Position numbers and translations under genes: made by a program. DNA of 28,353 nucleotides, taken from Candidatus Methylomirabilota bacterium (lineage in GTDB: Bacteria; Methylomirabilota; Methylomirabilia; Rokubacteriales; CSP1-6). The notes under the pieces are model-generated. The model was not told the origin of the DNA, did no database searches, and saw nothing but the letters and a program-made list of their open reading frames with translations. The DNA is taken from assembly GCA_046726415.1 (NCBI GenBank), contig JBKPAK010000043.1:1-28353 (forward strand). The letters run 5' to 3'. Below are positions 1 to 28,353 of the stretch, in pieces (positions within the stretch are counted from its first letter, which is position 1; the number at the start of each line of letters is the position of its first letter).

Positions 1-498
1 CCCGGAAGCCGGCGCCGGTGGACGCGGTCTCGAAGGATCATGAAGGCGGACGTCCAGGTTGCCATCGGGACGGGCCAGAACGATGCGATCCCCCGAAATG
101 GTCTGCACCGTTCCTCCGGCGATCGCATCGCCCAAACGGTAGCCGGCCACTCGCTTGGTGGTTGGATCTTCGAGATACGCGATCGACGCCCCCTCTCGAA
201 CCACGACGCCGTAGAGATTCGGCTTCGGCAAGGTGACGGTGGGAGCCACCGGTGCTGGCGGGGCCTCGCTCCTAGTCGGGCTGAACAGATTGCGCGCGGC
301 GATGGTCGAGTACGCCGCGGCCGCCGGCGTCGATCCTCCATTGACCGGATTCGCGGCGGGGGTCGGCCGCGCCGCCGGGCGCGGACGAGCCGGGTCCGGC
401 GCGGGCCATGGGGTGCGCGACGTGCGCACGATCAAGCCGATGAACAGGGCGCAGACCGCGAGCAGGACAAAGTTGATCGCCAGGAGTTTCTTGGGCAC
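1..498 (-). CDS. gspC: Type II secretion system GspC-like protein (3' end beyond window edge; absent from ORF track)
   Basis: Hand translation from GTG at 498 is open to position 1: MPKKLLAINFVLLAVCALFIGLIV (TM), a Pro-rich linker, RNLFSPTR, then LYGVVVREGASIAYLED...YRLGDAIAGGTVQTISGDRIVL, typical of the GspC HR domain. Starts 4 nt after the gspM stop. Confidence 0.75.
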   Translation of the reverse strand, partial: MPKKLLAINFVLLAVCALFIGLIVRTSRTPWPAPDPARPRPAARPTPAANPVNGGSTPAAAAYSTIAARNLFSPTRSEAPPAPVAPTVTLPKPNLYGVVVREGASIAYLEDPTTKRVAGYRLGDAIAGGTVQTISGDRIVLARPDGNLDVRLHDPSRPRPPAPASG

Positions 499-502
499 TG
501 CG

Positions 503-1063
503 CTAAGTACGCCCGGTCAGAATGAAGCCCGACAGCGTGACGGTGGCCAGAAGGTCTTTGGGCTGACTGACATTGACCACGCGGAGCTTCAGGTCCTGAA
601 TGGTAAGGAGTTTGGGTGCCCCCTCCAGGCGGGAGAGGAGGTCGACGAGCTGGCGAATTTCGCCGGACACCGTGATCTCGATGGGGACTTCGAGGATTTC
701 CCCGCGATCGATGGGCGGCAGGATCCGTTCGCTGCGGACTTGCGTGTTGACCTGGGTGGCCGTTTCTTTGACGAGCTTTTGCAGCTCGGAGGCCGCGACC
801 GCCGGCGTGGTCGAGGTGAGGAATCGGCCGGACTTCGCGCTGATTTTGGCGCCGACGCTCTCCAGCTCTGCGTTGATGGCTTCCCGGCGCCCCACGAGCT
901 CGAGGCGGCGCGCCAGCAGCTCGCGCCGCGCCGGGATCACCTCGCGCGCCATGCGGGTCCGATCGATGACGGGCTCGACGATGAAAAACCACCCGCCCAG
1001 GAGGATGGCTGCGCCGACTGCGCCCAGGATGAGGCCGCGCTCCCGCCGCGAGAGCGTAGCCAT
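503..1063 (-). CDS. gspM: Type II secretion system protein M (GspM/PilO-like)
   Basis: LSRRER followed by a TM helix, coiled coil and a ferredoxin-like C-terminus (QLVDLLSRLE...LTIQDLKL). TGATG overlap with gspL. Confidence 0.8.
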   Translation of the reverse strand: MATLSRRERGLILGAVGAAILLGGWFFIVEPVIDRTRMAREVIPARRELLARRLELVGRREAINAELESVGAKISAKSGRFLTSTTPAVAASELQKLVKETATQVNTQVRSERILPPIDRGEILEVPIEITVSGEIRQLVDLLSRLEGAPKLLTIQDLKLRVVNVSQPKDLLATVTLSGFILTGRT

Positions 1064-2514
1064 CAGCGAGCCGCTCCGGCCGGCGCCCCGGGTGGAACGG
1101 TTTCAGCACCCCGCGCCCCTGGCTGCCCACGCCCAGGTCCACGGGGAACCGGACCGGGAGATGGCGGCGCGGCGGTGGTAGGCTGCCCAGCGACGTTCTC
1201 CCAGGCCGCCTTGATGCGGAACTGTTCCTTGTCGCGGCCGCGGGTGACGGGCGACGAGAATTCCACCCGATCGAGGCGTGGCGAATTCTCCAGGAGCGGA
1301 ATCAACCCGCTCGCGGACGATGACTGACCCGTCAATTCGACCCCCTTGGCATCGAAGGACAGGCTCGTCAGCCAGGCGTCTGCCGGAACGAGCTCGGTCA
1401 GCTCGCGAAGCACGGGCAGCGGTCGCAGGGCATTGGTCTCCAGCGACTCGATCGTCGCCAGGAGCTTGCGCTTGCGCTCCAGCTCCTTCTGGACCTGCTC
1501 GACCGCGCGCACCTGTGGGGTGAGCGACTCGATCTTTTGGTTGGTAGTTACCAGGTGGCGCTTGGCCCGCTGACCGGGATAGAGGAGCGCCCACAAGCCC
1601 AGGCTGATCGTGACGACGAGCATGCCAATGGTCACCCACTGCGCTCCGCTGATGCGGCGGGGCCGGCGCTCGGCGGGGATGAGGTCGAGCGGACGGGCGC
1701 CCCGCCGGGCTGCCACGGCAATAGCCAGCTCGGACAGCCCGGGCGGCGCTTCGAGCGCGCCCGCGAGCAAGCGCGCGGCTCGCGGCGTGTAGGGTGGTGC
1801 GGAGACGGGAGCATCGAGAGTCATCAGAGGGGCGCCGGCAAGCTCCGCCTCACCCGAGAGCCAGATCGCATCGCAGGCACGCCACCGCAACACGGCGTAA
1901 CTTCGACGGATCTCCTCGGCCAATTGTTCATCGTTGGTGGTGGCGGTGGTCCGGCTCAGGACGAGCTGCCCCCCTGCCGCGAACAGGAGATCCGCGCCCA
2001 GCGGGCTTCGGTGGACCCACACCACCCGCTGCGTGCGGTCGAGGCGCACCAGGCCGAGCAAATCATGGGGGGCCACGGTCACCGAGCTAGGGCGAAGGCG
2101 TCCCTCGTCAGCGATGCGCAGGGCGCCCTCCACCACGCGACGGTCGGCGCCGGCCACCAGGACGCGGCGCGATTCGGCGGAAGGAGCGCCGCCGTTGGCC
2201 GGGAGGGGCAGGAAGTCGAAGGCGGCGTCATCCGCGGGAAACGGCAAATGGCGCTCCAGCTCGAAGCGCACCATCTCCCGCATGTCACCACCAAGCAGGG
2301 GGAAGTCGATGGGCTTCACCGTGACCGTGGAGCGGGGAATCCCGATGGCCACCGCGCGAGCCGTGAGCTTGCGCGCGTCGAGCTCGGCCCGGAGGGCCTC
2401 CGCGGGATGCTCCGCCTCTACCACGAACGCCTGCGCGCGGCGGCCCTGGATGGCCGCCACCACGAGGCGGTTCCCGGCGAGGATGAGAGCAAGCCTGGTC
2501 AGCTGGGAAATCAC
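1063..2514 (-). CDS. gspL: Type II secretion system protein L (PilM-like cytoplasmic domain + TM + PilN-like domain)
   Basis: MVRFELERHLPF motif, LDLIP before a single TM, and a PilN-like LRELTELVPADAWLTSLSF...ELTG segment. Lies between gspK and gspM. Confidence 0.8.
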   Translation of the reverse strand: MISQLTRLALILAGNRLVVAAIQGRRAQAFVVEAEHPAEALRAELDARKLTARAVAIGIPRSTVTVKPIDFPLLGGDMREMVRFELERHLPFPADDAAFDFLPLPANGGAPSAESRRVLVAGADRRVVEGALRIADEGRLRPSSVTVAPHDLLGLVRLDRTQRVVWVHRSPLGADLLFAAGGQLVLSRTTATTNDEQLAEEIRRSYAVLRWRACDAIWLSGEAELAGAPLMTLDAPVSAPPYTPRAARLLAGALEAPPGLSELAIAVAARRGARPLDLIPAERRPRRISGAQWVTIGMLVVTISLGLWALLYPGQRAKRHLVTTNQKIESLTPQVRAVEQVQKELERKRKLLATIESLETNALRPLPVLRELTELVPADAWLTSLSFDAKGVELTGQSSSASGLIPLLENSPRLDRVEFSSPVTRGRDKEQFRIKAAWENVAGQPTTAAPPSPGPVPRGPGRGQPGARGAETVPPGAPAGAAR

Positions 2515-2550
2515 GGTCTCAGAATACGTTCACCGGAGGTTCGGGCCCCA

Positions 2551-2580
2551 ATTCTACGTCGGTGGGCGCGCGATCCGCAA
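2551..2580 (-). promoter_or_regulatory. Putative internal sigma70-type promoter upstream of gspL
   Basis: Minus strand TTGCGG-N18-TAGAAT in the only sizeable gap (78 bp) of the gsp operon. Confidence 0.45.
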
Positions 2581-2592
2581 TGCGGCGTGAGA

Positions 2593-3540
2593 TCAGCGGA
2601 CTCCCGACCAGCTGCGCACGCGCATCTGAGGTCGGTTGAGATCGCCGCCGGTCTCCACGATGGCCGTGAGACGGGCATGGGGCTTGCCGTCGAGGAGACC
2701 AACCGCCTCGATCCGATAGATTCGGCTCTCCGCCGCCAAGCCGCGGTTGGTGAACCGCGGGGGGACAGTGAAGTAGGGGATCTCGCGTCGCGTGGCTTGG
2801 ATCTCGATAATCTCGGCGTCAGACAGCCCGAGCGTCGACAGCACGAGTTTGCTGGCGGTGTTGATATTGACGTTCCCCCTTCCGAACACGGTGACGACAT
2901 CGGCGAGCGCTGGCCGCTCGGCGGTTCCGCGGAAGAGCTCCGGCGTGATCCCTTTGATCTGCAGCAGCTCGTTGATCGACTCGAGATTGCCGTCGCGGGC
3001 GCGATAGGGGACGGGGAGCTGCAGGTAGTAGTCGTCGCTCTCGGCGCCGCTGAGCCGGTGTTCACCGTTTTCGTCGCGCCAGTCTTGGATCGAGTCCACG
3101 ATGGTATCGCGCTGTGGCTTCTCGATGTCCATGAGCTGGAGCAGCCGGTCAAGACGCGCCGGCGGCGTGTTGTTGATGTCGAGGCGCGCCATCTCGTCCG
3201 TGATCCGGTACGAGTACTTGCCGTCACCCAGCGGCACCTCCTCGCGCGCCAGTCGTTTGAGGGGCAGACGGTCGCGCGTGTAGAACGTCAGCGCCCCGTC
3301 CTCGGCCTCCGTCACATACGCAGCCTGCCCCGCGATTTCGCGCACGGCGTTTTGCACGGCGGCCTCCGCCAGATAGCCGGCCATCAGCGTGTCCTTGTAA
3401 TTTCGGGCGGCTCGGGCCTCGAGGCGCATCGAGTAGGCGAACTCCGCGCCCAGCAGCCCGATCAGGGCCAGCACGAGTAGTACGGCGATCATGGCGAAGC
3501 CCCGTTCCCCCGCCACCCCGCGGTTCCGGCGGCCCGTCAT
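2593..3540 (-). CDS. gspK: Type II secretion minor pseudopilin GspK
   Basis: RG|FAMIAVLLVL class III signal without Glu5 (typical of GspK), LDINN, DSIQDWRD, GAESDDYY, ELLQIKGIT and VNINTAS motifs. Confidence 0.92.
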   Translation of the reverse strand: MTGRRNRGVAGERGFAMIAVLLVLALIGLLGAEFAYSMRLEARAARNYKDTLMAGYLAEAAVQNAVREIAGQAAYVTEAEDGALTFYTRDRLPLKRLAREEVPLGDGKYSYRITDEMARLDINNTPPARLDRLLQLMDIEKPQRDTIVDSIQDWRDENGEHRLSGAESDDYYLQLPVPYRARDGNLESINELLQIKGITPELFRGTAERPALADVVTVFGRGNVNINTASKLVLSTLGLSDAEIIEIQATRREIPYFTVPPRFTNRGLAAESRIYRIEAVGLLDGKPHARLTAIVETGGDLNRPQMRVRSWSGVR

Positions 3541-4247
3541 TCGACCCCGATCCTCATGGGCACGATCATGGGTGGGAGGGTCTCAGCCCGGCCATCGACG
3601 ATCATCCCTACCGTGATCTCGATGGCGGAGGGCGGGCTGTCGTCGTCCTCCCAGGCGGTCTGCCAGCCGTTGGTATCGTCGAGGTAGCGGAACGAAAGCG
3701 ACGTCACCGTGGGATCGCGCAAGACGACGATGGCGTCCTTGAAAGGGTCGTGGTTCGGCAACGCCCGCTCCCGGATCACGAGCCCTTCTCCCTCGACCCG
3801 CGACAGGGCCACCGCCGTGAAGGCAATGGCGGCGGCCAGGGGGAATGGTGGAGCTTGGGACACGAATTCGAGCGTCGACGCTTCGCCGCGGAAGAGCAGG
3901 CGCAGCTCCCGAGCCTCTCCCAGTGGACCGCGGTAGGGATAGGCCGCGCCTACCGCGCGGGTGAGGAGCGTGGTCAAGCTTCGAACATGCTGGTGAGCTT
4001 CGATGCGTGCTTCGCCGCGCTGGACCGCCGCGAGGACGACGCGCAGCCCGCCGAACGCCGTGACCAGGAGCGTCGCCACGATGGCCAGGGCGATGATGAG
4101 CTCGACCAGCGTGAAGCCGGCCGCGCGAGGCCTGACCTCGACGAGCGTGAAGCCGGCCGCACGAGGCCTGACCTCGACCAGCGTGAAGCCGGCCGCGCGA
4201 GGCCCGAGCTCTTGGCGCGGCGCAGGAGTAGGGGAGGTGGCCATCAT
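3537..4247 (-). CDS. gspJ: Type II secretion minor pseudopilin GspJ with triplicated prepilin cleavage motif
   Basis: G|FTLVELIIALAIV N-methylation motif and C-terminal SLSFRYLD...WQTAW...P.AIEIT. Located between gspI and gspK. Confidence 0.85.
   Translation of the reverse strand: MMATSPTPAPRQELGPRAAGFTLVEVRPRAAGFTLVEVRPRAAGFTLVELIIALAIVATLLVTAFGGLRVVLAAVQRGEARIEAHQHVRSLTTLLTRAVGAAYPYRGPLGEARELRLLFRGEASTLEFVSQAPPFPLAAAIAFTAVALSRVEGEGLVIRERALPNHDPFKDAIVVLRDPTVTSLSFRYLDDTNGWQTAWEDDDSPPSAIEITVGMIVDGRAETLPPMIVPMRIGVE
4101..4204 (-). repeat. 36-bp tandem repeat x~3 encoding (V)RPRAAGFTLVE in the gspJ leader
   Basis: Units at 4101-4136, 4137-4172 and 4173-4204 (ctcgaccagcgtgaagccggccgcgcgaggcctgac). 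The middle unit differs at two synonymous positions. Confidence 0.97.
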
Positions 4248-4840
4248 CCCCCTCCTCGTCCCCGGAAGCCGCTGGCCGGCGACTCTCGCCCGCCCGCGGG
4301 GCCCGAGGAGGTTCCCGTGCCAGTTTGTCCCCTCCCGAAGGTGCGCGAAGAGGTTCCGGTGCCGGTCTGTTCACTCCCGAGGGTACCCGAAGAGGTTCCG
4401 GTGCCGGTCTCGATACCGAACGGTTGGCCCCCGCGGGTGGGATCGGAGGTGGCTGGCACGGTGCGAAGCGTCGAGACTTCGAGCCGTCGCTGTTCGTCCC
4501 AGGTGACGATCACCGAGATCTGGAAGACGCGCCACTTCTGAGGGGCATTGGCCGGGGTGAGGTCGGGAGTCTCCAAGACCCTCGAGGTGCGCTGCCAACT
4601 GAAGCGGCCCTCCGTGCCGCTGTCGGTACCCTCAACGGGCACCAGAAGCTCGCGGGCCCGGTGATCGGCCACGATGATGGCCCGCTGCTGATCTCCCGCC
4701 GCCTTGAGCAGCCGGAGTCCTTGCCCCACCGCTTGGATGGAAACCACCACGGCGGTCCCGAGGATGGCCAGGGCGACGAGCACCTCGAGAAGGGTGAAGC
4801 CGCGCTGACCGGAAACCCGGAGAGACGGCCGCGATCTCAC
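4244..4840 (-). CDS. gspI: Type II secretion minor pseudopilin GspI with Gly/Thr/Ser-rich repeat tail
   Basis: RG|FTLLEVLVALAILG motif and GRFSWQR...ISVIVTW core. 4-nt overlaps with gspH and gspJ. Confidence 0.85.
   Translation of the reverse strand: MRSRPSLRVSGQRGFTLLEVLVALAILGTAVVVSIQAVGQGLRLLKAAGDQQRAIIVADHRARELLVPVEGTDSGTEGRFSWQRTSRVLETPDLTPANAPQKWRVFQISVIVTWDEQRRLEVSTLRTVPATSDPTRGGQPFGIETGTGTSSGTLGSEQTGTGTSSRTFGRGQTGTGTSSGPAGGRESPASGFRGRGGG
4305..4410 (-). repeat. 42-bp imperfect tandem repeat x~2.5 encoding (Q/E)TGTGTSS-x6 in the gspI tail
   Basis: Units start at 4305, 4347 and 4389 (gaRgaggttccSgtgccRgtYt...). Confidence 0.9.
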
Positions 4841-5295
4841 AAGCGTGAAATGCGCACCCGTCCCGTCAGCGGATCGACGCTGACGAGGAAGAGAAGCCCG
4901 CCAGCCCCGAGGCGGAACTCGCCCCCGCTCGATACGCCATGGGGCTCGAAGCGAATGGTGAGCGCAGGTGGCGGCGTGGCCACGATGGAAAGCTGGCTGG
5001 AGAGCGCCCGGGACATGCGAACGTCAGCCTCGTCGGCAATGACCGTCATCCGCCGCTCGAGCGGGCTCACCTCGACCCGATGGGGCCGCTGGGTGGCGAC
5101 CGCCTGTTCGCGCGCGTGGCGCAAGGTCGCCGAGAATCCCGCCACCTCGGCCCGCAATCGCATGCCATCCGTGGTCCGGCCGACGACGGGCGCGGCGACC
5201 GCCGTCGCCACGGCGATCACGAACAGCACCAGGACGACTTCGATGAAGGTGAAGCCCGGCGCCGCTACCGCTGCGCGTGCTGGGTGTCGCTCCAT
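4837..5295 (-). CDS. gspH: Type II secretion minor pseudopilin GspH/FimT-like
   Basis: ATG at 5295 (MERHPARAAVAAPG|FTFIEVVLVLFVI), LRHAREQAV, IRFEPHGVSSGGEF, and VDPLTGRVRI C-terminus. The ORF-track start at 5706 is too far upstream. Confidence 0.88.
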   Translation of the reverse strand: MERHPARAAVAAPGFTFIEVVLVLFVIAVATAVAAPVVGRTTDGMRLRAEVAGFSATLRHAREQAVATQRPHRVEVSPLERRMTVIADEADVRMSRALSSQLSIVATPPPALTIRFEPHGVSSGGEFRLGAGGLLFLVSVDPLTGRVRISRL

Positions 5296-5711
5296 GAGAC
5301 GATGTCCGCGCTCTCCCCCTCGCCACCGGGCGCCCCGTCCGCTCCCTCCGACCAGAGGTCGTACTCGCCGAACTGGCCCGGACAGCACTTGTACTTGTAG
5401 GGGAATCCCCACGGATCGGCGGGGACCGCCTTCTTGAGATAGGGGCCGTTCCAACTCGCCGCGTTCGCAGGCCTCTGTTGGAGCTGGTCCAGGCTCGTGG
5501 GATACGAACCGTTGTCGAGTCGAAACTGATCGAGCGAAGATCCAAGCAGCTCGATCTGTGCCCGCGCGGTCGCCTGTTTCGACTTGCTGACCTGGCCCCA
5601 CAGCCGGGGTCCGACCAGACCGACCAGGAGGCCGAGGACGATGATGACCACGAGAAGTTCCACGAGGGTAAATCCCGACTGATCGCGAAGTCGCCGACGC
5701 CAACATTTCAT
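5265..5711 (-). CDS. gspG: Type II secretion major pseudopilin GspG
   Basis: G|FTLVELLVVIIVLGLL, LDQFRLDNGSYP, WNGPYLKK.VP.DPWG and GADGAPGGEGESADI. ATGA overlap with the gspF stop. Confidence 0.97.
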   Translation of the reverse strand: MKCWRRRLRDQSGFTLVELLVVIIVLGLLVGLVGPRLWGQVSKSKQATARAQIELLGSSLDQFRLDNGSYPTSLDQLQQRPANAASWNGPYLKKAVPADPWGFPYKYKCCPGQFGEYDLWSEGADGAPGGEGESADIVSWSDTQHAQR

Positions 5712-6919
5712 AGCGGAATCTCGTTGATGGAGAAGATGGCGAGCAGCATGGCCACCACGATGAACGCCACCACCGCGCCCATGGCCAGGATGATGGCCGG
5801 CTCCAGGAGCCCGATCATTCGTCGCAGCTCGCTGCGCACATCGCCTTCCACGGTTTCGGCAGTTTTCAGCAGCATGTCCTCCAAGCGTCCCGTTTCCTCG
5901 CCGACGCGGACCATGTGGATGGCGAGCGGCGGAAACGGCGTGTGCTCTTTCATGGCGGCGGCGATGGTACCACCGCGCTTCACGGTGTCCGACAGACGCT
6001 GCACCGCGCGTCCCACGACCTGGTTCATCATGATGTCGCCGACCACGGTCAACGCGCCCAGTACCGGCACGCCGCTGCGCAGCATGGTGCCGAGCGTGCG
6101 GGTGAAGCGGGCCGTCTCGACTTTGATCATGATCGTGCCCACCATGGGCAAGCGCAGGACGATGCGATCCCACTGGAGCCGGCCCTCGGCCGTGCCCGTC
6201 CATATCCGCCACGCCAAGATCGCCCCGAACAGGACCAGCAGTCCCACCCACCAGTACGATTGGACGGCCAGGCTCGTCGACAAGAGAATCTGGGTGGGCA
6301 GGGGAATGGCCTGGCCCATGTCTGCAAAGATGGTGGCGAACCGGGGAATCACGAAGGTCATCAGAAACACGATGGCGCCCGCCCCCACGGTGGTGATGAC
6401 GACCGGGTAGATCAACGCGGAAATGATGGCCTCCGCGAACGCGTGGCGAGCTTCCTGGAACTCGGCCAGCCGGCGCAGGGTGGCCTCCAGCACCCCTCCC
6501 TTCTCTCCGGCGCGGACCATGTTGATATAGAGGCGCGAGAAGGGGCGGGGATGGTGCTTGGCGAGGGCGTCGCTGAGGGAGGAGCCCCCCCGCACGCTGT
6601 GCAGGAGGTCGGCGACAACAGTCTTCACCCGCGCATTCGGGGCCAGCTCCTCCAGGATGGAGAGGGCGCGATCGAGCGGCATCCCCGCCTCGGCGAGGGT
6701 GGCGAGCTGCTGGGTGAGGGCCAAGAGGTCACGGGCCCGGAAGCCCCGCGACAAGCGGAGGTCCCGCCACGACCGGCGCTCTCCCTGCGGGGTGACTTTG
6801 ACCGGAAAGTACGCCTCGCGGTGGAGCCGCTCGATGACGGCGCGAGCATCCGAGGCCTCCATGACCCCATCGACCGTCTGGCCGCGGCGATCGGCCGCGC
6901 GATAGGCAAACACCGGCAT
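5708..6919 (-). CDS. gspF: Type II secretion inner membrane platform protein GspF
   Basis: MPVFAYRA.D..G start, MVRAGEKGG.L, ALIYP, MVRVGEETG.L and LLEP motifs, three TMs. Confidence 0.96.
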   Translation of the reverse strand: MPVFAYRAADRRGQTVDGVMEASDARAVIERLHREAYFPVKVTPQGERRSWRDLRLSRGFRARDLLALTQQLATLAEAGMPLDRALSILEELAPNARVKTVVADLLHSVRGGSSLSDALAKHHPRPFSRLYINMVRAGEKGGVLEATLRRLAEFQEARHAFAEAIISALIYPVVITTVGAGAIVFLMTFVIPRFATIFADMGQAIPLPTQILLSTSLAVQSYWWVGLLVLFGAILAWRIWTGTAEGRLQWDRIVLRLPMVGTIMIKVETARFTRTLGTMLRSGVPVLGALTVVGDIMMNQVVGRAVQRLSDTVKRGGTIAAAMKEHTPFPPLAIHMVRVGEETGRLEDMLLKTAETVEGDVRSELRRMIGLLEPAIILAMGAVVAFIVVAMLLAIFSINEIPL

Positions 6920-6923
6920 GGCG

Positions 6924-8618
6924 TTACGAGTCTTCCTGAGTGACCCGCATCACCTCGTCGACGGTTGTCACGCCCTCCTGCGCCCGCGCCCACCCGTCGA
7001 GGCGCAGGCTAACCATTCCGCTCTCGATGGCGTGACGGCGGATCTCGCGAGTCGAGACACGGCGCAGCGTGAGGCTGCGCACTTCTTCGGTAATCTCGAA
7101 GAGTTCGTAGATCCCGGTGCGACCGCGATACCCGGTGCCCCGGCACTCTGAGCAGCCCCGCCCGCGGAAGAGTTTGACGGGCGCATCCACGCTCACCCCG
7201 AGCGCGTGCAGGTCGGCCGCCGAGGGCACATCGGGTTCCCGGCAGACCTCGCAAATACGTCGGACGAGCCGCTGGGCCAAGACGCCCTCCAGCACAGACG
7301 AGAGCAGGAAGGATTCCACGCCCATGTCCTGCAGCCGGGTGATGGCGCCCGGCGCGTCGTTGGTGTGGAGGGTGGAGAACACGAGGTGTCCCGTGAGGGC
7401 GGCCTGGATGGCGATTTCCGCAGTTTCCAGGTCGCGAATCTCGCCGACCAGGATCACGTCAGGGTCCTGCCGGACGATGTGGCGCAGCCCGGTGGCGAAG
7501 GTCAGGCCGATCTTCGGTTTCACCGGGATCTGGTTGACCCCCTTCAGCTGGTACTCGACGGGATCCTCGACCGTGAGGATCTTGCGGTCGGGCGAGTTGA
7601 TCTTGTCCAAGGATCCGTAGAGCGTGGTGGTCTTGCCCGACCCCGTGGGCCCAGTGACCAAGACGATCCCATGCGGCAAGGTGATGAGCCGTTCGAAGCG
7701 CTTGAGCATGGTCGCGCCGAAGCCCAGGCGCTCGAGGGGCAGGAACACGCTCGAGCGATCGAGAAGCCGCATGACGATCGACTCACCGTGCACCGTGGGC
7801 ATGGTGGAGACTCGGATGTCCACCCGGCGGCCGTGCAGGGTCACGCGGATGCGCCCGTCCTGGGGCAGCCGTCGCTCGGCGATGTTCATCTCGGCCATGA
7901 TCTTGATGCGCGAGGTCACGGCCGCCTGCAGCCGCCGGGGCGGCGCTTCTTGCTCGAACAGGATGCCGTCGATGCGGTACCGGATTCGCAGGGTGTCTTC
8001 GAAGGGCTCGATGTGGATATCCGACGCTCCGGAATCGATGGCGTTCTCGACGAGGAGGTTCACCAGCCTGACCACGGGGGCCTCGAAGGCCATGTCGCGC
8101 AGGTGGTTGACGTCCTCGTCAGCCTCGACGGTCCGATCCTCGTCCATACCCTCCACGATCCGCTGCAAGGGCGTGGCCACACCCTCATAGGTGCGATCGA
8201 TGGCTTCGGTGATCGCTTCGGGGTGACTGACCACCAGCTTCACGTCGAGCCCGGTGCTCTGCCGCAAGTCGTCGGCGATGAGGGGATTCAAGGGGTCCGC
8301 GGTGGCGACGGTGAGGATACTTCCCTCCACGCTCACGGGGCAGACGGCATATTGCCTGAGGTACTTGGGGGACAGGTTCTTGATCACGGGAAGCGGCGAC
8401 GGCAATTCGTCACGGGTCAGGTACGCCAGACCTCGTTGGTGGGCGAGGGCGCGCAGAACGTCCTCGCCGGAAACCGCGCCCATGCTGACGAGGACCTCGC
8501 CGATCCGCTCGCCGCTCTTCTCCGCCCGGGCCAGGGCATGGGCGACGGCGTCGGCAGTCGCGAGTCCCTCTTCGACAAGGATTTCGCCGAGGAGTCGCGG
8601 AGGAGCTGCAATGGCCAT
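6924..8618 (-). CDS. gspE: Type II secretion ATPase GspE with N-terminal MshEN-like domain
   Basis: ASDIHIEP, AERRLPQDGR, Walker A GPTGSGKTT, RQDPDVILVGEIRD, LTGHLVFSTLHTND, and CxxC...CxxC. ATG at 8618 preferred because a GGAG RBS lies upstream. Confidence 0.97.
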   Translation of the reverse strand: MAIAAPPRLLGEILVEEGLATADAVAHALARAEKSGERIGEVLVSMGAVSGEDVLRALAHQRGLAYLTRDELPSPLPVIKNLSPKYLRQYAVCPVSVEGSILTVATADPLNPLIADDLRQSTGLDVKLVVSHPEAITEAIDRTYEGVATPLQRIVEGMDEDRTVEADEDVNHLRDMAFEAPVVRLVNLLVENAIDSGASDIHIEPFEDTLRIRYRIDGILFEQEAPPRRLQAAVTSRIKIMAEMNIAERRLPQDGRIRVTLHGRRVDIRVSTMPTVHGESIVMRLLDRSSVFLPLERLGFGATMLKRFERLITLPHGIVLVTGPTGSGKTTTLYGSLDKINSPDRKILTVEDPVEYQLKGVNQIPVKPKIGLTFATGLRHIVRQDPDVILVGEIRDLETAEIAIQAALTGHLVFSTLHTNDAPGAITRLQDMGVESFLLSSVLEGVLAQRLVRRICEVCREPDVPSAADLHALGVSVDAPVKLFRGRGCSECRGTGYRGRTGIYELFEITEEVRSLTLRRVSTREIRRHAIESGMVSLRLDGWARAQEGVTTVDEVMRVTQEDS

Positions 8619-8634
8619 GCGATACTCTCCCGGC

Positions 8635-8643
8635 ATGGTAGCA
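8635..8643 (-). promoter_or_regulatory. Putative extended -10 promoter for the gsp operon
   Basis: Minus strand TG-c-TACCAT, 16 nt upstream of the gspE ATG. Confidence 0.45.
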
Positions 8644-8701
8644 CAGTTCGTGCGCACGATCGGCGCCCTCTGGGCAGAGGACCCCACCCACGACGCGCCC
8701 T

Positions 8702-8734
8702 TTTGACGGACGGCTGAGGCAGAACTATTCACGG
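8702..8734 (-). promoter_or_regulatory. Putative ECF-sigma promoter facing gspE
   Basis: Minus strand ccgTGAATA-N17-CGTCAAA. GTCAAA is the RpoE-type -10 element, and the motif is mirrored at 8799-8830. Confidence 0.6.
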
Positions 8735-8747
8735 AGCCATGCGCCGA

Positions 8748-8790
8748 GCGCACCTCGGGTCGCGCGGGGTGTCCCCGCCGCGGCGCCCGC
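8748..8790 (-). repeat. Degenerate copy of the intergenic REP-like hairpin repeat
   Basis: Minus strand gcgggg-aca-ccccgc...cccgaggtgcgc resembles the consensus gcggggc-tggg-gccccgc-cgcccgaggcgcgc. Confidence 0.45.
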
Positions 8791-8798
8791 GTGGGCGG

Positions 8799-8830
8799 CC
8801 GTGAATCGGTCCTCCTTCCCCGCCGTCTAA
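8799..8830 (+). promoter_or_regulatory. Putative ECF-sigma autoregulatory promoter
   Basis: ccgTGAATC-N16-CGTCTAA, 36 nt upstream of the ECF gene start. TCTAA is an RpoE/AlgU-type -10. Confidence 0.65.
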
Positions 8831-8854
8831 GTTCTCGTAACGACGGGGTGAGCG

Positions 8855-8866
8855 GATAATCGCCCC
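8855..8866 (+). promoter_or_regulatory. Putative -10 element for a leaderless transcript of the sigma gene
   Basis: GATAAT-cgcccc-GTG: 6-nt spacing to the start codon and no SD at the usual distance. Confidence 0.4.
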
Positions 8867-9928
8867 GTGAACTCTGACGATCGGTTGCTGGTGGAACGGT
8901 GCCAGGCCGGCGATCTCGCCGCCTTCGAGCCCTTGGTCGAGAAGTACCGGCAGCGGGTGTGGCGACTCGCTTACAACGTTCTGCGGGATCCAGAGGAGGC
9001 GCGGGACGTTGCCCAAGACGCGTTTATCCGCGCGTACCAGGCGCTGGCGTCGTTCCGAGGGCAGTCGGCGTTTTACACTTGGTTGTTCAGGATCGTCATG
9101 AATCTGGCCGCCGACCGGGCGCGTCAGCGGGCGGCGCGGGGCCGGGCCTTCGGGACAGAACGAGTTCCGGAGGAGGACTGGGAACGGCTCATGACCGATC
9201 AAGGCGCATCGCCGGACAGCTCGGCGGCGCAGACGGAGGACCGCGAGCGCATCGCGAAGGCGCTCGGCACTTTGTCGGAAGATCATCGGGCGATTATTAT
9301 GCTAAGTGATGTCGAAGGCTTGTCGTATCGGGAGATCGCCGAAGTGCTGGACATCCCGATAGGTACCGTGATGTCGCGCCTGCACAACGCGCGGCGGCGC
9401 CTGCGAACGGCGCTCGGGCCGCTGTTGGCGGCGGTGTTCGCCCTGCTCCTCAGCTGGATGCCAGGACTCGTGCACGCACAGCCCCCCCCTCCTGTCCAGT
9501 CGCCCGGGACCCCTGCCTCAGCGGTGGTCTACTTTGGGGCGCGTGTCTATTTGGCCAGTGACAGCCCCCCTCCGTCCAACGTTCAGCCTTTTCCCACGAA
9601 CGAGCGGGTGGACCGCTACGTGTTGAAATTGCGCCAGCTTTTCCGCTATCAGCAGTACCATCCGCTCCAGCACGTCCGTGCCCAGGTCCCGGTGGGGACG
9701 ACGTACCGAGAGAGTTTGGCGGGCGATCGCCAGCTCGAGCTGACTCCCGAGGGCATGGGTGACAAGGCGATCCGCCTCCGGGTCCGGCTCGTGCGAGGGA
9801 GCCTCACCGAGGTGACGACGAACTTCGAAGCAACGCCCGGCACCCCGGCCGTGATTGGTGGAGTCCGTCACGGCGACGGCGTACTCATTATTCTTCTCTG
9901 GGCCAATCCTACCGATCCTACCCGCTGA
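8867..9928 (+). CDS. ECF (RpoE-like) sigma factor fused to a signal-peptide-like TM and an extracytoplasmic C-terminal domain
   Basis: Sigma2 (DVAQDAFIRAY...SFRGQSAFYTWLFRI..N) and sigma4 (GLSYREIAEVLDIPIGTVMSRLHNARRRLR) fill aa 1-183. They are followed by LGPLLAAVFALLLSWMPGLVHA|QPPPP and a ~150-aa beta-rich domain in one open frame. Confidence 0.9.
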   Translation: MNSDDRLLVERCQAGDLAAFEPLVEKYRQRVWRLAYNVLRDPEEARDVAQDAFIRAYQALASFRGQSAFYTWLFRIVMNLAADRARQRAARGRAFGTERVPEEDWERLMTDQGASPDSSAAQTEDRERIAKALGTLSEDHRAIIMLSDVEGLSYREIAEVLDIPIGTVMSRLHNARRRLRTALGPLLAAVFALLLSWMPGLVHAQPPPPVQSPGTPASAVVYFGARVYLASDSPPPSNVQPFPTNERVDRYVLKLRQLFRYQQYHPLQHVRAQVPVGTTYRESLAGDRQLELTPEGMGDKAIRLRVRLVRGSLTEVTTNFEATPGTPAVIGGVRHGDGVLIILLWANPTDPTR

Positions 9929-9954
9929 GTACTGCGCCGACAGCGTCCCGGCCC

Positions 9955-9990
9955 CGGCGCGGGGCTGGGGCCCCGCCATCCGAGGCGAGC
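9955..9990 (+). repeat. REP-like hairpin repeat copy
   Basis: cggcgcggggctggggccccgccatccgaggcgagc; same core as the copies at 20143 and 22202. Confidence 0.85.
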
Positions 9991-10008
9991 CTACGGAGGA
10001 CTGCGAAC

Positions 10009-11538
10009 GTGAGTGAGGGCGAGGAGCGCTACGCGCGAGAGCGAAGCCGCATCGAGCGGGGTCACGCCAAGTACCGAGACAAGCTCACGGCCGAGGGGAA
10101 GCTGTTCGTCCGCGAGCGTCTCGCACTGCTACTCGACCCCGACACCGAGTTCCAAGAGGATTGGCTCTTCGCCAGATCCGAGGAGACGGAGATGCCGGCC
10201 GATGGCGTGGTGACCGGCGTCGGGACGGTCGGAAGTCGACCAGTCTGCATCATGGCCAACGACTACACGGTGAAGGCCGGATCCTGGGGCGAGAAGACCG
10301 TGCAGAAGATCGTGCGCATCCAGGAGAAGGCGGCACGGTTACAGATTCCGTTGGTGTACCTGGTCGACGCCGCCGGTGGGCGCATCTCCGAGCAGATCAG
10401 GATCTTCCCCGGACGCTTCCACGCCGGGCGGATCTTCTACAACGAAGTCCAGCTCTCGGGCGTCGTGCCGCAGGTCTGTATCCTCTTCGGGCCATCCCCG
10501 GCGGGATCGGCCTACCTCCCGGCCCTGACCGACCTCGTGATCATGGTCGATGGCAAGGCCTCCCTCTACGTGGGCAGTCCCCGCATGGTGGAAATGGCGG
10601 TGGGGGAGAAGACCACCCTCGAGGAACTGGGCGGGGCCCGCATGCACTGCACAGTCTCTGGATGCGGTGATGTGCTGGCCACCTCCGACGAGGACGCCAT
10701 TCAGTTGGCTAAGCGATACCTCGCGTACATGCCGTCGTCCTACCGCGGGCGACCAACGAAGCGGGAACCGGCGGACCCGGAGCCCGGCCGCCCCATCGAG
10801 GACATCGTTCCCTACGACCAGCGCAAGTACTTCGACATGTACGAGGTGATCGACCGCATCATCGATGCGGGCTCATGGTTCGAGATCAAGCGACTCTTCG
10901 CCCGCGAGGTGATTGTCGGCCTGGCCAGCATCGGCGGGCACGTGATCGGCATCGTGGCGAATCAGCCAAAGGTGAAAGGCGGCGTTCTCTTCGTCGACTC
11001 CTCCGACAAGGCCGCTAAGTTCATCTGGCTGTGCAACGCCTACAACATCCCGCTCGTGTATCTCGCCGACGTCGCCGGCTTCATGGTGGGCTCGAAAGTC
11101 GAGCGCGAGGGGATCATCCGCCACGGGGCGAAGATGATCTTCGCGACCTCACAGGCCACGGTGCCCAAGATCTCGGTCATCGTGCGCAAGTGCTACGGCG
11201 CGGGACTCTACGCCATGTGTGGACAGGCCTTCGAACCCGATGCCGTGGTGGCTCTGCCACAGGGCCAAATCGCCATCATGGGGCCGGAGCCTGCGGTGAA
11301 CGCGGTCTACTACAACAAGATCATGGAGCTCCCGGACAGCGAGCGGGCGGCCTACGTCCGGCAGAAGCGGGAGGAGTACGCCCGCGATGTCGATACCTTC
11401 AAGCTGGCGTCGGAGATGCTCATCGACGGTATCGTGCCGGGCTCGATGCTCCGTCGGGAACTGATCACGCGCTTGCACTACGCCGAGTCGAAGCTCCACG
11501 AGTTTCCTGCCCGCCGCAACGGTATCTACCCCGTGTAG
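10009..11538 (+). CDS. Acyl-CoA carboxylase carboxyltransferase (beta) subunit, YngE/MccB/PccB family
   Basis: ERL..LLD, PADGVVTG.G, ANDYTVKAGSWG, LGGARMH..VSG, GIVANQP...GG, GFMVG...E..GIIRHGAK and RKCYGAG motifs. GGAGG RBS upstream. Confidence 0.93.
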   Translation: MSEGEERYARERSRIERGHAKYRDKLTAEGKLFVRERLALLLDPDTEFQEDWLFARSEETEMPADGVVTGVGTVGSRPVCIMANDYTVKAGSWGEKTVQKIVRIQEKAARLQIPLVYLVDAAGGRISEQIRIFPGRFHAGRIFYNEVQLSGVVPQVCILFGPSPAGSAYLPALTDLVIMVDGKASLYVGSPRMVEMAVGEKTTLEELGGARMHCTVSGCGDVLATSDEDAIQLAKRYLAYMPSSYRGRPTKREPADPEPGRPIEDIVPYDQRKYFDMYEVIDRIIDAGSWFEIKRLFAREVIVGLASIGGHVIGIVANQPKVKGGVLFVDSSDKAAKFIWLCNAYNIPLVYLADVAGFMVGSKVEREGIIRHGAKMIFATSQATVPKISVIVRKCYGAGLYAMCGQAFEPDAVVALPQGQIAIMGPEPAVNAVYYNKIMELPDSERAAYVRQKREEYARDVDTFKLASEMLIDGIVPGSMLRRELITRLHYAESKLHEFPARRNGIYPV

Positions 11539-11560
11539 CGGGCTGAGTAACGCTTGGTGA

Positions 11561-13303
11561 TCAGCCGCCGAAGCGTCGGCGGGTTTTGGCCAAGCTCGTG
11601 ATGATGGCGGCCGGGAGGCGCCCCTGAAACTGCCCGTAGAATTCCTCGAGGTCGGAGAGAGCCGCCAGCCATTCGCCGGCATCGCACCGCAGCGCGGCGT
11701 CCAGACGGGCGGGGGCGACGTCGAGGCCGCCCAAGTCCAGCGCGTTCGCCGACGGGATCCAGCCGATCGGGGTCTCCACGGCGCGGCCAGAGCCGTGAAT
11801 GCGTTCCACCATCCACTTGAGGATTCGCATGTTTTCGCCATAGCCGGGCCACAGGAAACGGCCGTCGGCGTCGCGCCGGAACCAGTTGACGCGAAAGATG
11901 CGCGATGGTTTTGCCAGTCGCGAGCCCATCGCCAGCCAGTGGGCGAAGTAGTCCGCCATGTTGTAGCCACAGAAGGGGAGCATCGCCATGGGATCGCGGC
12001 GAACCACTCCCACCTGGCCGGTGATGGCGGCGGTCGTCTCGGTACTCATGGCCGAACCGAGGAAGATCCCGTGCGACCAGTCAAAGGCTTCGAAGACCAA
12101 AGGGACCACCTGGGTGCGTCGCGAGCCGAAGATGAGCCCGGAGATGGGCACGCCGTGCGGATCCTCCCAGCTGGGCGCCACCGACGGGCACTGCTCGACC
12201 GGCACCGTGAAGCGAGCATTGGGGTGCGCGGCGGGTCCATCGGCCTGCTCCCACGCCATCCCTCGCCAGTCCACCAGGCCGCGCGGCGCTTCCGGGGTGA
12301 GTCCCTCCCACCACGGCTCGCCGCTCGGGGTGAGGGCGACGTTCGTGAAGATGGTGTTGGAGCGCACCATGGCGATCGCGTTGGGATTGGTCTTGGGGCT
12401 CGTGTTGGGGGCCACACCAAAGAAGCCGCGCTCGGGGTTCACCGCGCGAAGCTGGCCGCTCGCGTCGACCCACATCCACGCGATGTCGTCCCCGACGGTC
12501 CAGACGCGCCAGCCGGGCAACCGTGAGACGACCATCGCCAAATTGGTCTTCCCCGATGCACTCGGCATGGCCGCCGCCAAGTAGGTAACCCGGCCCTCGG
12601 GATCCTCTACGCCGATGATGAGCATGTGTTCGGCGAGCCATCCCTCTTGCCGCGCCTGCCAGGAGGCGATGCGGAGGGCATGGCATTTCTTCCCGAGGAG
12701 CGCGTTGCCCCCATAGCCGGAGCCCACGCTCCAGATGAGCTTCTCTTCCGGAAAGTGCAGGATGAGTCGGCGGTCGGGCGAGAGATCGCCCAGCGAATGC
12801 AACCCGCCCACGAAGTCGTCATCGCTTCGCATGTGCTCGACCGCGACCGGGCCGACGCGCGTCATGATGTCCATGCTGGCGGCGGCGTACGCGCTATCGG
12901 TGAGCATGATTCCGGTACGGCTGAGGGTCGAGCCGGGGGGGCCCATGAGATACGGGATGACGTACATGGTCCGGTCCCGCATGGCGCCCCGCAGGATGTC
13001 CGTCGCCTTCGCCTTGGCCTCGGTCGGCGCCATCCAGTTGTTGGTCGGGCCGGCATCGTCGCGCTCGCGGGTGCAGATGAACGTCAGCTGCTCGGTCCGG
13101 GCGACATCGTTGGGGTGGCTCCGGTGCAGGTAGCAATTGGGGTACGTGTGCTGATTCAACGGCAACAGCGTGCCGTCCCCGAGCATCCGCTCGACGAACG
13201 CGTCGTACTCCGACTTCGAGCCGTCGCACCAGACCACGCGCGAGGGCCTGGTCAGCGCAGCTGCCTTCTCCACCCACTTCTCGATGGTGCTGAAAGTCTT
13301 CAT
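11561..13303 (-). CDS. pckG: Phosphoenolpyruvate carboxykinase (GTP)
   Basis: WCDGS, DVAR.E..TFIC, DAGPTNNW, GSGYGGNALLGKKC.ALR, WLAEHM, PSASGKTNLAM, VGDDIAW, NPE.GFFGVAP, RRDPMAMLPFCGYNM and VNWFR. Confidence 0.97.
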   Translation of the reverse strand: MKTFSTIEKWVEKAAALTRPSRVVWCDGSKSEYDAFVERMLGDGTLLPLNQHTYPNCYLHRSHPNDVARTEQLTFICTRERDDAGPTNNWMAPTEAKAKATDILRGAMRDRTMYVIPYLMGPPGSTLSRTGIMLTDSAYAAASMDIMTRVGPVAVEHMRSDDDFVGGLHSLGDLSPDRRLILHFPEEKLIWSVGSGYGGNALLGKKCHALRIASWQARQEGWLAEHMLIIGVEDPEGRVTYLAAAMPSASGKTNLAMVVSRLPGWRVWTVGDDIAWMWVDASGQLRAVNPERGFFGVAPNTSPKTNPNAIAMVRSNTIFTNVALTPSGEPWWEGLTPEAPRGLVDWRGMAWEQADGPAAHPNARFTVPVEQCPSVAPSWEDPHGVPISGLIFGSRRTQVVPLVFEAFDWSHGIFLGSAMSTETTAAITGQVGVVRRDPMAMLPFCGYNMADYFAHWLAMGSRLAKPSRIFRVNWFRRDADGRFLWPGYGENMRILKWMVERIHGSGRAVETPIGWIPSANALDLGGLDVAPARLDAALRCDAGEWLAALSDLEEFYGQFQGRLPAAIITSLAKTRRRFGG

Positions 13304-13430
13304 ACACGCATCCTCGTGGTGTCGGGGTAGGTTTGTGCCGGGCCAGGGGGTATCACAACCGTACGCATGGCGTCAAGGGTCGTCAAGCAATTCCTGCGCC
13401 GCCCAGACGAGGGTGGAGGCGATTCACGCA

Positions 13431-13445
13431 TGCTAGCATCGCCCC
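13431..13445 (+). promoter_or_regulatory. Putative extended -10 promoter, leaderless cobS transcript
   Basis: TG-c-TAGCAT-cgcccc-GTG: 6 nt to the start codon. Confidence 0.5.
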
Positions 13446-14204
13446 GTGACCGGTCTGGTGCGCGCCGTGCGGTACCTCACCATTGTTCCCGTGCCTGCCC
13501 GAGCGCCCGGCCCCAATCTCCCCGACTCCCTTGTCGATCTCGGCCGGGCCGCGCCATGGTTTCCGGTCGTCGGGCTCGCCCTCGGACTCGGTCTGGCCGC
13601 GGTGGAGCGAATGGCGGCCCGCCTCTTTCCGCCTCTGCTGGTGGCCCTCCTCACGATCGCGGCGTGGAAACTCATGACTGGTGGGCTTCACCTCGACGGC
13701 CTCGCCGATTGCCTCGATGGGCTGGCCGGTCGCGACACCGAGCAGCGGCTGGCCATAATGCGCGACAGCCGGATAGGGACCTTCGCGGCCATCGGCCTGG
13801 TCCTGGTGCTCCTCGTCGACGTGGCCGCGCTCGCGGAGATCACCGACCACTGGCGCTGGCGAGCCCTCGTCATTGCGCCAACCGTCGGTCGAGCCACGCC
13901 GTTGTTGCTCGCGCAGCTGTTCCCGGCCGCGCGAAGGGACGGCCACGGCGCGTGCTTCCAGGCCGGCATGGGGCGAGGCTCAGCGTCTTTGGCCCTCGCC
14001 TTGGCGCTGTGCGTGGCCTTCGGGGCCCTCGGGTGGTCCGGTCTCATCGCGGCGGCGATGGGAATCCTGGCCGCCCTCCTCATCGGCTGGCAGTTCGCGA
14101 GACGGCTGGAGGGTATCACCGGCGACGTGCTGGGGGCGGCCGTCGAAATCACCGAACTGGCTGTCCTGCTGACCATCGCGGCGTGGACGCACGGCCGACC
14201 CTGA
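13446..14204 (+). CDS. cobS: Adenosylcobinamide-GDP ribazoletransferase (cobalamin synthase)
   Basis: YLTIVP, WFPVVG, TGGLHLDGLADCLDG, IMRDSRIG and GITGDVLGA motifs; multi-TM. Confidence 0.96.
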   Translation: MTGLVRAVRYLTIVPVPARAPGPNLPDSLVDLGRAAPWFPVVGLALGLGLAAVERMAARLFPPLLVALLTIAAWKLMTGGLHLDGLADCLDGLAGRDTEQRLAIMRDSRIGTFAAIGLVLVLLVDVAALAEITDHWRWRALVIAPTVGRATPLLLAQLFPAARRDGHGACFQAGMGRGSASLALALALCVAFGALGWSGLIAAAMGILAALLIGWQFARRLEGITGDVLGAAVEITELAVLLTIAAWTHGRP

Positions 14205-14794
14205 TCTATCTCTTGCGCCATGGCGAAGTGCTGCACGCCGGGACGCGCCGTTTCATCGGCCACCTGGAGGTCCCGCTGTCGCTGCGCGGCGAACGCCAGT
14301 GTGCCGCCCAGTCCGAGGCGTTGCGCGCCGTCGAGCTGTCGGCCATCTATTCCAGCGACCTCTGCCGCGCTCGGCGGAGCGCCGAGATCATCGGAGCCCC
14401 GCATGGGCTTGCGCCCATTGCCCTCCCCGCTCTCCGCGAGATGGCCATGGGGCGCTGGGAGGGACTCACCGCGCAGGAGATCGAGCGCCGCGAGCCCGCG
14501 GCATTCGCTGATTGGATGGCCCGCGTGGGCGAGTTTCCATTTCCCGAAGGGGAGAGCGTTCCCGACCTCCTCGGGCGCGTCTGGCCCGCGTTCGAGTCGA
14601 TCGTCGGCGAGTGGGCTGGACGTGTCGTGGCGATCGTCGCGCATGGGGGGACCAATCGCGCGCTCCTCTGTCGCGCGCTCGGCGTGCCCCTGGCCCGGTT
14701 GCTCGGCTTCGGTCAGGACTACGGCGCGCTCTCCCTTCTGGCCGGGCGGAGATCGTGGCAGCTGCGCCGACTCAACGAAAGCCCGGTGCTATAA
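14183..14794 (+). CDS. cobC: Histidine phosphatase, probable alpha-ribazole/adenosylcobalamin phosphatase
   Basis: IYLLRHGE, YSSDL.RA, LREM..G.WEG, PEGES and VAHGG motifs. Overlaps the cobS 3' end; the start GTG at 14183 is inferred. Confidence 0.8.
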   Translation: MDARPTLIYLLRHGEVLHAGTRRFIGHLEVPLSLRGERQCAAQSEALRAVELSAIYSSDLCRARRSAEIIGAPHGLAPIALPALREMAMGRWEGLTAQEIERREPAAFADWMARVGEFPFPEGESVPDLLGRVWPAFESIVGEWAGRVVAIVAHGGTNRALLCRALGVPLARLLGFGQDYGALSLLAGRRSWQLRRLNESPVL

Positions 14795-14795
14795 T
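14787..14795 (+). promoter_or_regulatory. Consensus extended -10 promoter overlapping the cobC stop
   Basis: TG-c-TATAAT, upstream of the ABC transporter operon. Confidence 0.55.
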
Positions 14796-14822
14796 TCGCC
14801 GCATCGTTTCAGATCGACGCGC

Positions 14823-14963
14823 ATGATGCGGGCCTCTGACGAGTTGGACGCGGCCATCGCGCGCGTGGCCGGACCCAACATCGCTGTTTCGTTCAGCCGA
14901 CCTGTGGAGGCCTTCGCCGCACTTGAGGCCGAGAACATCATCGCCGCCGCCCGCCCGGTGCTG
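14823..14963 (+). pseudogene. Relic of a 2-oxoacid dehydrogenase E1-beta (transketolase C-terminal) 3' end
   Basis: DELDAAIARVAGPNIAVSFSRPVEAFAALEAENIIAAAR resembles the E1-beta C-terminal pattern LDAPxxRVxGxDxPxPxxxxLE...IxxAxR. No upstream part is present. Confidence 0.6.
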
Positions 14964-15043
14964 ACCTCGTGGTGCAAGCGGAGGACGAGCGGGGCGGAAA
15001 CACCGTGGAAGTCGAGCGCCTCCCGGCGGAGGCGAGACGGAGC

Positions 15044-16609
15044 ATGGCTAAGACGCGAAGGCGTGGCGTCGTCGGCGTCGTTCTCAGCGCGGTCGTCTCG
15101 ATCCTCATCGCGCTCCTCACCGCTCACGCCCAGGACGGGCCACGCGCGGGAGGTGTCTTCAAGGTTGCCATGATCGGGGAGCCGCCCACGCTCGATCTGC
15201 ACGCCACCACTGCGGTGATCACTCAGCAGATCACCTGGCACATCTACGAGACGCTGTACACCTATGACCAGGCCTACAACCCGATTCCCCTGCTCGCCGA
15301 GGGTCACACCGTGAGCGACAAGGGGCGGACCTACACGTTCAAGCTCCGCCGTGCGGTGAAATTCCACAATGGCAAGGAGATGACCTCGGCCGACGTCGTC
15401 GCCTCGCTCCGGCGTTGGGGCAAGATCGCCGGTCGCGGCAAGGCGATCTGGAAGGACACGGAGGGGATTGAAGCCAAGGATCCCTACACGGTCGTCCTGT
15501 ATCTCAAGGAGCCCATGTCGGCGCTCCTGGTGGGTCTGGCCCATCCCAACAATGCTGCGGCTATCTATCCCAAGGAAGTGGTGGAGGCGTCCGGCGACGG
15601 TCCGCCGAAGGAGTGGATCGGGACCGGCCCCTATCGCTTCGTCGAGCACAAGCCCGACCGCCACATCAAGCTGGCTCGTTTCAAGGACTACCGCGCCCGC
15701 ACCGAGCCGGCGGAGTTTTTCGGGGGCAGGCGCACCGCGTATCTCGACGAGATCCTCTTCATCCCTGTCCCGGAGGTAGCCGTGCGGCTGGCCGGCGTGG
15801 AAACCGGCGAGTACCACCACGGCCAGCAGATCAAGCAGGATCAGTACGACCGCATCAAGTCGATGCCGGCCGTGGTCCCGCGCGTCATCAAACCCTCGGC
15901 GTGGTCGGTGGCCGTCCTCAACCACAAGCAGGGCGTGTTCACCGACAAACGGCTGCGTCAGGCCATGCAAGCGGCCCTCGACATGGAACCGATCATGGTC
16001 GCCGGCTTCGGCCACAAGGACTTCTACCGGATCGATCCCTCCGTGATGTTCGTCGAGCAGGCGTCCTGGTACTCGAAGGCGGCGGCCGAGCTCTACAACC
16101 AAAAGAACCGCGCGAAGGGGCAGAAGCTTTTGAAGGAGGCGGGATACCCCGGGACGCCCGTCCGCTGGATCACCACCAAAGAGTACGAATGGATGTACAA
16201 GAACGCGCTGGTGGCCAAGCAGCAGCTCGAGGCGGTCGGCTTCAAGATCGACTTGCAGGTGGTGGACTGGGCCACCCTCGTCCAGCGCCGTAACAAGCCC
16301 GAGCTCTTCGACGTGTTCTCTACCGGCTTCACCTTCAACCCGGACCCCGCCTTCAACACGGCGGTCGACTGCAATTGGCCGGGCTGGTGGTGTCTCGAGG
16401 ACAAGGAGCGCTGGATGGAATCGATCCGTCGGGAGGCCGATCCGAAGGTCCGGCGGGCCATGTGGGACAAAGTGCAGACACTCTTGTACGAGGACGTGGG
16501 GCGGATCAAATTCGGGGACTACTTTTCGCTGGTCGTCGATCGGAAGAACGTCAGAGGACTGCTGGCCGTGAACGAGCTTCCCCTGTGGAACGTCTGGCTG
16601 GATAAGTAG
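15044..16609 (+). CDS. ABC transporter substrate-binding protein, family 5 (peptide/nickel; DppA/GsiB-like)
   Basis: Signal peptide ending AHA|Q, EPPTLD, YTFKLR..VKFHNG...TSADVVAS and IGTGPY. ATG at 15044 has an upstream GGAG/GGAGG. Confidence 0.93.
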   Translation: MAKTRRRGVVGVVLSAVVSILIALLTAHAQDGPRAGGVFKVAMIGEPPTLDLHATTAVITQQITWHIYETLYTYDQAYNPIPLLAEGHTVSDKGRTYTFKLRRAVKFHNGKEMTSADVVASLRRWGKIAGRGKAIWKDTEGIEAKDPYTVVLYLKEPMSALLVGLAHPNNAAAIYPKEVVEASGDGPPKEWIGTGPYRFVEHKPDRHIKLARFKDYRARTEPAEFFGGRRTAYLDEILFIPVPEVAVRLAGVETGEYHHGQQIKQDQYDRIKSMPAVVPRVIKPSAWSVAVLNHKQGVFTDKRLRQAMQAALDMEPIMVAGFGHKDFYRIDPSVMFVEQASWYSKAAAELYNQKNRAKGQKLLKEAGYPGTPVRWITTKEYEWMYKNALVAKQQLEAVGFKIDLQVVDWATLVQRRNKPELFDVFSTGFTFNPDPAFNTAVDCNWPGWWCLEDKERWMESIRREADPKVRRAMWDKVQTLLYEDVGRIKFGDYFSLVVDRKNVRGLLAVNELPLWNVWLDK

Positions 16610-16620
16610 GCGTCTCGCTC

Positions 16621-17565
16621 GTGAAGGCCTACGTCGTCCGGCGCCTACTCGCCCTCGTGCCGGTGGCGCTGGTGGTCGCCACCGTGGCCTTTGTCCTCAT
16701 CCACCTCGCCCCGGGTGATCCCGCCTCGATCATCGCCGGCCCCGACGCCGCGCCGGAAGACGTGCAGCGCATCGCGCGTCAGCTGGGACTGGACGCGCCA
16801 CTCTACATCCAACTTGGCCGGTTCTATGGCCGCCTCCTGCGCGGTGACCTGGGCCAGTCGATCTTCCTGAGGAAGCCGGTGGGCGAGGCCATCCTCGATC
16901 GGGTGGAACCCACCCTGCTCCTGACCGTGCTGGCGACGCTCATCGCGGTCGCCATCGGCGTGCCCAGCGGTGTGGTGGCCGCCCGCTATCACAACCGCGC
17001 GCCAGATCAGGCGTTCATGACCTTCGCCCTCGTTGGCATCTCCGTGCCGAACTTCCTCCTCGCCCTCCTGATGGTCCTCCTCTTCGGGGTGCGGCTCGGG
17101 TGGTTCCCCGTGGCCGGCTACGCGCCCCTCGAGTACGGCTGGCTCGCTACGCTCCGCTCGCTCGTGCTGCCCGCCGTGGCATTGGGCGTGGTGCAGTCGG
17201 CCCTCATCGCGCGCATCGCGCGCTCCAGCATGCTGGATGTCCTGTACCAGCCGTTCATCACGGCCAGTCGGTCCAAGGGCTTGGGCGAGCCCGCCATCGT
17301 GTACAAGCACGCCCTGCGCAACGCGCTCATCCCCACCATCACCATCATCGGCATCAGCTTTGCGATTCTGATCGGTGGGGCCGTCGTGGTGGAGACGATC
17401 TTCAACATCCCGGGGATTGGTCGCCTCATCATCTCCGCCGTGCTGCGCCGCGACTACCCGGTCATCCAGGGCGTAGTGCTGTGCGTGGCGGGCGTCTACA
17501 TGCTCATCAATCTCCTGGTGGATCTGTCGTACCTGGTCATCGATCCCCGCGTGCGCTACGGATGA
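16621..17565 (+). CDS. Peptide ABC transporter permease (DppB/GsiC-like)
   Basis: LAPGDPA, LRGDLG.S, EAA-loop TASRSKGL..KHALRNALIP, VETIFNIPG.G, RDYPVIQG and DPRV. Confidence 0.94.
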   Translation: MKAYVVRRLLALVPVALVVATVAFVLIHLAPGDPASIIAGPDAAPEDVQRIARQLGLDAPLYIQLGRFYGRLLRGDLGQSIFLRKPVGEAILDRVEPTLLLTVLATLIAVAIGVPSGVVAARYHNRAPDQAFMTFALVGISVPNFLLALLMVLLFGVRLGWFPVAGYAPLEYGWLATLRSLVLPAVALGVVQSALIARIARSSMLDVLYQPFITASRSKGLGEPAIVYKHALRNALIPTITIIGISFAILIGGAVVVETIFNIPGIGRLIISAVLRRDYPVIQGVVLCVAGVYMLINLLVDLSYLVIDPRVRYG

Positions 17566-18473
17566 GCGGCCAGTCCTCGGCCGCCGTCCTGAAGGTCGCG
17601 GCCAGCCCGCCTCGCGGCCAGAGCGAACTGGTGCGCTCCCTGCGCGCCCTGGGCCGACGTCGGATCGCCGTGATCGGCCTCGCTCTCACCCTGTTGGTGG
17701 CGGCGGTCGGTGGGCTCGCTCCGATTCTCGGCTCGGATCCCCAGCGGATGGAAGTGGCGGCGCGACTGAGTCCGCCGGGTGAGGTCCACTGGTTCGGGAC
17801 CGACGATCTCGGTCGCGACGTCTTCAGCCGCGTTGTCTTCGGCGCCCGGCTGTCCCTCGGGGTGGGAGCGGCGGTGGTCGTCTTCGCGTTCCTGGTGGGG
17901 ATGCTCTGCGGTCTCGTGGCGGGGTTCTACCGCGGACTCGACAACGCCATCATGCGCGTGATGGACGGGCTCATGGCCTTCCCGGCCATCGTGTTGGCAG
18001 TGGCACTCATGGCGGCCCTCGGGCCCAGTGTCTTGAACGTGATCCTGGCCATCGGCGTGGTGTACGCGCCGCGGGTGGCGCGAGTGGTGCGCGGCTCTGT
18101 CCTGGTGATCCGCGAGGCGACCTATGTCGAGGCGGCCCGGGCGCTCGGGGCGCCTGACCTGGCCTTGCTGATGCGCCACGTGCTCCCCAACTGTCTGTCG
18201 CCGGTCATCGTGCAGGCCAGCTTCATCTTCGCGGCAGCCGTGCTGACGGAGGCGGCGCTGTCCTTCCTCGGGGTAGGCGTCCCGCCGTATGTACCGAGCT
18301 GGGGCAACATTCTCGCGGAGGGACGCCTCTACCTCCAGCAGGCGCCCTGGCTCGTGATCTATCCTGGCACAGCCATCATGGCCACGATCTTTGGCCTCAA
18401 CCTCCTCGGCGACGCCGTGCGCGATCTCCTCGACCCAAAAGTGCGGGCCCTCAGCTTGGACCGGCCGACGTAA
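17562..18473 (+). CDS. Peptide ABC transporter permease (DppC/GsiD-like)
   Basis: HWFGTDDLGRDVFSR, YVEAARALGA, RHVLPN, EAALSFLG.G and GDAVRDLLDP. ATGA overlap with the preceding gene. Confidence 0.94.
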   Translation: MSGQSSAAVLKVAASPPRGQSELVRSLRALGRRRIAVIGLALTLLVAAVGGLAPILGSDPQRMEVAARLSPPGEVHWFGTDDLGRDVFSRVVFGARLSLGVGAAVVVFAFLVGMLCGLVAGFYRGLDNAIMRVMDGLMAFPAIVLAVALMAALGPSVLNVILAIGVVYAPRVARVVRGSVLVIREATYVEAARALGAPDLALLMRHVLPNCLSPVIVQASFIFAAAVLTEAALSFLGVGVPPYVPSWGNILAEGRLYLQQAPWLVIYPGTAIMATIFGLNLLGDAVRDLLDPKVRALSLDRPT

Positions 18474-18518
18474 CCGGCCGCACCGGCTTGACGCCGCACA
18501 ATGCTCACGGAGGGCACC

Positions 18519-20135
18519 ATGCCACCACATCGGAACGCGTATCGCCCCGTCGTCATGGGCCGCCGCGGTGCGGTCACCTCGGCTCACCCACTGGCTTCTA
18601 TGGCCGGTATCGCGATCTTGCTCTCCGGCGGTAACGCCGTGGATGCCGCAGTGACGGTGGCGACAGCGCTGAACGTCGTGGAACCTTTCATGTCAGGAGC
18701 CGGGGGGATCGGGCTGATGCTGATCTCGCGCGCGGGGGGGCAGCGCCACGTCCTGGACTTCATCGGCCCGGCGCCCGCGGCCGCAGACGCGACGCAGGCA
18801 TCAGAGGCCGAGCTGGCCGGCGGCCCCAAGTCCTGCGCAACACCCGGGAACCTCGGCGGATGGCTGGCCGCCCTGGAGCGCTTCGGGTCGATGTCTCGAG
18901 CGGCGGTGCTGGCGCCGGCTATTGCCCTCGCCGAGCACGGAGTCCCTCTCACCTGGAAGAACGTGGACTTCTTCAACCGCGCGCACGACACGCTGGCACG
19001 CTCGGCCGAAGCTCAGCGGCTGTACCTCGGCCAGGGTGATCCGCGGCCCGGCGCCGTCGTGACGTACAAGGACCTCGCTGGCACGCTCCGCCAGGTCGCG
19101 GAAGGGGGCGCGGAGGTCTTCTACCACGGGCCGATCGCCAAGCTCATCGCTCGGGCCGTCCGCGAGGCGGGGGGCTGGCTCGACGAAGGCGATCTCAAGT
19201 CGTTCACGCCCCTCTGGCGGGACCCCGTCGCCACGACCTATCGCGGCGCGGACATCGTGTCCGTGCCGCCGCCCTTCTCGGCGTTTCAGATGCTCGAGAC
19301 GCTCGGCATCCTCGAAGGATGTGACGTGCGGGCCTGGGGTCACAACTCGGACGTATACCTCCACCACCTGATCGAGGCCATGAAGCTGGCGTCGGCCGAT
19401 CGCCTGGCCTATGCCTATGCCGATGACGTCCCTATCCGCGGCCTTTTGTCCAAGGCCTACGCGTCGTCTCAGCGCGCGCGGATCAATGCCGCCGCCGGCG
19501 TGAGCGAGGGCGAGCGCTACAGTGGGGCGCCACTGCCGGGACAGATCAGCGAGGGACACCCCGCGAACTTCCTGCACGAGCAGACCACCCACTTCGCATG
19601 CGCCGACGCGCACGGCACGGTGGCCTCGGTCACCCAGACACTGGGCGTGCCGTTCGGCTCAGGCTTTGCCATCCCCGGCACCGGCATCGTCCTCAACAAC
19701 ATTTTGAAGTGGATGGATCGGGAGCCCGAGTCGCCGAACCTGCTGCGGCCGGGGCGCAGGGCAGGCACCATGATGTCCCCTACGCAGGTGTTCCGCGACG
19801 GCGCCTTCGCGCTCTCTATCGGGACGCCAGGCTCCTACGGCATTCTCCAGACCCAGGTCCAGATGATCCTCAACGTCCTGGAGTTCGGCCTGAACGTGCA
19901 AGAGGCGATCGAGGCCCCGCGCGTGCGGGTCTATCGGGACCGACTCGTCGATGCGGAGGCCCGCATCCCTCCGGACACGCGGGAGGCGCTTTCACGTCGC
20001 GGCCACCAGATCAACGCCATCGACGAATGGTCGTGGATCGTGGGCGGGGGACAGGGCATCGCGCGTGACCCCGACAGCGGTGCCCTCATGGCCGGCGCCG
20101 ACCCACGCCGCGACGGCTACGCGCTGGCCATCTGA
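18519..20135 (+). CDS. ggt: Gamma-glutamyltransferase family Ntn-hydrolase
   Basis: HPLAS.AG..IL..GGNAVDAA, VVEP.MSG.GG, autoprocessing QT|TH, G.G...PGTGI.LNN and GADPRRDG. ATG at 18519 follows GGAGG; the ORF track starts at 18501. Confidence 0.9.
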   Translation: MPPHRNAYRPVVMGRRGAVTSAHPLASMAGIAILLSGGNAVDAAVTVATALNVVEPFMSGAGGIGLMLISRAGGQRHVLDFIGPAPAAADATQASEAELAGGPKSCATPGNLGGWLAALERFGSMSRAAVLAPAIALAEHGVPLTWKNVDFFNRAHDTLARSAEAQRLYLGQGDPRPGAVVTYKDLAGTLRQVAEGGAEVFYHGPIAKLIARAVREAGGWLDEGDLKSFTPLWRDPVATTYRGADIVSVPPPFSAFQMLETLGILEGCDVRAWGHNSDVYLHHLIEAMKLASADRLAYAYADDVPIRGLLSKAYASSQRARINAAAGVSEGERYSGAPLPGQISEGHPANFLHEQTTHFACADAHGTVASVTQTLGVPFGSGFAIPGTGIVLNNILKWMDREPESPNLLRPGRRAGTMMSPTQVFRDGAFALSIGTPGSYGILQTQVQMILNVLEFGLNVQEAIEAPRVRVYRDRLVDAEARIPPDTREALSRRGHQINAIDEWSWIVGGGQGIARDPDSGALMAGADPRRDGYALAI

Positions 20136-20142
20136 CGGTGGC

Positions 20143-20233
20143 GCGAGCCGCAGGACGTCGCGGGGCTGGGGCCCCGCCGTCCGAGGCGAGCTTTTGAGCG
20201 GGGCGAGCCGCAAGGCCGTCGCGGGCTGGGGCC
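20143..20233 (+). repeat. Two tandem REP-like repeat copies (second truncated) between convergent genes
   Basis: 20143-20191 gcgagccgcaggacgtcgcggggctggggccccgccgtccgaggcgagc; 20203-20233 gcgagccgcaaggccgtcgcgggctggggcc. Confidence 0.88.
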
Positions 20234-20237
20234 GGCG

Positions 20238-21119
20238 TCAGCCGTCGGCCGACAAGAAGTCCTTTAGCGCGGCAAAGGTCTCGTCCGGCGCCTCCTCGGG
20301 CAGGAAGTGGCCGCAGGAGAGCGCGTGGCCACGCACGTCCGCGGCCCAGCGCCGCCACTCGCTGAGCACGTCATACCGGTGCCGATTGCGACGACCGGCT
20401 CCCCACAGAGCCAGCATGGGGCAGGCGATCATTCGACGGCCGAGATCCGCCTCGTCGAGCGCATAGTCGAGTGTCGCGCCGGCTCGGTAGTCCTCGCACG
20501 TCGCGTGAATGGTGCCGGCGTCGAAGCAGCGCACGTACTCGGCGAGCGCCTCGGGAGCGAACGGTGACAGCCCAGCACCGGTCCACCGCCCCAGGAGCGT
20601 CTTGAGGAAGTACTCCGGGGCGCCGCCGATGAGCCGCTCGGGCAGGTCATAGGGCTGGGCCAGGAAGAACCAGTGAAACGTGCCCATGGCCATCGTGCGA
20701 TCCACGGCATTGAACGTCGTGAACGTCGGAACGATATCGAGGGTGACCAGGCGCTGCACGCGCGCGGGGTGGTCGAGGGCTAGGCGATACGCCACGCGCG
20801 CCCCGCGGTCGTGACCGACCACGGCGAAGCGGTCGAAGCCCAGCGCGTGCATGACGTCGATCTGATCCTCGGCCATCGTCCGCTTCGAGTAGGTCGAGTG
20901 GTCGAGCGCGCCGGTCGGCTTGGCGCTGTCGCCGTATCCCCGGAGATCGGTCGCCACCACCGTGAAGTGTTGGGCTAGCCGCGGGGCCACGCGGTGCCAC
21001 ATGACGTGGGTCTGAGGATATCCGTGCAGCAAGAGAAGGGGTGGCCCGTCGCCGCCCCGCACGAGGTGGATGGTGGTGCCGCGGGTAGCGACATCTATCG
21101 CCGCGAAGCCCTCGAACAC
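20238..21119 (-). CDS. Alpha/beta hydrolase, haloacetate/fluoroacetate dehalogenase family
   Basis: LLHGYPQT, DLRGYG.S, GHDRGARV, LDIVPT, FHWFF, CEDYRA and GHFLPEEAP. Confidence 0.88.
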   Translation of the reverse strand: MFEGFAAIDVATRGTTIHLVRGGDGPPLLLLHGYPQTHVMWHRVAPRLAQHFTVVATDLRGYGDSAKPTGALDHSTYSKRTMAEDQIDVMHALGFDRFAVVGHDRGARVAYRLALDHPARVQRLVTLDIVPTFTTFNAVDRTMAMGTFHWFFLAQPYDLPERLIGGAPEYFLKTLLGRWTGAGLSPFAPEALAEYVRCFDAGTIHATCEDYRAGATLDYALDEADLGRRMIACPMLALWGAGRRNRHRYDVLSEWRRWAADVRGHALSCGHFLPEEAPDETFAALKDFLSADG

Positions 21120-21128
21120 GTCCTCTCC

Positions 21129-21809
21129 TCAGGGCGACCGAAACTGGATAGGTCCCATATACGACTCGGCCTGCGACTTCGTGTCGTCCGAGTCGATCGC
21201 CACCGCGATGGCGTTGGGGTTGTCGGGGGCCTCACCGTAGATCTTCGTGTAGTCCGCCACGACGTTGCGCTGCTCGGTGAGCCATTTGCCCAGCTCGGCC
21301 GGGCCCGAGCGGACGACCACATAGGTGGTGGTGCCGGTCTTGTGACTCTTGACGAACTCCCCGGCGGGAGCGGTGGTGTCCCAGATGTAGCCGATGATGC
21401 GCGACCGCACCATTTCCGGGAAGCGCCGCCAGATGACGTAGATCTGGCCAGCCTGGTCGTCGGTGGCGGCGCGGCGGGCATCGGCGCCCTTAGGCAGTTC
21501 CACGACCTTCCAGCTCCACTCGAGAATTGGCGTGACCTTGAGATTTACCTTTCCGCTGATGTCCTTGGCGATGGTCGAGCTGTCACCCCGACTCTTCATG
21601 TTCAGCGCCCGGCCGTTGTCGTCGACGATGGTGAAGAGCTCGTAGTTGGGGCGGCCCCAGCTCTGCTCCTTCCACCCCGCGGGAATGCCGCTCGTCCCGA
21701 GGGGAAATTCCTTCCAGTCCTCGATGATAACGTCGGCCGCCCACGCGACGGCAACGGCGCCGAGCAAGACGGTGGCGACGAGTGGTCGAAGGAATAGGCG
21801 ATGGATCAT
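21129..21809 (-). CDS. Exported DUF3047-family protein
   Basis: Signal peptide (AWA|A), PILEWSWKV..LP, DD.A..IYV, I.YIW, W..E.RNV.ADY...YGE and AIAV.IDSDDT. Confidence 0.8.
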   Translation of the reverse strand: MIHRLFLRPLVATVLLGAVAVAWAADVIIEDWKEFPLGTSGIPAGWKEQSWGRPNYELFTIVDDNGRALNMKSRGDSSTIAKDISGKVNLKVTPILEWSWKVVELPKGADARRAATDDQAGQIYVIWRRFPEMVRSRIIGYIWDTTAPAGEFVKSHKTGTTTYVVVRSGPAELGKWLTEQRNVVADYTKIYGEAPDNPNAIAVAIDSDDTKSQAESYMGPIQFRSP

Positions 21810-21817
21810 CGAGTTTC

Positions 21818-21823
21818 TATAAT
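21818..21823 (+). promoter_or_regulatory. Consensus -10 (TATAAT) in a 27-bp divergent gap
   Basis: TATAAT 13 nt upstream of the hslR ATG. Confidence 0.5.
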
Positions 21824-21836
21824 ACCGTCTGGTGTC

Positions 21837-22202
21837 ATGACGGATTCGATACGAATCGACAAGTGGCTCTGGGCTGCACGCTTCTTCAAGACGCGGAGCC
21901 TGGCCGCAAAGGCGTGCGACGGCGGACGGGTCGACGTCAACGAGCAGCCGGCGAAACCGTCTCGGCTGGTCCGGCCGGGCGACATCCTACACGTCACGCT
22001 GCGATCGGGGCGCCGCGTGGCCCGGGTGGCCGCCCTGGAGGAGCAACGGGGACCCGCCTCGACGGCGCGCGCACTCTACGATGACATCACGCCGCCGGCG
22101 CCGCCGCGGATCCACAGCGCGCCTCCCGCTCGTCGGGCTGCCGGCGCGGGCCGTCCCACCAAGCGAGAGCGCCGCGCCATCCAACATCTACGCGGATGGT
22201 AG
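21837..22202 (+). CDS. hslR: Ribosome-associated heat shock protein Hsp15 (S4 domain)
   Basis: RIDKWLWAARFFKTRSLA, RGPAS.AR.LY.D and GRPTKRERR. Confidence 0.94.
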   Translation: MTDSIRIDKWLWAARFFKTRSLAAKACDGGRVDVNEQPAKPSRLVRPGDILHVTLRSGRRVARVAALEEQRGPASTARALYDDITPPAPPRIHSAPPARRAAGAGRPTKRERRAIQHLRGW

Positions 22203-22312
22203 GGTGAGCCGCAGGGCGGCGCGGGGCTGGGGCCCCGCCGCCCGAGGCGCGCATACGAACATGGGGTGAGCCGCCAGGCGGCGCGGGGCTGGAGCCCCGC
22301 CCGAGGCGCGCA
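22202..22312 (+). repeat. Two tandem REP-like repeat copies
   Basis: 22202-22253 gggtgagccgcagggcggcgcggggctggggccccgccgcccgaggcgcgca; 22264-22312 gggtgagccgccaggcggcgcggggctggagccccgcccgaggcgcgca. Confidence 0.9.
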
Positions 22313-22327
22313 CGTGAGGACAAAGAC

Positions 22328-23104
22328 ATGGAACGCTACGACTGGAACGCGATCGTCGAGGGCTTGAACCGGTATCTGCGCCTCCGCTCCATACCCATCG
22401 GAATGAAGCTGTTCGAGACGGTGGAGGAGATGGAGGCTCTCCCGAAGATCCGCCGGCCCCGGGCCAAGCACACCACCGACCAGGTCGTGGCTCAGGCGCG
22501 CCAGCTCGGGTGGACGGTCGGGATCACCATGGCTGATCTCGTGGGCGCGCAGTGCGGCGCGGTCATTGGTCTGCACCCTCAGGATGACGAGTGGCTCTCG
22601 GGGCGCCGCATGGCCGGCGTGTGGTTCAAGACCGTGGACGACGCGACCGCGCATCAGCGAGCCATGGATGTCGTGCCCTACGGGCGCTATCGCGCCATGG
22701 CCGTGTCGCCGCTCACCTCGGGACGCCTCGATCCGCCTGATGTCTGCCTGATCTACGGCACGCCTGGGCAGATGATCTTCTTCATCAATGGCCTGCAATG
22801 GTCCGGCTACCGCAAGCTCACCATGACGTCGGTGGGTGAGTCTGCGTGCGCCGACTCCTGGGGTCGGGCTCTCCGCACAGGGGAACCGGCCCTGACGATT
22901 CCCTGTTATGCCGAGCGTCGCTATGGCGGGGTCGCCGACGATGAGATGCTGATGGCCATCCCCCCGAGCTTTCTGCCAAAGGTGGTAGAGGGTCTGAGCG
23001 CGCTTCACCGCAACGGCCTCCGCTATCCCGTGCCGCCGTACGGTATCCAGTCGGACGCGGGGGCCGGCCTTGCGGTGAGCTACGCAGAAAAAGACTCGCG
23101 CTGA
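22328..23104 (+). CDS. DUF169-family protein
   Basis: L.LRS.PIGMK, QAR..GWT, PDV.LIYG.P.Q, ESACADS and PCYAERRYG...DDE patterns. GAGGA RBS. Confidence 0.78.
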   Translation: MERYDWNAIVEGLNRYLRLRSIPIGMKLFETVEEMEALPKIRRPRAKHTTDQVVAQARQLGWTVGITMADLVGAQCGAVIGLHPQDDEWLSGRRMAGVWFKTVDDATAHQRAMDVVPYGRYRAMAVSPLTSGRLDPPDVCLIYGTPGQMIFFINGLQWSGYRKLTMTSVGESACADSWGRALRTGEPALTIPCYAERRYGGVADDEMLMAIPPSFLPKVVEGLSALHRNGLRYPVPPYGIQSDAGAGLAVSYAEKDSR

Positions 23105-23144
23105 GGAAATCCCGCCGCGCCCGATATCCGAGGAGAGATCATCG

Positions 23145-24095
23145 ATGATCACCGTGATACTGCTGGTGACCGTGCTCATCGCCGCGGCGGTACCCGCCTC
23201 TGCGCAGCCATACCCCGATCGCCCTGTGACGGCCATCGTCGGCTATCCGGCCGGAGGCCTCGCCGATGTCGTGCTGCGGGCTCTGGTCGAGGGAATGAAG
23301 AAGCAGTTTCCCAAGGGACTCGGCGTGGTGAATCGCCCCAGCGCGGGTGGCTCCATCGGCGCCAGCGAGGTGGTGCAGGCAAAGCCGGATGGATTACTTT
23401 TGGACTGCTTCCGATCTCGAACCTGGTGATCCAGCCGCAGCTCAATCCGCTCCCGTACAAGACCCCGGACGACTACGTCCTCGTCATCAACCTGGTGTCC
23501 TGGTATCCGATGCTCGCCGTCAAGGCCGACGCCCCCTGGAAGAGCACCCAGGAGTTCGTGGCGGCGGCCAAGGCAAATCCCGGCAAGCTCCGCGTCGGTT
23601 CGCCGGGCGAGGGCACGTCGAGCCACCTGAACCTCGAGGAGTTGATGCGGGCCGCCAACGTCAAGCTCACCCACGTCCCGTTCGCTGGGTGGGCGGAGGT
23701 AAGCCCGGCGCTGCTCGGGGGACACATCGAGGCGATCGTGGCGCAGCCGGGCGAGCTTCGGCCGCAGGTTGAGGCCAAGAAGATGCGCGTCCTTTGCGCG
23801 TTCCAGCCGAAGCGGAATGCCTACTTTTCCGACGTGCCGACGTGCAAGGAAGCGGGCTACGACGTCCACAACGGCGCTCAGTTCATGCTCGTCCTGCCCA
23901 AGGGGACGCCCCCCGACGTGGTCCGGTACCTCCACGACTCGGCCAAGGTCGTCATCGAGGATCCGCCCTTCATCGCCTTCGCGAAGACGCGCGTGATCGA
24001 CGTCGACTACCGGACCGGCGACAAGCAAGGCCGATCTGTGGGATGAGTACAAAAGGCACACCGACATTCTGAAGCGGATCGGGATGCTCAAGTAG
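23145..24095 (+). pseudogene. tctC: Tripartite tricarboxylate transporter substrate-binding protein (TctC/Bug), two frameshifts
   Basis: YP.RP...IVGYPAGG..D and NRP.AGG.IG. Frameshift near 23394 (GGA TT ACT TTT GGA, from KPDGYTFG). Second frameshift near 24026 (AAG C AAG GCC GAT CTG TGG ... ATG CTC AAG TAG). Confidence 0.85.
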
Positions 24096-24100
24096 GCTTG

Positions 24101-24438
24101 GTGCGCGAGCTGGCCGCGCCCCTCGTCTTCCTCGCCCTCAGCGGCCTCTACCTCGCCACCTCGCTGACGTTTCCGCTAGGCAGCACCGCGCGACCGGGAG
24201 CGGGGTTCTTTCCGGCGGCGGTGGGAGTGTACCTGTGCGCCCTCGCGGTCGTCGTCACCATCGCGACATGGCGCCGCGCATGGCGGCGCGGGCCGGCGGT
24301 GCGGGGAGCGGCGATGGCGGCGGAGGCCCGGATGCGCGTCACCGCCACGGTGGCCGCGCTGCTGGCGGCCGCGGCGTCGTACTATCTCTTCGCCTTCTGC
24401 TCGGCGTCCCGTTGCCGCGCGGTCTGTTCGTGGACTGA
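24101..24438 (+). pseudogene. tctB: TctB small membrane subunit, internally deleted and frameshifted
   Basis: PGAGFFP motif. Only ~112 codons, with the central TM/GY segment missing. A 1-nt loss near 24395 separates YYLFA from LLGVPLPRGLFVD*. Confidence 0.75.
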
Positions 24439-25956
24439 TGGGGCCCGTCGAAGGGCTCGTCTACGGCCTCGGCATCGCCCTCGCCCCGACCAATCTGTTG
24501 GCCTGCTTCATCGGCGTGCTGATCGGCACCATCGTGGGGGTGTTGCCCGGAATCGGCCCGGTCGGAGCCATGGCGCTGCTCTTGCCGTCGACATTTGCCC
24601 TGCATCCCGCCACGGCGCTGATCATGCTGGCCGGGATTTACTATGGATCGATGTACGGGGGCTCGACGACCTCGATCCTGGTCAACGTGCCGGGCGAGGC
24701 GGCCTCGGTGATCACGGCCATCGATGGTTACCAAATGGCGCGCACCGGGCGGGCGGGGGCCGCGCTGGCCGTCTCCGCAGTGGGCTCGTTCGTGGCTGGC
24801 TCGGTGGGCGTGGTGGGCATCGTGCTCTTCGCCTCGTGGCTGGCCGACCTCGCGCTGAAGTTCGGCCCACCCGAGTACTTCGCGCTCGCCGTCGCCGGGC
24901 TGGCGATCCTCTCGCGACTGTCCGGTGGCTCGGTCCTGATGTCGCTCTTGATGGTCGGGTTCGGCCTCGCGGTGGGGACGATCGGGATGGAGCCGATCTC
25001 GGGGGTACGACGCTTCACGTTCGGCTCGATTCAGCTCTCGCAGGGCATCGAGCTGGTACCGGTCATTATGGGTCTCTACGGCGTCGCCGAGGTGCTCGTG
25101 CTGGCCGAGGCGGGGATGAAGAGGGCGATCATCACCAGCGTGCGGCTTCGCGATCTCTTCCCCACGCCCACGGAGTGGCGCCAGTTCGGCTGGCCGATCG
25201 CGCGGGGCTCCGTGGTGGGCTTCGTCACCGGACTGATCCCGGGTCCGGCCACCGTCCTGGCGACCTTCATCTCGTACACCGTGGAGCGGAGGATCTCGAA
25301 GAGTCCCGACCGCTTTGGCCAAGGGGCCATCGAGGGGGTGGCCGGTCCGGAGACGGCCAACAACGGGGCGACCGCCGGCGCCATGGTCCCCCCTGCTCTC
25401 GCTCGGCATTCCCTTTTCCCCCGCCACCGCGATCCTCCTGGGAGCGCTCGTGATCCATGGCATCCAGCCGGGGCCCCTGCTGATGGCGCAGACCCCGGAG
25501 GTGTTCTGGGGCGTGGTGGCCAGCATGGACGTCGGGAACTTCCTCCTCCTCATCCTGAACCTTCCCTTGGTCGGTCTGTTCGTGAGCGTCCTGCGCATGC
25601 CGCAGCACGTGCTCTCGACGCTGGTCCTGCTCCTCTGTCTGGTGGGAGCGTACAGCCTGAACAATAGCTCGCTGGATCTATGGGTTCTGGTGGGCTTTGG
25701 CATCGTGGGCTACGTGTTCCGCAAGCTCACCGTCGATCCAGCGCCGCTCATCATCGCCGTGGTGCTGGGGCCGCTGGTGGAGAAGACGCTGCGCCAGACG
25801 CTCTTCATGGCGCACGGCGACTGGCAGTTGCTCGTGTTCCGCCCGCTGAGCCTCGCCCTCCTGGCCATTGGTGCCGCCGTGCTGCTCCTCCCGCCGTTGG
25901 TGGCGACCTTGCGCCGACGGAACGCTCAGCCGGCCGTCGCCGCGGGGGAAGGCTGA
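24438..25956 (+). pseudogene. tctA: TctA large membrane subunit, one frameshift
   Basis: GVLPGIG, YGGS.TSIL.N.PG, DGY.MA..G.A, FGPPEYF and PETANN. An extra C in the C6 run at 25388-25393 splits GAMVP from LLSLGIP. Confidence 0.88.
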
Positions 25957-25978
25957 GCGTCTCGCCCGCGGTCGGTGG

Positions 25979-26467
25979 TCAGGCGCACCATTCCCGCGGG
26001 CCATCGTCGGTGTAGCCGCATTGCTCGCACGGGCTGAAGTAGTGCATCGCCGGCGGCATGGCCACCGCCAACCGCAAGGAGAGCTCGTCGCCCACGTTCC
26101 GGATGTGATGCACCGTCCCCCGGGGCACCCACACGATGTCGTCTTTGACCGCCTTCACGACGATCCCGCCGGTCAGCTCCCATTCCAGGCGTCCACCCAG
26201 GACCACCCACCACTCGTCGAATTCGCGGTGCCAGTGGGGGCGATTGCCGCCTCCGGGCGGGCTGGCGATGAGCGTCACCAGCTGCCGCTCGTCAGCGATG
26301 ATCCGCCTGGACCAGGGGGGCGCGCCCATCTGCCGCGCGACGTTGGCCACGCGCGTATGGAGCACGTTGGGCCACGTGGCGTTCGCCGCGACGGGCGGCG
26401 TCGGCCCGCTGGCCAGCCGCTCGATTGCGATCTTCACCTCTGCCTTGTCATCCACGGTGAACCACAT
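25979..26467 (-). CDS. Cupin domain protein
   Basis: PHWHREFDEWWVVLGG and VPRGTVHHIRN metal-binding motifs, C-terminal CEQC. Start is ATG 26467 or GTG 26455. Confidence 0.85.
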   Translation of the reverse strand: MWFTVDDKAEVKIAIERLASGPTPPVAANATWPNVLHTRVANVARQMGAPPWSRRIIADERQLVTLIASPPGGGNRPHWHREFDEWWVVLGGRLEWELTGGIVVKAVKDDIVWVPRGTVHHIRNVGDELSLRLAVAMPPAMHYFSPCEQCGYTDDGPREWCA

Positions 26468-26534
26468 CCCTCCTGCGCATGAGGCGCCGGGCCAGTGTCG
26501 CACGACAAACGGGGAAGGCGGAACGAGGTGAGAC

Positions 26535-26756
26535 TCAGCCCTTCATCCGCCAGCACGTTGAAGCCTGTGATCGGGCGGTTGAGGCCTTTCAGGGTGAGCT
26601 CGCTGAGTGGCTCGCATTCCGCGAGGTCGTCGATGGTGCCGAGCAGGCGCTGGGAGATAAGGCTCTGGCCCGCCTTCGCCTCCCCGCACAGGTGCGGGGC
26701 GAGGTTGGGACGGTGCCAATGGCGGCGTCGTCTCAGCGCTCCTCGAAGCCGATGGC
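26535..26756 (-). pseudogene. Relic of a class III adenylate/guanylate cyclase C-terminus
   Basis: AIGFEER*DDAAIGTV, then after a frameshift NLAPHLCGEAKAGQSLISQR...ELTLKGLNRPITGFNV. The family pattern is IGFEGRxDYxAIGxVxNLAARLC..A..GQILIS...LKG. In-frame TGA at 26733-26735. Confidence 0.85.
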
Positions 26757-26940
26757 GCGCTTCCACGAAGCGGAGCTGAAGCCTCGGGTTGATTCTTAGG
26801 GAGAGTGACGCTGGGGGTCGGACGACACCGAGGACGATGAGGTGGCGGCGGTTGGCGCGGCACTCGCCGTAGAGACACAAAGGCCCCTCCCGTTCCCGTG
26901 GGGTGAGAGCGGCCGCCTTACTGGAGCTGCCTGCGACCGC

Positions 26941-28263
26941 CTACTCTACCTTATCGGTCGGGTGAGGCCCCTCCTGGTACACGATACTCCCACCGGTGTT
27001 GTTCCTGAACACGTTCTTGCCGCGAGAGAAGTTGAAGAAGAAGGCCGTGGTGCCTGTGGCAAGCTGCACGTCGTTGCCTATCCACCTGCTGGCCTGCGGC
27101 GCCACCGCGATCAGGCCATTCACCGCTCCCCGTAGGGTGTTGTTGACGATCTCGCTCTTCAGCGCGTAGCGCACCTGCGCTGTCGCGTCTGCATCGCTCG
27201 TCAGCTGGCCGTTACCCACCAGCACGTTCCCTCGCACCACCAGGCGATCGAAGGTGAAGGAGCCGCCAGAGAGGACGCGCAGCAGCTCGCCGGTCGGCCC
27301 AGCGGCAGGCAGGGCGAGCACGTAGTTCCCCTCGATGGTGATGTCCCTGAAGATGTTGCCCGTTGGCCGTGCGGGCACGTACGACGTGCCCACCGAGATG
27401 CCCACCTCACCGGCGGTGCGGAAGAGGATGCTGTTGTTGGTCACCCAGATGCGCTGGAAGCTGACGTCGCTGTTGCTTGGGGGGTCGAGGAGCAGTGCGA
27501 TGCCCGAGGTCTCAGGGTCGATGATCGTGTTGCTGTCGATCAGCACGTCCTCCAAGACCGAGCGGTTGTCGACGCTGAAGAGCCCAATGCCTGCCGTCTG
27601 CGTGCCGCGCGTGACGGTGTTCTCTCGCACCTCCAACCTTCGCACGTGGTCGACTTCGAGCTGCAGGTTGGTGATGGCGTTGCGCTGGATCCTGACATCT
27701 TCATGCGGTACGTCTCCACGGCCGAAGACGTACGAGTATCTGTCGATCCCGATGGGCGCCTGCGGGTTACTGTCGGTGAAGGTCGTGTCTCTGATCTCCA
27801 CTCGCTTGGTGCTGAAGAAGACGACGCCACCATAGGTGTTGATCGAGCGGTTGTCGAAGGCCAGGTCTCTGATGAGCAGGTCCCTGACCGACGTGAAGGT
27901 CATCATGGGGTGGTTGTAGTTGCCGGGCAGCCCCGCGCCGCTCCAGCGCATGATGCTGCTCGCACCGTCGCCATCAAACTCAAGGCGCGAGCGGTGGCTG
28001 ATGACGATACCGGCAAAGCGGCACGTACCGGCGGGGAAGTAGAAGCGGGTGTTGTTGGGCGCCCTGTCGATGGCCGCTTGGATGGCTGCGGAATCATCGA
28101 CTGTGCCGTCACACACCGCGCCCTCGGTGCGCATGTTGACCACCGTGCGGTCGTCGATCGGGCGAGCCGCCAACGGGATGGCGGTGGCCACCGCTGCCGA
28201 CAGAGTGAGGCTGACAGCAAGCCACGTGCCTTTCTTACCAAAGCTCGAACGTGCCTTTCTCAA
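26941..28263 (-). CDS. Secreted right-handed parallel beta-helix protein (pectin-lyase-like fold)
   Basis: Signal-like N-terminus, VNMRTEGAVCDGTVDDSAAIQAAID...YFPAG (pectate_lyase_3-type cap), and repeated I.I..N.I beta-helix rungs. The TTG start is uncertain. Confidence 0.8.
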   Translation of the reverse strand: MRKARSSFGKKGTWLAVSLTLSAAVATAIPLAARPIDDRTVVNMRTEGAVCDGTVDDSAAIQAAIDRAPNNTRFYFPAGTCRFAGIVISHRSRLEFDGDGASSIMRWSGAGLPGNYNHPMMTFTSVRDLLIRDLAFDNRSINTYGGVVFFSTKRVEIRDTTFTDSNPQAPIGIDRYSYVFGRGDVPHEDVRIQRNAITNLQLEVDHVRRLEVRENTVTRGTQTAGIGLFSVDNRSVLEDVLIDSNTIIDPETSGIALLLDPPSNSDVSFQRIWVTNNSILFRTAGEVGISVGTSYVPARPTGNIFRDITIEGNYVLALPAAGPTGELLRVLSGGSFTFDRLVVRGNVLVGNGQLTSDADATAQVRYALKSEIVNNTLRGAVNGLIAVAPQASRWIGNDVQLATGTTAFFFNFSRGKNVFRNNTGGSIVYQEGPHPTDKVE

Positions 28264-28353
28264 GAGACCAGCTCTGCGACGACGCGGGGTATAGAGAGAT
28301 GGGTGAAGCCGCGGTCAATGACACAGTAGGACGCTAACCACACGCCCGTCGGG

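Follow-up and report, generated by a model that had tools for sequence, protein, structure and literature searches.

The sigma-D gene and its surroundings

The window (the whole stretch of 28,353 nt of DNA that was analyzed) contains a gene, here called sigma-D, in which a stress-type (ECF) sigma factor of a soil bacterium continues in one frame into a signal-peptide-like segment and a C-terminal domain, D. The features of the locus are as follows.

1..8618, − strand: type II secretion (T2SS) operon gspE-F-G-H-I-J-K-L-M-C (Pfam), continuing past the contig end
8702..8731, − strand: further copy of the promoter motif (TGAATA-N17-CGTCAAA), directed at gspE, whose ATG at 8618 follows after about 85 nt
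8802..8830, + strand: ECF-type promoter motif TGAATC-N16-CGTCTAA, 36 nt upstream of the sigma-D GTG
8867..9928, + strand: sigma-D gene, GTG start, single intact frame, 353 aa
8933..9133, + strand: sigma-70 region 2, aa 23-89 (Pfam PF04542 Sigma70_r2, E = 1.4e-18)
9242..9403, + strand: sigma-70 region 4, aa 126-179 (Pfam PF08281 Sigma70_r4_2, E = 2.1e-17)
9392..9478, + strand: signal-peptide-like tether, recognized by an n-region RRRLR (aa 176-180), hydrophobicity, an AlphaFold2 helix and conservation at −3/−1
9479..9520, + strand: Pro-rich linker, aa 205-218 (alignment A1; low pLDDT)
9521..9913, + strand: domain D, aa 219-349, a predicted periplasmic beta sandwich with one helix, secretin-core-like

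Searching the window's genome revealed a single copy of sigma-D. The gene gspE (6924-8618, − strand) is divergent from it, and position +1 is occupied by a carboxyl transferase gene (10009-11538, + strand; both Pfam), the unrelated carboxyltransferase named as the next gene in the initial annotation. A terminator scan of the interval between sigma-D and the carboxyl transferase gene returned nothing usable. The annotation had also described an RpoE-like sigma2/sigma4 that runs without a stop into a hydrophobic segment and a beta-rich domain, with no anti-sigma gene adjacent to it; the 353-aa frame agrees with this description, and no anti-sigma gene lies beside sigma-D.

In addition to the matches to regions 2 and 4, aa 8-182 match Sigma70_ECF (Pfam PF07638), and the protein scores 121.5 bits against the ECF superfamily model TIGR02937 (NCBIfam; cut-off, 42.9). 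With sigma2 and sigma4 domains only, sigma-D belongs to the ECF (group 4) sigma-70 factors. Its best NCBIfam match is the RpoE model TIGR02939, at 161.7 bits and below the cut-off of 236.15. Given this score and a position +1 without an RseA-like anti-sigma, sigma-D lies outside the RpoE equivalog.

A conserved fusion through a signal-peptide-like tether

Domain D is present in 191 of the 251 genomes of the phylum. In the window's order (families f1-f5) it is found fused in 164 of 182 genomes, in open frames that are mostly 313-433 aa long, and the fusion is therefore not confined to one assembly. From 1367 candidates, 360 proteins match aa 190-353 at E ≤ 1e-3. All 120 relatives listed carry sigma Pfam families (112 have sigma2 and sigma4, and the remaining 8 are short pieces with sigma4 only). 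Among the 150 genome matches listed, 141 lie in open frames of at least 313 aa and 9 in frames of <300 aa. Those nine short frames, and a frame break seen in genome G164, are what could be cited for an artefact, in which a lost stop codon, a frameshift or a misassembly had joined two separate genes. We regard this explanation as having a negligible chance of being right. Hundreds of intact fused frames come from many sources, and the break in G164, the single short case that was read, falls in the Pro-rich linker past the A-x-A site, downstream of the signal peptide and not at the junction of sigma and hydrophobic stretch. In the loci of G163 and G226, breaks occur in a number of other genes as well, suggesting a matter of assembly quality. 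Moreover, contigs of two other soil runs span positions 9365-9565 without gaps, and a contig of an RNA library covers 9295-9447 without any difference. The region around nt 9410-9430 is thus bridged by independent soil contigs. Another run, X2, covered small parts of the stretch only.

In a tree built from 14 of the 40 rows of alignment A1, the fused sigmas form one group (support 99/97). The deep forks have support of 87/78, two long-branched ECFs of the window's genome adjoin the fused group, and the tree gives no firm placement of the fused sigmas beside the sigmas of the unfused modules described below.

The junction between the two halves reads RRRLR-TALGPLLAAVFALLLSWM-PGLVHA|Q, with ALGPLLAAVFALLLSWM (aa 182-198) as the h-region, PGLVHA (aa 199-204) as the c-region and a putative signal peptidase I site, V-H-A|Q, after A204. 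Codon 204 ends at nt 9478, where the annotation had placed this site. The hydrophobicity peak of the whole protein (19-residue window) is found at aa 186-204, with a mean Kyte-Doolittle value of 1.91. The AlphaFold2 (AF2) model of the full chain predicts one helix (165-196) that carries the last sigma4 helix into the hydrophobic stretch, disorder at aa 199-215 (pLDDT <50) and then eight strands and one helix. Conservation points in the same direction as the earlier claim of an n/h/c signal peptide: among 113 fused relatives, position −3 is small (A, V, T, S or G) in 110 and position −1 is small (A, G, S or T) in 112, while position −2 takes 16 different residue types. The apolar core has a median length of 13 residues in the fused relatives versus 12 in 26 stand-alone signal peptides, and the whole uncharged stretch of the fused relatives has a median of 22 residues (range, 15-28). 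Judged by rule, from the positive charge of its n-region, the shortness of its apolar h-region and the size of the residues at −3 and −1, the tether is a predicted Sec signal peptide with a signal peptidase I site. In the window's clade a Pro-rich linker of 14-25 residues follows this site; the linker is absent from most of the 40 aligned relatives, in most of which the first strand of D begins 2-3 residues past A-x-A|Q. Both proteases that release would require have genes in the window's genome, one for a signal peptidase of family S26 (203.9 bits) and one of the M50/RseP type (239.7 bits).

The AF2 model of D is confident (pLDDT, 91.3; pTM, 0.79). When it was used in a structure search, the best 12 of 48,161 chains were all secretins (Z = 10.5 to 7.3; rmsd of 3.7-4.7 across 102-110 residues), and the top 11 rows of a Foldseek search were also secretins, with a best E value of only 3.3e-3. 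Profile comparison of D with a secretin by hhalign gave a probability of 37-50% (P = 1.7-3.6e-4), versus P ≥ 0.08 in all 21 controls (one reversed and 20 column-shuffled); the alignment matches the helix to the "L.VTP...V.l.V" and "G.p.viGG" blocks. By the structure searches the modeled D has the secretin C-domain fold, and it may be related to secretins by descent. The resemblance is to the C-domain core of secretins (GspD/XcpQ, InvG, pIV, RcpA, PilQ; PF00263), and it is partial: the matched secretin ranges are 220-280 residues long versus about 130 residues in D, only about half of the matched range aligns, and secretins have N domains and PF00263, whereas D has no N domains and no match to PF00263. 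Nor was PF00263 among the families shown (25/27) for 49 members of alignment A2 at E ≤ 10, a Pfam scan that gave single scattered weak matches only. No Pfam or NCBIfam family was found for D. A sequence-profile search of the PDB with alignment A2 returned no secretin and three rows at chance level (E = 0.36-0.69), and the protein atlas yielded nothing but unnamed "hypothetical protein" clusters. In the full-length AF2 model D and the sigma domains make no fixed contact (pTM, 0.42), to which we give no weight because the two would occupy opposite sides of the membrane.

The sigma/anti-sigma/D module and its promoter motif

Homologues of the C-terminal domain are fused within the window's order and stand-alone in loci from sister families and from Verrucomicrobiota. 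The stand-alone D proteins are about 150 aa long and have N-terminal signal peptides of their own. In the sister families f7, f8 and f13, genes for sigma, anti-sigma and D follow one another in this order on the same strand in all five loci. One unfused module, locus L087, was retrieved from a single protein, P0170. In Verrucomicrobiota, all 30 loci have an ECF sigma gene upstream of D and codirectional with it (the gap is ≤30 nt in 11 and holds an intervening gene in 19), and 27 of these loci have an anti-sigma-like gene. The window's sigma is the best match for each of nine verrucomicrobial sigmas, among 19-26 ECF matches apiece in the window's genome. Because unfused D belongs to sigma/anti-sigma/D operons, the protein of the window unites a sigma with the third member of its own module; because unfused D has its own signal peptide, the tether would be D's own signal peptide, with the signal-peptidase motif kept.

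The anti-sigma of this module is a single-pass protein of the zf-HC2 type with a periplasmic tail of about 40 aa. An HMM of it revealed a homologue elsewhere in the window's genome (G000):

contig C189, 49527-50063, − strand: orphan anti-sigma homologue (HMM match at 49527-50069, E = 1.2e-12)

The match covers HMM positions 7-148 of 158, tail included, and no sigma-like ORF was found on contig C189. Eight verrucomicrobial anti-sigmas used as tblastn queries had found no full homologue in the window's genome, where the HMM did find one; tblastn with verrucomicrobial Cys/His-rich proteins found nothing convincing there. At E ≤ 1e-8 the orphan anti-sigma is detected in 179 of 251 genomes (136 of 158 in f1), a count in which weak matches may include cross-hits, since the HMM also matches six other anti-sigmas of the genome (E = 7e-11 to 1e-4). 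Those six either adjoin other sigma genes or fit the N-terminal part of the HMM only. In all 21 genomes compared, the orphan anti-sigma and sigma-D are on different contigs.

The two genes also have a promoter motif in common. Of 21 related loci, 19 have a match to a regular expression for the motif upstream of sigma-D, at −48 to −129 relative to its start. A match also precedes the orphan anti-sigma in 12 of 12 loci and, among the 30 verrucomicrobial loci, the sigma gene in 14. For the anti-sigma gene, 5 nt past the motif, a start without a leader is predicted. The 7.6-Mb genome has 5 matches and the two controls (reversed, complement-only) have none, a count that is partly circular because the pattern was widened after the gspE and anti-sigma sites had been seen. 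Three of the five precede sigma-D, gspE and the anti-sigma. The only two matches in genome G093 are those of sigma-D and the anti-sigma; genome G136 has the motif upstream of sigma-D and none upstream of its anti-sigma; and the genome of G182 has no match at all. Matches on contigs C85 and C147 were rejected as regulon members, there being no convincing gene downstream, and the genes downstream of further matches in other genomes (clpX, rubrerythrin, three small secreted proteins and others) did not recur. As no target is recurrent, we do not claim further regulon members.

With an anti-sigma that has the conserved periplasmic tail and with the common promoter motif, the window's genome holds the sigma/anti-sigma/D module. 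The "one-component" system with "no anti-sigma" proposed in the annotation is not supported, given this unlinked homologue behind the same motif.

The link with T2SS is looser. The synteny noted at the window recurs in part: the operon is divergent from and within 9 kb of sigma-D in 16 of 20 loci, and it is not nearby in the other 4. In most other genera, other DNA separates sigma-D from gspE. In four relatives the gene next to the operon encodes a secretin of about 900 aa, the homologue of which in the window's genome is at C99:1-2778. The motif facing gspE is also present in L031, and L032 has a variant that fails the regular expression; the window, L031 and L032 belong to one genus, and the motif was not found in the 13 other loci that hold gspE. 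Furthermore, gspE carries a conserved sigma-70-like block of its own. Near unfused modules, Pfam scans revealed no T2SS genes (L087 with 7-kb flanks; 30 loci with 1.5-kb flanks). The T2SS operon is a candidate target of sigma-D in the window's genus only, where the second promoter copy facing gspE is the one indication of such control.

Proposed working, known systems and meaning

We propose, with about an even chance of being right, that sigma-D is a precursor uniting two components of a conserved three-part ECF module, and that the anti-sigma gene is displaced rather than missing. The first component would be the RpoE-like ECF sigma (aa 1 to about 183), which would regulate its own gene. The second would be D, a small secreted protein with a beta-sandwich fold and a likeness to the secretin core, and D's own Sec-type signal peptide, in which the V-H-A|Q motif after aa 204 is retained, would link the two. 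The third would be the zf-HC2 anti-sigma, whose gene would have moved from the operon to C189, directly behind the same sigma-specific motif. The internal signal peptide would take D across the inner membrane and pin sigma4 to it, where sigma4 could not serve RNA polymerase. Signal peptidase I would then cut at A-x-A. D would thereby become free in the periplasm, as it is where the module is unfused, and sigma would be left on a signal-peptide stub, which an RseP-type site-2 protease would remove. The anti-sigma would then bind or free the released sigma as anti-sigmas usually do, with D as the probable periplasmic partner of the anti-sigma tail. The sigma would drive its own gene and the anti-sigma gene and, in the window's genus, probably also the divergent T2SS operon. 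Both enzymatic steps have precedents, as signal peptidase is the site-1 protease for RsiV (PMC4183432) and RseP clears signal peptides from the membrane (PMC8144685). Cleavage and release of sigma-D are inferred. A cut after A204 would give a sigma piece of about 22 kDa in the membrane or cytoplasm and a periplasmic D of about 16 kDa beginning with Q205. If signal peptidase cuts during export, the fusion alone would sense nothing.

In an RsiV-like gated switch, by contrast, the intact chain would stay inactive in the membrane until a periplasmic signal on D exposed the A-x-A site, with signal peptidase as a regulated site-1 protease and S2P then freeing sigma. Signal peptidase is reportedly the regulated site-1 protease of RsiP. 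It has the same role for RsiV (PMC4183432), and in most of the 40 relatives a folded D, starting so close to the site, could mask it. In the window's clade, however, the disordered Pro-rich linker should leave the site open, the same site in stand-alone D proteins is a plain signal-peptide cleavage site, and a self-contained switch would need no separate anti-sigma, which is kept. We consider a gated switch of this kind unlikely, though worth keeping in view. The tether could instead be an uncleaved signal anchor, with sigma-D staying whole and either other proteases (Prc/DegS-like, S2P) releasing sigma or the anti-sigma clamping the whole protein on both sides of the membrane. The length of the uncharged stretch could be enough to span the membrane, and the sigma/anti-sigma hybrid IutY is processed by Prc and RseP (PMC8999054). 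A pure anchor, however, gives no reason for small residues at −3 and −1 with a free −2 across 113 sequences, and the apolar core has the length of a signal peptide; we think permanent tethering, in either version, quite improbable.

Less probable still, in our view, is the original model of an envelope sensor made of one component, lacking an anti-sigma and having the switching on of T2SS as its main task. It would fit the window, which has no anti-sigma gene and has a motif copy facing gspE, as well as the secretin likeness of D and the frequent proximity of a divergent T2SS operon. Against it stand the conserved orphan anti-sigma within the same regulon, the restriction of the gspE motif to one genus and the sigma-70-like block of gspE itself, the other DNA between sigma-D and gspE in most genera, the loci with T2SS not nearby and the unfused modules without T2SS genes.

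The annotation had named Planctomycetes and Actinobacteria as the main sources of membrane-fused ECFs, which is incomplete. The actinobacterial ECF48/52/53 (for example, SCO4117) do have a C-terminal membrane-spanning anti-sigma-like extension, as does IutY of Pseudomonas putida (ECF243), which is the experimentally studied case (PMC8999054). These proteins and sigma-D, the latter known from sequence, are alike in that a single chain leads from a sigma in the cytoplasm through one membrane segment to an extracytoplasmic domain. Proteolytic release that includes S2P is proposed for this class and shown for IutY (PMC8999054); for sigma-D it is proposed. The known proteins, however, are fused to their own anti-sigma and have a ZAS or FecR-like domain after sigma4 and before the membrane segment (PMC8999054), whereas sigma-D has the secreted third component as its fused partner and the anti-sigma as a separate gene. 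In sigma-D the end of sigma4 (aa 179-183) coincides with the start of the hydrophobic stretch (aa 182), and there is no further Pfam family; sigma4 thus runs straight into the signal peptide and leaves no room for an anti-sigma domain. Sigma-D is not a sigma/anti-sigma hybrid of the IutY/ECF48/52/53 type.

With sigmaV-RsiV of Bacillus subtilis (PMC4183432) and sigmaP-RsiP, sigma-D has in common a signal-peptidase-type site beside the membrane segment of a protein that keeps an ECF sigma at the membrane. In RsiV this site is in the anti-sigma and is unmasked by ligand binding (PMC4183432), whereas the putative site of sigma-D is in the sigma chain and comes from an ordinary signal peptide. No Pfam family common to RsiV and D was found. 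In the RpoE-RseA-RseB system of Escherichia coli, RpoE is the sigma, RseA the single-pass anti-sigma and RseB a periplasmic protein that acts on RseA. The ECF02 group is described with this three-part logic (PMC7826278), in which the module of sigma-D is alike, and the window's sigma is most like RpoE models. The differences are that the anti-sigma here is of the zf-HC2 type, that sigma and the periplasmic part are one gene and that D, in the searches of this analysis, is unlike any fold but secretins. The main text and part of the supplement of PMC7826278 contain no mention of Rokubacteria, NC10 or secretin, and the literature searched contained no relevant prior description of a Rokubacteria sigma factor, a secretin-like ECF or an internal signal peptide in an ECF.

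ECF sigmas with regulatory extensions are a known class, of which sigma-D is a real and interesting variant. What is new is that the fused part is a third, secreted component attached via its own signal peptide and not an anti-sigma, and that the D family is widespread, has no Pfam or NCBIfam model and accompanies a single ECF sigma/anti-sigma pair in two phyla or more. Within one phylum it is possible to trace the rearrangement from a sigma/anti-sigma/D operon to a fused sigma-D and a displaced anti-sigma gene carrying its own promoter copy. We also put forward, as a speculation that is unlikely to be right, a "pre-pro-sigma" from which free sigma would arise only after Sec insertion, a signal peptidase I cut and site-2 clearance. 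If so, its output would track export and processing capacity, and the liberated minimal secretin-like D would bind either the anti-sigma tail or secretins in assembly and would report the assembly state of secretin/T2SS, feeding back on the adjacent T2SS operon. If signal peptidase does cut, one precursor would yield both a cytoplasmic transcription factor and a periplasmic protein. For this uncultured soil lineage, the analysis also provides a promoter motif that is defined and a predicted regulon that is very small.

Architecture and conservation of the sigma-D fusion

The gene sigma-D encodes an ECF sigma factor that is fused to a C-terminal domain (D). Its parts and neighbors in the window are as follows.

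8867-9928, + strand: sigma-D, a single open frame of 353 codons with a GTG start
aa 8-182 of sigma-D: Sigma70_ECF (Pfam)
aa 23-89 of sigma-D: Sigma70_r2 (Pfam)
aa 126-179 of sigma-D: Sigma70_r4_2 (Pfam)
8802-8830, + strand: promoter motif TGAATC-N16-CGTCTAA, 36 nt before the sigma-D GTG
8731-8702, - strand: second motif copy TGAATA-N17-CGTCAAA, ~85 nt before the gspE ATG
Upstream of sigma-D, divergent: type II secretion (T2SS) operon gspE, F, G, H, (I, J), K, L, M and a GspC-like gene, continuing past the contig end
Downstream of sigma-D: carboxyl transferase and GTP-dependent PEP carboxykinase (PEPCK) genes

Sigma-D exceeds the threshold of the general ECF model of NCBIfam, and its top NCBIfam model is RpoE (TIGR02939, 161.7 bits, below the cut-off of 236.15). 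Residues 205-353 match no family in Pfam or NCBIfam. Third-position G+C is 0.77 in sigma-D versus 0.85-0.87 in the flanking genes, and an inverted repeat that is rich in G+C but lacks a T tail (9929-10008) separates sigma-D from the carboxyl transferase gene.

Hydrophobicity peaks at aa 186-204 (19-residue window). The whole-chain AlphaFold2 model (pLDDT 79.7, pTM 0.42) shows the final sigma4 helix running on without a break to residue 196, disorder over residues 199-215, and then a domain built of eight strands and one helix. In all 40 aligned relatives, residues rich in R/K precede an apolar run and a short stretch ending in A/V-x-A|Q. Among the fused proteins (n = 113), A occupies position -3 in 87, V in 15, T in 4, S in 2, G in 2 and another residue in 3; position -1 is A in 101, G in 9, and S, T and H in 1 each; position -2 holds 16 different residues, and Q occupies position +1 in 98. 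In the fused proteins, the median length of the longest apolar run is 13 residues (range 8-19, n = 108), compared with 12 (range 6-17) in the N-terminal signal peptides carried by 26 stand-alone relatives. Judged by rule, the hydrophobic segment matches the Sec signal-peptide pattern, signal peptidase I site included, as the initial annotation had proposed, and not that expected for a long anchor helix.

The fusion is genuine and of long standing. With aa 190-353 as the query, 360 proteins among 1367 candidates were matched at E ≤ 1e-3, from sources named Rokubacteria, Methylomirabilota and NC10. All of the best 120 of these 360 carry sigma Pfam families, with both sigma2 and sigma4 in 112 and only sigma4 in the other 8, which are shorter pieces. 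D is present, almost always in a single copy, in 191 of the 251 genomes of the phylum (187/247 without the four unpublished genomes G216, G217, G076 and G034, on which no individual claim depends). Within the window's order these include 143/158 genomes of family f1, 18/21 of f2 and 3/3 of f3-f5, and only 9 of 150 listed genome matches to D lie in open frames shorter than 300 aa. The fusion is thus not peculiar to this assembly.

The reading of sigma-D as one uninterrupted frame was also borne out at the junction between the sigma part and the hydrophobic segment. Contigs from two other soil runs bridge 9365-9565 without a gap, and one contig has a +1/-1 indel pair at 9406/9409 that preserves the frame. 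An RNA-library contig matches 9295-9447 without any difference. In G164, a genome of the window's genus, the frame breaks further 3′, in the Pro-rich linker beyond the A-x-A site, and the sigma part and hydrophobic segment share a frame. In G163 (locus L032) and G226 (L043), the sigma, carboxyl transferase, solute-binding protein, gsp and PEPCK genes are split across frames. Because these breaks affect several neighboring genes, they point to assembly quality and look like indel errors.

Domain D and its sigma/anti-sigma module

A search with aa 205-353 alone against 1.84 billion representatives returned 96 proteins at E ≤ 1e-3, both fused and stand-alone. Many are proteins of ~150 aa that consist of a signal peptide and D (25-34% identity) and have no Pfam family; the rest are fused forms or fragments. 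The structure of D modeled from 49 sequences (pLDDT 91.3, pTM 0.79) has no Foldseek match in the PDB at E ≤ 1e-3, and secretins, led by XcpQ (E = 3.3e-3), fill rows 1-11 of that search. An independent structure search of 48,161 chains placed secretins at ranks 1-12, with Z 10.5-7.3 and rmsd 3.7-4.7 over 102-110 aligned residues at 12-20% identity; the first chain of another kind, an unrelated designed protein, came at rank 13 (Z 6.8). The secretins matched include XcpQ, InvG, pIV, RcpA, GspD, PilQ, ExeD, PulD and BfpB, and the matched ranges span 220-280 residues, so that D would be a pared-down core. Sequence profiles alone did not recover secretins. When three versions of the D alignment were compared with 32 secretin C-domains of this class by hhalign, scores were 32-35 (P = 1.7-3.6e-4, probability 37-50%), versus ≤ 18 (P ≥ 0.08) for one reversed and 20 column-shuffled control alignments. 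The modeled D therefore reads as a secretin-core-like fold, and its common descent with secretins is likely but unproven.

D belongs to an ECF sigma/anti-sigma module. In Candidatus Moanabacter (L087), a stand-alone D lies immediately 3′ of an ECF sigma gene; next come genes whose products are a small, secreted Cys/His-rich protein and an anti-sigma factor of the zf-HC2 type. D occurs in 37 of 201 genomes sampled from the phylum of this organism. In all 30 verrucomicrobial loci fetched, an ECF sigma gene lies upstream of D on the same strand, and its product is matched by an HMM built on the sigma part of sigma-D (E = 1e-31 to 3e-54). The gap between sigma and D is ≤ 30 nt in 11 of the 30 loci, a gene of ~400-750 nt intervenes in 19, and an anti-sigma-like gene is found in 27. 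In the module anti-sigma factors, a single membrane segment links the cytoplasmic anti-sigma part to a short periplasmic tail, in which a two-strand motif is conserved. The window's sigma was the best match for 9/9 verrucomicrobial sigma factors tested (33-42% identity), each having 19-26 ECF matches in this genome. Within the window's own class, all five loci of the sister families f7, f8 and f13 have an unfused operon of sigma, anti-sigma and D. In a tree that used 14 of the 40 aligned relatives, the fused sigma factors form one group (99/97 support), whose placing relative to the unfused module sigma factors is not resolved.

The small secreted Cys/His-rich protein, with its conserved DDEGW-ALGGF start, is a recurrent fourth gene of the verrucomicrobial modules (L088:2023-2430, L092:985-1413, L098:1962-2480). 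A tblastn search of this genome found no homologue of the verrucomicrobial protein. In G132 (L158), a small secreted protein behind a match to the promoter motif has a similar N-terminal stretch.

Displaced anti-sigma factor, promoter motif and type II secretion

The initial annotation had sigma-D lacking an anti-sigma factor. None is encoded beside it, but an HMM of the module anti-sigma factors matches the six-frame translation of this genome at C189:49527-50069 (- strand; E = 1.2e-12), over HMM positions 7-148 of 158 with the tail motif included and with zf-HC2 (Pfam). This contig has no sigma-like ORF, and the neighbors of the anti-sigma gene are unrelated. At E ≤ 1e-8 the orphan anti-sigma was found in 179/251 genomes of the phylum (f1, 136/158), and family by family its counts closely resemble D's. 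Because the HMM also matches six further anti-sigma factors of this genome (E = 7e-11 to 1e-4), the weakest of the 179 may be cross-hits. In 21 genomes compared by eye, including four-contig assemblies, sigma-D and the anti-sigma gene are on separate contigs.

The two genes share a promoter motif. The sigma-D pattern recurs in 19 of 21 related loci, with variants in the other two, and precedes the sigma gene in 14/30 verrucomicrobial and 3/5 sister-family loci. AGAATA-N17-CGTCCAA (C189:50006-50035) precedes the orphan anti-sigma gene, and the motif is found there in 12/12 loci. The true GTG start is only 5 nt downstream, which suggests a leaderless message. A candidate conserved protein frame upstream of this gene ("HENTG", L133-L144) was rejected as the motif read in frame.

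The pattern [TA]GAAT[ACG]-N15-17-CGTC[ACT]AA has 5 matches in the 7.6-Mb genome versus 0 reversed and 0 complement-only, and 3 of the 5 precede sigma-D, the anti-sigma gene and gspE; because the pattern was widened after some sites were known, such counts are partly circular. The backward control was 0 in all five other genomes scanned. Of these, G093 has two matches, exactly sigma-D and the anti-sigma gene; both are also among the four matches in G072 and the six in G132. G136 has three, with sigma-D and without the anti-sigma gene, and G182 has none genome-wide. One G072 match (L145, G072:C1:93297-93324) lies 65 nt before clpX (Pfam zf-C4_ClpX, AAA_2), whether by chance or through some connection with turnover of the sigma once released.

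Conservation of the gsp synteny held in part. In 16 of 20 f1 loci, sigma-D has a divergent T2SS operon no more than 9 kb away, but the two directly face each other only in the window's genus, and no T2SS is near sigma-D in the other 4, orthologous secretins being located elsewhere in genomes of the same genera. The carboxyl transferase gene, directly adjacent in 18/20 loci, is at least as conserved a neighbor. The second motif copy is at the same place before gspE in L031 and as a variant in L032, both of the window's genus; none of the 13 further loci that hold gspE matched the pattern. Just before the gspE ATG (window 8618-8660, L031-L045), ~15 loci share a strongly conserved block made up of TGTGCTAACAT, a spacer of a few bases and GAGCATAGCATGG; within it, a sigma-70-like extended -10 stands only ~20 nt upstream of the start codon. 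Since the motif before gspE is limited to one genus and no T2SS is near sigma-D in 4/20 loci, control by this sigma is not a family-wide property; judging from the motif, it is plausible, if somewhat short of probable, in the window's genus.

The T2SS operon itself is divided between the start of the window's contig and contig C99. In four relatives, a ~900-aa secretin gene comes next after the operon, and its counterpart in this genome begins C99, which opens (C99:1-60) with letters that we take to resemble sequencing-adapter remains.

Proposed working and relation to known extended ECF sigma factors

The architecture and how widely it is kept, the module, the displaced anti-sigma factor and the shared motif are established here; the most likely working is a proposal that draws on established knowledge. 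An internal signal peptide whose N-terminal flank is positively charged would insert N-in/C-out, which would make D periplasmic and hold sigma4 at the membrane. Because at most eight residues separate the sigma4 recognition helix from the apolar stretch, tethered sigma-D would be unlikely to work in RNA polymerase. The conserved site suggests that signal peptidase I would cut at A-x-A, and an RseP-type protease may then clear the sigma-plus-stub; genes for both proteases are present in the genome, and RseP is reported to clear such signal-peptide-type substrates in E. coli (PMC8144685). Processing would then end with the three proteins that the unfused systems also produce, and the anti-sigma factor would be the real gate. 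In a less likely alternative, the site could be masked as in RsiV, a precedent for regulated cleavage (PMC4183432), and cleavage itself would be the regulated step. Such masking suits those relatives whose D begins directly behind the site, but it fits the window's clade less well, given the disordered Pro-rich linker there.

C-terminal membrane-spanning extensions to ECF sigma factors are described in IutY, which is processed by Prc and RseP, and in groups ECF48/52/53 (PMC8999054), and the 2021 re-classification reports C-terminal extensions in 19 ECF groups (PMC7826278). The main text and part of the supplement of the latter mention neither Rokubacteria, NC10 nor secretin, and the group may appear in the remainder of the supplement. 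A full-text literature search found no description of such a sigma/D fusion. The described extensions are, or resemble, anti-sigma factors, whereas the sigma-D chain has no anti-sigma domain: its tether is a predicted signal peptide, its fused part is the third component of the module, and the anti-sigma factor persists as a separate member of the regulon.
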